Source: a virus
Lineage: Duplodnaviria > Caudoviricetes
IMG/VR virus record: IMGVR_UViG_3300029258_001356
Coordinates: 1 to 61,740 of that record
DNA length: 61,740 nucleotides
Strand: one strand, 5' to 3'
Part shown: positions 1 to 61,740 of the stretch, piece after piece
Numbering within the stretch: the first letter of the stretch is position 1
Layout of the letters: every line of letters starts with the position of its first letter
Program-made: the position numbers and the translations under genes
Notes under the pieces: generated by a model
What the model saw: the letters and a program-made list of their open reading frames with translations, nothing else
The model's database searches: none
Told to the model about the DNA's origin: nothing

Positions 1-144
1 TTTCCTTCTCTGCCAAAGACAAGAGCTTAAACATGTGATGGGCTAGAGGATTTGTTTCTAGTTCTCTTCTGACCTTACACATTGACTCTTCATCTACTGC
101 ACCAATCCTCAACAGCACTCTATTCTCTGCTTCTCTACCGGTAC
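1..144. repeat. Terminal direct repeat (copy 1), identical to 61597-61740; circularity or assembly overlap
   Basis: TTTCCTTCTCTGCC...CTACCGGTAC is read identically at both ends of the window. Confidence 0.95.
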
Positions 145-367
145 AATGTCTACCTCTTGTCAGAATAGGACAACATCTATCTCTGAATCTATAGTCACAC
201 TGTATGATTGTAGGCTGTGCGTTATGAACTATGACATTAGCCTGATGAGGTCCATAGAATTCCCCATCTATTGTCTGGACTCCCTGGATCTGTCCTGACT
301 TTGATAATACTATCTTGAATGCGTCTAGTGTCTTATTGTTCACTCTATCCCATACTTCGAATTTCAT
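1..367 (-). CDS. Hypothetical 128-aa protein spanning the circular junction (367->1, then 61596->61577); YopX-like N-terminus
   Basis: ATG at 367 overlaps the upstream stop (ATGA). MKFEVWDRVNNK...AEKEKIERGF stays open across the join and stops at 61577-61579, 1 nt before the next ATG. Missing from the ORF track. Confidence 0.75.
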   Translation of the reverse strand, partial: MKFEVWDRVNNKTLDAFKIVLSKSGQIQGVQTIDGEFYGPHQANVIVHNAQPTIIQCDYRFRDRCCPILTRGRHCTGREAENRVLLRIGAVDEESMCKVRRELETNPLAHHMFKLLSLAEKE

Positions 368-852
368 TTCCTCATCCTCCTGAACCACTTAGGCTCTCTG
401 CGTTTTTTCCATGCTGCTATGTGCTGCTTATCACCATTGAAGTAATCTCTGTATGCCTTGACTGGATTGGATTGCTTATACTTTTCAGGCATAGCCTGCA
501 CGAATGTCATCCTGCGACCAACAGGCATTCCCTTTGGATATTCTCCAAGATGATTAATCAATCGTGATGTATAATGAATCTTTTCATATCTATGAGTATA
601 CTCAGCGAGTAGATGCTTGAAGAGAAAGTATATCCATCGATAGTTACCTGTGCACGATCGAACCCAGATAGTGCATGGATGATTGAGATGGGTCTGATGA
701 TAGATTCTTTTACAAATCTGACTGTCACCATCAAGAACATGATGTGCAGTAGACATCATCTGTGCAGACTCTATAATCATTTTGCACACATGCTTGTTGC
801 AATGCATTCGTGCTGCTCTCAATGGATTAGGGTCAAATACGAATATATTCAT
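364..852 (-). CDS. Pyrimidine-dimer DNA glycosylase / endonuclease V-like protein
   Basis: MNIFVFD...KHVCKMIIESAQM...HLNHPCTIW...EYTHRYEKIH...QAMP...AYRDY matches this family's signature. Confidence 0.8.
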   Translation of the reverse strand: MNIFVFDPNPLRAARMHCNKHVCKMIIESAQMMSTAHHVLDGDSQICKRIYHQTHLNHPCTIWVRSCTGNYRWIYFLFKHLLAEYTHRYEKIHYTSRLINHLGEYPKGMPVGRRMTFVQAMPEKYKQSNPVKAYRDYFNGDKQHIAAWKKRREPKWFRRMRK

Positions 853-1113
853 TGTGCTAGTGCTCCTCTCCTATTTACTTCGCGTCCGACGACTCCTTTG
901 TTGCCAAGACGCGCTCGAATGCCATCGTCTAACTCTTCATCAACCGTCTTTCTCTTTTTCTTTTTTCTTGGCATGTTTCATCCTCCAGACGATGTACTCG
1001 GCTCGGATCATGTCCCAGAGAATCATCATCACGACGAACGGAAGAACCGCGACTGATTTTTCCGTGAGTATTTCTACGATTGGCATTTTCCTTAATTTTT
1101 ACATACTTAAGGG

Positions 1114-1126
1114 ATTTATATACTTT
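1114..1126 (-). promoter_or_regulatory. Archaeal BRE/TATA-type promoter for the leftward arm
   Basis: Reverse complement is AAAGTATATAAAT, the same motif found at 1593, 3107, 5612 and 18101. Confidence 0.7.
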
Positions 1127-1199
1127 GACCAACTCCAGTAGATATCTCCTACAGTGCCAGGTTTGTCGTGGGGAATGAACTCTCTCGCTGGGGACACCG

Positions 1200-1560
1200 A
1201 GATGACGAGTCCCTATATATTTAATTATTATATATAATAATCGCGAGCGCGATATAAGGGTCTGGCTTGTCTGAACGACCCTGGCCAGACATTTTTGGCC
1301 AGACTAATTTGTACGCACACCGCTCCTAGTCCCCAAATTTGGTAAAATTTAAATTGTCTGGCCATCTGGCTATACCCCCCCTCTCTATATCTCTCTAAAG
1401 AGATAGAATAGGAATAGAGAGGGTAGGGGGTGTTCAGATTGGCCAGGGAAGGGGAATTCCTCCAAATTTCCCCTCCTTGATACCTCTATGAAGCAAAACA
1501 CCCTGGCCAAAAACAACAAGCCAGACATGGCCAGACTGTTCAGGGGATGAGGCAGTTCGA
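1200..1560. other. Putative replication origin (A/T-only tract plus TGGCCAGAC iterons)
   Basis: Non-coding gap at the strand divergence, with a 28-nt pure A/T run (1214-1241) and about 7 TGGCCA(GAC)-type copies in both orientations, directly upstream of the MCM-like ATPase. Confidence 0.55.
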
Positions 1561-1592
1561 TAGATTTCATCTGGAGAGTTCATTGAAACAGA

Positions 1593-1605
1593 AAAGTATA
1601 TAAAT
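1593..1605 (+). promoter_or_regulatory. Archaeal BRE/TATA-type promoter
   Basis: AAAGTATATAAAT about 50 nt upstream of the TTG start, with GGTGA RBS. Confidence 0.7.
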
Positions 1606-1656
1606 ATGGTTAGGTTATCATTTATATCCGCTTTCTATCAAAAAAGCAGGTGACAC

Positions 1657-3096
1657 TTGGAGAGGTGTTCGACAATCAAGAAGAAAGTATCAAAATTCAG
1701 TAAGTACAAGTATCTGGACCCGAAAGATCAGGACTATATTCAAGAGATAGACCATGCGCCCGAAGATGACATGTATCTATCAAGGAAACTTGAGAAGATA
1801 TTCCCTCCGATCGAGAAGAAATGGATGGAACTCTACGGATGTAGGTCTTTCGACAATGAACTACCAGGCAAGATATTCTTTCGCATACTCATCTCACTTG
1901 GCATGAAGAACAAGAAGATATTCTTCGCCAGCAAGACGATTGATATGAGGAATCACTTCTTCTGGATACAAGACACAGGCTCAGGCAAAGACCAGGGCAT
2001 GGACTTCTTCATGGAAATGATTGAACGCATCAACAAAGAATACAAGCGACGCACTGGAGTGCCTAGCTTTATTAGGAGCTATGAGATAAACGGCTCCGAG
2101 ACACCTGAAGTATTCCTTGACCACTTCAAGACGAAGACGGGCTCTAAGGGCAAGGAGATGGACACTGACGCTGACCCCATTCCCGGTATACTATCACGAT
2201 ATGACCTAATCATATCAAGAGAGTGCTCGTTCCTCTTCAGAGAGCAGAACAGAGAGAAACAATCAAAAGCAGAATACTTACTCACTGCTATGGAAGGGAG
2301 ACCTCTGACAAAGTCCCTAATTAAATGGGAAGGCAATACCTCAACAACTATATGCAACGCCTGTATTATAGGAATGACTAGGCCTATCGCCAACATGAAA
2401 TCACACATAGTATGGTCAGGACTACAACAGAGAGCATTCAACTATGCTCGCTCTCTATCCAAAACGGATAGGATGAAGATGTTTGATGAAGTGCTAAGAG
2501 AAGACCCTGATGAAGCACTATCGGACTTTGATTCTAAGTGCAAGAATCTAGCCAAGAAGATAGTGAAGCTGTTCCTCTGGTGGAACAAGAATGACATCTA
2601 CATCAAGAACGAGGACATCAAGAAAATATATAAGATAAGGAAAGCGGTCATCTTCGATCTGCAGGAGAAGATATCGGAACTACCATCTGCAGAGCACAGA
2701 GACATTATGCAGGGCTTTGTATCGAGAATGATTGACAAGATGATTGTTCTGGGCTATCAGAACGCTATCATACGAAAGTCTAAAGTAGTAGAAGCTATGG
2801 ATATTGAAATCTCCATAGAAGACTTCATATACCCTATGTTCGAGTCGCTGATTGAATGGGTAGAAGTCAAGATTGAAAGCTCAAAGAAAGAATCATCCTC
2901 AGTCAAGAAGACTAGACGCGCTATTAAGATGATACTCAAAGATAAAAAACCAATGCCTAGAGCAAAGCTTAGAGAGGCATTGGAGAATATCCTGGAGTGC
3001 ACGAGAAGGTATGCACTCAGGAGACTATCGATTGAATTAGAATCGAAGAGATCGATAATCTATGAGAATAAAAAGGGAGAAATCTCCCTGAGATAA
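1657..3096 (+). CDS. MCM-related AAA+ ATPase (putative replicative helicase) with C-terminal wHTH-like region
   Basis: Walker A DTGSGKD, PGILxxxD segment, LLTAMEG, arginine-finger SGLQQR; Walker B is atypical (LIISRE). Confidence 0.65.
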   Translation: MERCSTIKKKVSKFSKYKYLDPKDQDYIQEIDHAPEDDMYLSRKLEKIFPPIEKKWMELYGCRSFDNELPGKIFFRILISLGMKNKKIFFASKTIDMRNHFFWIQDTGSGKDQGMDFFMEMIERINKEYKRRTGVPSFIRSYEINGSETPEVFLDHFKTKTGSKGKEMDTDADPIPGILSRYDLIISRECSFLFREQNREKQSKAEYLLTAMEGRPLTKSLIKWEGNTSTTICNACIIGMTRPIANMKSHIVWSGLQQRAFNYARSLSKTDRMKMFDEVLREDPDEALSDFDSKCKNLAKKIVKLFLWWNKNDIYIKNEDIKKIYKIRKAVIFDLQEKISELPSAEHRDIMQGFVSRMIDKMIVLGYQNAIIRKSKVVEAMDIEISIEDFIYPMFESLIEWVEVKIESSKKESSSVKKTRRAIKMILKDKKPMPRAKLREALENILECTRRYALRRLSIELESKRSIIYENKKGEISLR

Positions 3097-3106
3097 CATA
3101 AAGAGA

Positions 3107-3119
3107 AAAGTATATAAAT
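3107..3119 (+). promoter_or_regulatory. Archaeal BRE/TATA-type promoter
   Basis: AAAGTATATAAAT, followed by GGAGGTG RBS and ATG at 3160. Confidence 0.75.
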
Positions 3120-3159
3120 CAATATAAGTTAAGAATATTAAACGATAGGAGGTGCTCAA

Positions 3160-3363
3160 ATGACAAAGCCACTAAACATTGAAGAGAGTACAGACGAACG
3201 TCTGGCAAAAGTATCAGAATATGCGACGAAAAAGTTGGGGAAATTCGTATCAAAGAAACTTCTAGCAAACGTAATGATAAGAGAATTCCCTGAAGAGAAG
3301 ATAGATAAATTCCTAGAGAAGTATGCAGAGATACTTGGAAAGGAACTGAAAGACGAAAACTGA
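3160..3363 (+). CDS. Small ribbon-helix-helix-like DNA-binding protein
   Basis: N-terminal strand KPLNI followed by two predicted helices; own promoter and RBS. Confidence 0.45.
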   Translation: MTKPLNIEESTDERLAKVSEYATKKLGKFVSKKLLANVMIREFPEEKIDKFLEKYAEILGKELKDEN

Positions 3364-3377
3364 CGAGGTGAAATTAA

Positions 3378-4700
3378 ATGCCAAAGAAAACAAAGAAAGG
3401 AAAGAAAGACAAGGCTGAAAAGAAAGCTTTGGATGTAGACGAAGTACTGAAGCTTGCTTCAGAGAAGACGGGTGTCACACTCAATAAAGTAAAAGAGAGA
3501 TTCAATGACAAGGTCAAGTTATATGAAAAGAAGAATCTCGATAAGAAGGACGCAACCAAGAGAGCAATCAGATGCATCAGCATGTGGATGAAGAGACAGT
3601 TGTCATCCAAGGCAGAAGTATTTACTGGTATCCCTATTGGTGTGTCAGATGTATCAGACTTCGGTGCACAAAGAGATTATGATAATGCCATTAAGGCAGT
3701 CAAAGACGCAGACGGCAATTCTAAGAAGATGAAGAAGCTAGTCAAGAAAGGTCTCATTGATGAAGACGGCACACCCTTATATACAAAAGGATTCAGAGAG
3801 GGAAAGCCAATCAAGCCTTCCGAGAACCAACAGAGGACTGTATATATAATAGGAACCTCAGAGAAAGATAAGGACGCAAAGCCTCAGCTTATTAAGATGA
3901 GCACGAGGGGAGAGAAGCTAGACCTAGATGTTCCGCTATATAAGACATGCTCCTTTAGGGGTAATAGGAAACAGAGCCAGAAAGAAGAAGGTGTCCTATT
4001 AATCAATGCAGCTTCAGTGACAACCTTTGAGCCAGAATCTGATGAGAGAGAAGATATGTTCAAGGCTATCAAGAAGGTTAAGGCACTGAAGAAGTATGTA
4101 ATAGACCTTGAGGATCTTCCACAGCACTTCGAAGAAGAAGCAGATAACTTCAACAGGTTTGCTATTGTCAAGGCATACGTCGCAGATGTTAGATTCGCAG
4201 GCGATGACCAAAGGAACAACATCGTTAAGATATCAGATGATGATATGGAATACGACGAAGACTCATTGACCATTATAACCTGCTGGTGTAATGACAAGAT
4301 ACCAATCAACTTCCAAGAAGGAGCTGAAGTACTTGTCCTTGGAAAGGTCAACCTTAAGAAAGAGACAGGAGACTTATCCATAAACACAGTTGGTGTATTT
4401 GTCGGAGACGTTGACTTCGTTGATAGGGACGCAGAAACTATATCCCCAGAGGAAGACGAAGACGACGAGGAGGAAGACGATGAAGAGGAAGACGAATCTG
4501 ACGACGAAGACGAGGATGATTCTGACGAAGATGATGACGACGATGATGATGATGACGAAGATGACGATTCAGATGATAAGAAGAAAGAATCTGATGATGA
4601 AGAAGACGACGATGACGATGACGATGAAGATTCCGATGACGAAGAGGACGATGATGACGACGAAGACGACGACGACGACGATGACGAGGAGGATGACTGA
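3378..4700 (+). CDS. OB-fold ssDNA-binding protein (RPA-like) with very long Asp/Glu tail
   Basis: OB-like strand pattern (IVKAYV...VKISDD...ITCW...EGAEVLVLGKV), position in replication module, ~85-aa acidic C-terminus. Confidence 0.65.
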   Translation: MPKKTKKGKKDKAEKKALDVDEVLKLASEKTGVTLNKVKERFNDKVKLYEKKNLDKKDATKRAIRCISMWMKRQLSSKAEVFTGIPIGVSDVSDFGAQRDYDNAIKAVKDADGNSKKMKKLVKKGLIDEDGTPLYTKGFREGKPIKPSENQQRTVYIIGTSEKDKDAKPQLIKMSTRGEKLDLDVPLYKTCSFRGNRKQSQKEEGVLLINAASVTTFEPESDEREDMFKAIKKVKALKKYVIDLEDLPQHFEEEADNFNRFAIVKAYVADVRFAGDDQRNNIVKISDDDMEYDEDSLTIITCWCNDKIPINFQEGAEVLVLGKVNLKKETGDLSINTVGVFVGDVDFVDRDAETISPEEDEDDEEEDDEEEDESDDEDEDDSDEDDDDDDDDDEDDDSDDKKKESDDEEDDDDDDDEDSDDEEDDDDDEDDDDDDDEEDD

Positions 4701-5596
4701 TGGGACTTCTTGACAAGAAGGATACTCGAAAAATAAAATCCAAGAAATCCCGGAAGGACAGTGTTCAGCCTTCCGGGGTTTCCCCCGTTTATTCAGACGA
4801 CAAAGTAAAGACGTGGTTTGGTAAACGTATGTCTGACCTATTCTCAGATATCTGCTGCATGATTTATGGGGTAGATGGGACAGGAAAGACAGGAATAGCA
4901 ATATCATACTTCGAGCCTCTTCTTCTTGAGAACAAGAAGCTTGTCATCATAGACCTTGATGGAGGAGCCTGGCCTATTGTCAAAGCACATCACAAGAAAG
5001 CATATGAGGCAGGCAACATCATAATCATAAACCCTATGGTTACTACTGAGGGTGAAGATGGAACAGAGATAGATTACAAGAAGACCTTTGCTAAGATCCG
5101 AGCCATCATTAGATATACCAAGCGGAACTACGAGAAAGATAACATAGCTGGTATTATATTTGACGGATTGTCTACCCTATTGCGTTACGCAGAGTATCAA
5201 ATGCGCATCGAGAAGGGCTTAGACGCAGATGGGACAGTATCCTGGAGATATTGGATGCCAAGGAACAAACTGTTCTTAGAGACGCTCGTATACATCAAGA
5301 GCATACCTATAGCCCGCTTCTTCATTGCACATGATGACTTCATAAAAGAAGACCAAGACCCAAAGAAGAAGTTTGCTTCGGTGAGGAGAGATACTAACTC
5401 TATGATGTTCCAGAAGATTAAGTGTAAACGAGCAGACAAGAAAGGTAAGGTTATCTTCAGAGCAACTATCGATAAGGTCAAATATAATAACACCGCGGAA
5501 GGGAAATCCTTCAAATTCCTTGTGGTCGACAACGACAAAGCAGCGTGGGGCACAGTGAAGCTTTTCAATGCCCTCGATCAGGACGAGAAGATATAG
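4700..5596 (+). CDS. RecA-superfamily (Sak4/AAA_24-like) ATPase, putative recombinase
   Basis: IYGVDGTGKT Walker A, IIDLDGG, IIFDGLS Walker B, FFIAH; adjacent to the SSB gene. Confidence 0.7.
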   Translation: MGLLDKKDTRKIKSKKSRKDSVQPSGVSPVYSDDKVKTWFGKRMSDLFSDICCMIYGVDGTGKTGIAISYFEPLLLENKKLVIIDLDGGAWPIVKAHHKKAYEAGNIIIINPMVTTEGEDGTEIDYKKTFAKIRAIIRYTKRNYEKDNIAGIIFDGLSTLLRYAEYQMRIEKGLDADGTVSWRYWMPRNKLFLETLVYIKSIPIARFFIAHDDFIKEDQDPKKKFASVRRDTNSMMFQKIKCKRADKKGKVIFRATIDKVKYNNTAEGKSFKFLVVDNDKAAWGTVKLFNALDQDEKI

Positions 5597-5611
5597 ATAT
5601 CACACGATAAC

Positions 5612-5624
5612 AAAGTATATAAAC
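5612..5624 (+). promoter_or_regulatory. Archaeal BRE/TATA-type promoter
   Basis: AAAGTATATAAAC upstream of GGGAGG RBS and ATG at 5670. Confidence 0.7.
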
Positions 5625-5669
5625 CCCAGAGGTATGTAAAATATATTAACACACAGGGAGGTTTATACT

Positions 5670-5915
5670 ATGGCAAAGAAATACGACGATGCTTTCAAGA
5701 AGAAAGCCGAGAAGGTATTAGCAGCAAGCAAGAGTAGAGCAGAAGCAGCAGAGAAGCTTGGTTGCAGCAAGAACACTTTGAGGAGACTCTTCGGAGAAGC
5801 CCCAAAGAAACCTAAGGCAGAAAAGAAAGCAAAGAAACCAAAGAAGGACAAGAAAGCTAAGAAGAGCAAGAAAGTAAAGAAAGCTAAGAAGTCCAAAAAG
5901 AAGAAGTCAGAGTAA
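5670..5915 (+). CDS. HTH protein with Lys-rich (histone H1-like) tail
   Basis: KKYDDAFK...SRAEAAEKLGCSKNTLRR helix-turn-helix followed by KKxKK repeats. Confidence 0.7.
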   Translation: MAKKYDDAFKKKAEKVLAASKSRAEAAEKLGCSKNTLRRLFGEAPKKPKAEKKAKKPKKDKKAKKSKKVKKAKKSKKKKSE

Positions 5916-5946
5916 TCCTGACTTCATATTTTATTTTTTATTTTTC
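5903..5946 (+). terminator. Hairpin over stop codon plus T-rich tract
   Basis: GAAGTCAG-agtaatc-CTGACTTC followed by ATATTTTATTTTTTATTTTT. Confidence 0.6.
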
Positions 5947-5964
5947 AATCACTCTATAGGAGGG

Positions 5965-6525
5965 GTGCAAATGATTATAATACTCGAAGGAATAGACAAA
6001 GCCGGCAAATCTACAATCGCAAGAAATCTAGCAAAGCTGCTCAATTGCAGAATTGTAAAAAGACCTAGAGAGCTTCTGCCATTCGCAGATGGAAAGATGG
6101 ATATTGTTCAGCAGTATATGTTTACAGCAGAACTGTTCAAGAAGGAGCAATTCGTAATCTTTGACAGATTCTATCCAAGTGAACTTGTATACTCATATCT
6201 CAGAGGAACAGACAAACTATATAACGAAGCTAATTCTGTCTGGCAATTTGAGAAGTGGTTCATTGAAAAGAACAAGTGTCTTATATTCGTAATAGAAGAT
6301 TATGAAGATGAGATACAGAAAAGGTTTGTTCAAGATAAGGAAGATTATCTTAGAACAGAGGACGTACACGAAATCATAGTCAGATATGAAGTCTTTAAGA
6401 CGCTATCCAAAGCAGATGTAATAATGCTTCCGGCGACACTAAACTTCATGGACAAGATGGAAAGAATTCTATCAGAGATTGCCCATAACACATGCACAAT
6501 AGATATTGAAGAGGATGAATTATAA
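5965..6525 (+). CDS. Thymidylate-kinase-family dNMP kinase
   Basis: IILEGIDKAGKST P-loop; IFDRFYPSELVY motif. Confidence 0.85.
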   Translation: MQMIIILEGIDKAGKSTIARNLAKLLNCRIVKRPRELLPFADGKMDIVQQYMFTAELFKKEQFVIFDRFYPSELVYSYLRGTDKLYNEANSVWQFEKWFIEKNKCLIFVIEDYEDEIQKRFVQDKEDYLRTEDVHEIIVRYEVFKTLSKADVIMLPATLNFMDKMERILSEIAHNTCTIDIEEDEL

Positions 6526-6536
6526 AGATAAGGAGC

Positions 6537-7196
6537 GTGAAAACCATGGTTAATGTAAAATTTTACAAATACACAAAGATTGAGATACCAGAGAATATAA
6601 TAAAGGAACTCTTTGAATCACAGAGAGAGCTTATATTTAAGTATCAACAAGTTGAAAACCTAGGAGAACTAACACCTAAAGGATACTTGACGTCTCTTCA
6701 GACAAAAGCAAGTCAAAAGGTATTGAAAGATTTTGCTTGGAGAGTCACAGAAGAAGTAACAGAGATGTTCCATAGCATATATGAGCAGGATGATCCTGAG
6801 CACCCGAAAGAAGAGATAGCAGACACTATGCATTTCTATGTTGAACTCCTTATACTGTCCGGACTTGACTATGATAAGTTTGAAATGTATAACGTCAAAG
6901 AAAACTGGGTGCCGGTTAAGTATAGAGAGAATGTTTTAGAACTCGAATCTATGAGATTCATAAACCTGCTTGGGGACGCAATGAACATTCTCAAAAATAA
7001 GCCTTGGAAATTATCGGAGGTTCCGTCTGACGAAGACGAGTACATCAGGAGACTTAAGAGAACATTCCCTGCTTTCTTGAGATTGGTGGAAGCATACAAT
7101 TTCACACAGCAGAAAGACTTTGGTATAGAAGAACTCTACATCTATTATACCAAGAAGCACATGGTCAACCACTTCAGAGTTGACACAAAATATTAG
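6537..7196 (+). CDS. All-alpha dimeric dUTPase/dCTPase (MazG-like, T4 gp56-like)
   Basis: EEVTE, EEIADTMHF, KPWK and YYTKKHMVNHFR motifs. Confidence 0.8.
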   Translation: MKTMVNVKFYKYTKIEIPENIIKELFESQRELIFKYQQVENLGELTPKGYLTSLQTKASQKVLKDFAWRVTEEVTEMFHSIYEQDDPEHPKEEIADTMHFYVELLILSGLDYDKFEMYNVKENWVPVKYRENVLELESMRFINLLGDAMNILKNKPWKLSEVPSDEDEYIRRLKRTFPAFLRLVEAYNFTQQKDFGIEELYIYYTKKHMVNHFRVDTKY

Positions 7197-7205
7197 GAGG
7201 ACAAA

Positions 7206-7544
7206 ATGTTTGGATATAGAGTTATAAAGGCAACCACAGTTGAGTTATTGATTTCAAATCTGAACCACTTAGAAAATAAAAACAAGAATATCCTTAAAGA
7301 ACTTGATAACGCAACACACATAAACTTAGCTAAGATTGGAGACGCAATACATATCTATAATAAGAAGAAAGGAAAAGCACCACGAGTTATAAAGATGTCA
7401 CTAGAGTTCTGGGAATATCTACTTAAATTGCCAAGCTTCAAAGAATTTGTGACAGTCTATAAGAGAGGAAAGACAGAGCACAAAAAGATACTAAACCTAA
7501 GAATAGTTCTCGACGATAATATCGTAGGCTGGTATCTTCTATAA
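7206..7544 (+). CDS. Hypothetical protein
   Basis: GGAGG RBS, tight operon packing. Confidence 0.6.
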   Translation: MFGYRVIKATTVELLISNLNHLENKNKNILKELDNATHINLAKIGDAIHIYNKKKGKAPRVIKMSLEFWEYLLKLPSFKEFVTVYKRGKTEHKKILNLRIVLDDNIVGWYLL

Positions 7545-7545
7545 A

Positions 7546-7923
7546 ATGGTACAGACTCCTGAAGAAAAGAGAGCAAGAAGAAAAGCTAGACGTCTAGCAC
7601 GATTAAAGAAGGCTGGAGGAAAAGCTCCTAAGAAGAAAGTTAAGAAGGAGAGGAAGCCTAAGAAAGAACGAAAGAAGAGGAAGAAGAGGAGTAAGAAGCT
7701 TGACACTACTGATGTTGTAAAGATAGACAGAGAAATGGTAAAGATAAAGAATATACACGACGGACCTATCAATGTTAATACAACGTCTATTACTAAGAAG
7801 ACAGTTAAGCTAAAACCAAAGGAGAAGTATAAGTTTGTCATTGAGACAAACATAGACAAGACAGAGATTGAGAACTTGAAGAGGATCGGGTTCATCAAAA
7901 TCATAAAACCAAAGGAGGAATAA
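7546..7923 (+). CDS. Hypothetical protein with Lys/Arg-rich N-terminus
   Basis: Operon packing, basic low-complexity N-terminal half. Confidence 0.6.
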   Translation: MVQTPEEKRARRKARRLARLKKAGGKAPKKKVKKERKPKKERKKRKKRSKKLDTTDVVKIDREMVKIKNIHDGPINVNTTSITKKTVKLKPKEKYKFVIETNIDKTEIENLKRIGFIKIIKPKEE

Positions 7924-7925
7924 AA

Positions 7926-8633
7926 ATGAGAATATATAACAACTTTGCCCAAGCATGGGATGAGATAAAGAGAAATGTATCTGAGTTAGGTTTTGTTACA
8001 AAACTATACTCAATGCAGGACAAAATAGTAGAAGGTAATGACGACTACGATACAAAAGAACTTATCGGAGAAGTTTATACCTTAGATGGAGTAAGGACCG
8101 CTGATATGAAGAAGTTCTTCGAAGATAATCCAGACCTAAACCTTAGCTGGGATTGGGTAGTAGAAGATTTCGCAGAAAGAGTAAATCCTAACTATATAAA
8201 CCCAGGAGAAGCCTGGAAGCTCAGAGAGGACGTATGGAAGGAGTTTATGGTACAGGATAAGGGTAGATTCTCTTATACATACAATGAGCGTATACGCGTC
8301 TCTCTTAACCGCGTAATTGAAGAACTAAAGGAACACGGACCATCAAGACAAGCCGTCATATCCGTATGGAATCCTATTAAAGACGTAGACAAGTTAGGAA
8401 TCCACAGAGTTCCTTGTAGTATGTATTATCAGTTCATCCTTAGGAACGGAGAACTTCATATGATATATACAATGAGGTCTTCAGACATCTTGATACATTT
8501 CCCGTACGATGTAGCCACGACTCTTATGCTACAAGAATATGTAGCAGAGAAACTAGGAGTTAAGCCAGGAAGATTCACACACTTCTTGGGAAGCGTACAC
8601 ATGTACAAGAAAGATTGCAAAGGTCACTTCTAG
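7926..8633 (+). CDS. Thymidylate-synthase-fold enzyme, Asp-type (putative dCMP hydroxymethylase/methylase)
   Basis: YTYNER, SRQAVISVW, catalytic RVPC, YQF, MRSSD, HFPYD (Asp where ThyA has Asn), GSVHMY. Confidence 0.8.
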   Translation: MRIYNNFAQAWDEIKRNVSELGFVTKLYSMQDKIVEGNDDYDTKELIGEVYTLDGVRTADMKKFFEDNPDLNLSWDWVVEDFAERVNPNYINPGEAWKLREDVWKEFMVQDKGRFSYTYNERIRVSLNRVIEELKEHGPSRQAVISVWNPIKDVDKLGIHRVPCSMYYQFILRNGELHMIYTMRSSDILIHFPYDVATTLMLQEYVAEKLGVKPGRFTHFLGSVHMYKKDCKGHF

Positions 8634-8634
8634 G

Positions 8635-9276
8635 ATGTTTGCAATCAGAGGAATAGAGTTAGAAGAAGTAATACCCGAGCTTGCTAAGAGAATGAACAAG
8701 CTTGGGGTTATTACACTCTATGACGTCTTCATTGAATGCGGGGTATCTCCCGACTTCAAGAAGATAAAGTGGATGGAGAAGTATTTCCACTTCTTTCTAA
8801 AACATCCAAAGGGTAAGTATAACCACATATGGAAGCATTACTATACCCCTATCATAAACGAACTTAGCGAGAAGCATATAACCGAACTTGTTAAGAAGAC
8901 TCTTATGTTTACCAACACAGGAGGTAAGAAATGTATAGGAATGATTATCTTCGAAGAAAAGACATTGAAAGTATTCTTTCGTTCATCATTCCTAATGCCA
9001 ACAATGTACTATGACCTCATTGTTCTCGATAGGTTTATCAAGTACATATACCCCTGGAGAAAAGTTAATAAAGTAGTATTGTATTTTAATAAAATAAAGA
9101 TCAACACTATCTATGGGCTACCGTTCACACAGCTGCTCATGAGAATAGAGAAACTGTCCCCTTACATGAGAAACCTCAGACGCAGATATCTTAAGAAGGT
9201 AGACCAATATGCACAAAGCAACAACTTTCAAAGATCAAGAGTCTATCGAAGATTCAGAGAAGAATTTGGAAAATGA
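8635..9276 (+). CDS. Degenerate second thymidylate-synthase-fold protein
   Basis: KKCIGMIIF...LKVFFRSS...MYYDL parallels PC...YQF...MRSS...PYD of the upstream gene. Confidence 0.5.
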   Translation: MFAIRGIELEEVIPELAKRMNKLGVITLYDVFIECGVSPDFKKIKWMEKYFHFFLKHPKGKYNHIWKHYYTPIINELSEKHITELVKKTLMFTNTGGKKCIGMIIFEEKTLKVFFRSSFLMPTMYYDLIVLDRFIKYIYPWRKVNKVVLYFNKIKINTIYGLPFTQLLMRIEKLSPYMRNLRRRYLKKVDQYAQSNNFQRSRVYRRFREEFGK

Positions 9277-11903
9277 AGAAAGTCCTTGGGGCTGGCAATA
9301 AGAAAAGCAAGATTGCTATCTTTGGATTAGCCCCTCATCCGAACGGAGCTGGTAAGACTGGAGTTCCGCTAACTTCTATTACTAACAAGAGACTATTTGA
9401 ACCAGAGCTTGAAAGAATTGGATTAAAGAGAGAAGACATCTATATTTCTAATGTTATAAAGAAACCACTTGATGACCCAGACATTGATGACGTTGACCTC
9501 TTGGGTCTCGGCAGAGAGATTCATAAATTGAAAGCAAAGATTATTGTTGGCCTTGGGAAAACAACTTGTCGTGCAATCTGTGATTGCTTTAAGAGAAAGA
9601 AAGTTAAGTTTGAGGAAAACACACTAGTTTATCTGGACAGCAAGCATTTATTATTACAAGTCTATCACCCAAGTTATCATGCAAGAAAAGGAACAAAGCT
9701 ATCATTGGAACATCTTAGATGGATTCTTAAAGAACAATGGGTCATGGTATATCCAAAGCTATGTACTCTCTATCTAAAGTTTAGAAACAAGAAGAAAGAA
9801 CTTCTTGAAATAAAGCTTCTTGGGTTTTATGTATTTGAGCATTACAGAGACCCTGATGGAGAAGCCAAGTCTATCTTTGGAGATAGATATAGAAGACAGA
9901 AAAGAGTCTCTTTCGATCCGGAGCAGTTTATTGTTCATCAGAGAGTTCTCCAACTTAAATATGAAAATTCTAAAATAGGATATTTAGATGTTGAAACCAT
10001 GTATCCATCTCAGCCAGATGTGTGTTCTATAATCACTGTGTTATATAAGAAAACATTCTATGTCTTCGCAAGAGGAAGAAAACCCAAGAAGTCAACATAT
10101 AATGGGTATAAAGTAATTATCAAACCAATCCAGAAATACAGAATGTTTATGGAGAAGATGAACTTCGATATTCTCGCAGGTTGGAATGTTAACTTCGATC
10201 GTGATAAAGTTCAAATTCATATGAGAAGAAAATTCAACATGCAATCATGTTACTTTTATGATATGATGCACTTCTATAAAAAGATTGTAAGAGAGTCTCG
10301 AGTTTGTTACAAGCTAAAATATATAGCATCATATGAACTAGGAACAACCAAAGATGACATAGACACATCAAAGGCAGATGAGGAATATAGAAGAGACCCA
10401 GAGAGAATGATTAAGTATAACATAAAAGATGTTCTTCTCCTTAAACTCCTTAATGACAAACTCACTCTAATCGAATTTGCTGGAGCAATAGCAGAATATG
10501 GAAACGTCAATCTTAGAAAAGTAGAGTGGAACTCTAGAATCATTGAGGCAATGTTTATAAGACAGACAGATCTCTATATCCCAAGAAGACAATTTGGTAA
10601 CGAAGAAGAAATGGATTCTTACCATTTCCGTAAGAAATTTATATCAACAGAAAGTAAGTTTGGTGGAGGATTTGTAATGATTCCGAAGCCTGGGATATAT
10701 GAAAACATTTGTGTCTTTGATATGAAGGCATTGTATCCAAGTATAATGCAGACACTTAACATGTCACCAGAAACATTACGAGTTAGGAGGAAAAGCCATC
10801 ATATACTAGCTCCTTCCGATCCAGACAATAGAAATGACTTAACAATAGAAGACATCGAAAAGTATAAGATAAAATTCTATGAAGATGTTCATTACACAAC
10901 AAAGACTCCTGGGATACTTGCAACACTAGCAAAGAAAACAACAGGAGAAAGAGAAAGACTTAGAAGTCAAATGTCTGGATATGTCAAGACAAAGAAAAAC
11001 AGAAGCTTATATATGAAACAATATGCTGTCAAAGTTCTAGCCAATTCCTTCTTTGGAGTAATGGGATTTGAACACTTCTTCCTCTATGATAAAAGAATAG
11101 CGCAAGGAATATGTGCTATGGGAAGAACCATAATTAAATTCCTTTCAAAGAAAGCAATGAAGCTTGGGTATCAGACAATATATACAGACACAGACTCAAA
11201 CTTTATTAAGATAGATGACGTCAAAGAAATTCCTAAAGTAGAAAAGATGCTTAATAAAAAGCTTAAGAAACTAGGAAAGATATGCAATACTCCGTGCAAT
11301 GCTCTTGAGACAAAATTCGAGAAAAGATATACAAGATTTCTCATAGTTAAGAAGAAGAAGTATGCTGGAATAATTGAAGGGAAAGAAGGAGATCCAGAAG
11401 TAAAAGGATTTGAATGCAAGAGGTCAGACCATTCTAAATACTCAAAAGAGATTCAAAAGAATATGATATTCGACATACTCAAAACAGGAAAGATAAAAAC
11501 AAAATACCCCACACATCCAAATGAACTGAAGGCTATTCCTCTTAGAGATTTAGCTGTTCCAAAGAAGCTAACAAAAGACTTAGATGACTACAGCAGAAAG
11601 AGTCCGCCGATTCATGTAAGAGCTGCTAGAAAGTCTGGGATTGAATTAAATAAGCATGACACTGTCTGGTATCTTAATTTATATGGCGGAGATGTTGTAG
11701 CAATCAACAACATGAACGACGAAGAAATAGATGCTCACAAGAACAAAGTCGATTATTATTATATGTTCAACAAGACAGTGATTCCAAAACTTAATCTCAT
11801 ACTCAATCTAATGGATATACATATCGAAGATGTCAAGATAAATAATTTCAAATCTGTAGTTGGAAATAAACTTCTGCAAGATTTCCTGGAGTTTTCAACA
11901 TGA
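9273..11903 (+). CDS. polB: Family B DNA polymerase with N-terminal uracil-DNA-glycosylase-like domain
   Basis: UDG family 4-like: GxGN...IFGLAP...TGVP...YISNVIK...VGLGKT...YHPSY. Exo motifs YLDVET, GWNVNFD, YNIKDV. Pol motifs DMKALYPS, KVLANSFFG, YTDTDS, KKKY. Confidence 0.93.
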   Translation: MKKVLGAGNKKSKIAIFGLAPHPNGAGKTGVPLTSITNKRLFEPELERIGLKREDIYISNVIKKPLDDPDIDDVDLLGLGREIHKLKAKIIVGLGKTTCRAICDCFKRKKVKFEENTLVYLDSKHLLLQVYHPSYHARKGTKLSLEHLRWILKEQWVMVYPKLCTLYLKFRNKKKELLEIKLLGFYVFEHYRDPDGEAKSIFGDRYRRQKRVSFDPEQFIVHQRVLQLKYENSKIGYLDVETMYPSQPDVCSIITVLYKKTFYVFARGRKPKKSTYNGYKVIIKPIQKYRMFMEKMNFDILAGWNVNFDRDKVQIHMRRKFNMQSCYFYDMMHFYKKIVRESRVCYKLKYIASYELGTTKDDIDTSKADEEYRRDPERMIKYNIKDVLLLKLLNDKLTLIEFAGAIAEYGNVNLRKVEWNSRIIEAMFIRQTDLYIPRRQFGNEEEMDSYHFRKKFISTESKFGGGFVMIPKPGIYENICVFDMKALYPSIMQTLNMSPETLRVRRKSHHILAPSDPDNRNDLTIEDIEKYKIKFYEDVHYTTKTPGILATLAKKTTGERERLRSQMSGYVKTKKNRSLYMKQYAVKVLANSFFGVMGFEHFFLYDKRIAQGICAMGRTIIKFLSKKAMKLGYQTIYTDTDSNFIKIDDVKEIPKVEKMLNKKLKKLGKICNTPCNALETKFEKRYTRFLIVKKKKYAGIIEGKEGDPEVKGFECKRSDHSKYSKEIQKNMIFDILKTGKIKTKYPTHPNELKAIPLRDLAVPKKLTKDLDDYSRKSPPIHVRAARKSGIELNKHDTVWYLNLYGGDVVAINNMNDEEIDAHKNKVDYYYMFNKTVIPKLNLILNLMDIHIEDVKINNFKSVVGNKLLQDFLEFST

Positions 11904-12883
11904 AGAAGCTAATCCCAAAATTACCAATAGAACTTGGATTTCCACGGAGAGTATATTGTGGAAGCAGAAAGTTTCTATATACTATGGTAAACAAGTATAA
12001 TAAGATAAAGAATGTCTACTTCTCCTTATACTCTTGTGGGAAAGATAGAGATTATGGAGAAGACACAAGATTCCGAAAGTTTAACATTCATATGATATAC
12101 TTTGACTTTGATGAAGCGTCAGCTTTCTTTGATGTCTGTAAGCTTCATGATTATTGTAAGTCAAAGAATATTAATCACACAATGGTTTTCAGCGGAGGAG
12201 GTTATCACTTCTACATATTTACAAAGAAAGGAAAGAAACTAAAGAACCCCAAGTCAGCATTAAGAAAATCCCAAGACTTCTTTTGCAAGATGCTTGGACT
12301 TAATCTTGACGAGCATGTGAGAGGAGACATTAAAAGAATCTCAAGAGTCCCAAACACATGGAATAAGAAGAGAAAGAGATACTGTATACCAATCTCAGAA
12401 GAAGACTTAAAGGAAGGAGAAGCATTCATAAAAAAGAAAGCTTCCAAGCAACACTTCCAATTCTATTTTTATGGGAATGACTTTTTTGACATATCCAAAT
12501 ATGACACTGGGGAAAGAGGGGACAGACTCGAATTTCCAGAAGTCGAAAAGAAGCTGAAGATAAAGATCAAAGGGGATGAGGTTCTAAAGAGCCTACCTCT
12601 TTGTATCTCTTCACTTCTTGCTCGTGGAAATCCCGGGTGGCGTGAAAGATATCTCATAATATCATATCTCAGAGATAGCGGATATATACAAAGCGAAGTA
12701 GTGGAGATCCTACAGAAATTTTTGACTAAAGCAAAATTCAACCATTGTGTCTATGAAGAAGAACAAGTTAAGTATTTATTTAGAAGATCTGAACTGTTCT
12801 TCCCTTCTTGTATCGCAATGAGAAATGAAGGGAGATGTCCTAAGAAGAAGAAATGTAAACACAAGGACAAACTATATGCATAA
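11900..12883 (+). CDS. Archaeo-eukaryotic primase, PriS catalytic domain fused to PriL-like C-terminal domain
   Basis: YFDFD, FSGGGYH, DIKRISRVPNT; C-terminal LPLCI...PSC...CP...C cysteine pattern. Confidence 0.85.
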   Translation: MKKLIPKLPIELGFPRRVYCGSRKFLYTMVNKYNKIKNVYFSLYSCGKDRDYGEDTRFRKFNIHMIYFDFDEASAFFDVCKLHDYCKSKNINHTMVFSGGGYHFYIFTKKGKKLKNPKSALRKSQDFFCKMLGLNLDEHVRGDIKRISRVPNTWNKKRKRYCIPISEEDLKEGEAFIKKKASKQHFQFYFYGNDFFDISKYDTGERGDRLEFPEVEKKLKIKIKGDEVLKSLPLCISSLLARGNPGWRERYLIISYLRDSGYIQSEVVEILQKFLTKAKFNHCVYEEEQVKYLFRRSELFFPSCIAMRNEGRCPKKKKCKHKDKLYA

Positions 12884-12961
12884 TGAAGAAAGACAAATTT
12901 GTAGTTAAAGTGAAAGAGAAGACACCAGGTATGAATAGACATCTGGAGGAGTGGATACCAA

Positions 12962-13303
12962 ATGGAAAAGAAAAAAAGAAGACTGAAGAATCCTAAGCGA
13001 AAGGGAATAGTATTTGAAAGAAAGACTAGAAAAGTATTAGAAGCACAGGGATTCTTTTGTGTAAGACAAGCAGCGTCTATCTTTCCAGACATAGTAGCAA
13101 TAGCCCCAAAGACTGGTGAAGTTCATTTTATAGAATGCAAGGTTAAGGCTAAATATTTTTCAAGAAGAGAAAGAGAATACCTTCTTGAGATGCAGAAAAA
13201 ATACAACGTCAAACCATTTCTTGCATATAAGAAAAGAGAAGGAAGATATGTCAATGTTCAGATTGACCCAGTTGTTCCATTAGTAAAAGAAAAAGAAAAA
13301 TGA
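12962..13303 (+). CDS. hjc: Archaeal-type Holliday junction resolvase
   Basis: KGIVFER...GFFCVRQAAS..PDIVA...IECK PD-(D/E)xK signature. Confidence 0.88.
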   Translation: MEKKKRRLKNPKRKGIVFERKTRKVLEAQGFFCVRQAASIFPDIVAIAPKTGEVHFIECKVKAKYFSRREREYLLEMQKKYNVKPFLAYKKREGRYVNVQIDPVVPLVKEKEK

Positions 13304-14286
13304 AAAAAATATTGTTAGTTGATGCCGATTCAAAGATACCGAACATAGCATTGATGAAGTTATCGACATATTGGAAGAAGCATGGATATAAAATAGACTT
13401 CATGAAGCTAGGTTTATCCTTTTACAAAGATACCAAGAATCCAATAATTGTTGATGCTAAAGGATACAGGAAAGTCTTTGTCTCTATTGTATTTGACAAC
13501 AACCGCAATTCTGTAAAAGTAATTAATGCTAAGGGTCAAGTTAGATTTGGTGGAGCAGGGTATAATATCAAGTCCAAACTCCCAAAACGAATTGATGCAA
13601 TAGCCGAAGACTATTCTCTATATCCAGACAATGACATATCCTATGGATTCATAACAAGAGGATGTGTTAAGAATTGTGACTTCTGTATAGTAAGACAGAA
13701 AGAAGGACGATTGAAAAGATATAGAAAGATTGAAGACATACAGAAGCATGAGAAAGTATATTTCTTAGATAATAATATACTTGCCTATTCAAAATGTAAT
13801 GACGTCTTGAGAGAACTGATTGATAAGAAAATCAAATGCCGGTTCATACAAGGATTAGACATTGCGTTTATAGATAATGAGAAAGCTAAATTACTTTCTG
13901 AGTTAAGATATGACATGTCTTACATCTTTGCTTTTGATAATATCAAAGACCTAAAGATGATAAAAAGGAAGCTAAAGATTCTGAGAAAATATCTTGGAGA
14001 TTGGAAAATAAAATTCTTCTTATACTGTCATCCGAGAATGAGTCTCAAGAAAGATATAATGTTTAGAATTAATTTCTGTAGAGAAAATAAAATTCTTCCT
14101 TATATCATGAGAGACAAAGCTTGTTACAAATCTGAGTATGACTTTTTCTTTAAAGACATAGCAGCTTGGTGCAATCAACCATCTCTATTCAAGAAGAAGT
14201 CATTTCTACAATTTCTTAAGATGAGACATAAGAATCCGAAAAGAATAAAATATTCAAAAGGAGTTTATGATGAAATACAGAATTAA
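13300..14286 (+). CDS. Radical SAM protein
   Basis: TRGCVKNCDFC (CxxxCxxC), FLDNN, QGLD; N-terminal LVDADSKIPNIALMK. Confidence 0.85.
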   Translation: MKKILLVDADSKIPNIALMKLSTYWKKHGYKIDFMKLGLSFYKDTKNPIIVDAKGYRKVFVSIVFDNNRNSVKVINAKGQVRFGGAGYNIKSKLPKRIDAIAEDYSLYPDNDISYGFITRGCVKNCDFCIVRQKEGRLKRYRKIEDIQKHEKVYFLDNNILAYSKCNDVLRELIDKKIKCRFIQGLDIAFIDNEKAKLLSELRYDMSYIFAFDNIKDLKMIKRKLKILRKYLGDWKIKFFLYCHPRMSLKKDIMFRINFCRENKILPYIMRDKACYKSEYDFFFKDIAAWCNQPSLFKKKSFLQFLKMRHKNPKRIKYSKGVYDEIQN

Positions 14287-15661
14287 GTTGCTCAATGGTA
14301 ATCTATGTCAATTAGATTCCCCCAGAGATACGTCTATCATGGATGCTTTAGACAATGGTCTTTCCTATAAGAAGAAGAATGCCTTCTTCATGCAGAGAGC
14401 CATTAAAAGAAGGTTTGGTAGATCCTGGGATGGTAGGGTTAAGCTCTTTAGTAAGGCTACTAGATGCTTTCAAGTTGGAATGTTAGCAAGGGCAATAGAT
14501 TCCATAAAAGAATATGATTCAAAGGCAGATATAGAAATACAGCGATATGGAAATAGGGGTCTGTCCGCAGATATAGATTTACCAACTAAACTATTAACTA
14601 AAACACTTAGACCCTATCAAAAGAATGCCGTCGACACTGCACTCAAAGAAAAAATTGGAATACTTGAAATAGCAACCGGAGGAGGAAAGACTTTGATAGC
14701 CTCCGAGATAATACGAAAAATAGGACTATCTACTCTCTTTATTGTCGATAGAAAAGAACTTCTTACACAGACAAGGAAAGTCTTTAAAAAAGAACTTGGA
14801 GTTCGTGTAGGAATAATCGGAGATGGAGAGATGAAGATTGAACCTATAACTGTTGCAACAATACAAACGTTGGATAAGAAAAAGAAGGCATTGAAACAAT
14901 ATCTTCAACGAGTTAATGTATTAATATTAGATGAGACACACAAGGCAGCAGCAAAGACATACTCAAAGATTTGTAAGATGTGCAAAAGCACTAGATATCG
15001 GATAGGGCTAACAGGAACAGCATTTAGAGACGATGGAGATGATATGCTTATCGAGGCATGTGTTGGACAGGTAATATACCGGTTAACTAATAGGGATTTA
15101 ACTGAAATGGAGTATCTTGAGGAGCCGACAATAACCTTCCATACCATAGACTTTATGGAAGACTTAGTTATGACATATCCAGAAGACTATGAGATGAATG
15201 TTGTTTTAAACCTAAAGAGAAACTTATATGTAACAGCAATAGCCAATGAGAATAAGAAGAAGAAGATTTTGATTCTCACCAAGAGAATTGAACATGCTAA
15301 AATCCTAAAGAAAAGTATTGTAAGAAAAAATGTTGAAATCATTACAGGGAAAGTTAATAAGACAGATAGAAGATTGATTATGGAGAAGTTCCTTAAGAAG
15401 AAAGACTTTGTGCTTATAGGAACCTTGTCCATATTCTCTGAAGGAATTGACATTCCCGATCTCGATGTACTAATCAATGCGTCGGGGAATGCAGGAGAGG
15501 TGAAGACAATTCAAGCCTTAGGAAGGCTCCTGAGGAAGGATGATAAGAAGGTAAGTTGCTTCTATCATGACTTCGTAGACTCAGGACCTTTCATAAGAAA
15601 ACATTCAGACTGGAGGATAAAAGCCTTCGAGAATCTGGGGTACAAAGTCAGTGTAAAATAA
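14267..15661 (+). CDS. Superfamily 2 helicase (XPB/UvsW-like)
   Basis: LRPYQ, ATGGGKT, DETH, GLTGT, EGIDIP, QALGRLLR. Confidence 0.92.
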   Translation: MMKYRIKLLNGNLCQLDSPRDTSIMDALDNGLSYKKKNAFFMQRAIKRRFGRSWDGRVKLFSKATRCFQVGMLARAIDSIKEYDSKADIEIQRYGNRGLSADIDLPTKLLTKTLRPYQKNAVDTALKEKIGILEIATGGGKTLIASEIIRKIGLSTLFIVDRKELLTQTRKVFKKELGVRVGIIGDGEMKIEPITVATIQTLDKKKKALKQYLQRVNVLILDETHKAAAKTYSKICKMCKSTRYRIGLTGTAFRDDGDDMLIEACVGQVIYRLTNRDLTEMEYLEEPTITFHTIDFMEDLVMTYPEDYEMNVVLNLKRNLYVTAIANENKKKKILILTKRIEHAKILKKSIVRKNVEIITGKVNKTDRRLIMEKFLKKKDFVLIGTLSIFSEGIDIPDLDVLINASGNAGEVKTIQALGRLLRKDDKKVSCFYHDFVDSGPFIRKHSDWRIKAFENLGYKVSVK

Positions 15662-15663
15662 GC

Positions 15664-15705
15664 CCAAAATGGAGCCATTTTGGCAAAAGGACAGCAAAAT
15701 GGCTC
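15664..15705. repeat. Nested inverted repeats upstream of a promoter
   Basis: CCAAAATGG-ag-CCATTTTGG (15664-15683) and GAGCCATTTTG/CAAAATGGCTC (15672-15682, 15695-15705). Confidence 0.7.
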
Positions 15706-15764
15706 TAGAATGGCAAATAGGCTCAGATTTAAGCTTATTAACCTATCTACTCCAGTAGACATAT

Positions 15765-15774
15765 GTATATAAAC
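15765..15774 (+). promoter_or_regulatory. TATA-type promoter for the small early gene cluster
   Basis: GTATATAAAC, same core as the other promoters. Confidence 0.6.
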
Positions 15775-15849
15775 CCTTTTTACATATTATTTACATACAA
15801 TGGGCATCCGGTAAACCAACACCGGACGCGACGATCGGAGGTGACTAAC

Positions 15850-16263
15850 ATCGCAGTAGAAGTGAAGAAGGGCGGACCTTGCCCACTCTCCTACACGGAG
15901 TTCAAGTGTGAAGGGAAGCTCAAATACGACGAAAAGACCAAGACCCTTTATTGCCCCAAATGTTTTTGGGAAGAAGGGCAGGAGAACAAAATGGGAAAGA
16001 AAGGCGGAAGCCCAAGTAAGTACGACGATGACCTCAAATCAGAAGTCATCAAAAAAGTACAAGCGGGAAAGACACCGGAGGAAGTCTCTGAAGAATACAA
16101 GGGACATCCAAACCCCAAAGCCATCAAGCGATGGTGCAAGAAGAAGGGCGTAAAGATACCGGAGTCTAAGAAGACGAAGAAGAAGTCGAAGAAGGACGAG
16201 AAGAAGAAGCCCAAGAGAGACAAGAAGAAGGGTAAGAAGAAAGGAAAGAAAGGGAAGAAGTAA
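15850..16263 (+). CDS. Zn-ribbon + HTH + Lys-rich tail protein (internal start at 15991 likely)
   Basis: CP...C...CPKC, then SKYDDDLK...HTH...KKxKK. GGAGGTGA precedes ATC at 15850 and AGGAG precedes ATG at 15991. Confidence 0.6.
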   Translation: MAVEVKKGGPCPLSYTEFKCEGKLKYDEKTKTLYCPKCFWEEGQENKMGKKGGSPSKYDDDLKSEVIKKVQAGKTPEEVSEEYKGHPNPKAIKRWCKKKGVKIPESKKTKKKSKKDEKKKPKRDKKKGKKKGKKGKK

Positions 16264-16421
16264 TCTTCCCTCGTCTTAGCCACGGAGGACGAAAAAATGG
16301 GACGCATTGGACGAATAAGTAAATACGACGTCGAAATTGCAACAGACGATGAGCTTGCACTTGCTGTAACTATGATCAACATCGAAATAAGCAAGAGAGA
16401 AGCGAAAGAGGAGGGCTGAAC

Positions 16422-16613
16422 ATGAAATGTTGTATATGCGGAGATGAGATTCAGCCAAAAGGACCTAAGGGAACTTGGACATCTGGAAACAATGCCATGC
16501 CAGTAAAAAAAGGAAGGTGTTGCGACAATTGTGACGAGAGGATTGTCATACCAGAAAGAATAAGGAGAAGGAAGGAGGAACAGAAGAATGGGACAGTTCA
16601 CAATAATTCCTAA
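16422..16613 (+). CDS. Small Zn-finger protein
   Basis: CCICG...CCDNC; GGAGG RBS. Confidence 0.65.
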   Translation: MKCCICGDEIQPKGPKGTWTSGNNAMPVKKGRCCDNCDERIVIPERIRRRKEEQKNGTVHNNS

Positions 16614-16751
16614 CCCTTACAAAGACGTACCACTAGCAGACGTATCATGCGCTGGTTGTGGAAAGCCGATTCATAACACCGATGATGTATATATGATACC
16701 GGGTGCAGGAACCTATCATCAAAGGTGCAAACCACATTAGGAGGAACGAAA

Positions 16752-17036
16752 ATGGGAGACGAGAAGAAAGAGAAGAAAGAAAAAAAGAAGAAGTCCAAGG
16801 AGAAGAGATACAAGGTCACAATCCTTCCCTCTGAACTTGAGACTATAGGCGTAACCGAGAAAGACCCAAAGAACAGCGTAGTAAGTAACGCAGCAAGGGA
16901 AAAGCTGGGGCTACCAGAGCTTGGAAGACCAGTCTCGGAAACTAAGAGCGAAGTTCTTAAGGAACTAGGTCTTGGTGCAAAAGCATCACAGACAGAAATG
17001 ATGTCAGCGATGTTAAAGAAATTGAAGGGGAACTAA
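16752..17036 (+). CDS. Hypothetical protein, Lys-rich N-terminus
   Basis: AGGAGG RBS before ATG (MGDEKKEKK). Confidence 0.6.
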   Translation: MGDEKKEKKEKKKKSKEKRYKVTILPSELETIGVTEKDPKNSVVSNAAREKLGLPELGRPVSETKSEVLKELGLGAKASQTEMMSAMLKKLKGN

Positions 17037-17064
17037 TCCCCTTCCCTTTCTTGCCACGGAGGAT

Positions 17065-17427
17065 ATGATGAAAAACAAGAACAAGGAAACAGTCAAGTTA
17101 GCCGAAGAGTTCTTAAAGGTTAAAGCATTGGCTGAGAAGCTGCAAGATCCTAGAGTCACAGGAGTCAACCTGAAGAAATGGGGACTCAATCCTAATTCAC
17201 CACTAGTAGACAAATTCATAGAACTCCATAAAGACAAGTACGACCTTGTCGGAGATTTCATAAACAAGACGACACCAGAGGAGACAGATCGAAGAAGATT
17301 AAAATACATCAAGAGAAAACTCATAGCAATTGACAAAGAGATAGAGTCAAAGAAAAATGAAAGATTTGAAATTCAAAAACGAGCACACGAGCTAGAAGAA
17401 AAAATAGGAAACAATGAAAACTCATAA
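17065..17427 (+). CDS. Hypothetical coiled-coil protein
   Basis: GGAGG RBS, C-terminal heptads. Confidence 0.6.
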   Translation: MMKNKNKETVKLAEEFLKVKALAEKLQDPRVTGVNLKKWGLNPNSPLVDKFIELHKDKYDLVGDFINKTTPEETDRRRLKYIKRKLIAIDKEIESKKNERFEIQKRAHELEEKIGNNENS

Positions 17428-17761
17428 GAAGCACATAGAAAAAGTATTCCTACCAGCTATCAAACAAGTCATATATGATATTTACAAAGAGAACAAACTC
17501 CTAGACAAAATTAAGAAGGACTGGGAGCCATACAAACTTCCATATCAACGAGGGACCAGGAGAGAAGAGTATATAGATAAGGCAGCAACAGACTTTGACC
17601 TATTCCCTTTCGACATAGAACAAGGACTTAATGCTTTTCAACAAAAGAGGCTTGAGATGAAGAACAGACGGAGGTTGAAAAATGCCAAAAGGAAAGAAAA
17701 ACGTAAAGCCAATAAAAAGACGCAAAGGAAGACCAACGAACGGACAGAAGATAATGTCTGA
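17414..17761 (+). CDS. Hypothetical protein
   Basis: Overlap-coupled ORF on the coding strand. Confidence 0.55.
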   Translation: MKTHKKHIEKVFLPAIKQVIYDIYKENKLLDKIKKDWEPYKLPYQRGTRREEYIDKAATDFDLFPFDIEQGLNAFQQKRLEMKNRRRLKNAKRKEKRKANKKTQRKTNERTEDNV

Positions 17762-17890
17762 TCTGAGGGATCTAAAGAAGAAGAGAATAGCCGAAGCGAC
17801 AAAAGAAATTGCAGTGATAGCAAAGAAATACGAACTGACAGAGATTGAGCTAAGTGATATGGTTATAGATATAGCCGCGGAGTCTGCACA

Positions 17891-18094
17891 ATGAATGACG
17901 GAAAGGATAAGAAGAAAGTTGTCTTCAAGAATACAAACCCAGACAGATATAAAGTAGCTTTGACACAGACGGCAAAAGGATTTGTCTACATTGACAAAGC
18001 AGAAGCTTGTGGGTCAGACCTCAAAGAACTTGAAGACCAACTTGAAAAGGTTGTAGACATTGCAATCAAAGTCTGCAACAAACATAACGCATAA
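17891..18094 (+). CDS. Hypothetical protein
   Basis: ATGA coupling with the upstream ORF. Confidence 0.55.
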   Translation: MNDGKDKKKVVFKNTNPDRYKVALTQTAKGFVYIDKAEACGSDLKELEDQLEKVVDIAIKVCNKHNA

Positions 18095-18100
18095 ACGAGA

Positions 18101-18113
18101 AAAGTATATAAAT
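18101..18113 (+). promoter_or_regulatory. BRE/TATA promoter driving the ncRNA cluster
   Basis: AAAGTATATAAAT about 28 nt upstream of the first structured RNA. Confidence 0.7.
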
Positions 18114-18141
18114 CTTTTTTCTTTTCTTTTTATATACAATA

Positions 18142-18206
18142 AGGAGAAAGGTTTTTGAGGGAAGAGGCGAGGATTCGTTCCTCAACCCGACTCTCGGAAC
18201 CCTCCT
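18142..18206 (+). ncRNA. Structured small RNA (multi-stem)
   Basis: Closing stems AGGAG/CTCCT and GGTT/AACC; inner stems TTGAGG/CCTCAA and CCGA/TCGG. Confidence 0.45.
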
Positions 18207-18211
18207 GATTT

Positions 18212-18307
18212 GGAACTGTAGTGCAGTGGTAGCATTGGTGACGCTATTGGTGAAGTCTAACTTCACTCCTAGTATTCCAGGCTTGGGTTCGATTCCCAAC
18301 GGTTCCT
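18212..18307 (+). ncRNA. tRNA-like RNA A with elongated or intron-like anticodon domain; no encoded CCA
   Basis: Acceptor GGAACTG/CGGTTCC, D arm GTGC-AGTGGTA-GCAT, T arm TTGGG-TTCGATT-CCCAA; ~47 nt between D and T arms capped by GTGAA-GTCTAAC-TTCAC. Confidence 0.75.
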
Positions 18308-18310
18308 GCA

Positions 18311-18412
18311 CGGAGACGATACAGCGTTAAGATGGACACACCGTGGCGCCGTCAGATTCGTTGACCATATGGCTTGCAGAAGTCGATGCGGGGTTGAGTC
18401 CCCACGTCTCCG
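18311..18412 (+). ncRNA. tRNA-like RNA B (acceptor plus T-arm mimic)
   Basis: CGGAGACG/CGTCTCCG stem stacked on GGGG-TTGAGT-CCCC; non-tRNA interior. Confidence 0.6.
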
Positions 18413-18434
18413 GGATTATGATTATGAGGATAAG

Positions 18435-18716
18435 ATGATAGACAAGAAGATAATAGACGAGATGCCCCCAACTCGTAGGATAACACTTCCTAAGAGTAAA
18501 CTTAAGGGCTTCAAACTTAAGAAGAATGATAGACTGCTTAAGTTCTATATCCAAGGTGAGAATGAAGACTGGATTGGAAAAGTCTATGATTACAAAAGAC
18601 AGTGTGTCATACGTGTTCCTGAGAAGTTCTGTAAGATTAGAAAAAAGATAACTCTTTGGTTCACAGATGACATGGCTGTCAATCTGTACATCTTAAAGGA
18701 GGTAAAAAGAAGATGA
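18435..18716 (+). CDS. Hypothetical protein, possibly AbrB/SpoVT-like
   Basis: GAGGA RBS before MIDKK; RRITLPKS...LKKND and VIRVPEK strand motifs. Confidence 0.5.
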   Translation: MIDKKIIDEMPPTRRITLPKSKLKGFKLKKNDRLLKFYIQGENEDWIGKVYDYKRQCVIRVPEKFCKIRKKITLWFTDDMAVNLYILKEVKRR

Positions 18717-19168
18717 GTAAGAAAAACACAGAAGTGAAGCTGTCTTTCGATAGTAAGCAAAACATTATCTTAAGACAGATTATAACGACGCAGGAATTCA
18801 CACCAGACGAATTCCTAGCTGGCATAGCAAATGTCGGCAACCAGATAGAGGGACAGAAGAAACAACTTGAAGCGCAAGATAGAGCTAAGGAAAAGATAAA
18901 TGATACCATCGTGGAGATAGAAAAGGAACAGAAGATGATGATGGAGCTCAAGGAACAGCACTTCAAGGAGAGGGAGATACCTGCTCCACAAACTGAGGAA
19001 GATATGAATAAGTTGCAAGCAAAGAAGTTTGCGGAAGAGATAAAGCTTCAGGTACTCGAAAGTCTCAAGGATGATTCCAAAGAAGAGGCTAAACCAGAAG
19101 AAGCTAAAGAAGAAGCAAAGCCAGAGGAGAAGAAATCGGATGAACCCGAACAAGCTAACAAAGAGTGA
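18713..19168 (+). CDS. Hypothetical coiled-coil protein
   Basis: GGAGGT RBS, ATGA coupling. Confidence 0.65.
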   Translation: MSKKNTEVKLSFDSKQNIILRQIITTQEFTPDEFLAGIANVGNQIEGQKKQLEAQDRAKEKINDTIVEIEKEQKMMMELKEQHFKEREIPAPQTEEDMNKLQAKKFAEEIKLQVLESLKDDSKEEAKPEEAKEEAKPEEKKSDEPEQANKE

Positions 19169-19451
19169 GTTCGCATACCTCAGGCAAATCCCATGTGATT
19201 TGGGAAAGCTTGCAGACTTCGGAGAAAGCGGAAAGGCGGACAACGTCCGCCCCCTTTCCCGTTGTCCTAATTATGAGGAATGCTTCAGAGGCAAAGAACA
19301 TCCTCTTCAGTGCCCGCTCAAAAAGAAACTAAAGGACATGATACTCATTAAATGCGCCGAGTGCGGAAATGATTATGAAAAGTTCTTAGAGGGTTGTCCT
19401 AATTGCGAAATGGGAAATCCTCTTCTGAGTGGAATAATAGTAGAGGATTAA
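19140..19451 (+). CDS. Cys-rich Zn-binding protein
   Basis: CPNYEEC...CP...CAECG...CPNC. Confidence 0.6.
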   Translation: MNPNKLTKSEFAYLRQIPCDLGKLADFGESGKADNVRPLSRCPNYEECFRGKEHPLQCPLKKKLKDMILIKCAECGNDYEKFLEGCPNCEMGNPLLSGIIVED

Positions 19452-19452
19452 A

Positions 19453-20001
19453 ATGGCATGGGGAGACCTTCCAGCAAAAGTTAGAAAGAAGAAATTCTTC
19501 TGTACTGTTTGCAATAATGTCCGAAAGAAAGCAGGACGAAAGAAGGTTACTCTTGGTGATAAAGAAGTCTATGCTTGCACCAACTGTCTTAAGAATAAGA
19601 AAGCCGAGACAGCAGTTGTCATGACAGAAGTTAGGGAAAAGAAAGTCTTCAGTACGGAAGACATAATTAAGCTCCAAGGAAAAATAAACAATGTCGGAAG
19701 AGAGGGTAATACAGACAGGAAGCGGAATCACTTTGGGAGACGTAACTCCTCAAGAGTTCATGGATCTGGTATTCGACGTAAACCGTTCGGACAGAGACAA
19801 GATAGACGATCTGGAGAAAAAACTTTCAAAGGACCAGCGCAAAAGAGGAAAGATAACCAAGAAGCACAAAGAGAAGATAGAAGACCTCATAAAAATAGTG
19901 AGGGAAAAGCAAGAAGACATTGGTCGCCTCAGAAGCAAAACAGTAGAGTCCGAAAGAAAGGCAAAGGATTTGGAAATCCAAAACAGGGATTTAAAGATTG
20001 A
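19453..20001 (+). CDS. Zn-finger protein with long basic tail overlapping the next gene
   Basis: FCTVC...ACTNC; GAGGA RBS. Confidence 0.55.
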   Translation: MAWGDLPAKVRKKKFFCTVCNNVRKKAGRKKVTLGDKEVYACTNCLKNKKAETAVVMTEVREKKVFSTEDIIKLQGKINNVGREGNTDRKRNHFGRRNSSRVHGSGIRRKPFGQRQDRRSGEKTFKGPAQKRKDNQEAQREDRRPHKNSEGKARRHWSPQKQNSRVRKKGKGFGNPKQGFKD

Positions 20002-20416
20002 CAATTCCCGTCTGAAAGAAAAAATAAAAGGTCTGTACAAGGACCTGAAGATAAGAGACCAGGAACTATTGAGACTCCGTCAATCGAAAGTCAAATATAT
20101 CGAGACTGATACTTCGGAATATCTGAAGAAAATCAAAGACCTTGAGTTTTCAGTAGAGAATCTTAATCAGACGATATCTGATAAGATTCATGAGAAGATG
20201 AAGCTCACTTCTACGATTTCAGATATGAAAAAAGAAATAGATTCATATAGAAAATCAGTATCAAGGCTGGAAGCCGAGAGAGCCCGTATGCGGGACCAAC
20301 ATAAAGGGGATATGAATACCCAAAAAGATAAAATAGAGGACCTCAGCGAGCAGCTAAACGCTGCTAGGCGGGGAATATGGCCATCACTTAAAGAGTGGCT
20401 TATACGCCATCTCTGA
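19691..20416 (+). CDS. Long coiled-coil protein
   Basis: Continuous heptad pattern over ~190 aa; amphipathic C-terminus. Confidence 0.7.
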   Translation: MSEERVIQTGSGITLGDVTPQEFMDLVFDVNRSDRDKIDDLEKKLSKDQRKRGKITKKHKEKIEDLIKIVREKQEDIGRLRSKTVESERKAKDLEIQNRDLKIDNSRLKEKIKGLYKDLKIRDQELLRLRQSKVKYIETDTSEYLKKIKDLEFSVENLNQTISDKIHEKMKLTSTISDMKKEIDSYRKSVSRLEAERARMRDQHKGDMNTQKDKIEDLSEQLNAARRGIWPSLKEWLIRHL

Positions 20417-20435
20417 GGGCTTAGGAGGAACGCAA

Positions 20436-20771
20436 ATGACTAAATATAAGGTGAAGGTGAAGCTGTGGGCAAACAGCATAATCCGGACAGAAGAACGAGA
20501 CCCAGTGAGCAAGAGGATAACGCACCCACATGCAATTCTACCAGCTAGGAAAGTGGTCGAACGGCTAGTTGGAATGACAGGAGCTGCACAGCCAGCCGAA
20601 GTATATAAGGCACAAAATCTAGCTCAGATCAATGAGGTAGAGAATAAAAACTATGACCCTAGGATGTCATTCGATGAGTTTATCGAAGTCCTCCATAAGG
20701 AAGGAGTCATTGAGATACTAGAAAGAATCGAAGAAGAAGAAAATAAAGAAGAAGCCAAGCCGAAGGCTTGA
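20436..20771 (+). CDS. Hypothetical protein (last gene of + arm)
   Basis: AGGAGG RBS. Confidence 0.65.
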   Translation: MTKYKVKVKLWANSIIRTEERDPVSKRITHPHAILPARKVVERLVGMTGAAQPAEVYKAQNLAQINEVENKNYDPRMSFDEFIEVLHKEGVIEILERIEEEENKEEAKPKA

Positions 20772-20870
20772 CGACTTCCTGATAGGAGAGGTGCTCTAGA
20801 CATAGCCTAGAACTCCCAATAATAATACCCTTTCGTGGTTTATTAATCTTCTCCAAGCTTAGAGAGTGTC

Positions 20871-21158
20871 TTAATATCCGCGAAAGAATGCTTCTACGCT
20901 CTGTTTGTTACGGAATATCTCCTGTATCTCATTCTTAATCTTATCTGCTCCAGCGAACACTCCTGCTGCAAGTGCGACTTTGAACGAAACGTCTACTCCG
21001 AAATACTGTGCGACAAAAACACAAACACCAGCGATGACTCCTACCCTCAAGATCCTCTCCATGGTTCTATACCAAGGAAATTCTCTTAGCTTGAGTCTCT
21101 TATCTCTGACCCAAATATATCCCGCGGCTATCTTCTGTGGTATGGTTTTCCAATTCAT
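20871..21158 (-). CDS. Holin-like membrane protein
   Basis: Two hydrophobic segments; end of late operon. Confidence 0.5.
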   Translation of the reverse strand: MNWKTIPQKIAAGYIWVRDKRLKLREFPWYRTMERILRVGVIAGVCVFVAQYFGVDVSFKVALAAGVFAGADKIKNEIQEIFRNKQSVEAFFRGY

Positions 21159-21391
21159 ATTATACCTCCTACTTTTAATATAATCGTAATGGCAATGCCA
21201 AGAACCCCACTAGCACTTATAACTCCTACTGCACCCTTGAATCTGTTTATGAATGTCTCATGCTTTTGAACTTTTCCATTGATGGCTTTGAAATGGTCAT
21301 CAGCTCCTTCTTTCCATTTGTCATCATATTCGACATAGTCCTTGAACTCTTGTCTAAATGCGGCTAGTGTGGCTGTTTCTTTTTTATTCAT
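21155..21391 (-). CDS. Small coiled-coil plus C-terminal TM protein (lysis-associated, XhlA-like layout)
   Basis: INGKVQKHE followed by a hydrophobic C-terminus; ATGA coupling. Confidence 0.55.
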   Translation of the reverse strand: MNKKETATLAAFRQEFKDYVEYDDKWKEGADDHFKAINGKVQKHETFINRFKGAVGVISASGVLGIAITIILKVGGII

Positions 21392-22242
21392 CGTCTTGGT
21401 ATTATCCTCACATTCTTTAGGTTCTTTTTAAAACTGTTCTCGGCTACACCTGTTTCAAATGTATGCCAAGCCCCATAGTCATTGAATGAGAACCAAACAT
21501 CCTTGATTCCAATTTTATCACTAGAATCATTTGACTTAGGCAATTCATTAAAGGTTCTTGGAATCATAGATATTGGTGTTGTTGAATTCATATGTCTCCA
21601 AGTAACAAGATCGTCAGATAGTGGATAAAATGTCGAATGACCAAAGTCTTCCCATGTCAAACCACAAACTGCCCTAAGTCTCCATGATGGAACTCCGGCT
21701 GCTATCATATGAGATATTAGTGAATGAGTATAATCTTCACAGTCTCCTTTCCTCTTAGCCATCATCTCGTATGGGAAAAGCCAAAGCTCTGGTATCTTAA
21801 ATGTCTGTTCGTCATAAGCATATGAAAAGTACTTCTGCTGATGCCATCTGTATATCTTCAACATATCATCGTCACACTTAAGAGGATCTTTGACGAGAAG
21901 GTTATAGTTCCTTACATTATTCTGTATTACCCTATCCCTTGGGGTAATAAAGAGTCTTACATCCATCTCTAACATCTCTCTTGGTGATAATGGATAAGGT
22001 CTTCCTCTATAGAAGATGTCTGCCATAGGCTTTCTGTTGTCCCAGTATATCTTCCTTGGATGATTGTTAACAATCTCTTTATTACGCAATGCCTTCAATT
22101 CGGAATTGAGTTCATCTATCTGAGTAAGAGCACTAGAATATCTTTCTTGATAATACTCTGATGTCTTTCTACATTCTCCAATCTGTGCACTGAATCCATA
22201 TGCTCGATCGAACATATCTTTGATAAATTCTTTAAAGCTCAT
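21388..22242 (-). CDS. Transglutaminase-like cysteine protease (putative envelope-degrading lysin)
   Basis: KGDCEDY, FGHST, HMNST give a Cys-His-Asn triad; N-terminal coiled coil; next to membrane proteins. Confidence 0.7.
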   Translation of the reverse strand: MSFKEFIKDMFDRAYGFSAQIGECRKTSEYYQERYSSALTQIDELNSELKALRNKEIVNNHPRKIYWDNRKPMADIFYRGRPYPLSPREMLEMDVRLFITPRDRVIQNNVRNYNLLVKDPLKCDDDMLKIYRWHQQKYFSYAYDEQTFKIPELWLFPYEMMAKRKGDCEDYTHSLISHMIAAGVPSWRLRAVCGLTWEDFGHSTFYPLSDDLVTWRHMNSTTPISMIPRTFNELPKSNDSSDKIGIKDVWFSFNDYGAWHTFETGVAENSFKKNLKNVRIIPRR

Positions 22243-22829
22243 ACAATATACACCTCATAATTTAGTCTCCCTCCGCTGGAGCCAGTCTCTTTTAGTTCAA
22301 TTAGTTGTTCTTCTGTTGTATTATTAATGTAAGTGGTAATGTCCAGTAGACCAGTATCCCATTCTGTTGTTCCGTCACTTCCCCAATCCGAACCTGTCCA
22401 TTCCGGCATTGTGTTTGGGTCTCCTATGTCTGTGGTTCGATCCGTGCCATTTATCCATATCTCTGTATTCTTTGGAACAGCAGTTGTAGCTATTCCATCT
22501 GCAGGATGACTGTGTCCTCCACCACTTCCAGAAGGACAGAATCCTGTACCAATAGAAACTAGAAGGACTGGATGAGTATGATTTCCTACACTTGGATGAC
22601 CATGTGTAATGTTTCCAGGTCTTCCAAATACTAATCCTCTAACTCTTAAATAAACATGCCTATAGTTATTGAAGTCTGCTGGAGTATATGTTCTAATGTC
22701 CATTATGTGAAAGTAGATTCTCTCGCTTGCTGACCCACTATCACCAACTAACCTTATCCCATTAACACATAGAGGACGATTGTTCATGAACTTCGCATAT
22801 ACTGTTTCATTATCTGCAAGCAATGCCAT
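22239..22829 (-). CDS. Tail-tip/spike paralogue 3 (HxH motifs)
   Basis: KFMNNRPL, THGH, NHTH, GHSH, WDTGLLDIT. Confidence 0.65.
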   Translation of the reverse strand: MALLADNETVYAKFMNNRPLCVNGIRLVGDSGSASERIYFHIMDIRTYTPADFNNYRHVYLRVRGLVFGRPGNITHGHPSVGNHTHPVLLVSIGTGFCPSGSGGGHSHPADGIATTAVPKNTEIWINGTDRTTDIGDPNTMPEWTGSDWGSDGTTEWDTGLLDITTYINNTTEEQLIELKETGSSGGRLNYEVYIV

Positions 22830-23419
22830 TATGTTATGTAAAGACAGTATTGAACTCTACCGCCTTCTCCTCCTGTTTCTTTGATTGTGATATAATGATC
22901 TTGCACTGTTGGGTCTACATAATCTGTGATGTCTAGTCTTCCTGTGCTCCATTCATTAGTCCCGTCGTCTCCCCATCCGTCTACTGTATCATAGTGAGTC
23001 TTACTATTAGGATTGCCTATGTCTAATGTTCTTTCTGTACCATCAATCCATATCTCAACATGCTTAGGAACTACCGTAGGATCTAAACCAGCATTACCGT
23101 GACCGTGTGACGGATTAGTTCCAGAGGTTCCCGCTGCATACTCTGATGGAGTACAAGGGTGAGTATGATTTCCTACACTTGGGTGCACGTGAGATTCTTC
23201 GGGGTATCCTCCACCTGCGTACCCATACAAGAATAAGAGAACCTGTCTAAAGCTGACATAGAAACTTCCATCCCATAACGCACCAGTTTCCATTATGTGA
23301 AAGTAGAAGGTATGTTCGGAGGTTCCTGTCCCATCCATAACTACCTCATCTGATATACTGAGTGGCCTATTATTCATGAACTTTGAGCCATATGTTTCGT
23401 TGGTTGTTATGAGTGCCAT
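22829..23419 (-). CDS. Tail-tip/spike paralogue 2 (start revised to 23419)
   Basis: MALITTNETYGSKFMNNRPL aligns with its neighbours; TAATG coupling. Confidence 0.65.
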   Translation of the reverse strand: MALITTNETYGSKFMNNRPLSISDEVVMDGTGTSEHTFYFHIMETGALWDGSFYVSFRQVLLFLYGYAGGGYPEESHVHPSVGNHTHPCTPSEYAAGTSGTNPSHGHGNAGLDPTVVPKHVEIWIDGTERTLDIGNPNSKTHYDTVDGWGDDGTNEWSTGRLDITDYVDPTVQDHYITIKETGGEGGRVQYCLYIT

Positions 23420-24000
23420 TATACCAAATACAAGTTGAACAACAACTTGCCTCCATTTCCTCCAGTCTCCTGGAATTCTATATAGTGATCTTGAACTGTC
23501 AAGTCTACATAAGCTGTAATGTCTAGTCTGCCAGTATCCCATTCTACTCCTGTGTTATTACCCCAGTCATTTCCTGTTGAGTCCCACATAGTTGCTGGCT
23601 TAGTATTAGGATTTCCTATTGCTGCTGTTCGATCCGTACCATCTATGATAATCTTTACAGACTGTGGAATAACACTTGTAGCCAATCCTTGTGAACCATG
23701 CCCATGCCCTCCAGCTGACCCAGATGAGTGAGGTCCGCTTAGTCCTGGATTATGTGTGTGACCTCCTGTATTTGATATGGCGTGTTGCCTTACAGCTATC
23801 TCTCCTAATTGTTTACCATACACCCAAAGGTAGACGGCTCTAATAGTATTACTTGCTCCTGTCTCCATCAGTGTGAAATGATAGATGTTTGAATTAGGAG
23901 GAGAAGTAGCAGAGAAGTTACAGACCCCATTAACACTCATGGGCCTATTGTTCAGATACTTCGCGTACGTGTATTCCCCATATCTTAGTAGTTCTGCCAT
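23419..24000 (-). CDS. Tail-tip/spike paralogue 1
   Basis: KYLNNRPM, GHTH, GHGH, WDTGRLDIT. Confidence 0.65.
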   Translation of the reverse strand: MAELLRYGEYTYAKYLNNRPMSVNGVCNFSATSPPNSNIYHFTLMETGASNTIRAVYLWVYGKQLGEIAVRQHAISNTGGHTHNPGLSGPHSSGSAGGHGHGSQGLATSVIPQSVKIIIDGTDRTAAIGNPNTKPATMWDSTGNDWGNNTGVEWDTGRLDITAYVDLTVQDHYIEFQETGGNGGKLLFNLYLV

Positions 24001-24902
24001 TATATAGTATTGTCTGCCTCGTCTGTTATTATATATGTTATCTCGTCTGTACTTGATTTAGAGATAGCGTTGTGAACGTCATGACTTCCAATTTGGACCG
24101 GAGAGTCTTGATTGGCTGTCACTATTTCTGTTATAAGGTATCCATTAGCCTCTAATGAGTTAACATAACACTTCGTGACTCGTCTCTTATTAACTTCATC
24201 GAACTCAACTGTAAGGATAGACTTGTAATAGTCATCAGCACTTACTAGATGCCAGTAGTCCATAATGACATCATCTGATGTAAATGTATCAGCTGCAAGA
24301 GTAGTCGTTAGTCTTATTTGAAGATAGTCAAGTGCTGTAAGAACCGGAGAGCCCGTTGTAGACATAGATGATATTGGGGATTTGATAAGGTTCCAACCAT
24401 CTATAAGCTCACTTTTGTTCTTCGATAAGGAATAATAATTGGCGTTGTCACTTCCAAACCTAAGAACTAAACAACCCGATGTAGCAAACTTATCTAGTGT
24501 TGTAGCGTCTTTTATATAGAACCACATGAAGAAATCTTTGTCAGTTCCATCTAGTGCTGCACCCAATGTCTTTTCCCAAGTTGCCAATGTTCCACTATTA
24601 TCCTTTGGAATCTCAAGAGATGTAACATCTCCTTTTCCTTCCTTGAATGTGACTGTGTTTGTAGCCTCAGCAAGACCTGCTCCTCCCTGAGTCCAATCTG
24701 CTGCATTACAGTGGTCAATCAATTCTACATTAACTTCATTGATTGGAACACCTATCTCAGTGTCTGTATCAGTTATAGCCGGAGTTGTTGTTCCTGCACC
24801 TATTTTAAACTGATCTAGTGGGGTCTTGTCTGGAGTTGCCATAGACGATCTATTCAGTTCTACGTTTACTCCTTGGTTTGTAAATTCTCCTCCGTTTGCC
24901 AT
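24000..24902 (-). CDS. Baseplate/upper tail-fibre protein with inserted carbohydrate-binding-like domain
   Basis: FTNQG...IGAGTTTP...EANG..ITEI...KSSTDEI framework; insertion with GWN motif. Confidence 0.55.
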   Translation of the reverse strand: MANGGEFTNQGVNVELNRSSMATPDKTPLDQFKIGAGTTTPAITDTDTEIGVPINEVNVELIDHCNAADWTQGGAGLAEATNTVTFKEGKGDVTSLEIPKDNSGTLATWEKTLGAALDGTDKDFFMWFYIKDATTLDKFATSGCLVLRFGSDNANYYSLSKNKSELIDGWNLIKSPISSMSTTGSPVLTALDYLQIRLTTTLAADTFTSDDVIMDYWHLVSADDYYKSILTVEFDEVNKRRVTKCYVNSLEANGYLITEIVTANQDSPVQIGSHDVHNAISKSSTDEITYIITDEADNTI

Positions 24903-24913
24903 TATGATTCCTC

Positions 24914-26431
24914 CTAGTATGTTGTATCAATTATTGTTACGTCTCCGCCTCTTCTATTTCCGGCTTTGACTACATCTGCTCCTGAGTTTGCAGGATTTGG
25001 ATTATCAGCTATGAAGCTATCATTAATTGCATTTCCAATAGCTTGAATTCTTTGTCTTTTTTTACCATATCTATGATTGAGTGTTTTTGTCTGCTGAACA
25101 AGATCTTGGTTCTCTGCTTGCTCCTTAAGAAGCTTCTTAATGTTTCTTTCAACATTGAATTGCCATTGTTCTGTCTTCCAATCTTCTTCTCCGATGAAAA
25201 TCTTATCATTCTTATGAGGATAAGTCTTAACAACTTTATGAACAACAAAGTTATCATTTATAGTCTCACTGTTCTTGTTATCAACAATATGAACCATATC
25301 ACCTGGAGCAATAGGTTGTATTGCAAGTTGTGCATTTGATAATGGAAATGATGTAGACCTGAACGGCTCTTTATATAATTCTATATACTGAATGGCATAT
25401 ATCTGAGCGTCAGCAACTGTTCTTGCATCTGTAACATTTATCTCTTTTTCATTTGGAGTCTTGTCTGGTCCACCATAAGTATCAATTGAATCGTCATCTT
25501 GAACAACAACAGGAATCGGAACCTGAGCTCCATACCTTATCCAAATGTTAGACCTTGATGATGTGAATGTAAGCTTCTTTGTATCTCTGTCTACAGAGTA
25601 ATCATAAGTACTAGTCGACCCGGCTATACCCCTAGTTAATAACGTTCCTGTCTGTCCTCCAATTCTAACCTCTGTATCTTCTGGTGTCTTTGCAAGATCA
25701 AATTCTGTTCCTGGTCCGGCAAATGATTCTACTATCTTGTCATACTGAGTAGCACCATTAACTGTTATCTTGTTGACAAGCTGTTGTGCATTCTTTCTCC
25801 ACTTAGGAACAATTGTTATCTGGTCTCCGACAGTAAGTGTATCTGGATAGACATTCTCGCCTTTAGGTCTAAATTCTACCTTCCCTAGTGCAGGACTATA
25901 TCTTACGAAATATCCAACGAGATTCGCTAGTTGCCACCCCTTGTCATATACGTCTTCACCCATAGCTATAAACTTATCAAGTTTGTTAGTTACTCCAGTA
26001 CTTGTAACGCTTGTGTCATCTGCAACTAATGGAGTCCATACATTTATCATATCTTTGAAAATCTCGGATATTACGCCACCAGATGGATCGTTATTTATGT
26101 CATAGGAGTATGTGATGTTAGCCTTGATAGCTTCAACTAATTTATCCTTACACTTAAATGTTACTACAGTTCTATGTGAGGACCAATCATCTATCTCTCC
26201 TTCAAATACAAACTCATCTGTAGCTGTAACAAATCCTCTCTTGATTGTTATAACAGAACCAGTCTCAATTGGAAGAATACTAAAGATATTTGGTTTGAAA
26301 GAAACGTCAGCTATGGATACGGCATTATCTGAATCATCTTCAACTTTCCAAGCGTCTGACCCTCGGGGCTTAGCTAGATAAGATGTAACAACCGATCCAT
26401 TAATCCTGACTTCTGTCTTCATAATTCCCAT
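24914..26431 (-). CDS. Tail hub / Tal-like baseplate protein
   Basis: Position after Dit; VFEGEI, NKITVNG, DSIDTYG, PGDMV motifs. Confidence 0.65.
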   Translation of the reverse strand: MGIMKTEVRINGSVVTSYLAKPRGSDAWKVEDDSDNAVSIADVSFKPNIFSILPIETGSVITIKRGFVTATDEFVFEGEIDDWSSHRTVVTFKCKDKLVEAIKANITYSYDINNDPSGGVISEIFKDMINVWTPLVADDTSVTSTGVTNKLDKFIAMGEDVYDKGWQLANLVGYFVRYSPALGKVEFRPKGENVYPDTLTVGDQITIVPKWRKNAQQLVNKITVNGATQYDKIVESFAGPGTEFDLAKTPEDTEVRIGGQTGTLLTRGIAGSTSTYDYSVDRDTKKLTFTSSRSNIWIRYGAQVPIPVVVQDDDSIDTYGGPDKTPNEKEINVTDARTVADAQIYAIQYIELYKEPFRSTSFPLSNAQLAIQPIAPGDMVHIVDNKNSETINDNFVVHKVVKTYPHKNDKIFIGEEDWKTEQWQFNVERNIKKLLKEQAENQDLVQQTKTLNHRYGKKRQRIQAIGNAINDSFIADNPNPANSGADVVKAGNRRGGDVTIIDTTY

Positions 26432-26853
26432 TAGACTTCTTGTTTCCCGGTGATGACCTTTAGCCTGTAATTATATCTATTGAATCCTGGAGCTTCCCAG
26501 TCGCCATCAAAATCAACAACTTTAACGTGAAGTGTTTTGGTTGCTGCACTTGTACCATAGTCAGTATTGTTAACTACAAAGTTACTAACTAACTCATAGG
26601 TCGTTTCCTGATCTCCGTCTATCAATGCTTCGATATCAAATATCTTTTCTTGTATGGAATCGAAAGTTCCTGTTATTACTCCTGAGACTTCTAAGAACTT
26701 TATTGTTCCAAGCATATCTACCATTTCTGTCTCATCTGAGTCTGCTCCAGGAGTTTCTATAGGAACGATGTTAGCTCCTTTCTTATTCCTCCACCCAGTA
26801 ACAGTTCCAATGTTTTCTCCATTAAGTGTTATAGTAAAGCTCAATATGAACAC
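26431..26853 (-). CDS. Distal tail protein-like (start may be TTG at 26844)
   Basis: Follows the tape measure gene; beta-rich, ~140 aa. Confidence 0.5.
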   Translation of the reverse strand: MFILSFTITLNGENIGTVTGWRNKKGANIVPIETPGADSDETEMVDMLGTIKFLEVSGVITGTFDSIQEKIFDIEALIDGDQETTYELVSNFVVNNTDYGTSAATKTLHVKVVDFDGDWEAPGFNRYNYRLKVITGKQEV

Positions 26854-28337
26854 CTCCTTCTTAATTCTCTTTCACTTAATCTTCCGAATTCCTCTGCTTG
26901 TTCTTCTAGTCCTCTAGCAGTATCCATAACTGGATTGACAATATTAATTGTAGGTGAAAAGTTTATAGGTGCTCTTGTTGACTTCATATCTTTCACATCT
27001 GCTGCAGTTAATATATGTTCTCCTGCGTGTGCCATAACTGCACCAGTCTTTCTTATTGGTCCACCTATAGCCATTTCTCTTGGACTATCTTCAGATATCT
27101 TTTTACTTCCTTGGTCTTCTTCATCATCTCCACCTCTTCCAACCAAGCTTCTAAGTGTTGATTTTAACCATCCCCAAACTAATGCCGGGAAGTCATATGT
27201 CCAAGTCCAGATAGACTTAAGTTTATCCCAGATGAAAACTCCAAAGTCTTTAGAGTAGTTCCATAATGATTTCATCTTCTTCCATATCCATTTACCAAAG
27301 TCTTTTGTATAATTCCAAACTGTCTTCAGCTTCTCCCAGAACCATTCTCCAAATCCAGACATCTTTTCTGCAATTCCAGACCAGACTTCTGATAGATAAT
27401 CACCAGTTGTGTCCCACCATTCTCCTACTGTTTCTTTTGTCTTCTCCCAGTATTCTCTTGTCTTTGCTCTTGCTTCCGCTACCTTCTCTTGGTCTTCGCT
27501 CCACCAGGTTGATACAGAATCTTTAATCTTTTCCCACATATTCTTAAGAGCATTCTTTGCTACTGTTCCTCTACTTATCTTTGGATCTTCGTGAAATTCT
27601 TCCCATGTCTTTTCTTCATCTTGTGGCTTTCCTCCGAACCATTCCTTTATTAATTCTGTTAGACTAAAGTCTTCTCCAAAGATTTTATCTTTGATTGTAT
27701 CTCCTAATTTGAACCAGATAGATTCTCCTTCACCAATACCAAAGATTCCAGCTAGTCCTTCTTTGATAGCCTGTACGAATCCTGAGAATGTGAATGTCTT
27801 CATAACATCATATGCAGCTCCAACTTTATCTTTATTCTCTCTCCACCATTTGTAAAACCCTACTGCATTCTTAAGCCATGCTCTAGTATAAGGTCTAAGA
27901 GTATTAGCCAGAATTTCACCAAGAGGTCTCAACCATAACTTAAGACCCTTGTTAAATCTATTCATCTCTGCTTGTAATCTTGGAGTTGCTGCAACTAACT
28001 TATCGAATCCTGCTTTTATGAATCCTACTGCAGCTATTCCACCTGCTACTCCAGCAGCAATTGCAGCTATACCTCCAGCTGCTCCTGCTGCTCCACCTCC
28101 AGCTCCTCCTTTTCCGGCGGCACCGAAAAGTCCACCTAGTCCGCCACCGCCGGATGGAGAGCCTGACCCTCCAGGTGCAGCTCCAGCTAATCCACCACTA
28201 AGATTTATAGTCTTCCCACTTACATTAACGGTATTAGCAGATACAGCTCCTGTACCTGCTCCACCACTACCTTGTAATGCAGCGAGTCCTCTTGAAATCT
28301 TTCCTCGATCAACTGTAACTGTTCCCTTGATTGCCAT
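26841..28337 (-). CDS. Tape measure protein
   Basis: Gly/Ala-rich N-terminus, Trp-periodic repeats, MAIGG...AHAGEHIL C-terminal motif; follows the frameshifted chaperone. Confidence 0.75.
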   Translation of the reverse strand: MAIKGTVTVDRGKISRGLAALQGSGGAGTGAVSANTVNVSGKTINLSGGLAGAAPGGSGSPSGGGGLGGLFGAAGKGGAGGGAAGAAGGIAAIAAGVAGGIAAVGFIKAGFDKLVAATPRLQAEMNRFNKGLKLWLRPLGEILANTLRPYTRAWLKNAVGFYKWWRENKDKVGAAYDVMKTFTFSGFVQAIKEGLAGIFGIGEGESIWFKLGDTIKDKIFGEDFSLTELIKEWFGGKPQDEEKTWEEFHEDPKISRGTVAKNALKNMWEKIKDSVSTWWSEDQEKVAEARAKTREYWEKTKETVGEWWDTTGDYLSEVWSGIAEKMSGFGEWFWEKLKTVWNYTKDFGKWIWKKMKSLWNYSKDFGVFIWDKLKSIWTWTYDFPALVWGWLKSTLRSLVGRGGDDEEDQGSKKISEDSPREMAIGGPIRKTGAVMAHAGEHILTAADVKDMKSTRAPINFSPTINIVNPVMDTARGLEEQAEEFGRLSERELRRRCSY

Positions 28338-28570
28338 TATCTTCCTCCTTTCGCTTTTCTCATAGCTTCCCCAAGCATGTCATGGGTATCTTTGTATTCA
28401 CCTTTTGCCATACTTATATTGAGGAAAAAGTCGTAGTCGTCTGAATCCATATCCTCTACTTGACGGGGGGTGAACCCGAAGTCTGTGGCGAAGAGCCACT
28501 TGATGACTTTGTCTCGGATTCTTGCGTCTCTTGGGAGCTTTTTGGTTCTGACGAACTCTCGGACTTTTTT
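28337..28570 (-). CDS. -1 frameshift extension of tail assembly chaperone (gpGT-like)
   Basis: Slippery A AAA AAG at 28570-28564; the -1 frame KKVREFVR...LFATDFGFTPRQVEDM...GGR stays open to a TAATG junction with the tape measure gene. Confidence 0.85.
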   Translation of the reverse strand, partial: KKVREFVRTKKLPRDARIRDKVIKWLFATDFGFTPRQVEDMDSDDYDFFLNISMAKGEYKDTHDMLGEAMRKAKGGR

Positions 28571-28884
28571 ATATCATCCTCCTGCTGGTCGGGGTTTGGG
28601 ACTATCTCTTTCAATCCATCTACCATAGCATCATAGTCTTCCCATTCTGTTTTTCGCAGGATATCTTTTAGAGGCTTCTCTTTGCCATTAACCATCTCTT
28701 TCGGAAATGGATGACTAACTATTGCATTTGGCAATAGCTCGACAAAGAATTTAGTTAGCTTAAGTCCGTTTGGACCTTCAGCCTCTATTAATGCGTCGTT
28801 TCTTGGACCTGCATCGGGTCTCCTTAAATGTACTTCGCCTCCATTTATTGGAAGCTTCACTTTAGTTTCTTTCTTCACAGTCAT
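28456..28884 (-). CDS. Tail assembly chaperone (gpG-like)
   Basis: Lies between tail tube and tape measure genes; GGAGGTG RBS. Confidence 0.8.
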   Translation of the reverse strand: MTVKKETKVKLPINGGEVHLRRPDAGPRNDALIEAEGPNGLKLTKFFVELLPNAIVSHPFPKEMVNGKEKPLKDILRKTEWEDYDAMVDGLKEIVPNPDQQEDDIKKSESSSEPKSSQETQESETKSSSGSSPQTSGSPPVK

Positions 28885-28934
28885 TTGTACACCTCCCTGG
28901 TGTTTAAATGACGAGACAAATTAATGTCTCAGTC

Positions 28935-29927
28935 TTATGCAACTGTCCACCATTTAAATGGTGTGTTACCCGTGGCAGTCCTTGCGAACCCTGTGAAAGT
29001 AACTTCTACGATACCTCCACCAAGATCAACAGGTTTACTCATACTGTCTATTGCGTTATCATCCAATAGAACTTGACCATACCTACTTCCGGAAATAGAG
29101 TCACTTCCAAAGTTCAGTTCCAATCCATATTCTGTTGGGCTTGGAGCTGCTGCAGAGTTGTATGGTTCATCAGCTTGACCATAGAAATGATCTCTGAGTG
29201 TTGTTGCAACTGTGTCCGTCATCTTCAAGACTAATGTCCAGTTGTATCTTCTTACTCCAGTCTCAGGCTTTTCAATTGTTCTATCTCCGAGTGATCTGTA
29301 TATAAACAGATTCTGAGCTGCTGCTAGTGCAAAGGATTGAACCTGCCCTACAACAGCTGAATTCCATTTAAACTCACCCTGGAAGAATACCCAAGGAGCA
29401 AGAGAGCTTCCTGCTATATCGTGTCCTGTTTGAGAAGACGTGACAATCTTAGCAACTATATCATTAGAGCATTTAAGTATGTCACCTACGGCTCCAGTAA
29501 GTCCCACTGTGTTTATGCAGCAACCTTTATATAAGTCATAGTCATCAGTTCCGCTTCCATCATTTGCGGAAACTCCTAATGCGAATGATGCTATATCGCT
29601 TGCACCATAACCTATATTGTCTGCTTCAGTCAATACATATGGGTCTCCTGCTGTGCCTGCACCACTCTGTGGTCCTACAAAGAATTGCAGAAACGAGAAG
29701 TCTCCTACTTCCCACTCCATTGACAGTCCGCAATCAAATGGACCCCACAGTGTTGTGGTCTGGTTTCTTCCTTCGCCTAGTCCTTGTTCTCTGAAGAAGT
29801 TATTCGACAGAGTAGGATTAATGCTTAGGACTTTTCCTCCTATCGCTGTGTCTGGTGTGCCTCCACTTGCGTATGAAGTTTCGACAACGTATGCTGGCTT
29901 TGTTAAAAAGCCTTTGTATGTTGGCAT
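28935..29927 (-). CDS. Major tail tube protein
   Basis: VETSYA...YKGCCIN...FFQG motif pattern and gene order; no sheath gene seen. Confidence 0.75.
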   Translation of the reverse strand: MPTYKGFLTKPAYVVETSYASGGTPDTAIGGKVLSINPTLSNNFFREQGLGEGRNQTTTLWGPFDCGLSMEWEVGDFSFLQFFVGPQSGAGTAGDPYVLTEADNIGYGASDIASFALGVSANDGSGTDDYDLYKGCCINTVGLTGAVGDILKCSNDIVAKIVTSSQTGHDIAGSSLAPWVFFQGEFKWNSAVVGQVQSFALAAAQNLFIYRSLGDRTIEKPETGVRRYNWTLVLKMTDTVATTLRDHFYGQADEPYNSAAAPSPTEYGLELNFGSDSISGSRYGQVLLDDNAIDSMSKPVDLGGGIVEVTFTGFARTATGNTPFKWWTVA

Positions 29928-29942
29928 TTTTCATTGACCTCC

Positions 29943-30599
29943 CTAGTCTTTGAATATGTGTATCCATTCGGATCTTATCGTGAACTGTTGTTTGTATAAC
30001 TTCAGCTCAGGATCGTAATCGAAATTAGTTAAGTCTGCTGCTTGAATCATTCTAAGATGATATATCCTTTCATGTCTCATACCGCTGACTATATTCCATG
30101 CTTGATTGACAATTGACTTGACCTGCCCTGCGTATTCTCCTCTTACCTCAAACCTATGGACAAGAAGTAATACACTTGCCTTCTTCCCGCTTCCATGGTC
30201 TTCTCCAAGCCCAAGGAATTCTTCATTGGCGGTTATCTGCATAAGTATACACCGTGGCATACCTGAGTCTTGTCTTGCTACTTCCATGGCTATGAATGTT
30301 GTACCGTAATGATAGTCTACTTCTATGCTACCAGTAGGTGCTACGAGGAATGTAACTGTAGTTGTCCCTGTCCCTTCCCCGTATGTCACGAGATAATCAT
30401 AACCCCTATAATAAGTGGTGGCACCTACCCTTACCTCACTAACATTCTTAACTAAAGTATTCGTCAAGACAAAATTAGTCTCTATTCCATCTCCTGTGAA
30501 CGTATCTGTTGTATCAGTTCCTCTAGCCTCTGGGTCTGTTAGATTGTTCCTCATGTGAATGAGTATATCCCACTCCCTATCGTATACTCCGTCTGTCAT
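29943..30599 (-). CDS. Tail terminator-like protein with Ig-like insertion
   Basis: Gene order; FTGDG.ETNF...YDY.V...TFLVAP insertion. Confidence 0.55.
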   Translation of the reverse strand: MTDGVYDREWDILIHMRNNLTDPEARGTDTTDTFTGDGIETNFVLTNTLVKNVSEVRVGATTYYRGYDYLVTYGEGTGTTTVTFLVAPTGSIEVDYHYGTTFIAMEVARQDSGMPRCILMQITANEEFLGLGEDHGSGKKASVLLLVHRFEVRGEYAGQVKSIVNQAWNIVSGMRHERIYHLRMIQAADLTNFDYDPELKLYKQQFTIRSEWIHIFKD

Positions 30600-31126
30600 G
30601 CTGCACCTCCTATGCCATAGCTAGATAATACGTCTCTTATTATTCTGTTCTTTTGTGCAAGAGTATCTTCTACGGCTTTGGTGAAGAAGAACGTTGGCTT
30701 CATACCTCGACTTTTCTGTGTGAAGACAAACCCATCTTTCTTGAATGATTTGTTTCCAGGTATTGGACCTTGCCCGGATGATCCTCCGCCGAAGCCTGGT
30801 CTAAATCTCATGTATCCTGGTTCTCCTTTCTTTGTCTTATGATTGGCTGTTATGAACTGTCTCCTCTCTCCGTATATTCCTGTTCCGAAGTTAAGGAAGA
30901 CGGCTATATCCATTCCGTTCTCTGCGGTATCACTGTCAACAGAAACTGAAATCTCTCCGTTCTCTATATTAGTTACATCTGTAGTGAATCTAACTGATAT
31001 ACCTGTTCCCATAACCTTATGCTCTCTTAGATTCTCAACTGCACGTCTTTCTATTTCCATAGCTATAGTCATGAGTATCTCCTTAACAAGTTCTCCAGTT
31101 AATTCGTCTATTAGTTCCTGAGTCAT
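30596..31126 (-). CDS. HK97 gp10-like tail completion protein
   Basis: AVFLNFGTGIY...GMKPTFFFTKA. Confidence 0.7.
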   Translation of the reverse strand: MTQELIDELTGELVKEILMTIAMEIERRAVENLREHKVMGTGISVRFTTDVTNIENGEISVSVDSDTAENGMDIAVFLNFGTGIYGERRQFITANHKTKKGEPGYMRFRPGFGGGSSGQGPIPGNKSFKKDGFVFTQKSRGMKPTFFFTKAVEDTLAQKNRIIRDVLSSYGIGGAA

Positions 31127-31497
31127 TAGTTAACCTTCTTTCGTGCGAAGAATACCTTATGGGTATCTCCTCCTTCGATATCAGGAGAAGCTTCAATCTC
31201 TGTTACTCTGTATTCTTCTCCTCTGTATGTTACCTTAGCGTCAACAACTATTGTTGTCGTATACGGTGCTAGTATTCTAAGGTCTTCTGTAGACAATAAA
31301 CCAGCTTGAACAACATCGTCTCTTAATCTTAGTCTTCTGCACCAAACTGATTCTGTTACTGCATCAGACCAAGTTATTCCTGTAACTTGTCCTGCAGCAT
31401 CTTTCTCGTATGTTGGAAGACTTACCTGTATAGTGGAACTCACAACATTAAATATAGTGTTAATGTCTGCTCTCATCCCATCTAATAAAGCTCCCAT
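31126..31497 (-). CDS. Head-closure (stopper) protein
   Basis: Size, gene order, YRGEEYRVTEI motif. Confidence 0.65.
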   Translation of the reverse strand: MGALLDGMRADINTIFNVVSSTIQVSLPTYEKDAAGQVTGITWSDAVTESVWCRRLRLRDDVVQAGLLSTEDLRILAPYTTTIVVDAKVTYRGEEYRVTEIEASPDIEGGDTHKVFFARKKVN

Positions 31498-32219
31498 TAT
31501 ACGTATGGCCTCCTTCTCTTGTAACTTGGATATGCTGCTGCCTGATAGTCATATCCGTCTGATGTCCCATGGAATGTATCAACAATGTCTTGTCTTGTTT
31601 GGCTTTCTACATTCCTGAGTGGCTTTGTTATTACTCCTTCTGTTTGGAACTTATGTAATAGTTCTTTGTACTTAGCCTTGAATGCTCTTGACTCTTGCTG
31701 AAGTTCGCTGTATGGCTTCTGGAAGGATACTCCTTCGATATTAAATGAGATGTATCCCTGAACTAAAGCCTTGTGAGCAAGTGCTCTCATGACATATGAC
31801 GATGCTAAGTTATTTGTCAACAACCACAGGAAGTCTGTATCTGTAGCATCTGTGTCTTGTGTTATCTCTATATGAGCTGCCCTTATCCATGTGAGGATTT
31901 CTCCTACAGTAGGTCTATTAGTTTCATCTATTGTCGTCAATTGAGCAAAGTGATAAATGTCCGATGGAGTAGCATAATACGGATACACACCGCCTTGCAT
32001 AGGATCGCTTGGGTCAGAGTCTTTTCCAGTCTCAGTATTCTTGAATCTTATCTTATACCAATAGTCATCACTTCCGTCTTCATCAAACCATTCCGTGAAA
32101 GCTATTCCTAATGTCTTAGCATCACTGTATACTCCCGTCTCAGAAGTAGCTCTCATAATGACAACATTGGTCCAAGACGAATTTTCTTCTGGCTTTTGCC
32201 ATCTTACCATTACTCCCAT
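31497..32219 (-). CDS. Head-tail adaptor with N-terminal Fn3-like domain
   Basis: VRW..P...YWYKIRF...SDPS then YATPSDI adaptor start. Confidence 0.6.
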   Translation of the reverse strand: MGVMVRWQKPEENSSWTNVVIMRATSETGVYSDAKTLGIAFTEWFDEDGSDDYWYKIRFKNTETGKDSDPSDPMQGGVYPYYATPSDIYHFAQLTTIDETNRPTVGEILTWIRAAHIEITQDTDATDTDFLWLLTNNLASSYVMRALAHKALVQGYISFNIEGVSFQKPYSELQQESRAFKAKYKELLHKFQTEGVITKPLRNVESQTRQDIVDTFHGTSDGYDYQAAAYPSYKRRRPYV

Positions 32220-32230
32220 TTTTATTCACC

Positions 32231-33256
32231 TCATGTAATTGTAGTTGTGAGAAGTGTTGGCTTCTCATCTATTGTATTGTTCATTGTAGCTCCTGCTGGA
32301 GATGGAGCCTGAACAGTGAACTTAACTCCTCTGTCTGAGTAAGTTTTTATCTCTGCGTCTACCTTGACTGTTCTATCTGAATACCCATTTTGTTCTGCTT
32401 CAAACTTAACAGTCCTTTCCGAGAACCCGAATACCTCTGCTTCGAACTTTAGTTCTCTATGATCATCATCTGGTTGTTCTGCTTCAAACTTAACTCCTCT
32501 GTTTGAATAATCAACTCTTTCTGCTGTAAACTTAACAAGTCTGTCTCTATATCGTTCGAGATATGCATCAAATTTAACTCCTCTTCCTGAATGTGCAACT
32601 ATCTCTGCTTCTGTTTTAACAGACCTGTCACTGAATGATTTTATCTCAGCTTCAAACTTAATTGGTTTATCATCGAGATGTTCTACTTCAGCTAGGAAGA
32701 TAATACCCCTATTAGTTACACCATTCTGTTCTGCTTCAAATTTAAGATCTCTACCAGAAGTTGTTAATATCTCTGCATCAAAGATAACAGACCTATCTGT
32801 GTATCCAGTCTGCCTAGCCTCAAATTTTAATCCTCTATCTGAAAAGTCTATCTGCTCTGCTTCAAACTTAACTGGTCTATCTATATCTTCTGGCTGTTCT
32901 GCTATGAATTTTAAATTTCTATCTGAATGACCAAAAACTTCTGGCTCTATCTTAACAGACCTATCACTGAATCCTCTTGCTGCTGCATTAAATTTAACTC
33001 CTCTGTCAGAGACTCCGAATACTTCAGCTTCAACTTTAATTGTTCTGTCACTATGTCCAAAAACTTCAGCTTGTGTAATCACTAGTCTTCCATCGTCAAC
33101 AACTATTGCTGCTGTGAATTTAACTCCTCTTCCCGATGTTCCACTTGTAGATAATGGCTGTTCAGATCCTTGAGATGATTCTGTCCCAATGAATTTTTGG
33201 TACTCATCTTCAGAAGATCTTTGTCCTTCATTAAATGTATTATTAAATGTAGCCAT
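32231..33256 (-). CDS. Fibre-shaft-like protein with ~20 x 14-aa repeats
   Basis: Repeating G-x-S-D-R-x-V-K-F-E-A-E-x-x. Confidence 0.7.
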   Translation of the reverse strand: MATFNNTFNEGQRSSEDEYQKFIGTESSQGSEQPLSTSGTSGRGVKFTAAIVVDDGRLVITQAEVFGHSDRTIKVEAEVFGVSDRGVKFNAAARGFSDRSVKIEPEVFGHSDRNLKFIAEQPEDIDRPVKFEAEQIDFSDRGLKFEARQTGYTDRSVIFDAEILTTSGRDLKFEAEQNGVTNRGIIFLAEVEHLDDKPIKFEAEIKSFSDRSVKTEAEIVAHSGRGVKFDAYLERYRDRLVKFTAERVDYSNRGVKFEAEQPDDDHRELKFEAEVFGFSERTVKFEAEQNGYSDRTVKVDAEIKTYSDRGVKFTVQAPSPAGATMNNTIDEKPTLLTTTIT

Positions 33257-36200
33257 CGGATACTCCTATTCTAAATTTGTACATTGAAGTTTTTGTATTA
33301 TAATTATCTCCAGATGTTCCTGAAAGTAATGGATTACCTGCGCTCCAGTTTGCAGAAGCTGGTTCTATTCTTCCTTGATCGAGATTATTCTCATCTTCTT
33401 CATTAACAAGTTGTGAAACATATTGATTTCCACTATTGCTTCTTCCTCCAACAAATCCTCTAGAGTCTGTGTAATATGTATTACTTGATACCTCTGCAGT
33501 ACTTTCTCCATGCCACGAATAGTGTTGTCCAGAATCTCCTGCTAAACTTCCTGAGCCTAAAAACGCAATCCTATGTTCATTTGTTGTAACAAGTTTATAC
33601 TCTCCGTCTATGAATGAATTTCCTCCATAAAGATTATGCCACATACTATGGCTTCCATTATCATGCCTTACACCAAGCATGATTGCCCCAGAATCAACTT
33701 TTAATCCTTGAAGTCCTGATACTGCGGCATTTGAAGAAAAGTATGTCGTTCCTGAATCTGCAACATTCCACAACATAGATCCTGCAAGATAGTTAAGCCA
33801 ATCACTCCCCCCCTTAAAGAAATAACCCTCTACTGCTCCTCCGTCTCCTAAAACTGCTTTATGAATTGGAGTCTCGACAGTAAGCTGTGTTGCTCCAGTG
33901 CTCCAAGTTAATTCATATGGACAATTGTATTTCGCAGGAGTTGTTAAACTTCCATAGTATAATTCGTATGTATTATCAAATCCCATTGGTCTTCTTACAA
34001 CGTTACTTATTCTAATCTCATCTATTAGCCCCCTAAAGTATTGAGTACTTGAATTCTCGTTGTTGTTACCAATCCAAAGGTATGTAGAAGCAGGGTCAGG
34101 TATTCCTACACCTGCCGATTCTTTATCCATCAAAACACCATTAACGTGAAGTTCATAGATATAGTTACCATCTGCTCCCTTGTGCCAGTTGAACGTAGCA
34201 AAATACCACGTATCTATTGCCAAGAATCCGCTTGGGGTTTCAACCGTTTTATTGCTACTGTTATAAATATTAACTTGTAAAATCCCACCAGTCACGTACA
34301 TACGAATAGCCTTGATTGCAGGAGATAATTCTCTTATAGAATAAATCCACTGTTCGGCGGTTATGTTGCTTCCTGTTTGGAATACTGCTTCAACACTTCC
34401 TTGCTCTTGTGACGAATTAAATATATTAAGGCTAGAAGCTGTCGCATAGTCTCCTGCTCCGAAACTTGCTGAGTAGCTTCCTACCCTACTTGTTCCACTA
34501 AAGCTTCCTCCATTATTTGTCAAGTCATATCCGTTGTCACTATCATCTGTCCAGTCGTTCTCAAACTTCCAAAGAGCTTGTGTGAATTCATCATTCTCCA
34601 TAGTTAAGACCTTCTGGTATGTGTTCTCTCCTAAGAACATTAATCCTGTAGGCTTATCGTCTCCGTCATAAACTCTAATCTCGTCCCAATAACTTGTTCC
34701 AAATTTCCCTGTATCTCCATCAAGTATATCAAAATTTGTCAAAGAAGACACACCACTAAATGTTCTTACAAGTGTTCCATCTATGTATCCTTTTGTATCT
34801 GTGCCATCACAAACAAACTTAAACTCGTGCCAGCCGTCTGTCCTTGCTACACTTGTTGCTACCCAACCGCCATCATAATAACAATAATTGTCTCCGTCTG
34901 TTCCTGTATCTACACCGAGTCCTTTACTTTGAGTAGATACCCAAGCTGAAGCATACTTACTTGAAGCGTCGTCGTCGTAAAACTTTAAAACAACTTTGTT
35001 ACTTGATACTGTTTTTCTTGCTGATTGTTGTGCTGATGGTGTTGTACTGTCTAACTTTATACTCTTTGTTCCAGAATAACAAGTGTCATTATTATAAACT
35101 CTATAAGTATTACTTCCTGCTACTGATGTCCATCCGTTCTTTCCAATTATAGTGATGTCATTTATTTCACCTTCTGCATTATCAAAAAATTCTGCATCTT
35201 GATAAACAAGCTGACTTGGTATCTCTTCTTGTGCTATTGGCAACATTCCATTAACATCATCACAAACTCTAACTGTCCAATAAGTATCAGTTCCAGGCAA
35301 TATTGCACCTGCATAATAAAATCTTAATTCATTAAAAGTTGGATATGAACCCATACTTTCTTTATACACAAACTTATTATCTAAATAAACATACATCGAT
35401 GTCCCAGTATGAACATACTTAATTGTGTGCATCCCTTTAGTTCTTTTAATTCCAGTATCAGTCCAACTTCCACTACTTGTTCTATAACAATAATTAAGTA
35501 TTGATGTTCTGCCTTGAATTCCTAGTCGCGCAATAGCTGTCCCACTACTTGCTACATACAAATAATAAAACTGTTCTGTTGAAGCAAGGTTTGCATAATC
35601 GTAAAACTTATATTCTACTGTTCCTGTTTGTCCTGTGAAACTATTTACCATAGCAATACCATTTGTGTTGGTTGTTGCCATCTTAACATATTTATGAATT
35701 TCATTTCCTTTATCAGAACTATAAGCTGGTGTGCCGTTTGCATATAGCACATAACTCCAACCTCTTGTTGACAAAGCTGTAGAATCAGCGACGTCTTTAC
35801 TCCCTTCCATCAAATCATAATCGCCTTCAGTCCAGCTTGACCCGTATCCTACAATCCTACAGTCGTATCCATCGTCTCTCTGGTTACTGCTTATCTTTTC
35901 CTGCGGAGCATATAACCCATTACTTACTTTAATGTCGTCTATATACATAGTATCTCCATTATATCCTAAGAAGAATAAAGTGTCCCAAGAAGAACCTGTA
36001 GCTGTAGCACTTCCCACGTATTTTCCGTCTATGTAATATTCCCAAGACGTTCCTCCTAACCATTTAAACTCAAACAACCTCCAGCCGTATTTTCTTTTCA
36101 TACCAGTTGTCTGCCAACCACTGTTATAATACACATAATGAGTCACACTTGTTGAGTTCTTAATCCCAAGCAACACATTAATCTGGCTTGAACCTGTTCT

Positions 36201-37166
36201 TACATCAGCTAATTTGTATTCACTGTCGGTAGGATTCTCGTCAAAGAACCACATTTTAATGCAACCCCTTGCACTTGGTTGCGTAAATGAATCACTCTTG
36301 ATTACATACGGACTTGTGGAAGGTACAACTTTTAAAGATTGTGTTCCATTCTTACTATAATCTGTACTGTATGAAAAACTACCACTACCGCTTTCAAAGT
36401 TCCAGTTATCACTTGCACTACCTGTTTCGCAGTCATCATAAAATTGATAATCTCCGCTCGTCGTACTATCATCCGTCAGTGGCACAGTTATAGGATAATT
36501 ATTAAACCTTAATGGAAAGAAACTTCTTTTAGCTTTTCTATAAACCTTACACTCATCCAGAACACCATCAAAGTTATTAGAATTTCCACCGTCTTGTCCT
36601 ATCCTTATATTAGTTGAAACAGCCCTTATAGTGCCAACCTGAGAAAGTTTATTTTGCTCTACCCCATTAACAAAGATTCTCACATACTTGCCGTCATATG
36701 TTCCTGCAACGTGTGACCAAACACCCACTGGCAAAGCTACAGAACTTGTCGCTGTCCTTTGAGTAGATGTTCCATCCCAAATACTAAAGTAAGGCTGTCC
36801 GCTTCCATTAATAGCCAATCTATACGAACTTCCCTTTTCAATTAAATATCCAGAAGCTACATCTGGCTTACACCAGCATTCCAATGTAATGAAATCTCTT
36901 GGCTGTAATACTGTATCATTTGATACAACTATTTTATGTGTCGATCCTGAGAATTCTCTACCGTTATTTATTTTTCCTGTGACTATACTTGTTCCCGTTA
37001 CCCCACACGTATGACTGTATATTGAACTATCTGTAGGAGTTCCTGATGGTTCATCAAGTTTAAGATAGAGAACTAAATTTTCATCTATATCATAATCTTG
37101 TTGTTCTCCAGCATTAGGATAGTCGAATCCTATACTTCTCTTATAATTTGCACTAGGAAGACTCAT
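33243..37166 (-). CDS. Large multi-LamG/concanavalin-like adhesin (1307 aa)
   Basis: LVLYLKLDE...WSHVAGTYDG...FVNG...FDGVLDE and ALWKFE...FRGLIDEIRISN LamG domains, plus internal GW(H/R)xF repeats. Confidence 0.8.
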   Translation of the reverse strand: MSLPSANYKRSIGFDYPNAGEQQDYDIDENLVLYLKLDEPSGTPTDSSIYSHTCGVTGTSIVTGKINNGREFSGSTHKIVVSNDTVLQPRDFITLECWCKPDVASGYLIEKGSSYRLAINGSGQPYFSIWDGTSTQRTATSSVALPVGVWSHVAGTYDGKYVRIFVNGVEQNKLSQVGTIRAVSTNIRIGQDGGNSNNFDGVLDECKVYRKAKRSFFPLRFNNYPITVPLTDDSTTSGDYQFYDDCETGSASDNWNFESGSGSFSYSTDYSKNGTQSLKVVPSTSPYVIKSDSFTQPSARGCIKMWFFDENPTDSEYKLADVRTGSSQINVLLGIKNSTSVTHYVYYNSGWQTTGMKRKYGWRLFEFKWLGGTSWEYYIDGKYVGSATATGSSWDTLFFLGYNGDTMYIDDIKVSNGLYAPQEKISSNQRDDGYDCRIVGYGSSWTEGDYDLMEGSKDVADSTALSTRGWSYVLYANGTPAYSSDKGNEIHKYVKMATTNTNGIAMVNSFTGQTGTVEYKFYDYANLASTEQFYYLYVASSGTAIARLGIQGRTSILNYCYRTSSGSWTDTGIKRTKGMHTIKYVHTGTSMYVYLDNKFVYKESMGSYPTFNELRFYYAGAILPGTDTYWTVRVCDDVNGMLPIAQEEIPSQLVYQDAEFFDNAEGEINDITIIGKNGWTSVAGSNTYRVYNNDTCYSGTKSIKLDSTTPSAQQSARKTVSSNKVVLKFYDDDASSKYASAWVSTQSKGLGVDTGTDGDNYCYYDGGWVATSVARTDGWHEFKFVCDGTDTKGYIDGTLVRTFSGVSSLTNFDILDGDTGKFGTSYWDEIRVYDGDDKPTGLMFLGENTYQKVLTMENDEFTQALWKFENDWTDDSDNGYDLTNNGGSFSGTSRVGSYSASFGAGDYATASSLNIFNSSQEQGSVEAVFQTGSNITAEQWIYSIRELSPAIKAIRMYVTGGILQVNIYNSSNKTVETPSGFLAIDTWYFATFNWHKGADGNYIYELHVNGVLMDKESAGVGIPDPASTYLWIGNNNENSSTQYFRGLIDEIRISNVVRRPMGFDNTYELYYGSLTTPAKYNCPYELTWSTGATQLTVETPIHKAVLGDGGAVEGYFFKGGSDWLNYLAGSMLWNVADSGTTYFSSNAAVSGLQGLKVDSGAIMLGVRHDNGSHSMWHNLYGGNSFIDGEYKLVTTNEHRIAFLGSGSLAGDSGQHYSWHGESTAEVSSNTYYTDSRGFVGGRSNSGNQYVSQLVNEEDENNLDQGRIEPASANWSAGNPLLSGTSGDNYNTKTSMYKFRIGVSDGYI

Positions 37167-37533
37167 GCTTAACCTCCAGATTTATTCCATGCAACTTCAT
37201 GTTCATCTTCATTCTTTTTATATTATCAACAAAAACCTTGCTATCTCCTGTCTTTTCTTTTATCTCTAGAATGATACAGTCTCCGTCGTTGTTAACGACA
37301 GCACCGATCTGTCTTGCAACTAATGGATCGTCGTATTGAGTAGCACCCATGAATGTTATTCCAATCTTTTGTTGAAATACTCCTCTAGTTCCTGCCGGAA
37401 TCCCTAGAGTATGAGTAATGCCTTTATGACTAAGTTGAAGAGAAGTAATACCAGATTTAGGTATATCTTTCCAGTCTAATCCTTGTGATTCTGCTAATGT
37501 TTTTCCGTCTTGGTAGTGAGCTATCCATCCCAT
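37153..37533 (-). CDS. Hypothetical protein
   Basis: AGGAGG RBS; MGWIAHYQDG start. Confidence 0.65.
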   Translation of the reverse strand: MGWIAHYQDGKTLAESQGLDWKDIPKSGITSLQLSHKGITHTLGIPAGTRGVFQQKIGITFMGATQYDDPLVARQIGAVVNNDGDCIILEIKEKTGDSKVFVDNIKRMKMNMKLHGINLEVKHESS

Positions 37534-37642
37534 TGTATTGTCCTCCTAGAGGGCTACGCGATACCGGTAAGCCCTTATTATCCCCAGGGGATATATATTG
37601 TTACTGGCAGGATTTAACCCCTGCGTTGTCTCTCTCGTGGTC

Positions 37643-37849
37643 TTAAGGAGCTATTAAAAGATCTTCTCTTAGCCCCATTCCATCGATGTCTGATACTAAC
37701 TCTATAACATCCTCAGGATTTTCAACATTTGTTTTTGTCACATTACATGCACCAGCTGCATTCGTGACAACTATGTGAACATTATATTCTTTGTTTCCGT
37801 TCTTTTCTTTGATATCTGCTGTGTAGTTTGTAAAATCTTGACTTGGCAT
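37643..37849 (-). CDS. Hypothetical small protein
   Basis: GGAGG RBS before MPSQDF. Confidence 0.55.
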   Translation of the reverse strand: MPSQDFTNYTADIKEKNGNKEYNVHIVVTNAAGACNVTKTNVENPEDVIELVSDIDGMGLREDLLIAP

Positions 37850-37912
37850 TTTGTCCTCCAAAAAATTTACAAGGGGAGAACATATGTCTCCCCAAGCAAA
37901 CTATTATGGCAA

Positions 37913-38551
37913 TTATGTGTACGTATAAGTTACACTGTAGATAGGGTCATGTCCTGTTGTACCTGCACTTATATCGTCTGGGAAAAACAATGTGGTTACA
38001 AACCTAAACTGTTTCCCTGCGTCTATTGCACTACCTGCTGTCTGCTTTGAAGTATCTCCCTCAAGCGTATATGTTGCAGTGGCTCCTGTTTGTGAACCCC
38101 ATGCTCCTGGTAGAGTGCCTGCACCTGCTGCTGGAAGAACATTACTTGACGTAATAACTCCTCTTAACATGCAGTATGGGAAGTTTGTTGTTCCAACAAA
38201 TACTTCTTTAGCTACTGATGACCTTGTGTTATCATCCCATGCGGTTAACTCTGGAGCAGTACTTGTAGGATTATCATCGAACTGAACTGCTACAATGTTT
38301 GTATTAACAGCTGATGTTATATCCTGTTCGTAGTTTGTACATTGTACTCCTGATGCATACGCTGCACTTTGAGCTTTCCAAAACTCTTCAGGAAACTTTG
38401 TACCGCTTGTTGGTGCCTGTACCGGGTCAAGACTTGAACCAGTAGTATCAGGACCAGCAAAGTAATATGCGTCTGTTGCCGAGACCTCCGTCCATGTAGG
38501 AGATCCTTCGGTTGCGGTATTTAAGTACCATTTAACAGTTGGTGCTGCCAT
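37913..38551 (-). CDS. Putative virion structural protein
   Basis: Thr/Gly/Ala-rich beta protein ending YTYT; strong RBS. Confidence 0.6.
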   Translation of the reverse strand: MAAPTVKWYLNTATEGSPTWTEVSATDAYYFAGPDTTGSSLDPVQAPTSGTKFPEEFWKAQSAAYASGVQCTNYEQDITSAVNTNIVAVQFDDNPTSTAPELTAWDDNTRSSVAKEVFVGTTNFPYCMLRGVITSSNVLPAAGAGTLPGAWGSQTGATATYTLEGDTSKQTAGSAIDAGKQFRFVTTLFFPDDISAGTTGHDPIYSVTYTYT

Positions 38552-38564
38552 TTTTTTTCTCCTC

Positions 38565-38846
38565 CTAGTTGTATGTTATTGTAACTGATGCGTCTCCAAC
38601 CTTTGTTAATACCAAGCTTGTATCAAACTTAGTAAAGATTGGATATGAGCCTAGAGTTCCAGTGTCTATTATACAGATTGTGTTGGTATCGTCTTTGAGA
38701 GTAACAGTACCTGCTGCTGCCTCACCAACGATAATAAATCCTAAGACACCATTAGAAGCCTTTATGTCTATGTCCGAACCTGCGTCGTCTTTAAAATACG
38801 ACTTAATGGTATACGGAGTAACTTTATCTGCTGAGATTGGTGGCAT
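38565..38846 (-). CDS. Putative small virion protein
   Basis: Beta-rich, in capsid operon. Confidence 0.55.
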   Translation of the reverse strand: MPPISADKVTPYTIKSYFKDDAGSDIDIKASNGVLGFIIVGEAAAGTVTLKDDTNTICIIDTGTLGSYPIFTKFDTSLVLTKVGDASVTITYN

Positions 38847-38848
38847 CT

Positions 38849-39265
38849 TTATTCTTCCTCCTTCTCGTCAGATTCTTCCTCTTCGGGCTCCTCTTCGTCT
38901 TTCTGCTCTTCTTCAGGTTTCTCTTCTTCTTCAAGTTCTTCCTCTACAGGTTCTTCTTCAGAAGATTCAGAGTCTTTTGGCTCTAACTGAGAAACCGCTC
39001 CGTCTGGAACATTCTTTACGAATCTATTTCCACCTTCGTTTACTTCGAGTACACCATCGGGCTTAGCCACAACATGAGCAGATTTCAACTGGAATTCCAG
39101 TTCTCCTTCAGTCACAAGTAGTACACCGTTCCAAAGATATCCTCTTATCGCGATGGACTTTAAGTCTCGTGGTAGAAGTTCTTTTTCTTGTCCGGCTTTT
39201 ATAACGAAGTTAGCATCCTCGTCTTCTAAAAACCTTTTACTGTCTAGTAGTTTTACTTTCGCCAT
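38849..39265 (-). CDS. Hypothetical protein with acidic tail
   Basis: GGAGGT RBS; Glu-rich C-terminus. Confidence 0.6.
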   Translation of the reverse strand: MAKVKLLDSKRFLEDEDANFVIKAGQEKELLPRDLKSIAIRGYLWNGVLLVTEGELEFQLKSAHVVAKPDGVLEVNEGGNRFVKNVPDGAVSQLEPKDSESSEEEPVEEELEEEEKPEEEQKDEEEPEEEESDEKEEE

Positions 39266-39303
39266 TATTCAACCTCCCTGGTTTTATTGGCTACTGGTTC
39301 ACC

Positions 39304-40038
39304 TTATACGGCGAACCAGTCTGCTGAACTTGAGTTTCCTTTTGCAGCATACAGAGCAGGTGCAGCTGTATCAACGTAGATATCTCCAACCTTTCCTGGA
39401 GTTGAACTTGGTGCTCCAGATCCTGCTGAGATGACTGGTAATGCTCCTGTGTCATCTATACCGTGGACTGCTGATGTATCAGCTTCGTGAGTTGCTACTG
39501 CTCCAGCAGGCTCGCATGAGTCTAATCCACCACTGTGGCTTCCTGCCGCACCGTCGTGTGTTGAAACGGCACCTGCAGCTTCACAAGAGTCTAAGCCTCC
39601 GCTATGACTACCTGCTGCTCCATCGTGAGTAGAGACAGCACCAGCTGCTTCGCAAGAATCAAGACCCCCGCTGTGTGAACCGGCTGCTCCATCATGAGTA
39701 CTTACTGCTCCTGCATCTTCACATGAATCCAAGCCACCACTATGTGACCCTGCGGCACCGTCGTGCGTACTAACAGCTCCAGCTGCCTCGCATGAATCTA
39801 GTCCTCCACTATGGGAACCAGCTGCGCCATCGTGCGTTGATACTGCGCCTGATGCTTCACATGAGTCAAGTCCACCGCTGTGAGACCCACTTGCTCCGTC
39901 GTGTGTTGCTATGTCTGCTGCGACTTCTGATTCAGAAGCCATTCCAGATTCAATCTCTTCTTCACTTATAGATTCATCTGGCAATTCTACAGGTCCTCCA
40001 CGAACCCTCAATGATTTTGTATCTGTATCTCGTGGCAT
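39304..40038 (-). CDS. Head fibre/decoration protein with six 23-aa His/Cys repeats
   Basis: THDGAAGSHSGGLDSCEAAGAVS x6; C-terminal GSGAP...GDIYVDT...W capsid-fibre-type motif. Confidence 0.7.
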   Translation of the reverse strand: MPRDTDTKSLRVRGGPVELPDESISEEEIESGMASESEVAADIATHDGASGSHSGGLDSCEASGAVSTHDGAAGSHSGGLDSCEAAGAVSTHDGAAGSHSGGLDSCEDAGAVSTHDGAAGSHSGGLDSCEAAGAVSTHDGAAGSHSGGLDSCEAAGAVSTHDGAAGSHSGGLDSCEPAGAVATHEADTSAVHGIDDTGALPVISAGSGAPSSTPGKVGDIYVDTAAPALYAAKGNSSSADWFAV

Positions 40039-40112
40039 TTTTTTTATCCTCCATAAAAATGATCGTTATGTATTGTGTGTCTTATCAGAAAAAGAAAAGA
40101 AAAGAAATAGCC

Positions 40113-40994
40113 TTAAACGGCTACTCCGCTTATCTTACCAAGACCCTTTGGCCTTCCTACCGCGAATGCGTACCTTATATAGGCAACGATGTCGAGGTTC
40201 TTAGACCTTGCTGACTTCTCCATCTCTGTGGTCAACGGTTCCCTTTCGTAATACTTAACACTTGCTAAGTCTACGTTTACAATAAGTGCATATGTCTGTG
40301 CAGCTTGGCTTGTGACCAAGATATCAACTCCGAACGGAGTAGGATATATGCCCCTTTGTATAAGGCTTGCGTCTCCATAGTTGATGTACTTTAACAGGTT
40401 AGGGTCTACCCTTAAATACTTAAATGTATTTGGGTGAAGTATCAAGTACTTCTTACCGTCGCCTGCGTCGTCAGCTTCCAAGGCTCCTAGCCCAAGAGAT
40501 ATGTCCAACAGAACGTCTGCTGATGCGTTATCCCATGTTGCTGAGGCAGCTACAACGTGATCTGACAAAGCCGGGATGGTTTGTCCGTTGTATGTCCCGC
40601 CGTCAAGGTATATGTTCAAAGCTTCTAACAAGTCTGCGTTAAGGAATCTTGCGATACCGAAACCGATTGCTTCGACATGGTCGTTGACTAAGTCCCATCT
40701 GGAATCTTTTATCCAGTTAATTGGAAGCCTTGGTGCAATACCCAAGTCCTTGATGGTTGCGAACTTTCTTTCGAAATCCATAACCTTGCTTGGATATTCT
40801 CCACTCTCTCCCTGCTCTTCTGGGTTTAGCCAAGAGTCTGTAACATTATACTCAACTACAGGTCCTTGTGCTGGGTACGTCTTTGCTATTAGCGGATATA
40901 TAATCTTTGGCTGAAGAGCTTTTATGATAGTATCGTCTACCTGCTCTTTAAACAATGCCCAAGATTGCGCTGATGATGCCGGAACTAATGCCAT
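40113..40994 (-). CDS. Major capsid protein (HK97 fold)
   Basis: GESGEYP E-loop, LILHP, FGVDILVT, IRYAFAV.RP; follows protease and cement genes. Confidence 0.85.
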   Translation of the reverse strand: MALVPASSAQSWALFKEQVDDTIIKALQPKIIYPLIAKTYPAQGPVVEYNVTDSWLNPEEQGESGEYPSKVMDFERKFATIKDLGIAPRLPINWIKDSRWDLVNDHVEAIGFGIARFLNADLLEALNIYLDGGTYNGQTIPALSDHVVAASATWDNASADVLLDISLGLGALEADDAGDGKKYLILHPNTFKYLRVDPNLLKYINYGDASLIQRGIYPTPFGVDILVTSQAAQTYALIVNVDLASVKYYEREPLTTEMEKSARSKNLDIVAYIRYAFAVGRPKGLGKISGVAV

Positions 40995-41010
40995 TTTTCA
41001 TGTACCTCCA

Positions 41011-41445
41011 TTAACCCCTAAACAGCTTTATCTGGACAACTCCGCCTGATGCTCCAACGCTTGAAAGCGCTATACCGAGTACATCTGCATAGTTACCTGC
41101 TGCTGGTGTGTGTGCGACTACTTTCCCGTCATCAGCTCCTTCAACAAGGTCTCCCTCATCTATTGCTGCTGCAGTACTTTCGACGTTTACTACGCCTCTA
41201 GTACAGACGGTTATTTTACGTCCGACAGCTACGTTGCCGTCGTCCGAGGTCCTTGAGAATCTTTCACCGGCACATGCCACGCCAATTGCTTTCGCCTTAA
41301 GTGCTGCTGTCCCAGTTACAACTGAGTTAGCGGCAGCGTCGTCGATTGCAACGACTTCTCCTAAGCCGATGGCTGCTGTGCTGACAGTGAAGGATAAGTA
41401 TTGACCATCCTTCTCAAAGACATTGGTTGGTGCTGTTCCTGCCAT
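41011..41445 (-). CDS. Capsid cement/decoration protein
   Basis: AIGxGEVV...AIGVA...RGVV...AIDEGDLV...GIAL pattern. Confidence 0.7.
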   Translation of the reverse strand: MAGTAPTNVFEKDGQYLSFTVSTAAIGLGEVVAIDDAAANSVVTGTAALKAKAIGVACAGERFSRTSDDGNVAVGRKITVCTRGVVNVESTAAAIDEGDLVEGADDGKVVAHTPAAGNYADVLGIALSSVGASGGVVQIKLFRG

Positions 41446-41458
41446 TTTTTAGCCTCCT

Positions 41459-42943
41459 TTATTCCTTGACGAACCTAGACGCCTTACTTGGATTGAAGCA
41501 AGCTTCATACTTTCCAAATTCACCGAATTTCTCGGCTCTCTGAGAAGCATTCATGTCTGCTACTTCGAGCGTCTCTTCTTTGGCGTTAGGTGCTCCGAAC
41601 TCTGGTACGTTTGAAGCAAACTGTGCCTTTTGATGCGTCTGTGGCTTGATGTCTTCCATGACATCTTTCATTGTCTGCAGCTGTTCGAATGACCTGTCCG
41701 CAAGTTCCACAAATGCTTTCTTGTGCTCACCATTGTACTTACCAAGCTTAACAGACATGTCAGCAACCTCAGCTAATAGCTCGGTCTTTTCTTTGCTGTT
41801 GTCTGCATACTCGGAAGGTTTCTTCATAGCTGCCTCGTTTACCCTGTTTCCCTCGTTCTGCTCTGCACCCTCAGATACTTTCGGAGCTGAATTCTCGCCT
41901 GCAGATTGCTCTGCTGACTTATCCTTCGGCTCTGGTGCATCTTCGGCTGTTTCGCTACTTGGGACAGGTACTTCTTTCCCACATGCTGGACATTTGACCA
42001 TTCCGGCTTGAGCAGTCTCTTCCTTCTTCTTTTCCATTTCTTCTTCTGCGGAAGCAGTCTCCTCTTTCTTCTCTGCCGGCTTCTCAGCCTTTTTGTCCAA
42101 TGCTGGGGGAACTGGTTTCTTTTCCTCTTCAGGCATTTTTATCTGTCCTCCAGGTTTGTTTTGTATCTGATCGACCTTCTGGTCTATCTCCTTGACTTTT
42201 TCTGCCAAGGCTTTTACGACTTCACTTTGATCCCCAGGCTGAGCAACAGGTTCTTGCTCCTGTGCTTGTTCAGGTGCCTTCTCTTGCTGCTCAGGTTGCT
42301 GTTGTTTTGGTTGCTCTTCCTCCATTAACTGTGCCTCCTGAAACAGAACATCCCTGATATCTGCTTCTGTGTCTGCCGGATCATTCGTTAGTGCAACATG
42401 AAGTGCCTTCTCAACTTCGTCTGGAACAAATTGGCATATCTGTCCGCCATATGATTGTCCCCTAACGTGTTGACAAGTTCCGAATGGCCTCGCCCCACAG
42501 ATAGAACAGTGAGCATTCTTAGGGTCTACGTATACTCCCATAGAACCAAAGTTTATCTCTCTCTTTCCATCTGATGTCTTCCTGCGAAGCTTTTCTAATA
42601 CCTCGGGGTGTGTCACCTCTCCTTCTACCCACAAGGTCTTTCCATCAAAATAAGCCCCCTTCTCATTATCATACGTCCATCCTACATCGTAGAACGGTGA
42701 AGATAATTTCTTGGGGACATGTGAACTACCCTCTTTCCCCTGCAAGTCATATTTGAATGTAACGCCCCGAAACATAGGTGCCGTCTTCTGTAGAACATGA
42801 GGTTCCCACTTAAGATTCTTCTTATTTGCACCTACGTGCATAAGTGGAAGTCTTATCAATGCTCTAGTTGGCTGACCCTCTTCTGCCAGTTCGACAATTT
42901 GAAGAGTGTCAGAGAATGATTCAATATATTCGCGATTTGCCAT
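41459..42943 (-). CDS. Prohead protease-scaffold fusion
   Basis: FGSMG, CSICG...CQHVRGQSY, ALTNDPAD; charged scaffold-like C-terminal half. Confidence 0.75.
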   Translation of the reverse strand: MANREYIESFSDTLQIVELAEEGQPTRALIRLPLMHVGANKKNLKWEPHVLQKTAPMFRGVTFKYDLQGKEGSSHVPKKLSSPFYDVGWTYDNEKGAYFDGKTLWVEGEVTHPEVLEKLRRKTSDGKREINFGSMGVYVDPKNAHCSICGARPFGTCQHVRGQSYGGQICQFVPDEVEKALHVALTNDPADTEADIRDVLFQEAQLMEEEQPKQQQPEQQEKAPEQAQEQEPVAQPGDQSEVVKALAEKVKEIDQKVDQIQNKPGGQIKMPEEEKKPVPPALDKKAEKPAEKKEETASAEEEMEKKKEETAQAGMVKCPACGKEVPVPSSETAEDAPEPKDKSAEQSAGENSAPKVSEGAEQNEGNRVNEAAMKKPSEYADNSKEKTELLAEVADMSVKLGKYNGEHKKAFVELADRSFEQLQTMKDVMEDIKPQTHQKAQFASNVPEFGAPNAKEETLEVADMNASQRAEKFGEFGKYEACFNPSKASRFVKE

Positions 42944-42968
42944 GGTATAATATTTAGAGGCCTAATCT

Positions 42969-42982
42969 CCTTTAAAAAGGTT
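42969..42982 (-). promoter_or_regulatory. Putative late TATA promoter with short or absent leader
   Basis: AACCTTTTTAAAG about 26 nt upstream of the protease ATG; no RBS. Confidence 0.45.
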
Positions 42983-43000
42983 GCTAGAGCATTGACGTGC

Positions 43001-43225
43001 CTAATCAACGGCAAGCTTATAGAATATCTTGTTCGAAACCTTACGAGAAAGCAGGTTATTTACGCGTTTCAGCAATTGTCCTATCTCCTTGTTACTCTTG
43101 AATTCTTTCGATTGCTTTGGATACTGACATAGAAGGACTAAATGTATCTCACGACTGGTGAGCCATTTATCGATGTTTTTGGTTAGTATCTTCGTGAGAA
43201 GATCTACCTTCTCGAAATTATGCAT
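43001..43225 (-). CDS. Small winged-helix-like protein
   Basis: WLTSREI...SNKEIGQLL...IFYKL. Confidence 0.45.
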   Translation of the reverse strand: MHNFEKVDLLTKILTKNIDKWLTSREIHLVLLCQYPKQSKEFKSNKEIGQLLKRVNNLLSRKVSNKIFYKLAVD

Positions 43226-44209
43226 TTATCTGAGACCTCTCCTTTTTGCTTCGTAAAATGTAATCGGAACTAATCTACATCTGCAGTTGATATGTGCCGG
43301 TGGCTTTGCTACTGTAATCGTTCGGTTTTTATATGACGATGAGAAGTTCTTACCAATCTCCCTGGTCTGACCATCGAATGGTTCATTGTTAACCTTAGCC
43401 CCTTTCTTGTCATGACCTCCACAGAATGGACAAGTCCTTTCATCGTGTGCTGCAATCCATTCATGTCCCCATACCACACCTGATGCTTCATGTCTTTTAT
43501 ACTCTGCTTCGTTATATGATTCAACTACTAGAGTCCTAGTCATTGATTCAGCAACCTTATCCATTCTCTGATACCTTACCTTTGTCTCTTTCTTCTTTCC
43601 AGGCTTATAGTTCTGGAACAGATTCTTTATTCTTGGTATGGCATCTCTTGGGGACTTTCCTGTTCTTATAACATCTGTGAGAATCTTTTGAGCTTCTGAT
43701 TTGATGTCCTCCCCTAGGGTTTTGAACATAGAAGTAGCAATAAATTTCTGCTTCTCCAGCATATCCTTATCCCTTGGCAAGAATACATCTGATAATTTCT
43801 TCTTGTGTATCTTGTCCTTATCAAACCATTTAAACCCACCCTTATCTAGTTTAACATAATCTTTCTTAAGACCCTGAGAAACAACCTTACCCATTCCCTC
43901 TGGAGTCGATACCTTCTCTTGTTTCTTAACAGCATCTAATACTCCTCTCCTTGCTCCAACTTCAATAGCAGCACCTAGTGTCTTTTCTATCTTTGGCTTT
44001 GTCACTGTTATGGAATCATCAATGATAGAAACTAAATGGTCAACTTCTCCTGGAGACAAGTCTGCGAACTCAGGATGTTTCTTTAACTTCTCGAGTATAT
44101 CTTTTTCGAGTTGTAGAATTAATCTTCTAATCTTTCTTGCAGTTATATCCGACAATTTCCTCATCGGATGAACTCTTCTAACCGGAGCCTTCTTTGCCAT
44201 AACGCTCAC
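43226..44209 (-). CDS. MuF/SPP1 gp7-like minor head protein
   Basis: RTLVVESYN, EWIAAHDERTCPFC, PPAHINCRC. Confidence 0.85.
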   Translation of the reverse strand: MSVMAKKAPVRRVHPMRKLSDITARKIRRLILQLEKDILEKLKKHPEFADLSPGEVDHLVSIIDDSITVTKPKIEKTLGAAIEVGARRGVLDAVKKQEKVSTPEGMGKVVSQGLKKDYVKLDKGGFKWFDKDKIHKKKLSDVFLPRDKDMLEKQKFIATSMFKTLGEDIKSEAQKILTDVIRTGKSPRDAIPRIKNLFQNYKPGKKKETKVRYQRMDKVAESMTRTLVVESYNEAEYKRHEASGVVWGHEWIAAHDERTCPFCGGHDKKGAKVNNEPFDGQTREIGKNFSSSYKNRTITVAKPPAHINCRCRLVPITFYEAKRRGLR

Positions 44210-44457
44210 CTTCCCATAATCTTCTTAAATCTATATGCACCATGGACTTTCCTTCCTACAGCTTGAGCAAGTTCCATATTGTTCATCTCTTTGCCAAGCT
44301 TCATTACATCTTCTTTCTTCTTGAACCCTTGAATCTCTTTCCCTCTTGTGCTTAAAGTCCTTTCAACTATTGAACTATTCTTCCGTATAATCTCATCGTC
44401 CTGACTAAACTGAAGAGCTTCGCCAAATGACTTCTTACCAAGAGTATCTCGGTTCAT
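44206..44457 (-). CDS. Hypothetical protein
   Basis: Overlap-coupled in head operon. Confidence 0.55.
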   Translation of the reverse strand: MNRDTLGKKSFGEALQFSQDDEIIRKNSSIVERTLSTRGKEIQGFKKKEDVMKLGKEMNNMELAQAVGRKVHGAYRFKKIMGR

Positions 44458-44615
44458 TTCTTTTCAAGACTCTTCTTTGATGAACTAGCTTGTTCTAGCT
44501 TGCCAAACTCTTTAGGCTTAGCAGCCATCTTTGTCGGTCCACCTAATACCAACTTCTTTGGCATCTGGTTAAGTAATTGTGGGTCTTTTACAAATATCTT
44601 CTTTTCGTCTTTCAT
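44454..44615 (-). CDS. Hypothetical 53-aa protein (not in ORF track)
   Basis: ATGA coupling at both ends; MKDEKKIFVKDPQLLNQMPKKLVLGG... Confidence 0.6.
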   Translation of the reverse strand: MKDEKKIFVKDPQLLNQMPKKLVLGGPTKMAAKPKEFGKLEQASSSKKSLEKK

Positions 44616-45658
44616 TGTTCATCCTCCTCTTTCTCTTTAAATTCATTCTTTATTGCCTTTATGTGTTTCTTTGCTTCTTCGTAATCTCCTTTGATCATTG
44701 AAATATTTAACTTTCTTCCTATATCTTGAATTGAATTTACTACTGGTTGCTTTTCCCACTGAGATAACATCTTGTCCATCTTGCCTTTGTTATGCTCACG
44801 TGCGTATTGAATGCTATCTTCTGGATGGACTCCTGTCTCAGGAAAATACTTTCTTTTCTCTTCCATTTCTTTGAAGTGTTTTTCTATTCTTCTTATCTTC
44901 TCAGATATATAGTCAAAGTGAATTCTATTATCTGGCTTTGTTAATTCTCTGAATATATCTCCAGTTCCTTCAAGAATATATCTGTAGCTGTTACCTTTAG
45001 ACCATCCGCTATGAATAACTTTCTCTTGGTTATTATCTTGAAAAGAAAAGGCATCATCTTCTTTCTTTTCTGATTTCTTCTTACCTTCAAATTCTTTCTT
45101 CAATACTTCTTTAACTGACTCTCCCTTTCTTATAGGAATACGTCTTCCTCTAACCGTTATCCATCTAACATCTTCTTTTGTATCATCAGCAAACTCTCCA
45201 TAGAAACCAAAGACTCCTTCTCCTCCCTCTGCGGTCTCGCCGACAATTGCAGATCCTCCGGTTACATGTTCCACATGCAGAGTATCTTGTTTAAAGTCTG
45301 CAAGTGGCCTAACCTTCTCAAATGATACTGAGTCTTCTAACGGCTTTATTGAATTTATATATTCTTTCTGTTCTTCATTAGGAAAGAACTCTACTAATAA
45401 CTCTCTATGGAGATACTTCTCCTTAAATGATATGAGGGCTTTTGGATATTCTGTTCCGCCGGTCTCCCTCTTATACTCTTTATAGATTTGAGCATCTGTG
45501 CGTACGCACTCGAACGTCTCATTCTCTATTGAAAAAGATAGATACACTCTATCACTGAGAAAGGCATAAGCTAAAACATAGTTGCCTTTGTTTGCCATGG
45601 ATATAAAATCCCTGAATCTAATGTTTTTGTTTATTCTCATTATTCTACCTCTATCCAT
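44612..45658 (-). CDS. Putative internal head protein
   Basis: ETAE and EFAD sites followed by RWITVRGRRIPI motif. Confidence 0.55.
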   Translation of the reverse strand: MDRGRIMRINKNIRFRDFISMANKGNYVLAYAFLSDRVYLSFSIENETFECVRTDAQIYKEYKRETGGTEYPKALISFKEKYLHRELLVEFFPNEEQKEYINSIKPLEDSVSFEKVRPLADFKQDTLHVEHVTGGSAIVGETAEGGEGVFGFYGEFADDTKEDVRWITVRGRRIPIRKGESVKEVLKKEFEGKKKSEKKEDDAFSFQDNNQEKVIHSGWSKGNSYRYILEGTGDIFRELTKPDNRIHFDYISEKIRRIEKHFKEMEEKRKYFPETGVHPEDSIQYAREHNKGKMDKMLSQWEKQPVVNSIQDIGRKLNISMIKGDYEEAKKHIKAIKNEFKEKEEDEQ

Positions 45659-45803
45659 CCATCTCCTGTATCCACAAATTCTTTCTCGTTTCTATTACTG
45701 TTAATCCAATATTCTACTATTGCGGAGTATGAGTCAAAGTACAAAATATTATGTGCCTGATAGTTCTCAAGACCCATAATTGTTTCCAAATGTTCTTCGA
45801 ATG

Positions 45804-46052
45804 TTACCATTTTTTAGCCCTCACTGATTGTACAATAGTTGTCTTATCTTCATAAACTTCTTCGTCTACTGTGCCCATATTTAATACTAAATATCTTTTA
45901 CAATAACAAGTGCAATCAGTTGTGTTTCCAATTTGATTCCAATATTCTAAAGTCATGATAGCTACAGTCTCACTTTTCTTTACGACATCTCTAATATAAG
46001 CAATACATTTTGCTTGATTGATTGTTGCATTTTCTACATCAATTATTTTCAT
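45804..46052 (-). CDS. Hypothetical protein
   Basis: ATGA coupling (MKIIDVEN...). Confidence 0.5.
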   Translation of the reverse strand: MKIIDVENATINQAKCIAYIRDVVKKSETVAIMTLEYWNQIGNTTDCTCYCKRYLVLNMGTVDEEVYEDKTTIVQSVRAKKW

Positions 46053-46477
46053 TGCACCCACCCGTTTATCCAAGCTTCTATTTCAGCTTGCTCTGTTTGA
46101 TTCCAATTCTTACAAAGTATTTTAAGTTTAATATTTGTTCCACTACCCGTCAACGGCATTACATTTAAAAATTTGACACTACCCGGAACTCCACTACTTA
46201 AATGTATGCAACGTATTTTGCTTGAATCACATAACGGACAAGGGTGTCCCCACGTGCTACCACCGTCGCTTGAAAATAAAAGTTCAACTTCACATTGGTC
46301 TACACTTGTACTGCCACCAAATTCTTCTATGCACCAAGTTTCTCCGTCTGGTATAGTGAAAATTTTTTCACCTGTTCCAGGTTCTAATGGTGTCCCTGAA
46401 GCAACATCTAGTGTGTCTGCTTCGTAATACCTATCTAAAGTTTGTTTATATGTTGTTGATGCATCTGCCTTAACCAT
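46049..46477 (-). CDS. Putative virion beta-sandwich protein (paralogue set)
   Basis: FTIPDGETWCIEEF motif; GAGGAG RBS before MVKAD. Confidence 0.55.
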   Translation of the reverse strand: MVKADASTTYKQTLDRYYEADTLDVASGTPLEPGTGEKIFTIPDGETWCIEEFGGSTSVDQCEVELLFSSDGGSTWGHPCPLCDSSKIRCIHLSSGVPGSVKFLNVMPLTGSGTNIKLKILCKNWNQTEQAEIEAWINGWVQ

Positions 46478-46478
46478 T

Positions 46479-47606
46479 TTAAATCTCCTCGTAATATCCT
46501 CCAACATTAACTATTGATATTCCAGTGTTAGCGGATTTATTTTGTACAGTTGCAATTAAAAAATTTCCTGCTGTCATTTTAATTGGCGAATCGAATGAAT
46601 ATGGTTGCGAACCTGTTGACGGCACGAATACTCCTAACCGTGCAACTACAGCATCATATACTATTTGTACTGTGTCTTCATTAGCTGGCTTACTCTGAGA
46701 TTTTATCCAACGTAATTGTGATTTAGCATCATCAGTCGGACAATCTTCTATAACATAATCCGTGCCTTCACTATAACTTCCACCGCCATTCACTGTAACT
46801 GTATGATAATCTGAGTTTGTTAAACATCCATAATCTAAAACATGTGTAAACAAAGTTCCGTCAGCTTCCCAACTTTCAGTTTTATCTCTTTGATATCCGT
46901 GCCATAAGCTCATCTCACTAGCTAAATCATTTGCCATCAGTGCAGAAGTAATATACCACACTCTGTTACTTTCAACAGTCTTATCTGCAAAAATTTGTTG
47001 TCCAGAAGTAGATAAACTTTTTCTTACTCTAAAATTAATAGGATTTTCAGCTTTTGTTCTACTACCAACTTCTCCAAATATACCTAACCTTATATGACGA
47101 GGATTTGTAGGGTCTGCTTCTCCAATTACTTTCTTGCTCCTTGTTAAAATTTTATCATAACCACTATCAACAGTAACTACTGTTGTTCCTGTTGTATCGA
47201 CGTCTAAATCATTATCATCTGGATATTCGCCTTTTTCAGCTTGGTCTAATGCACTTATAAATACAATGTTATACAAACTTTTAGCTATAAACTTAGCTGA
47301 AAAATCTTCGTCAGAATTTAAATCATTTTTAATAAGTGTAGCTAATGCTTCAATGTCACCCGCTTCTGTTGCTGTCAATGTAGAAGTTACATCAACAACT
47401 GTGCTATCTATTCTTACTCTTACTGTGTCATCAACTGCACCTGATGTAGATATTCTAAAAAATGAACTTGCAAAATCGTCGATTCCTAAAAGCTCTTCAA
47501 CTGTTACTGAAGTTTGTGCATCAGTTGGAAGTTTATTCTCTCCTCCTATTGTTACTATTGGGAGAGCGTTTCCATCTCTGTCTCTGATTATAAATTCATT
47601 TCCCAT
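46479..47606 (-). CDS. Putative virion protein (paralogue set)
   Basis: KTVESNRVWYITS...SPIKMTAG...VNVGGYYE. Confidence 0.55.
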   Translation of the reverse strand: MGNEFIIRDRDGNALPIVTIGGENKLPTDAQTSVTVEELLGIDDFASSFFRISTSGAVDDTVRVRIDSTVVDVTSTLTATEAGDIEALATLIKNDLNSDEDFSAKFIAKSLYNIVFISALDQAEKGEYPDDNDLDVDTTGTTVVTVDSGYDKILTRSKKVIGEADPTNPRHIRLGIFGEVGSRTKAENPINFRVRKSLSTSGQQIFADKTVESNRVWYITSALMANDLASEMSLWHGYQRDKTESWEADGTLFTHVLDYGCLTNSDYHTVTVNGGGSYSEGTDYVIEDCPTDDAKSQLRWIKSQSKPANEDTVQIVYDAVVARLGVFVPSTGSQPYSFDSPIKMTAGNFLIATVQNKSANTGISIVNVGGYYEEI

Positions 47607-48292
47607 TATTCATCTACCTCGTATCCAAAGATAGTTGCTTCCATAAAGTCTATTCCAGTTAAGTCATCTTGCACAACTATTTTGAAATTGTCGCTTGTTG
47701 AATTCTTTAATAGTAATGTTGTCCCCATCCCTCTGAAATCTAATGTAACTGAAAGCATGTCTGTTGTTGACGAATCTATCTTAACATCTGTTGCCACGTG
47801 CCTAAAAGTTCCGTTAGTTTTGATTGCGTGTTCATAAAAGTCTCTCTCCACTCCGCCTTCTGTAACCTTGAAAAGTATTCCATTCGTGAGTGCCGCAATC
47901 GATCCAAACTTCGTGTGATTGATACTTGAGCCTTCTATTGTTATTCTTACTTCAGCTATGAACCATTTCTTTCCACTTGGCGGTGTCCTGTAAAAGTTCT
48001 GAGGAGTAACACTTCCGTCCACATCCATACTCCCCTTAACAAATGTATATGGTTCTGACCCATCAAGAATCAAATGTCTAATTATTAGTGTTCCTCTGTA
48101 CTCTGATATCGATACTTCATCATCGAAGTCACCTTCTACTTTGAGTCTGTTATCTGATGTAACCCCAACTTCTGTTGACCCATCCCACAGTTTAGATTTA
48201 GTATGAAAGTCTCTATCAGAATCAACTTGAGCGTGATACCCACTATCGTCATCAAATATACTAACATCCGCTGTAGATAGATATTCTCCCAT
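47606..48292 (-). CDS. Putative virion protein (paralogue set)
   Basis: MDVDGSVTPQNF..TPPSGKKWFI...FGSIAALTNGI...VQDDLTG. Confidence 0.55.
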   Translation of the reverse strand: MGEYLSTADVSIFDDDSGYHAQVDSDRDFHTKSKLWDGSTEVGVTSDNRLKVEGDFDDEVSISEYRGTLIIRHLILDGSEPYTFVKGSMDVDGSVTPQNFYRTPPSGKKWFIAEVRITIEGSSINHTKFGSIAALTNGILFKVTEGGVERDFYEHAIKTNGTFRHVATDVKIDSSTTDMLSVTLDFRGMGTTLLLKNSTSDNFKIVVQDDLTGIDFMEATIFGYEVDE

Positions 48293-48320
48293 CTTAAAAA
48301 AAAAAGTAAAAAAGTTAGGC

Positions 48321-49067
48321 TTACTTCTCTAGCCCAACTATTACAGTGTCTACGTCCTGTGACCCTTTGTCAATGTTGTGTTTAATCAACTTGACATTGT
48401 TTGTAGCTGCTACCACCAGCGGAACTGGTAAGTCCCAATATCTTGTATCAAATGGTGGTGGACATCTTAGAACAAACTTCGTCACTTCTGACCCAGATGG
48501 TCCTACCTGAATCTCAACTTTAACCTTTCCAGATCCAGATGCTCCTATCTGTCTCAGATATAGTGTCTTTCCTGCAGTAACTGTATAGATGTGATTTGCA
48601 CTACTAGATGCACCTATAGTGTCGCTCTGATAGTCGTGTATCTCATCTCCAGACCCTGATTCATTTATGTGTACTTCATAAACATCTCCGGCTTCCTGCT
48701 TTGCCATAACGCTGTCTTGTGAAGAATCTAAATCTCTTATATCAAAGTCTGTCGCTACAACTGTTGCGTTTAAATTTGCTGCAGTAGCTTGTCTAACCTC
48801 AACACTGTCTGATGAGTAGTCCAAATCTCTTATATCGAAATCTGTGGCTACTACGGTAGCATTAAGGTTTGCGGCTGTTGACTGGAGCACTTCTATACTA
48901 TCAGATGCACTTGTCAAATCTCTTATATCGAGATCTGTTGCTCTAATTAGACCTGCTCCCGCTGAATCGATGTCCCAAAAATAAGTGTTGGTCTCATCGA
49001 TCATTCTCATGACGACATCGCCATGATTCTCTGTTCGGACTGGAACCGAACTTGCGTAATCTCCCAT
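48321..49067 (-). CDS. Putative virion protein with 31-aa ATDxDIRDL repeats (paralogue set)
   Basis: Three ATD(L/F)DIRDL units; YTVTAGKTLYL. Confidence 0.6.
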   Translation of the reverse strand: MGDYASSVPVRTENHGDVVMRMIDETNTYFWDIDSAGAGLIRATDLDIRDLTSASDSIEVLQSTAANLNATVVATDFDIRDLDYSSDSVEVRQATAANLNATVVATDFDIRDLDSSQDSVMAKQEAGDVYEVHINESGSGDEIHDYQSDTIGASSSANHIYTVTAGKTLYLRQIGASGSGKVKVEIQVGPSGSEVTKFVLRCPPPFDTRYWDLPVPLVVAATNNVKLIKHNIDKGSQDVDTVIVGLEK

Positions 49068-49319
49068 TTAGTGTACCTCCTCTTTTTCTATTTTGTCGGT
49101 TGGCTTGATTCCTTTGAGTTCTTCGAGCTCCGCCTCCTTTTTAAGTATGTCTTTCTCGCATTGTTTTATATTCATTTGAGAATCTTCAAGTTGAAACTCT
49201 ATATCTAATACCTTACCTTTGAGTTCTCTTATCTGAAGTTTGAGTCTATCTATCTCAGTCTCTTTCTTGTAGACTAAAGAAGCTTTCTTCTTCTCTGTTA
49301 TTTCTCCGATGTCTGGCAT
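49068..49319 (-). CDS. Small coiled-coil protein
   Basis: GAGGTGA RBS; heptads. Confidence 0.6.
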   Translation of the reverse strand: MPDIGEITEKKKASLVYKKETEIDRLKLQIRELKGKVLDIEFQLEDSQMNIKQCEKDILKKEAELEELKGIKPTDKIEKEEVH

Positions 49320-49328
49320 CTAATCACC

Positions 49329-49883
49329 TCATGTATTTTTTGTGTATCCAAGAAGCGTTCCTTCGAATGCCCTTGTAGCACCATGCTCATTGTAACACAA
49401 TATCTCAACTACTTGACTCTCTGCTGCGTTACTCTCGCTCCTCTCTGGGAAAGATATATCCATTGTCTTCTTGGTTGCAGAGTTCCTTGCTATACAGAGT
49501 TTCGATCCTGCAGCTTTAAGTGTGAACTTACCGTCTGCGTTTCCCCCAACTATTATTCCTGTGACAAAAAACTTCTTCCCTGCTGGAACTGTGAATGTGA
49601 CTAAGGTATCTTCTGTGAATCCATTTATACTCTTCTCTGTGAATAGATTGATGCTTGTTGCTCCAGTCTCTGCGTGATCAATTGTTACAATAGCGTTGTA
49701 TGTCGCCCCCGCAACAACAGAAGCACGAACGTCTGAATCATGATTTTTAATCTCAACTGCACCTATCTCTATATCTCCGACAGTTAATTGAGCGTCGACG
49801 GGGAGCCTATTAGATTCGGAGACCGGACTTCCTCCATAGTATAGTATAGCTGCTCTATACTTTGACTCCATATTTACTGGCAT
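49329..49883 (-). CDS. Putative virion protein (paralogue set)
   Basis: GDIEIGAVEIK; FTVPAGKKFFVTG. Confidence 0.6.
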   Translation of the reverse strand: MPVNMESKYRAAILYYGGSPVSESNRLPVDAQLTVGDIEIGAVEIKNHDSDVRASVVAGATYNAIVTIDHAETGATSINLFTEKSINGFTEDTLVTFTVPAGKKFFVTGIIVGGNADGKFTLKAAGSKLCIARNSATKKTMDISFPERSESNAAESQVVEILCYNEHGATRAFEGTLLGYTKNT

Positions 49884-49887
49884 CTTC

Positions 49888-51864
49888 TTAGTCCTCCTTT
49901 ATGACTATTGTGGTGTCACCGTCCTTTAAAATAAGAGGTCCATTGTCCGCGAATGCGGGAGCCTTAGGAGCCTTGGGCATTCCTGATGGACCAGTTGACT
50001 TGGACAATGCCTGTCCCTTAGCCATTGATTCTGCTCCTGTGTTTCCTCTGAAGTTTTTGTTGACATCTAGTCCTCCTTTCATTAAGCTGAATATATCTTC
50101 TTCACCTTCTCCCATTGCTTCGTTGGATTCCTGGACTTGTTCTTCAGACTCTTTCTTTTCGTCCTCGTCTTCTTCTTGTGGCTTTTCGTTTACTCTCTTT
50201 GCTGCTCTATCTTCGTTGATGATACCGGCTTGCAGAAGTGATATTGTATTAGCAATAGTTTGTGTCTCATCTTGTTTGAATGCTTCTTTCCATTCTACCT
50301 TTGGATACCTGAGTTCCTCAACCATGTGTGAACCCTTTTCCTTCAAGAAGTCATTAATCGTTTCATCTGGTGTTGGCTCTGTGTTAAGAATACCATCTAC
50401 CTCTTTCTTCTTCTTATCAAACTCAATGTCAATTGCAGGATTGATTATCCTATCTTCAATCATACCGCCTACATACTCTTGCCTGTCTTTAAGTCTACCC
50501 AAGAATGTCTTGTCTTGTTCTGATATCATTCTATCGGTAGAACCCTTTGGCTTGAAGTATGTCTCTGGTACTGCAGTGACTGCGAATATCTGTGTGTCAA
50601 GGTCTATGGTTAAGTTAAGTAGGTCATTCTTACCCTGTGGTGCGTTAAGTGGATTCGCTGTCCAGATGTCTGTTGTTATTGGGTCTGACCCTGGCTCCAT
50701 GTCTTCCAACATATTCATATGCTCGTTGAGTTTATCCTCAATTGCCTTACCTGACAATCCTTCTTTCTTCATCTGCCAGTGTATCATTGGCTTGGCATAC
50801 TTCTTGAATATGATTGGTGCCAGAAGGTTTATATCGAATCTTGCCTGTGCTGGATCTATGCATGATTTGATGTCTGAGAACCCGAAAGGATATTCCGTAT
50901 AGTCATTCTGTTTAAAGTGAATGATATCTTTTGGTGCTATTACTATCGGTAATGGGTAGGTTAACGCCATGTTATGTACTAGGTTAGGATTCTCTCTTGT
51001 CTCAGGATAAGGAGTCAATACCGTTCCACCTATGATTGGTGGCAAGTATATATAGAAGAGAATCTTAGTAGTCATTGGGTCTAAGAATATCTTCATCCTC
51101 TCTGGCTGTAAGATTGTTATCTTGTCGGTGATACCATCCTCTCCTCTTCGTAGGTGCCAATAGCAATTCCCATAAAGAGATAAGTGGAAGTCTGTCTTCT
51201 TAAGAACCCTTCCATCTATTTTGAGCTTATCAAATAATAGCTTCTCTATAAACTTCTCTTCCGGTATCTCTTGTTCTTCATCCGGATAGTTTACATCGAA
51301 TCTAGCACCAAGCCCTAGCTGTGCTTTAAGATTCAAAGAAGCGTACAAGTAAGGAACATTATAAACAAGGTCTACATTCTTTGAATAATCTTCTGGGCTA
51401 CGTATAGCTGTGAGAGAGAAGTACATACTCCACCCAGTCATTACTCTACCATTGATTATGTATACCTTATCGCCCGCGTGCGTCATCACGTGTGGGACAC
51501 CTATTACTCTATCGTCTTCTGCTGTCTCTAATTGTATCTCTGGAGACACCATTGAAGAATCAGACCGCTTATAGAAGTTAGGACCATTATCAGAAACTTC
51601 AACTATCAAGTCAGGAGAAACCTTCTTTGCCATGTTTGTGAACTTATTATCCACAGAAGCAAGAATCTCCCCGCTCTTTTCAACAAGCTTCTTACCCTTG
51701 ATTAGTCCTTCTTTTGCAGCCTTATCAAATGCAACAAGATCGACACCAAACTTAGGTATGCTTTTCTTAGCATTTTCTAAGTGCCTGTCAATGAACCCAC
51801 GGGCTTGTTCGACTTTATAATCTTCGCCGTTTATTTTTAAATTTGATTTTTTCTTCTTTGCCAT
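49888..51864 (-). CDS. Portal protein with N- and C-terminal extensions
   Basis: LYGNCYW, LQPERM, DIIHFK...PFGFS.I, AVPETY; position in packaging module. Confidence 0.85.
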   Translation of the reverse strand: MAKKKKSNLKINGEDYKVEQARGFIDRHLENAKKSIPKFGVDLVAFDKAAKEGLIKGKKLVEKSGEILASVDNKFTNMAKKVSPDLIVEVSDNGPNFYKRSDSSMVSPEIQLETAEDDRVIGVPHVMTHAGDKVYIINGRVMTGWSMYFSLTAIRSPEDYSKNVDLVYNVPYLYASLNLKAQLGLGARFDVNYPDEEQEIPEEKFIEKLLFDKLKIDGRVLKKTDFHLSLYGNCYWHLRRGEDGITDKITILQPERMKIFLDPMTTKILFYIYLPPIIGGTVLTPYPETRENPNLVHNMALTYPLPIVIAPKDIIHFKQNDYTEYPFGFSDIKSCIDPAQARFDINLLAPIIFKKYAKPMIHWQMKKEGLSGKAIEDKLNEHMNMLEDMEPGSDPITTDIWTANPLNAPQGKNDLLNLTIDLDTQIFAVTAVPETYFKPKGSTDRMISEQDKTFLGRLKDRQEYVGGMIEDRIINPAIDIEFDKKKKEVDGILNTEPTPDETINDFLKEKGSHMVEELRYPKVEWKEAFKQDETQTIANTISLLQAGIINEDRAAKRVNEKPQEEDEDEKKESEEQVQESNEAMGEGEEDIFSLMKGGLDVNKNFRGNTGAESMAKGQALSKSTGPSGMPKAPKAPAFADNGPLILKDGDTTIVIKED

Positions 51865-51872
51865 TCTCTCAC

Positions 51873-53204
51873 CTAATGATTTGTCGTATTCGTTCCTATG
51901 GAATCACCAGAACCTAGTGGAAGGATTGCGTCTACATATACGTCACCTTCTTCATCCGGATCTCCTATTCTCATCTTTCTTATCGGTAGAGGGTCTGCGT
52001 CTACATGCGGAGCTAACCTGTTATCATTCTCTACGCCTTCATCTACCTTCTCTCCTTGACTTACCATTTCGTTGTATGCTCCCAACGGATCTGGCATCTT
52101 CAAAGGAGCAGGCGCCATCTCACCTATATCATCTCTTCCTATTCTTAGTTTCCTAGGCATTTCTTCGCCTGGGATATGATGTCTATGCTTATATGCTATC
52201 TCATTGTAATTGGGAGATGTAACCCTATGCACTTCTCTTCCATCTTCCTTCCATTGCTCCCTCTTAACTCCATTGTCTACCTCTGATGAATAATCTTGCA
52301 TGTCTGCAACCTCCATTGCGTTTTTGAATCGTGCTAAAGGACCTAAGCCATAATGATCAAGAAGCGGTGTCCCTCCGAAGTCATTGAGTCTCTTGACCAG
52401 CTTCACCATCTTCTTGTAGTTGTCTCCAATTTGGGCGTATTGCAAAAGGTTTTCTCTGTGTGTTAAGATAGCCCTTTGCAACATAGGGTGTATGTCCGCC
52501 TTCATCTGTGCCTTGAATCTTAAGGCTCTTAAGATGATAGATGGATCACGGGCTAAAACCACTTCTGGGTCTAGCGGAGTTCTAATTACGTTTTCTCGTG
52601 CATCCTTGATACCTAATCCCGTAGGATCGTAATACTTCCCTGATAGAGGTTCTTTGAATACTGCATTGAATGTAAAATCCCTAGAATAAGCGTCTTCATT
52701 GATTGGTGTTATGGGTATCTCTTGTCTATCCATCTCTTCATGTACCCAATGAAGAATTTGCTTCAGACCTCTGAACTCTACATTGATGTCATCTATAACT
52801 AGGTGTGCTACACCACTCTTAGAACCATGGTCTGGATTAGGAAGATTCTCGTCTCTGGCTACCAGATACGCTAAGGCAATCGAGTTACCTCTTTCCAGCG
52901 TAGTAAGGTCAGCATCAGAAGACTCGTCGAATGGGATATTGGCAAGTTCATTCCTGACAATACCACCAGAGACGAGAAGCGTCATATCATTCTTTTGTGC
53001 TAGGATACCTATCTCCCTCAGAAGATTATCCATTTCCGCTTTTGTTGAACCTGTTTCAATCATTTTCAATTTTCTTAACATCTTGAAGGTCTTTGTCGAA
53101 GGATGAAATAATCTCCACCTTATCTCCTTCCTTAACTTCCCAGTATCCTCGATCGACATTATACTGTGCCTTCTTCCATTGGCCTTTGTGTAGAATGTTA
53201 GCAT
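51873..53204 (-). CDS. Class II tRNA nucleotidyltransferase / poly(A) polymerase family protein with altered template motif
   Basis: SGGIVRN...DADLT (motif A), EDAYSRDFTFNA (B), YYDPTG.G..D (C), RDPSIILRALRF (D/E; canonical EDxxRxxRxxRF). Confidence 0.85.
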   Translation of the reverse strand: MLTFYTKANGRRHSIMSIEDTGKLRKEIRWRLFHPSTKTFKMLRKLKMIETGSTKAEMDNLLREIGILAQKNDMTLLVSGGIVRNELANIPFDESSDADLTTLERGNSIALAYLVARDENLPNPDHGSKSGVAHLVIDDINVEFRGLKQILHWVHEEMDRQEIPITPINEDAYSRDFTFNAVFKEPLSGKYYDPTGLGIKDARENVIRTPLDPEVVLARDPSIILRALRFKAQMKADIHPMLQRAILTHRENLLQYAQIGDNYKKMVKLVKRLNDFGGTPLLDHYGLGPLARFKNAMEVADMQDYSSEVDNGVKREQWKEDGREVHRVTSPNYNEIAYKHRHHIPGEEMPRKLRIGRDDIGEMAPAPLKMPDPLGAYNEMVSQGEKVDEGVENDNRLAPHVDADPLPIRKMRIGDPDEEGDVYVDAILPLGSGDSIGTNTTNH

Positions 53205-53352
53205 TAAGTCCTGGCTTGACTGTCTTGTGCCCTACTATACCGCTCCCTGGTCCTCCGGCTGTTTGACATTCTCCCTCCATTCTCATCTTCTGAGGCATAG
53301 CCTCATCAACAGGCGGTAGAACGTATTCAGAATTATCTACTTTTTTTGGCAT
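53056..53352 (-). CDS. Hypothetical protein overlapping the nucleotidyltransferase start
   Basis: GAGGAGG RBS; shares MPxKMR motif with the nucleotidyltransferase tail. Confidence 0.5.
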   Translation of the reverse strand: MPKKVDNSEYVLPPVDEAMPQKMRMEGECQTAGGPGSGIVGHKTVKPGLNANILHKGQWKKAQYNVDRGYWEVKEGDKVEIISSFDKDLQDVKKIEND

Positions 53353-53520
53353 GTTTTTGTATCCTCCTCTTTCTGAGCAGCTCTCCTATTCTCATCCCTG
53401 CATAGATTCCAGCCATGAAACCAACACCGGTGTAAATCCATACCCATGCTGAATGAGGGCAAGTTGCCATATATCCCAATTATTATGAACCTCTTCTAGT
53501 TTATAAATTTATCTCGAGCT

Positions 53521-53658
53521 CTATATCCAGTCGATGCATACCTCATGCGCGTTGACAAGCTCGCCTTTCAGCTTGCACGCTCCGTGATTCGGGCTTTTCG
53601 GACAATAGTGCTTGCATGTGTAACACATTCTTCTACGACCGAATGGAGATGGAGTCAT
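53521..53658 (-). CDS. Small Cys-rich protein (not in ORF track)
   Basis: MTPSPFGRRRMCYTCKHYC...C...C..W, starting 1 nt after the terminase stop. Confidence 0.5.
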   Translation of the reverse strand: MTPSPFGRRRMCYTCKHYCPKSPNHGACKLKGELVNAHEVCIDWI

Positions 53659-53659
53659 T

Positions 53660-55291
53660 TTATATCAATAGACTCTTTGTCCTTTTCTTCGGAGACCTAC
53701 TCTTTAGTCTATTTCCTACCGATTCTTTGGTCTCCTCTTTCGACTGAGCCTGTCTCCTTTGCTGTGGCTTATCCTTTGATGTCCAAACATTAGCACCGGC
53801 GGATTCAGTATGACCCCGCTGGGTCTCTGACCCCTCGATGTCTACATTCATAAAACATAATAACGTTGACCAGAGATAGTCATCGTGTGAATTCTCTGGA
53901 TGGAAGAATTTGTACTTGTTATTCGATGTCATCTCATACTGCTGCTGTGTCATCTGATAGAATAGAACCTCTGCGTTCATTGGGAACCTTATCTTCTTCT
54001 GCTGTATGAGAACTTGCATGGTAGTAACCATTCTAGTCTTGGATTCAACATTGAAAACTATAGCACCTCTCTTGTTCTCCTTATCAAAGTATACAGGCAC
54101 ACCTTCCTGAACCAACAGATCGGTTACACCCTTCTCTCCTGTATAGTCTATGTTGAATTCAGCAGGCTCAAAGTATTGATAGAGAGCCTTAATCCTTCCG
54201 GCAGTATGTGTGTAAGGCATACCTAGGGGAATCTCTTCTTGATGTACAATACTATATGGCAACTTGTCTACTCTACCAACTGTTATGACTGTTGAATCCT
54301 TTTGCTTTCCTAGGTCAACACCCATAACAAAGATTGCCTTCTCTTCAAACATCTTGGCTATCTCTTCCTTCCTAGACATTAGACCAGCGTGATTCTTTGA
54401 CCATCTGTATTTCTTTAAGACAGACTCTACTTGGTCACTTGGGAATGGAGTACTAGAGGACTCAGAGAATATACACATGTACTCCTGATCAAACAGAGAC
54501 TCTGGTATCTGTCGCTTCCTCTTCATGATATACTCTTTGTTAAGGAAAGGACATTCATGCCACACTTGCTTGATAACTGTTACATCTGGATTGGCTACTG
54601 TCTCATGGAAATGATTCTTGGTCATCGGTGTTCCTGACTCCACTATGTTCGGGTTAGTAGTACTTCCCATAGGTAGTATGTCCGCGTAGTACTTAGAATC
54701 AATAACATCTTGTGACTCATCAATGACTATTCTTGTCGCTGTTGGAGACCTTATGTGTGAACCAGGGCTTGCTGATAAGAACTCTACGGTGTTACCATCT
54801 GTAGTTGTTATAATCTCGCTGTTGCACTTCTCTATCATAGCCCAGATGATTGGGTCTTTCTTCAAGAGAGCCTCGACTTTATAGAATAGGTTCTGTGTCT
54901 GCTTTTGGATAGGTGCGAAGACTAATATGTTCTCCTTCATCCATACTCCACCCTGATTAAATAGCCCTCCAGAGAATATTAGCCAGTAGAAGATTATCTT
55001 GGCTACGGTAGTAGACTTGCCTGTCTGCCTTGCCCAGATTGCTACAGTATGCTTGGTTGTTACCGCAGCTTTAAAGAAATCTATCTGCTTCGGAGACATG
55101 GGCTCGTCCATGTACTCGGTGAAGAATCTAATTGGATTCCTCTTATAGAACAAGAATAGTTTCTCAGCAGCTTCGTATAGCGGGTCAGTCTTGATCGTCA
55201 CCGCTGCCATGTACTTCTGTATCTTCTTCTTGTTCCCCTTCCTGAGGTTCTCCGCCCTCAGGTTCGCCATATTCTCTATTGCTTCCATCAT
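53660..55291 (-). CDS. terL: Terminase large subunit
   Basis: WARQTGKST Walker A, IVIDESQ Walker B, SGTP, FDQEY.C.F, GVDLGK..DST, HDD nuclease motifs. Confidence 0.93.
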   Translation of the reverse strand: MMEAIENMANLRAENLRKGNKKKIQKYMAAVTIKTDPLYEAAEKLFLFYKRNPIRFFTEYMDEPMSPKQIDFFKAAVTTKHTVAIWARQTGKSTTVAKIIFYWLIFSGGLFNQGGVWMKENILVFAPIQKQTQNLFYKVEALLKKDPIIWAMIEKCNSEIITTTDGNTVEFLSASPGSHIRSPTATRIVIDESQDVIDSKYYADILPMGSTTNPNIVESGTPMTKNHFHETVANPDVTVIKQVWHECPFLNKEYIMKRKRQIPESLFDQEYMCIFSESSSTPFPSDQVESVLKKYRWSKNHAGLMSRKEEIAKMFEEKAIFVMGVDLGKQKDSTVITVGRVDKLPYSIVHQEEIPLGMPYTHTAGRIKALYQYFEPAEFNIDYTGEKGVTDLLVQEGVPVYFDKENKRGAIVFNVESKTRMVTTMQVLIQQKKIRFPMNAEVLFYQMTQQQYEMTSNNKYKFFHPENSHDDYLWSTLLCFMNVDIEGSETQRGHTESAGANVWTSKDKPQQRRQAQSKEETKESVGNRLKSRSPKKRTKSLLI

Positions 55292-55859
55292 CCTCTTTTA
55301 GTTCACTCTCGTGTATCTCTTCGAATTCAGCGTCTTTGATTTTAGACATCACCGTCATAATCCTTGAGGCAAAGATTTCTTTCCTACCTCTCAAGTTAAC
55401 GTCTATCTCTTTCCTCTCAGGATAGAATGCGTTCTTGATATCTATGACGCTCTTGAACATCTCTCTTACTTCCTTGATCTCAGGAACCTTACCATTAGCC
55501 ATCTTACCTGACATCAGGACATCCATCAATGACACCATCTTGACCGCTTCTCTTCTCAATTGGTCTGGGTCATTTAGAATCTTCAGCATACCTTCTCTCT
55601 CCTTGATAGCCCTACACTTCCTCTTAGGATTCCTTGGGTCATATAGCGGACACGCGTACTTGTAGTGACATGTGCCACACCTAGTGTTCTTCGGATTAGG
55701 TATCCTTGGTTTTATGTGTGAGTTATGGGGAATGAGGTCTTGGTCTAATAGCCTCATGTCCCTTGTTGATTTGATTATCTCGATCGATTGACTACCGGTA
55801 CTCTTACTAAGTCTCCTTTCAGAAACTCTGCCTTTCTTCCGTCCTCTTTTTCTTGACAT
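55185..55859 (-). CDS. Putative terminase small subunit with Cys cluster
   Basis: Immediately upstream of terL; CGTC....CP...C plus helical region. Confidence 0.45.
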   Translation of the reverse strand: MSRKRGRKKGRVSERRLSKSTGSQSIEIIKSTRDMRLLDQDLIPHNSHIKPRIPNPKNTRCGTCHYKYACPLYDPRNPKRKCRAIKEREGMLKILNDPDQLRREAVKMVSLMDVLMSGKMANGKVPEIKEVREMFKSVIDIKNAFYPERKEIDVNLRGRKEIFASRIMTVMSKIKDAEFEEIHESELKEDDGSNREYGEPEGGEPQEGEQEEDTEVHGSGDDQD

Positions 55860-56142
55860 GGTCTCCTCCTGTATATTTGTATAACGTTGTCTGTGGATGT
55901 AGATTATGATTCTTATGCCTTAGAACCCTATCTAGTTCCATGACAGGCAAGTCTTTAGCTAGTTTAAATTGAATAGAATTATCTCTTCTCCTCATTAGAC
56001 CTGAATACAATTTCCTAAGAGTACCAGCATGAAAGTTCCAATTCTGATCTGCATACTTAGGCATAGCAATCCCTAGATAAGATGACGCAACCCACTTATC
56101 CTTGTTTGCCTTTAGAACCTCTAGAGCTTCCTCTTGATTCAT
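55819..56142 (-). CDS. Hypothetical wHTH-like protein
   Basis: MNQEEALEVLKANKDKWV...LRKL; operon coupling. Confidence 0.5.
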   Translation of the reverse strand: MNQEEALEVLKANKDKWVASSYLGIAMPKYADQNWNFHAGTLRKLYSGLMRRRDNSIQFKLAKDLPVMELDRVLRHKNHNLHPQTTLYKYTGGDHVKKKRTEERQSF

Positions 56143-56545
56143 ATTGTATCACCTCTATTGCTGGCCAATGTAACCAGTACTTAACATCCTCTTCTTTGTA
56201 TGATTTTTCATAAATGACTTTCTTGATGCCCGCCTGAATGCAAAGCTTAATACAGATCGGACAAGGTAGATGAGTGACATACATTGTCGCTCCTTTTGAC
56301 TTCTCTCCTGCGAATACCATTGCGTTCATCTCTGCGTGTGTGACTCTTATGCAATGGTCATTCACTAATAAGCAACCTACATCATCACAGTGAGGCATTC
56401 CTCTGGGTGCTCCATTGTATCCGGTTGCTACTACTTGTTTGTCTTTGACTATCACACAACCTACTTTAGCTCTAGGGCAGGTCCCTCTGTCCTTGACTAT
56501 GTTAGCCATCTTCATATAATACTCGTCGTGTGTCATTCTACTCAT
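56096..56545 (-). CDS. dCMP deaminase
   Basis: TC.RAKVG, ATGYNGAPRG, HAEMNA, PCPIC. Confidence 0.93.
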   Translation of the reverse strand: MSRMTHDEYYMKMANIVKDRGTCPRAKVGCVIVKDKQVVATGYNGAPRGMPHCDDVGCLLVNDHCIRVTHAEMNAMVFAGEKSKGATMYVTHLPCPICIKLCIQAGIKKVIYEKSYKEEDVKYWLHWPAIEVIQYESRGSSRGSKGKQG

Positions 56546-56823
56546 TCTTGATTCTCCACTATACGTATTCCAGCAACCTCTACAGATCGACTGTATACGC
56601 CCCAGAGAACGTACTGTAAGAGCTTATCTACTGGTATTACAGTAACCCTACCCTTCTTATGTTGGGTGTTTAGAAAGCCTCTCCGGACTCTATGTTGATA
56701 TGAATATCCTCTCGTCGTGTTACCATATGAACACTTCCTCATAGTGATGTGATTGGGTGTGACCTTTGTTATCTTACCTACAGTGAAGTTCCCTTTGACA
56801 TACATACCTACTCTCCAGTTCAT
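56542..56823 (-). CDS. Hypothetical SH3-like protein
   Basis: WRVGMYV...GKITKV; coupled ORFs. Confidence 0.5.
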   Translation of the reverse strand: MNWRVGMYVKGNFTVGKITKVTPNHITMRKCSYGNTTRGYSYQHRVRRGFLNTQHKKGRVTVIPVDKLLQYVLWGVYSRSVEVAGIRIVENQE

Positions 56824-57017
56824 TATGATTTCACCATTACGTCCTTTGTATTCTCTGAAGGATTAAAGAGTATCGTCTCTCCCTTCTTGATGTCTCTAGC
56901 TGCTACACCATTTGGTAGGCTCTCAGGAATAGAACACTTCATAAACTTACCATCTACGATTCTTATGAAATGCCCACTCTTCATATCTTCTCCGGACTCT
57001 ATCTCCTGTTCAATCAT
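56823..57017 (-). CDS. Hypothetical protein
   Basis: GGAGG RBS; GVAARDIKKGE. Confidence 0.55.
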   Translation of the reverse strand: MIEQEIESGEDMKSGHFIRIVDGKFMKCSIPESLPNGVAARDIKKGETILFNPSENTKDVMVKS

Positions 57018-57266
57018 TCTTTCGCCTCCTTCTTCTCTAAGCGCTTGATAATCCCCTTAACTACACATCTCATAGTCTTGAGATTTACGTCTATGTTCTT
57101 CAGTTCATTTATTATGTCTTTATTCCTCATCACTCATCACTCTCCTTTGGCTCTGACGCCTCCTGCTTCTCCCTACATTCATCACACCATAAAACACTTG
57201 GCTTCTTATTTGTTCCATTATGTATATTTACTAATCTTGGCTTATCTTTTCCACAATTCTTACATA

Positions 57267-57461
57267 TCATTTCTCTGTCACCTCTTCTTCCCAAGGACAG
57301 CCAAGACAGTTATCCTCTTCACAGTCTTCACACATATTGCCTATCTCAGATATGCACAACATCTTAGCTCTATACTTCTTTCCTTTGAAGTGAATACCAT
57401 CTAGTCTTACTTCAAAGAACTTCGATGGAATTTCTATTGTCTTAACTTTTTCTTCACTCAT
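57267..57461 (-). CDS. Hypothetical Cys-containing protein
   Basis: GGAGG RBS; shares a 17-aa block with its neighbour. Confidence 0.55.
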   Translation of the reverse strand: MSEEKVKTIEIPSKFFEVRLDGIHFKGKKYRAKMLCISEIGNMCEDCEEDNCLGCPWEEEVTEK

Positions 57462-57639
57462 TTTTGTCGTCCTCCTTGTACCACTTCTTACTTATCTTTG
57501 GTCTGGCTCCCTTCATTCTATACAAGGCAACCTCTGTGTGTATCACCAGTTTCTTTGGCATGAGTAGTTTGAGTGCAGCTACATCTTGCTCAGATATGCA
57601 CAACATCTTAGCTCTATACTTCTTTCCTTTGAAGTGAAT
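57345..57639. repeat. Exact 51-bp direct repeat (57345-57395 and 57589-57639)
   Basis: CTCAGATATGCACAACATCTTAGCTCTATACTTCTTTCCTTTGAAGTGAAT occurs twice. Confidence 0.9.
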
Positions 57640-57786
57640 GTACATGCGACCATCTGGCAGCATAGACATATATCTCCTCTTGAAGTATTCCTCAGCTTCC
57701 TTCTTAGTCTTCGGAAGCCTCAGTTTCTTTTTCTTCTTAATCTTCTTTGACATCTTCTGTTCTTTCCGTTGCACCAAAGTGCTCAC
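57454..57786 (-). CDS. Hypothetical basic protein
   Basis: ORF on the coding strand; contains the duplicated block. Confidence 0.55.
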   Translation of the reverse strand: MSTLVQRKEQKMSKKIKKKKKLRLPKTKKEAEEYFKRRYMSMLPDGRMYIHFKGKKYRAKMLCISEQDVAALKLLMPKKLVIHTEVALYRMKGARPKISKKWYKEDDKNE

Positions 57787-58011
57787 CTACAACCTCATCA
57801 GTCATTAGTGGTTGGTAGCTTGGCTTCTCCTTCTCCATCTCCTTCTTTACTCCTCTCTCCCTTGCAGCCAGTATCTTCTGATGTCTCTTTCTCGACTTCT
57901 CTACCATTCTTTTTCCTAGTCCCATCTGTATCACTCTCCTCGTATTCTGTCTGACCTGTTTCCAGGTTTCCTTTTATTTTTGTCATGATTATCACCGAAA
58001 GCCGTACCCAA

Positions 58012-58186
58012 TGCCTCACCTACTTGCCGATCGGAAACGTACAGTAGGAATTGGTATAGGAATACTCCCGTGGTCGACTTCCTTTAGTGTATCACCTTTG
58101 ATTATAACCTCAGGGAGGGGGAAGGCCTGGCAGGACCTTCGAAACCCTGAGTCTCTTTCCATGGAGGAAAAGAGTATGAGTAGGCA
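58012..58186 (-). ncRNA. Structured RNA domain (multi-hairpin)
   Basis: CTCAGGG/CCCTGAG enclosing GAAGG/CCTTC; CTCTTT/AAAGAG hairpin; TGCCT/AGGCA closing stem; no credible ORF. Confidence 0.5.
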
Positions 58187-58263
58187 GAGGATGATGGGAC
58201 TTGCACCCATTAACTTAAGCTCCCTCCTGTAGTTGATTGCCCATTCCTACAGGCCACATCCTC
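58186..58263 (-). ncRNA. tRNA-like RNA D (acceptor plus T arm)
   Basis: Minus strand: GAGGATG...ATGGG-TGCAAGT-CCCAT-CATCCTC-T; interior hairpin CCTGTAG/CTACAGG. Confidence 0.7.
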
Positions 58264-58269
58264 ATAAGT

Positions 58270-58346
58270 AGGCTCCCGGAGCATTTCTGCCCCAGTCGTC
58301 TCGAACGACAAGCCAGATGGTCGAGAACCCCTGAAGCTTGGGAGCC
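58270..58346 (-). ncRNA. tRNA-like RNA C (acceptor plus T-arm mimic)
   Basis: Minus strand: GGCTCCC...GGGGC-AGAAAT-GCTCC-GGGAGCC-T; interior GTCGT-TCGAG-ACGAC. Confidence 0.6.
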
Positions 58347-58353
58347 ATAAGGC

Positions 58354-58470
58354 GGGGAGAGAGAAGCGAATGAGAGATGACCAACAAACGGGATTGCTGG
58401 CAAGATGAGATGGTGCCAAGAACCATCAAAGAAAGGCGGAAACCTTTCGAAGGATGCTTCTCTTCTCCCC
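58354..58470 (-). ncRNA. Structured RNA with 14-bp closing stem and two inner hairpins
   Basis: GGGGAGA(A)GAGAAGC/GCTTCTCTCTCCCC; GAAAGG/CCTTTC; GATGGT/ACCATC. Confidence 0.6.
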
Positions 58471-58500
58471 TGAGTTTTGATGAGTGAGTATGAGAAGGGC

Positions 58501-58725
58501 TTAACCCTTCTTCTTTTTCTTGTCCTTCTTCTCCTTCTTCTCTGGAGTTGCTACATAGGTTACTGAGTCATCAATAACATATGCCTTTGTGTCTCCACGG
58601 ACAATTGGCTTGCTCGTAACATGAGCTATTCTCTTCAGGTCCTTCAATGACCTGACTACGACTTCGCCAGAACCACTAGGGGTCTTGACAGCTTTTTCTG
58701 TCTTTACTACTACCGGTAGATTCAT
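58501..58725 (-). CDS. Hypothetical protein with Lys-rich tail
   Basis: AGGAGG RBS; hairpin over the stop codon. Confidence 0.65.
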   Translation of the reverse strand: MNLPVVVKTEKAVKTPSGSGEVVVRSLKDLKRIAHVTSKPIVRGDTKAYVIDDSVTYVATPEKKEKKDKKKKKG

Positions 58726-59278
58726 TTTGTTTTCCTCCTATCTCTTTCACATTATCAGGAAACGTGGCTTTGTATTCCGTTTTGAACTTCGTCTCAGGAA
58801 TCTCCACCTTAGCTCCTGGTGTGAATCTAATTGTTTCTTCTTCAGTGCGTGGCATAGAGACTCTCCCTTCCTTCCTCAGCTCATTAGATATCATCTCCAT
58901 GAGTCCCATTATCATATCATCTCTAGCTCCTTTGCCAAACAAGTCTTCAGCTACGCACATCTGATGCTGAAGACCTGACATCATAAATCCAGAATGCAAT
59001 TGAATCATGAATAACTTCTCTTCACGATCGTCTTTGATTAGACCGCTCTCTTTCGCCTTAATAGTAGCAGAGCACATCACTCCTGCAGAATTACCACCAA
59101 GCTCCTTACAGAACAAGTCAATGTTCTCTTGAAGGAACTCTCTCGTTCGATCTAAGAAGTTCAATGTCTCGTCGGAGAATCCTAGTTTCCTAGCTCTCAC
59201 TAACATCTCATCAGTACTCTCGGTCTCATCCGTTAGGATTGGACCCTTGTTCTCGTTCGCTCCTATCATCTTTCTCAT
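58676..59278 (-). CDS. Hypothetical protein
   Basis: 200-aa ORF on the coding strand. Confidence 0.6.
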   Translation of the reverse strand: MRKMIGANENKGPILTDETESTDEMLVRARKLGFSDETLNFLDRTREFLQENIDLFCKELGGNSAGVMCSATIKAKESGLIKDDREEKLFMIQLHSGFMMSGLQHQMCVAEDLFGKGARDDMIMGLMEMISNELRKEGRVSMPRTEEETIRFTPGAKVEIPETKFKTEYKATFPDNVKEIGGKQNESTGSSKDRKSCQDP

Positions 59279-59615
59279 CTCCCGTTTTATCGTCCTTTTG
59301 GATAGTATTTGGTAACCTTTCAGCGTTTATAAACTTTTCTCTGTTTTCGAGCATCTCTCGTATGATGTCTCGTGCAGCCTCTAGATCTCCTACTCTCCCC
59401 AATCTCTTCTCGATTTGATTCAGCCTCTCCTGGAGATCATCCCAATTCACGAAGTATCCCTCTCCTACTCTCCGAGCCTTGTGGTTGTCCGAGGAACCTA
59501 TCTGAGAACCCCAGATGTGTTGCACTAGGGAGTATGGTGCTTTTATGAAGACACCGAGCTTATCGTATCCAATCTCTACGTCCTTCTTTATCACCAAGTT
59601 TAGTTTCTCTGTCAT
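59226..59615 (-). CDS. Hypothetical protein
   Basis: ORF on the coding strand. Confidence 0.6.
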   Translation of the reverse strand: MTEKLNLVIKKDVEIGYDKLGVFIKAPYSLVQHIWGSQIGSSDNHKARRVGEGYFVNWDDLQERLNQIEKRLGRVGDLEAARDIIREMLENREKFINAERLPNTIQKDDKTGDEKDDRSEREQGSNPNG

Positions 59616-59903
59616 TATCCATGCCTCTCGTCTCTTCTTATTACTCTAACCTCATCAGACTCATCGTCATAAACGGTCAACACCCACACATCAGGAGAAC
59701 ACCCTTCGACTTTGTCTTTTCTTTTTTCTAGTATGTGCTTCATCCGAACAACGCCTCCATCTTAGGAGGAAAAAACAACTCCCATATAGCCTTGAACCAA
59801 TTGAATCTCTTTCCGGTCAACACTCTCTCAAATCTCCAGCTCTTAATTCTGAGCTTGAAGATTTCCCATCTTGCTTCGAATGGAAGATGAACTTGTATCC
59901 TCT

Positions 59904-60146
59904 TCATTGTTTCTCCTTCCATATATCATAGCGCCAAGTAGGGTTGTGAACTACTTCCCTTCGGCATATCTTACAGAGCCATTGCCTACGCCCATCAGGG
60001 CGCTTGACAAGACAACACTGTGTTTCCTTTGTGCATTCACAGCAGTGCATCTTATGCTCTGTCTCAAAGACTTCTACCTTACCTGTAGCCTTAGCAAGTT
60101 TAATCTTGTCAAACCTACTCGTGCGTTTTCTTTTCTTTTTCTTCAT
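59904..60146 (-). CDS. Small Zn-finger protein
   Basis: CCECT...WLCKIC. Confidence 0.6.
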   Translation of the reverse strand: MKKKKRKRTSRFDKIKLAKATGKVEVFETEHKMHCCECTKETQCCLVKRPDGRRQWLCKICRREVVHNPTWRYDIWKEKQ

Positions 60147-60369
60147 TGTATCTATCTATTCCTTTTGATAACTCATCTTTAGCACAGATGAAATCATGCA
60201 TAGTCAATGGGACTTTGTTATCAATCCAAAAGTTCCACTTATATCCCTGAGGCGTCCAGATAGGTCTGACTCCCATGAGAGGAATTAGTATTCCTATTCC
60301 TTCTTCCTTTCTGTCTACAGAGATTGATGTTTGCCCATCAATCGTAACGATTCTATATGAAAACTCCAT
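60115..60369 (-). CDS. Hypothetical protein
   Basis: AGGAGG RBS. Confidence 0.55.
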   Translation of the reverse strand: MEFSYRIVTIDGQTSISVDRKEEGIGILIPLMGVRPIWTPQGYKWNFWIDNKVPLTMHDFICAKDELSKGIDRYNEEKEKKTHE

Positions 60370-60378
60370 TGTGTCCTC

Positions 60379-60771
60379 CTATGAAGTGCAAATTGTGACT
60401 CTGGTCGAGACATCCCCGCTCTTCTTCTTCGCCTGCCCTACTAAACGCCTCGGCTTGGTGCCAGAGGAAGAAGTCGAGCGAGCAGAGAGCATCTCTTTAA
60501 CCGGTCTCATTTGCTCCTCTTTCATTCTTAAGTATTTCTTCTTATCACGCATGTGCGCAAAGAACTTCCAGTTGCAATACTCACACCCTAGATACTCTAC
60601 CTTGCGCTTTCCTTTTGAATCAAGAATCATTAGCTTACACTGCTTGAGCTTGTGACATCCCTTCCTACAGTAGTGTGACCGCATGTATGCTTTGTTAGCA
60701 TTAGCCATTTTCATAATGTAGTCAATCTTCCACATGAATATCTTATGGTCTATCCATTCGTAAAGTTTCAT
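60379..60771 (-). CDS. Hypothetical Zn-binding protein
   Basis: C..GCH...CEYC; ATGA coupling. Confidence 0.55.
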   Translation of the reverse strand: MKLYEWIDHKIFMWKIDYIMKMANANKAYMRSHYCRKGCHKLKQCKLMILDSKGKRKVEYLGCEYCNWKFFAHMRDKKKYLRMKEEQMRPVKEMLSARSTSSSGTKPRRLVGQAKKKSGDVSTRVTICTS

Positions 60772-61235
60772 TTTCCTTTCTCCTTAGGCATTGGAATTGG
60801 CGTAGGCATGTGAATACTAACATGACCAGGATATAGTCTTTTCATTTCACCATTCTCATTAATCTGTATGTATCCTTTTCCAAATACCTTAATGTCTTCT
60901 TCAACTTCTTGTACAATATCATGTGGTATTGAAACATCAGACCTCATTGGAATTCTAGCTCCATCGTATGATTCTAATTCATTGACAAGAGCCTTGACGT
61001 CTACATCTACTCTGCCTTCCATTCTTAGATATGAATCGTATGCCTCTTTGAGATATACCCACTTGCCATAATACTGACCGATCAATCCTTTCTTCATCTC
61101 ACGAAGTATAGCGTTACTCTCACGGATTCCTATCATCTTATTTGGAAATCCAGGAGTAAAGACTATCAAATCTTTCTTCTCAAGATTCTTGATCTCTTCT
61201 CCAGGCATTATTAGTTTCTCATCAAACGTTATCAT
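60768..61235 (-). CDS. Hypothetical protein with portal-like C-terminal motif
   Basis: DIKVFGKGYIQINENG...RLYP resembles the portal LxGNxY...lxP segment. Confidence 0.5.
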   Translation of the reverse strand: MITFDEKLIMPGEEIKNLEKKDLIVFTPGFPNKMIGIRESNAILREMKKGLIGQYYGKWVYLKEAYDSYLRMEGRVDVDVKALVNELESYDGARIPMRSDVSIPHDIVQEVEEDIKVFGKGYIQINENGEMKRLYPGHVSIHMPTPIPMPKEKGK

Positions 61236-61236
61236 T

Positions 61237-61575
61237 TCAAAACCCCCTCTCTACTCTTTCCTTCTCTGCCTTTGCTGCTGCTTCTACCTCTTCCCTGGAC
61301 AATCCAAAGAACTCTACTATCCATTTGCATGTTGTAACTCCTGCATATAATTCAGGATTCTTCTTCAAATACTCAAGATCAAGTTTTTCGTCATGATATT
61401 CTTTCCAATATTTTATGTGAAAGAAGATCTGTCCTATCGCCATCTGTATATCATTGGATATTCGTATGAACTCTGATGCAGCCCTCTCTCTAGCCCAGTC
61501 CTTGAAGCCAAGATTCATACCATTAAGAACTTTCATTGGGCACATGTCCAATGTGTATTCTGATTTCCCTATCAT
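61237..61575 (-). CDS. Hypothetical protein
   Basis: Tight packing with neighbours. Confidence 0.6.
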   Translation of the reverse strand: MIGKSEYTLDMCPMKVLNGMNLGFKDWARERAASEFIRISNDIQMAIGQIFFHIKYWKEYHDEKLDLEYLKKNPELYAGVTTCKWIVEFFGLSREEVEAAAKAEKERVERGF

Positions 61576-61596
61576 TTTAAAATCCCCTCTCTATCT

Positions 61597-61740
61597 TTTC
61601 CTTCTCTGCCAAAGACAAGAGCTTAAACATGTGATGGGCTAGAGGATTTGTTTCTAGTTCTCTTCTGACCTTACACATTGACTCTTCATCTACTGCACCA
61701 ATCCTCAACAGCACTCTATTCTCTGCTTCTCTACCGGTAC
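61597..61740. repeat. Terminal direct repeat (copy 2)
   Basis: Identical to 1-144. Confidence 0.95.

What the first reader, a model, noticed from the sequence alone, without database searches (positions are those of the whole stretch)
58012..58495. Unannotated ~480-nt array of structured RNAs containing two tRNA top-half mimics
Seen on the minus strand, in order: a 117-nt RNA closed by a 14-bp stem (58470-58354); a 76-nt unit with a 7-bp acceptor GGCTCCC/GGGAGCC stacked on a 5-bp T-like arm (58346-58271); a 77-nt unit with GAGGATG/CATCCTC stacked on ATGGG-TGCAAGT-CCCAT (58263-58187); then a multi-hairpin domain. D and anticodon arms are replaced by unrelated hairpins. Both mimics are followed by U and lack CCA. 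The ORFs here are short and unconvincing. Established: RNase P, RNase Z and CCA enzymes recognise the acceptor/T-arm half of tRNA. Inference: a polycistronic ncRNA is cut at tRNA-like punctuation marks, releasing novel RNAs that could be decoys for host tRNA-targeting defences or substrates for the viral nucleotidyltransferase.
Basis: partly seen in the sequence, partly recalled or inferred. Interest (0 to 1): 0.88.

Follow-up and report, generated by a model that had tools for sequence, protein, structure and literature searches.

The report
Orphan structured non-coding island in virus
A 0.45-kb stretch of an uncultivated tailed virus carries no gene and can fold into several closed RNA domains, but its likeness to tRNA is no better than chance and nothing like it was found elsewhere, so it is a plausible but unproven viral small-RNA locus.

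Summary
The stretch (about 58040-58500) is non-coding: all 8 inner ORFs score like non-coding frames, and its GC is 52% against 40% for the genome. Unit 1 (117 nt) and unit 2 (76 nt) fold far better than shuffles. Unit 3 and the last 100 nt do not.

The tRNA reading fails every test I could run:
- ARAGORN and the Rfam tRNA model find nothing there, even at E<=10.
- The acceptor-plus-T-arm geometry occurs 8 times in the genome against 7.65 expected by chance.
- Tandem units closed by 7-bp stems occur 4 times against 5.1 expected.
- Unit 2's "T arm" is a 6-bp helix with a GAAA tetraloop.
- Unit 3's T arm is not in the best fold.

The region-wide folding z-score (-3.7) is matched by 3 of 31 coding control windows. 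No homologue turned up in 97 related loci, IMG/VR or GTDB pattern scans. There is no population variation and no RNA data, so covariation and expression remain untested.

My best reading is virus-specific structured RNA co-transcribed with early genes (confidence 0.45).

In passing: a real but aberrant tRNA-like gene lies at 18212-18307, and the viral nucleotidyltransferase is an orphan with an altered nucleotide-selection motif.

The parts
58354..58470 (-). Unit 1: a 117-nt domain closed by a 14-bp helix (7+7 bp, one bulged A) around three hairpins
   Evidence: MFE -48.4 kcal/mol, z -5.95, 0 of 200 shuffles as stable. Closing-helix pair probability is 0.99 in the 501-nt context. A covariance model of it (R2) finds only itself in 785 kb.
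58347..58353 (-). 7-nt single-stranded spacer GCCUUAU between units 1 and 2
   Evidence: It shares CUUAU before a G with the second spacer. A role as a processing site is inference only.
58271..58346 (-). Unit 2: a 76-nt four-helix junction (7-bp closing stem, long irregular arm, 6-bp/3-nt hairpin, 6-bp/GAAA hairpin)
   Evidence: MFE -37.7 kcal/mol, z -3.18, 0 of 200 shuffles. Closing pairs have probability 0.89-0.91 in context. Model R1 finds only itself. There is no tRNA hit.
58264..58270 (-). 7-nt spacer UACUUAU between units 2 and 3
58187..58263 (-). Unit 3: a 77-nt domain with a 7-bp closing stem and an optional 5-bp/7-nt T-like arm; the weakest unit
   Evidence: z -1.58, 11 of 200 shuffles fold as well. 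The T-arm fold is 0.9 kcal/mol above the MFE, and a full cloverleaf is 3.2 kcal/mol above it. ARAGORN calls it only at 85% threshold with introns allowed.
58109..58174 (-). Two further hairpins (58174-58153 and 58151-58109)
   Evidence: the 58100-58186 stretch has z -3.21, with 1 of 200 shuffles as stable.
58012..58108 (-). Unstructured tail, probably the leader or promoter region of the next gene rather than part of an RNA array; TATAAT at 58106-58101
   Evidence: z +0.33, 118 of 200 shuffles fold as well. Coding signal resumes near 58040-57980. The hexamer is read. The promoter scan listed no site there.
58501..58725 (-). Upstream flanking gene: a 74-aa lysine-rich ORFan with a strong AGGAGG ribosome-binding site
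   Evidence: Codon score +0.31. There is no relative apart from two low-complexity matches among 1.84 billion representatives.
57798..58019 (-). Downstream flanking ORF (likely start ATG 57985)
   Evidence: Codon score +0.27. No PHROG match.

Best explanation
The stretch is a virus-specific non-coding insert in the leftward early operon of a 61.7-kb tailed virus with terminal repeats. It is transcribed in the minus sense together with the small ORFs around it. The transcript folds into two well-defined, independently closed domains (unit 1, 117 nt; unit 2, 76 nt), a weaker third domain (unit 3, 77 nt) and two hairpins. I think these closed domains most likely survive as stable small RNAs after host endonucleases cut the pyrimidine-rich 7-nt linkers. 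Their function would be in host takeover or counter-defence, as for other early phage small RNAs.

Shown here: the stretch is non-coding, it has a distinct composition, and its fold is modular and strand-biased.

Inferred: that it is transcribed, that it is processed, that the products are stable, and any function. The units are not tRNAs.
For: Non-coding:
- All 8 inner ORFs score -0.09 to -0.35, against +0.26 for genes.
- None has a Pfam or PHROG match at E<=1, apart from one chance-level 0.11.
- It is one of only 8 segments of 100 nt or more without coding signal in the genome, and has the highest GC of them, 0.516.

Composition: the purine skew of the coding strand disappears exactly here.

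Fold:
- Unit 1 z -5.95 and unit 2 z -3.18, each with 0 of 200 shuffles as stable.
- Closing helices have probability 0.9-0.99 in the 501-nt context.

Strand:
- The minus sense is more stable: -179.9 against -166.7 kcal/mol, z -3.71 against -1.70.
- The unit folds hold 3+4+4 G-U pairs in the minus sense against 0+0+1 in the plus sense.
- All flanking genes are on the minus strand.

The DNA is real. One 3633-nt contig spans 57610-61242 without a difference in each of 4 runs.
Against: - There is no homologue, so there is no covariation: blastn and nhmmer on 97 loci, covariance models R1 and R2, and IMG/VR and GTDB pattern scans.
- No listed run is on record as RNA.
- The region-wide z is matched by 3 of 31 coding windows.
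- In fixed 120-nt windows the region is unremarkable.
- Unit boundaries were chosen after looking, which inflates the unit z-scores.
- Over the whole 484 nt the G-U counts are alike on both strands, 14 against 13.
- Unit 3 and the last 100 nt show no folding signal.
- No promoter or terminator was found for a separate RNA gene.
Confidence: 0.45

Rival explanations
1. Units 2 and 3 mimic the acceptor/T-arm half of tRNA and act as punctuation marks. RNase P cuts 5' of G58346 and G58263. RNase Z cuts after the U that follows each unit. The released RNAs are tailed by the viral nucleotidyltransferase or act as decoys for tRNA-targeting defences.
For: - Both units have a 7-bp terminal helix with a hairpin stacked directly on its 3' strand, U at -1 and G at +1, U after the helix, no CCA, and sizes of 76 and 77 nt with 7-nt spacers.
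- Unit 3 can also form a D-like arm with GG in its loop.
- The genome encodes a class II nucleotidyltransferase.
- It also holds a genuine tRNA-like gene without CCA at 18212-18307.
- Two relatives carry true tRNAs.
Against: - The tRNA model gives no hit at E<=10 on the region or genome-wide, and the mascRNA model gives none either.
- The top-half geometry is at chance frequency, 8 against 7.65.
- Tandem closed units are at chance frequency, 4 against 5.1.
- Unit 2 has a tetraloop and 13 stacked pairs.
- Unit 3's T loop has G where U55 is universal (the U55 rule is recalled), and the arm is suboptimal.
- The enzyme's EDxxR motif reads RDPSI, and only the head domain is recognisable.
Confidence: 0.15
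2. A decayed tRNA gene cluster. Two or three former viral tRNA genes lost their anticodon and D arms and no longer function. The remaining stems are leftovers.
For: - Unit sizes (76 and 77 nt) and short spacers look like a phage tRNA array.
- Unit 3 keeps acceptor, T-like and possible D-like arms.
- Its T stem AUGGG/CCCAU is the same as in the tRNA-Ala of relative L003.
- Relatives L003 and L020 carry tRNAs.
- The GC is high, as in tRNA genes.
Against: - Random decay should break stems. Yet the acceptor stems are 7 of 7 Watson-Crick, and unit 2 is paired throughout in arms of non-tRNA size.
- No residual tRNA score remains.
- Unit 1 has no tRNA features.
Confidence: 0.12
3. A cis-acting intergenic region. 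The structures control stability, processing, termination or translation of the polycistronic early mRNA, for example as double-strand nuclease sites or protective hairpins, and the region includes the promoter or leader of the downstream genes. No separate RNA product would have a function.
For: - It lies inside a same-strand operon with no detectable promoter or terminator of its own.
- The last 100 nt are unstructured, carry a TATAAT hexamer, and lead into the next ORF.
- A hairpin overlaps the stop codon of the upstream gene at 58492-58512.
Against: - At 450 nt it is far longer than the other intergenic gaps of this compact genome. Only 8 segments of 100 nt or more lack coding signal.
- Closed multi-branch domains are not typical of simple processing hairpins. 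This last point is general knowledge, not tested here.
Confidence: 0.18
4. No function. This is a horizontally acquired or leftover spacer whose GC-richness alone gives stable-looking folds, or a DNA-level element such as a recombination or replication site.
For: - The stretch and its neighbours are orphans.
- Folding z-scores of this size occur in coding DNA.
- Geometry statistics are at chance.
- A 13-nt direct repeat (12 of 13 identical) flanks units 1-3 at 58498-58486 and 58184-58172.
Against: - Unit 1's z of -5.95 is computed against shuffles of the same composition.
- The flanking repeat scores no better than shuffles: 21, against a mean of 17.4 and a maximum of 25.
- No iterons or AT-rich tract are present.
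- Compact viral genomes rarely keep 450 nt of junk. That is general knowledge.
Confidence: 0.1

Closest known systems
Phage T4 small RNAs RNAC and RNAD
   Same: Virus-encoded, stable, non-coding RNAs of still unknown function in a tailed phage. PMC9697503 (passages read) says 'RNAs of yet unknown functions' and confirms them by Northern blot. That they lie in the T4 tRNA gene cluster and have tRNA-like ends is recalled, not checked.
   Different: The T4 RNAs sit among eight true tRNA genes, and expression is proven. Here no true tRNA is adjacent, no expression data exist, and there is no sequence or model match.
Murine gammaherpesvirus 68 TMERs (tRNA-like element followed by hairpins)
   Same: A viral cluster of tRNA-like modules joined to further stem-loops. 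The tRNA-like part is released by RNase Z and is not aminoacylated (PMC4337559, passages read).
   Different: TMER tRNA-like parts resemble eukaryotic tRNAs in sequence and carry polymerase III promoters. Units 2 and 3 score nothing with the tRNA model. The host domain and transcription machinery also differ.
mascRNA/menRNA tRNA-like 3' elements (Rfam RF01684) and plant mitochondrial t-elements
   Same: These show the same idea of tRNA-like folds used as RNase P/Z cutting marks inside longer transcripts. For t-elements only the search listing and start of the abstract of PMC1920247 were seen.
   Different: RF01684 gives no hit in the region. It does give 31 bits, below its 42.5 cut-off, on the separate tRNA-like gene at 18243-18306.
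Canonical tRNA (Rfam RF00005)
   Same: Size of 76-77 nt, a 7-bp terminal helix, and a four-helix outline.
   Different: No model score, and no T-loop, D-loop or anticodon-loop signatures.
phi29-type packaging RNA (pRNA)
   Same: A viral RNA of about 120 nt closed by a long terminal helix around a multi-helix junction, like unit 1. This description of pRNA is recalled.
   Different: No Rfam family, pRNA included, matched at E<=10. This virus packages with a T4-type large terminase, and no complementary loop pair is seen.

Membership tests
tRNA (RF00005) | Covariance-model score at or above the 29-bit gathering cut-off | tested here: not met
   There is no hit at E<=10 on 58160-58500, on 57700-58800 or genome-wide. 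The same search scores 18212-18307 at 41.5 bits.
tRNA (RF00005) | Detection by ARAGORN at default settings | tested here: not met
   0 genes at default settings. Only forced calls appear at 70-85% thresholds with poor D and anticodon arms.
tRNA (RF00005) | T loop of 7 nt on a 5-bp stem with the U54-U55-C56-R57-A58 pattern (pattern recalled) | tested here: not met
   Unit 2 has a 6-bp stem with a GAAA tetraloop. Unit 3 has 5 bp and 7 nt, but the loop reads UGCAAGU, with G at position 55, and the arm is not in the MFE.
tRNA-like processing elements (mascRNA RF01684, t-elements, TMER vtRNAs) | A 12-bp coaxial acceptor/T-arm stack capped by a T loop | tested here: inconclusive
   Unit 3 can adopt it, at +0.9 kcal/mol. 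Unit 2 has 13 bp under a tetraloop. The geometry occurs at chance rate in the genome, 8 against 7.65.
tRNA-like processing elements (mascRNA RF01684, t-elements, TMER vtRNAs) | Match to the RF01684 model | tested here: not met
   No hit in the region at E<=10.
tRNA-like processing elements (mascRNA RF01684, t-elements, TMER vtRNAs) | Cleavage by RNase P at +1 and by RNase Z after the discriminator base | not testable with these tools
   This needs in vitro cleavage assays or RNA end mapping. No listed run is on record as RNA.
Any curated Rfam family (4227 models) | Score at the family's gathering cut-off | tested here: not met
   0 matches for the window. Matches at E<=10 are all far below their cut-offs.
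Conserved structured ncRNA (general criterion) | Compensatory base changes in homologues | not testable with these tools
   No homologue was found. The 4 runs hold identical sequence.
CCA-adding enzyme (class II nucleotidyltransferase), as proposed partner | Head domain PF01743 with the GG..DxD and RRD motifs | tested here: met
   PF01743 at 46.6 bits. SGGIVRN...DAD and SRDFTFNA are seen in the alignments.
CCA-adding enzyme (class II nucleotidyltransferase), as proposed partner | EDxxR nucleotide-selection motif and recognisable RNA-binding body and tail domains | tested here: not met
   RDPSI aligns with EDPLR and EDPVR. No PF12627 or PF13735 is found, unlike in most of the weak relatives. 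The fold model was unusable, pLDDT 35.9.

The most novel reading that the evidence does not exclude
The virus makes a small set of tRNA-shaped RNAs that cannot decode. These would be units 2 and 3 here, plus the model-detected tRNA-like gene at 18212-18307, whose anticodon region is about 25 nt too long. Host RNase P and RNase Z would cut them out of longer transcripts. The virus's own divergent nucleotidyltransferase would finish their ends. They would then soak up or misdirect host enzymes that attack tRNA during infection.
Probability: 0.08. Interest if true: 0.8.

Novelty: new member of a known kind. Interest (0 to 1): 0.35.

Why it matters
If the units are real RNAs, they would add an orphan family to the short list of structured small RNAs encoded by tailed viruses. 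Most of those still have no known function.

The same genome also holds an aberrant tRNA-like gene and an orphan nucleotidyltransferase. That combination makes this virus a candidate for unusual tRNA-related biology.

As it stands, the locus rests on thermodynamic prediction in a single sequence. The specific tRNA-mimic claim, which gave the finding its high first-stage score, is not supported.

Tried and rejected
Searches for homologues, all empty:
- blastn against 50,697 phage records.
- Exact patterns in IMG/VR and in GTDB genomes.
- blastn and nhmmer on 17 and then 97 related loci.
- DNA search of 5 whole related virus records.
- Single-sequence covariance models of unit 2, unit 1 and the 18212 element on 785 kb. 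For R1 and R2 only self hits came back. For R3, besides self hits, three weak matches at E 0.87-1.7.

Flanking proteins as anchors:
- The 200-aa neighbour has no relative.
- The 74-aa neighbour has only low-complexity matches.
- The large terminase has no relative above 45% identity.
- The nucleotidyltransferase has none above 33% over less than half its length.
Synteny therefore could not lead to an orthologous region. Relatives do not share the genes upstream of the terminase.

Expression: no RNA holder was listed among the sequencing runs.

Population variation: 4 runs from 3 studies hold identical contigs and may be the source samples.

Ideas rejected:
- A hidden protein gene.
- An attachment site copying a host tRNA 3' half: no exact match in GTDB genomes, and no integrase among the 50 ORF translations scanned against Pfam, 40 of at least 150 aa and 10 shorter.
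- A tandem duplication or mobile insert marked by the 13-nt flanking repeat, which is not above shuffles.
- Units as paralogues of each other.
- pRNA, Y RNA, ribozymes and riboswitches: no Rfam hit.
- TAG recoding linked to the CUA loop of the 18212 element: TAG ends normal genes.

Other dead ends:
- Structure prediction of the nucleotidyltransferase failed (pLDDT 35.9), so no fold search was run.
- The host could not be assigned. Terminase hits at about 25% identity go to both Bacillus and haloarchaeal viruses. The capsid protein has no phage-record match. Cluster names were uninformative.
- The look-up of contigs encoding an exact protein was closed by its description and was not called.

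Full report
**Context.** The window is a complete IMG/VR virus record of 61,740 bp with 144-bp direct terminal repeats. It is a tailed virus. Its recognisable genes are:
- large terminase at 53660-55291;
- portal at 49888-51864;
- HK97-type capsid protein at 40113-40994;
- tail tube protein;
- family B DNA polymerase fused to a uracil-DNA glycosylase domain;
- a possible primase (weak Pfam matches to archaeo-eukaryotic primase domains, below the cut-offs) and a helicase;
- thymidylate synthase-like, dUTPase and dCMP deaminase genes.

A class II nucleotidyltransferase (PF01743 head domain) lies at 51873-53204, between terminase and portal.

The virus has no close kin:
- The best terminase relative among 5.8 billion proteins is 45% identical.
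- Cultured-phage hits are about 25% identical and go to both Bacillus and haloarchaeal viruses.
- The host is unassigned.

- Unit 1 (58470-58354) is closed by 7+7 bp with one bulged A and contains three hairpins.
- Unit 2 (58346-58271) is a four-helix junction with no unpaired junction bases.
- Unit 3 (58263-58187) has the 7-bp GAGGAUG/CAUCCUC helix, with AUGGG-UGCAAGU-CCCAU placed directly before its 3' strand.
- Units 2 and 3 are each followed by U and lack CCA.

Two details need correcting. Unit 2's 'T-like arm' is a 6-bp helix with a GAAA tetraloop, so it stacks 13 pairs, not 12, and has no T loop. Unit 3's T arm is not in the minimum-energy fold: it costs 0.9 kcal/mol and has pair probability 0.14-0.30. 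A full cloverleaf for unit 3 costs 3.2 kcal/mol.

**The stretch is non-coding.** I trained a codon log-odds score on 37 long genes of this genome.
- In-frame 60-codon windows average +0.26 (5th percentile +0.10).
- Wrong frames average -0.34.
- The 8 ORFs inside the region score -0.09 to -0.35.
- The small ORFs on either side score +0.15 to +0.32.

None of the inner ORFs matches Pfam or PHROGs at E<=1, apart from one chance-level 0.11. Genome-wide, only 8 segments of 100 nt or more lack coding signal. This one has the highest GC, 0.516 against a genome mean of 0.40. The strong purine skew of the coding strand vanishes exactly here. The next-highest GC among those segments (0.483) belongs to the segment that holds the tRNA-like gene described below.

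**Is the fold more than chance?** At unit level, yes for two units:

| Stretch | z-score | Shuffles as stable |
|---|---|---|
| Unit 1 | -5.95 | 0 of 200 |
| Unit 2 | -3.18 | 0 of 200 |
| 58100-58186 | -3.21 | 1 of 200 |
| Unit 3 | -1.58 | 11 of 200 |
| 58012-58110 | +0.33 | 118 of 200 |

The controls temper this.
- The 501-nt region gives z -3.71 on the minus strand and -1.70 on the plus strand.
- But 3 of 31 coding 500-nt control windows reach -3.7 or lower (20 shuffles each; 21.5-52 kb only, because the script hit my time guard).
- In a scan of 975 fixed 120-nt windows, none from the region ranks among the best 25.
- The unit boundaries were chosen after inspection, which inflates their z-scores.

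Strand evidence is moderate. The unit folds hold 3+4+4 G-U pairs in the minus sense and 0+0+1 in the plus sense. Over the whole 484 nt, however, the counts are 14 and 13.

**The tRNA-mimic claim.**
- ARAGORN finds nothing at default settings. It makes only forced calls at 70-85% thresholds.
- The Rfam tRNA model finds nothing at E<=10 on 341 nt, on 1.1 kb or genome-wide.
- The mascRNA model finds nothing there either.
- The defining geometry is a 7-bp helix whose 3' strand directly follows a 5-bp/7-nt hairpin, 60-95 nt overall, with at most one G-U in each helix. It occurs 8 times in this genome against a mean of 7.65 in 20 dinucleotide shuffles.
- Units of 70-95 nt closed by a perfect 7-bp helix number 115, against 140 +/- 14 in shuffles. 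Tandem pairs of them number 4, against 5.1 +/- 3.7.

So the geometry carries no statistical weight of its own. Within a 484-nt stretch picked for other reasons it would be expected about 0.03-0.04 times, which is suggestive at most.

Features that remain compatible with RNase P and RNase Z are U at -1, G at +1, a U trailer, the absence of CCA and the two 7-nt spacers ending in CUUAU. These are read from the sequence. Their meaning is inference.

**No homologues, no variation, no RNA data.**
- Nucleotide searches found nothing in phage records, in 97 loci around related terminases totalling 724 kb, or in five whole related records.
- Single-sequence covariance models of units 2 and 1 hit only themselves in 785 kb.
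- Exact-pattern scans of IMG/VR and of 185,579 species genomes were empty.
- The neighbouring 200-aa and 74-aa proteins are orphans.
- Relatives share the structural module, with the capsid protein at 70-75% identity, but not the genes upstream of the terminase.
- Four sequencing runs from three studies hold the stretch with zero differences and may be its source. None is on record as RNA.

Covariation and expression, the two tests that would settle the matter, therefore could not be made.

**The proposed enzyme partner.**
- The nucleotidyltransferase is also an orphan. Its nearest relatives are 32-33% identical over 40-47% of the query.
- It is absent between terminase and portal in six relatives.
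- Its head-domain motifs are present, but the EDxxR nucleotide-selection motif aligns as RDPSI.
- No RNA-binding body or tail domain is recognised.
- A single-sequence structure model was unusable, with pLDDT 35.9.
- A more economical substrate than the units exists in the same genome, described next.

**A real tRNA-like gene elsewhere.** While folding the other non-coding segments I found a canonical T arm at 18283-18299. With laxer filters the Rfam tRNA model scores 18212-18307 (+) at 41.5 bits, against a cut-off of 29.
- It has a canonical acceptor stem, a D arm with GG in its loop, and a UUCGAUU T loop.
- It has 40 nt where the model expects 15 in the anticodon region.
- It encodes no CCA.
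- ARAGORN finds it only when introns are allowed, as Val(AAC) with a 16-nt intron.
- The best 7-nt loop reads GUCUAAC, which would place CUA in the anticodon position.
- TAG is a normal stop codon in this genome.
- I could not find a bulge-helix-bulge splice motif by eye.
- No homologue appeared among the loci.

This element is what a tRNA-like RNA in this virus actually looks like to the models. It contrasts sharply with units 2 and 3.

**Verdict.** The reading as an array of tRNA top-half mimics used as punctuation is not supported by any test available here, although it is not excluded. My weights are:

| Explanation | Weight |
|---|---|
| Virus-specific structured RNA co-transcribed with early genes and probably trimmed to stable domains | 0.45 |
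| Purely cis-acting intergenic region | 0.18 |
| tRNA-like punctuation | 0.15 |
| Decayed tRNA cluster | 0.12 |
| No function | 0.10 |

Known parallels are T4 RNAC and RNAD (PMC9697503, passages read) and the gammaherpesvirus TMERs (PMC4337559, passages read). For plant mitochondrial t-elements I saw only the listing and the start of the abstract of PMC1920247. The tRNA-like ends of the T4 RNAs and the features of pRNA are recalled, not checked. I did not search for prior description of this particular locus beyond the database and model searches named above.

Noticed in passing
window 18212-18307 (+): This is a tRNA-like gene that ARAGORN at default settings and the whole-window Rfam gathering scan both missed. 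The Rfam tRNA model gives 41.5 bits with lax filters. Acceptor, D and T arms are canonical, the anticodon region is about 25 nt too long, a possible CUA sits in the anticodon place, and no CCA is encoded. It is either an intron-bearing tRNA or a non-decoding tRNA-like RNA.
   Followed up: partly
window 51873-53204 (-): An orphan class II nucleotidyltransferase is inserted between the large terminase and the portal, where six relatives have nothing. Its EDxxR motif reads RDPSI, and only the head domain is recognisable.
   Followed up: partly
window 1066-1491: This is the largest segment without coding signal (426 nt). It carries several copies of TGGCCAGAC-type direct and inverted repeats around 1282-1469. 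It is a candidate replication origin or regulatory region.
   Followed up: no
window 57267-57786 (-): Two adjacent small ORFs (64 aa and 110 aa) share a near-identical peptide stretch (HFKGKKYRAKMLCISE). The Logan contigs of all four runs break at this repeat (57366-57639).
   Followed up: no
L003:5777-5849 and L020:4312-4383: Two relatives (terminase 43-45% identical) each carry one true tRNA, Ala(TGC) and Thr(TGT), immediately upstream of the large terminase gene. The L003 tRNA has the same T stem, AUGGG/CCCAU, as unit 3.
   Followed up: partly
L088:1891-1948 (-): A weak hit (E 0.87) of the 18212-element model falls on a 58-nt sequence with acceptor, D and T arms but almost no anticodon arm. 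It lies next to a true tRNA-Met at 1806-1877 in a distant virus contig.
   Followed up: no
window 58498-58486 and 58184-58172 (-): A 13-nt direct repeat (12 of 13 identical) brackets units 1-3. Its alignment score is not above shuffles, so it is probably chance and not a target-site duplication.
   Followed up: yes
window 40113-40994 compared with 53660-55291: The capsid protein is 70-75% identical to relatives whose terminase is only 39-43% identical. This points to very uneven divergence or module exchange in this virus group.
   Followed up: no
window 9273-11903 (+): The family B DNA polymerase carries an N-terminal uracil-DNA glycosylase superfamily domain (residues 6-149) in the same reading frame.
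   Followed up: no
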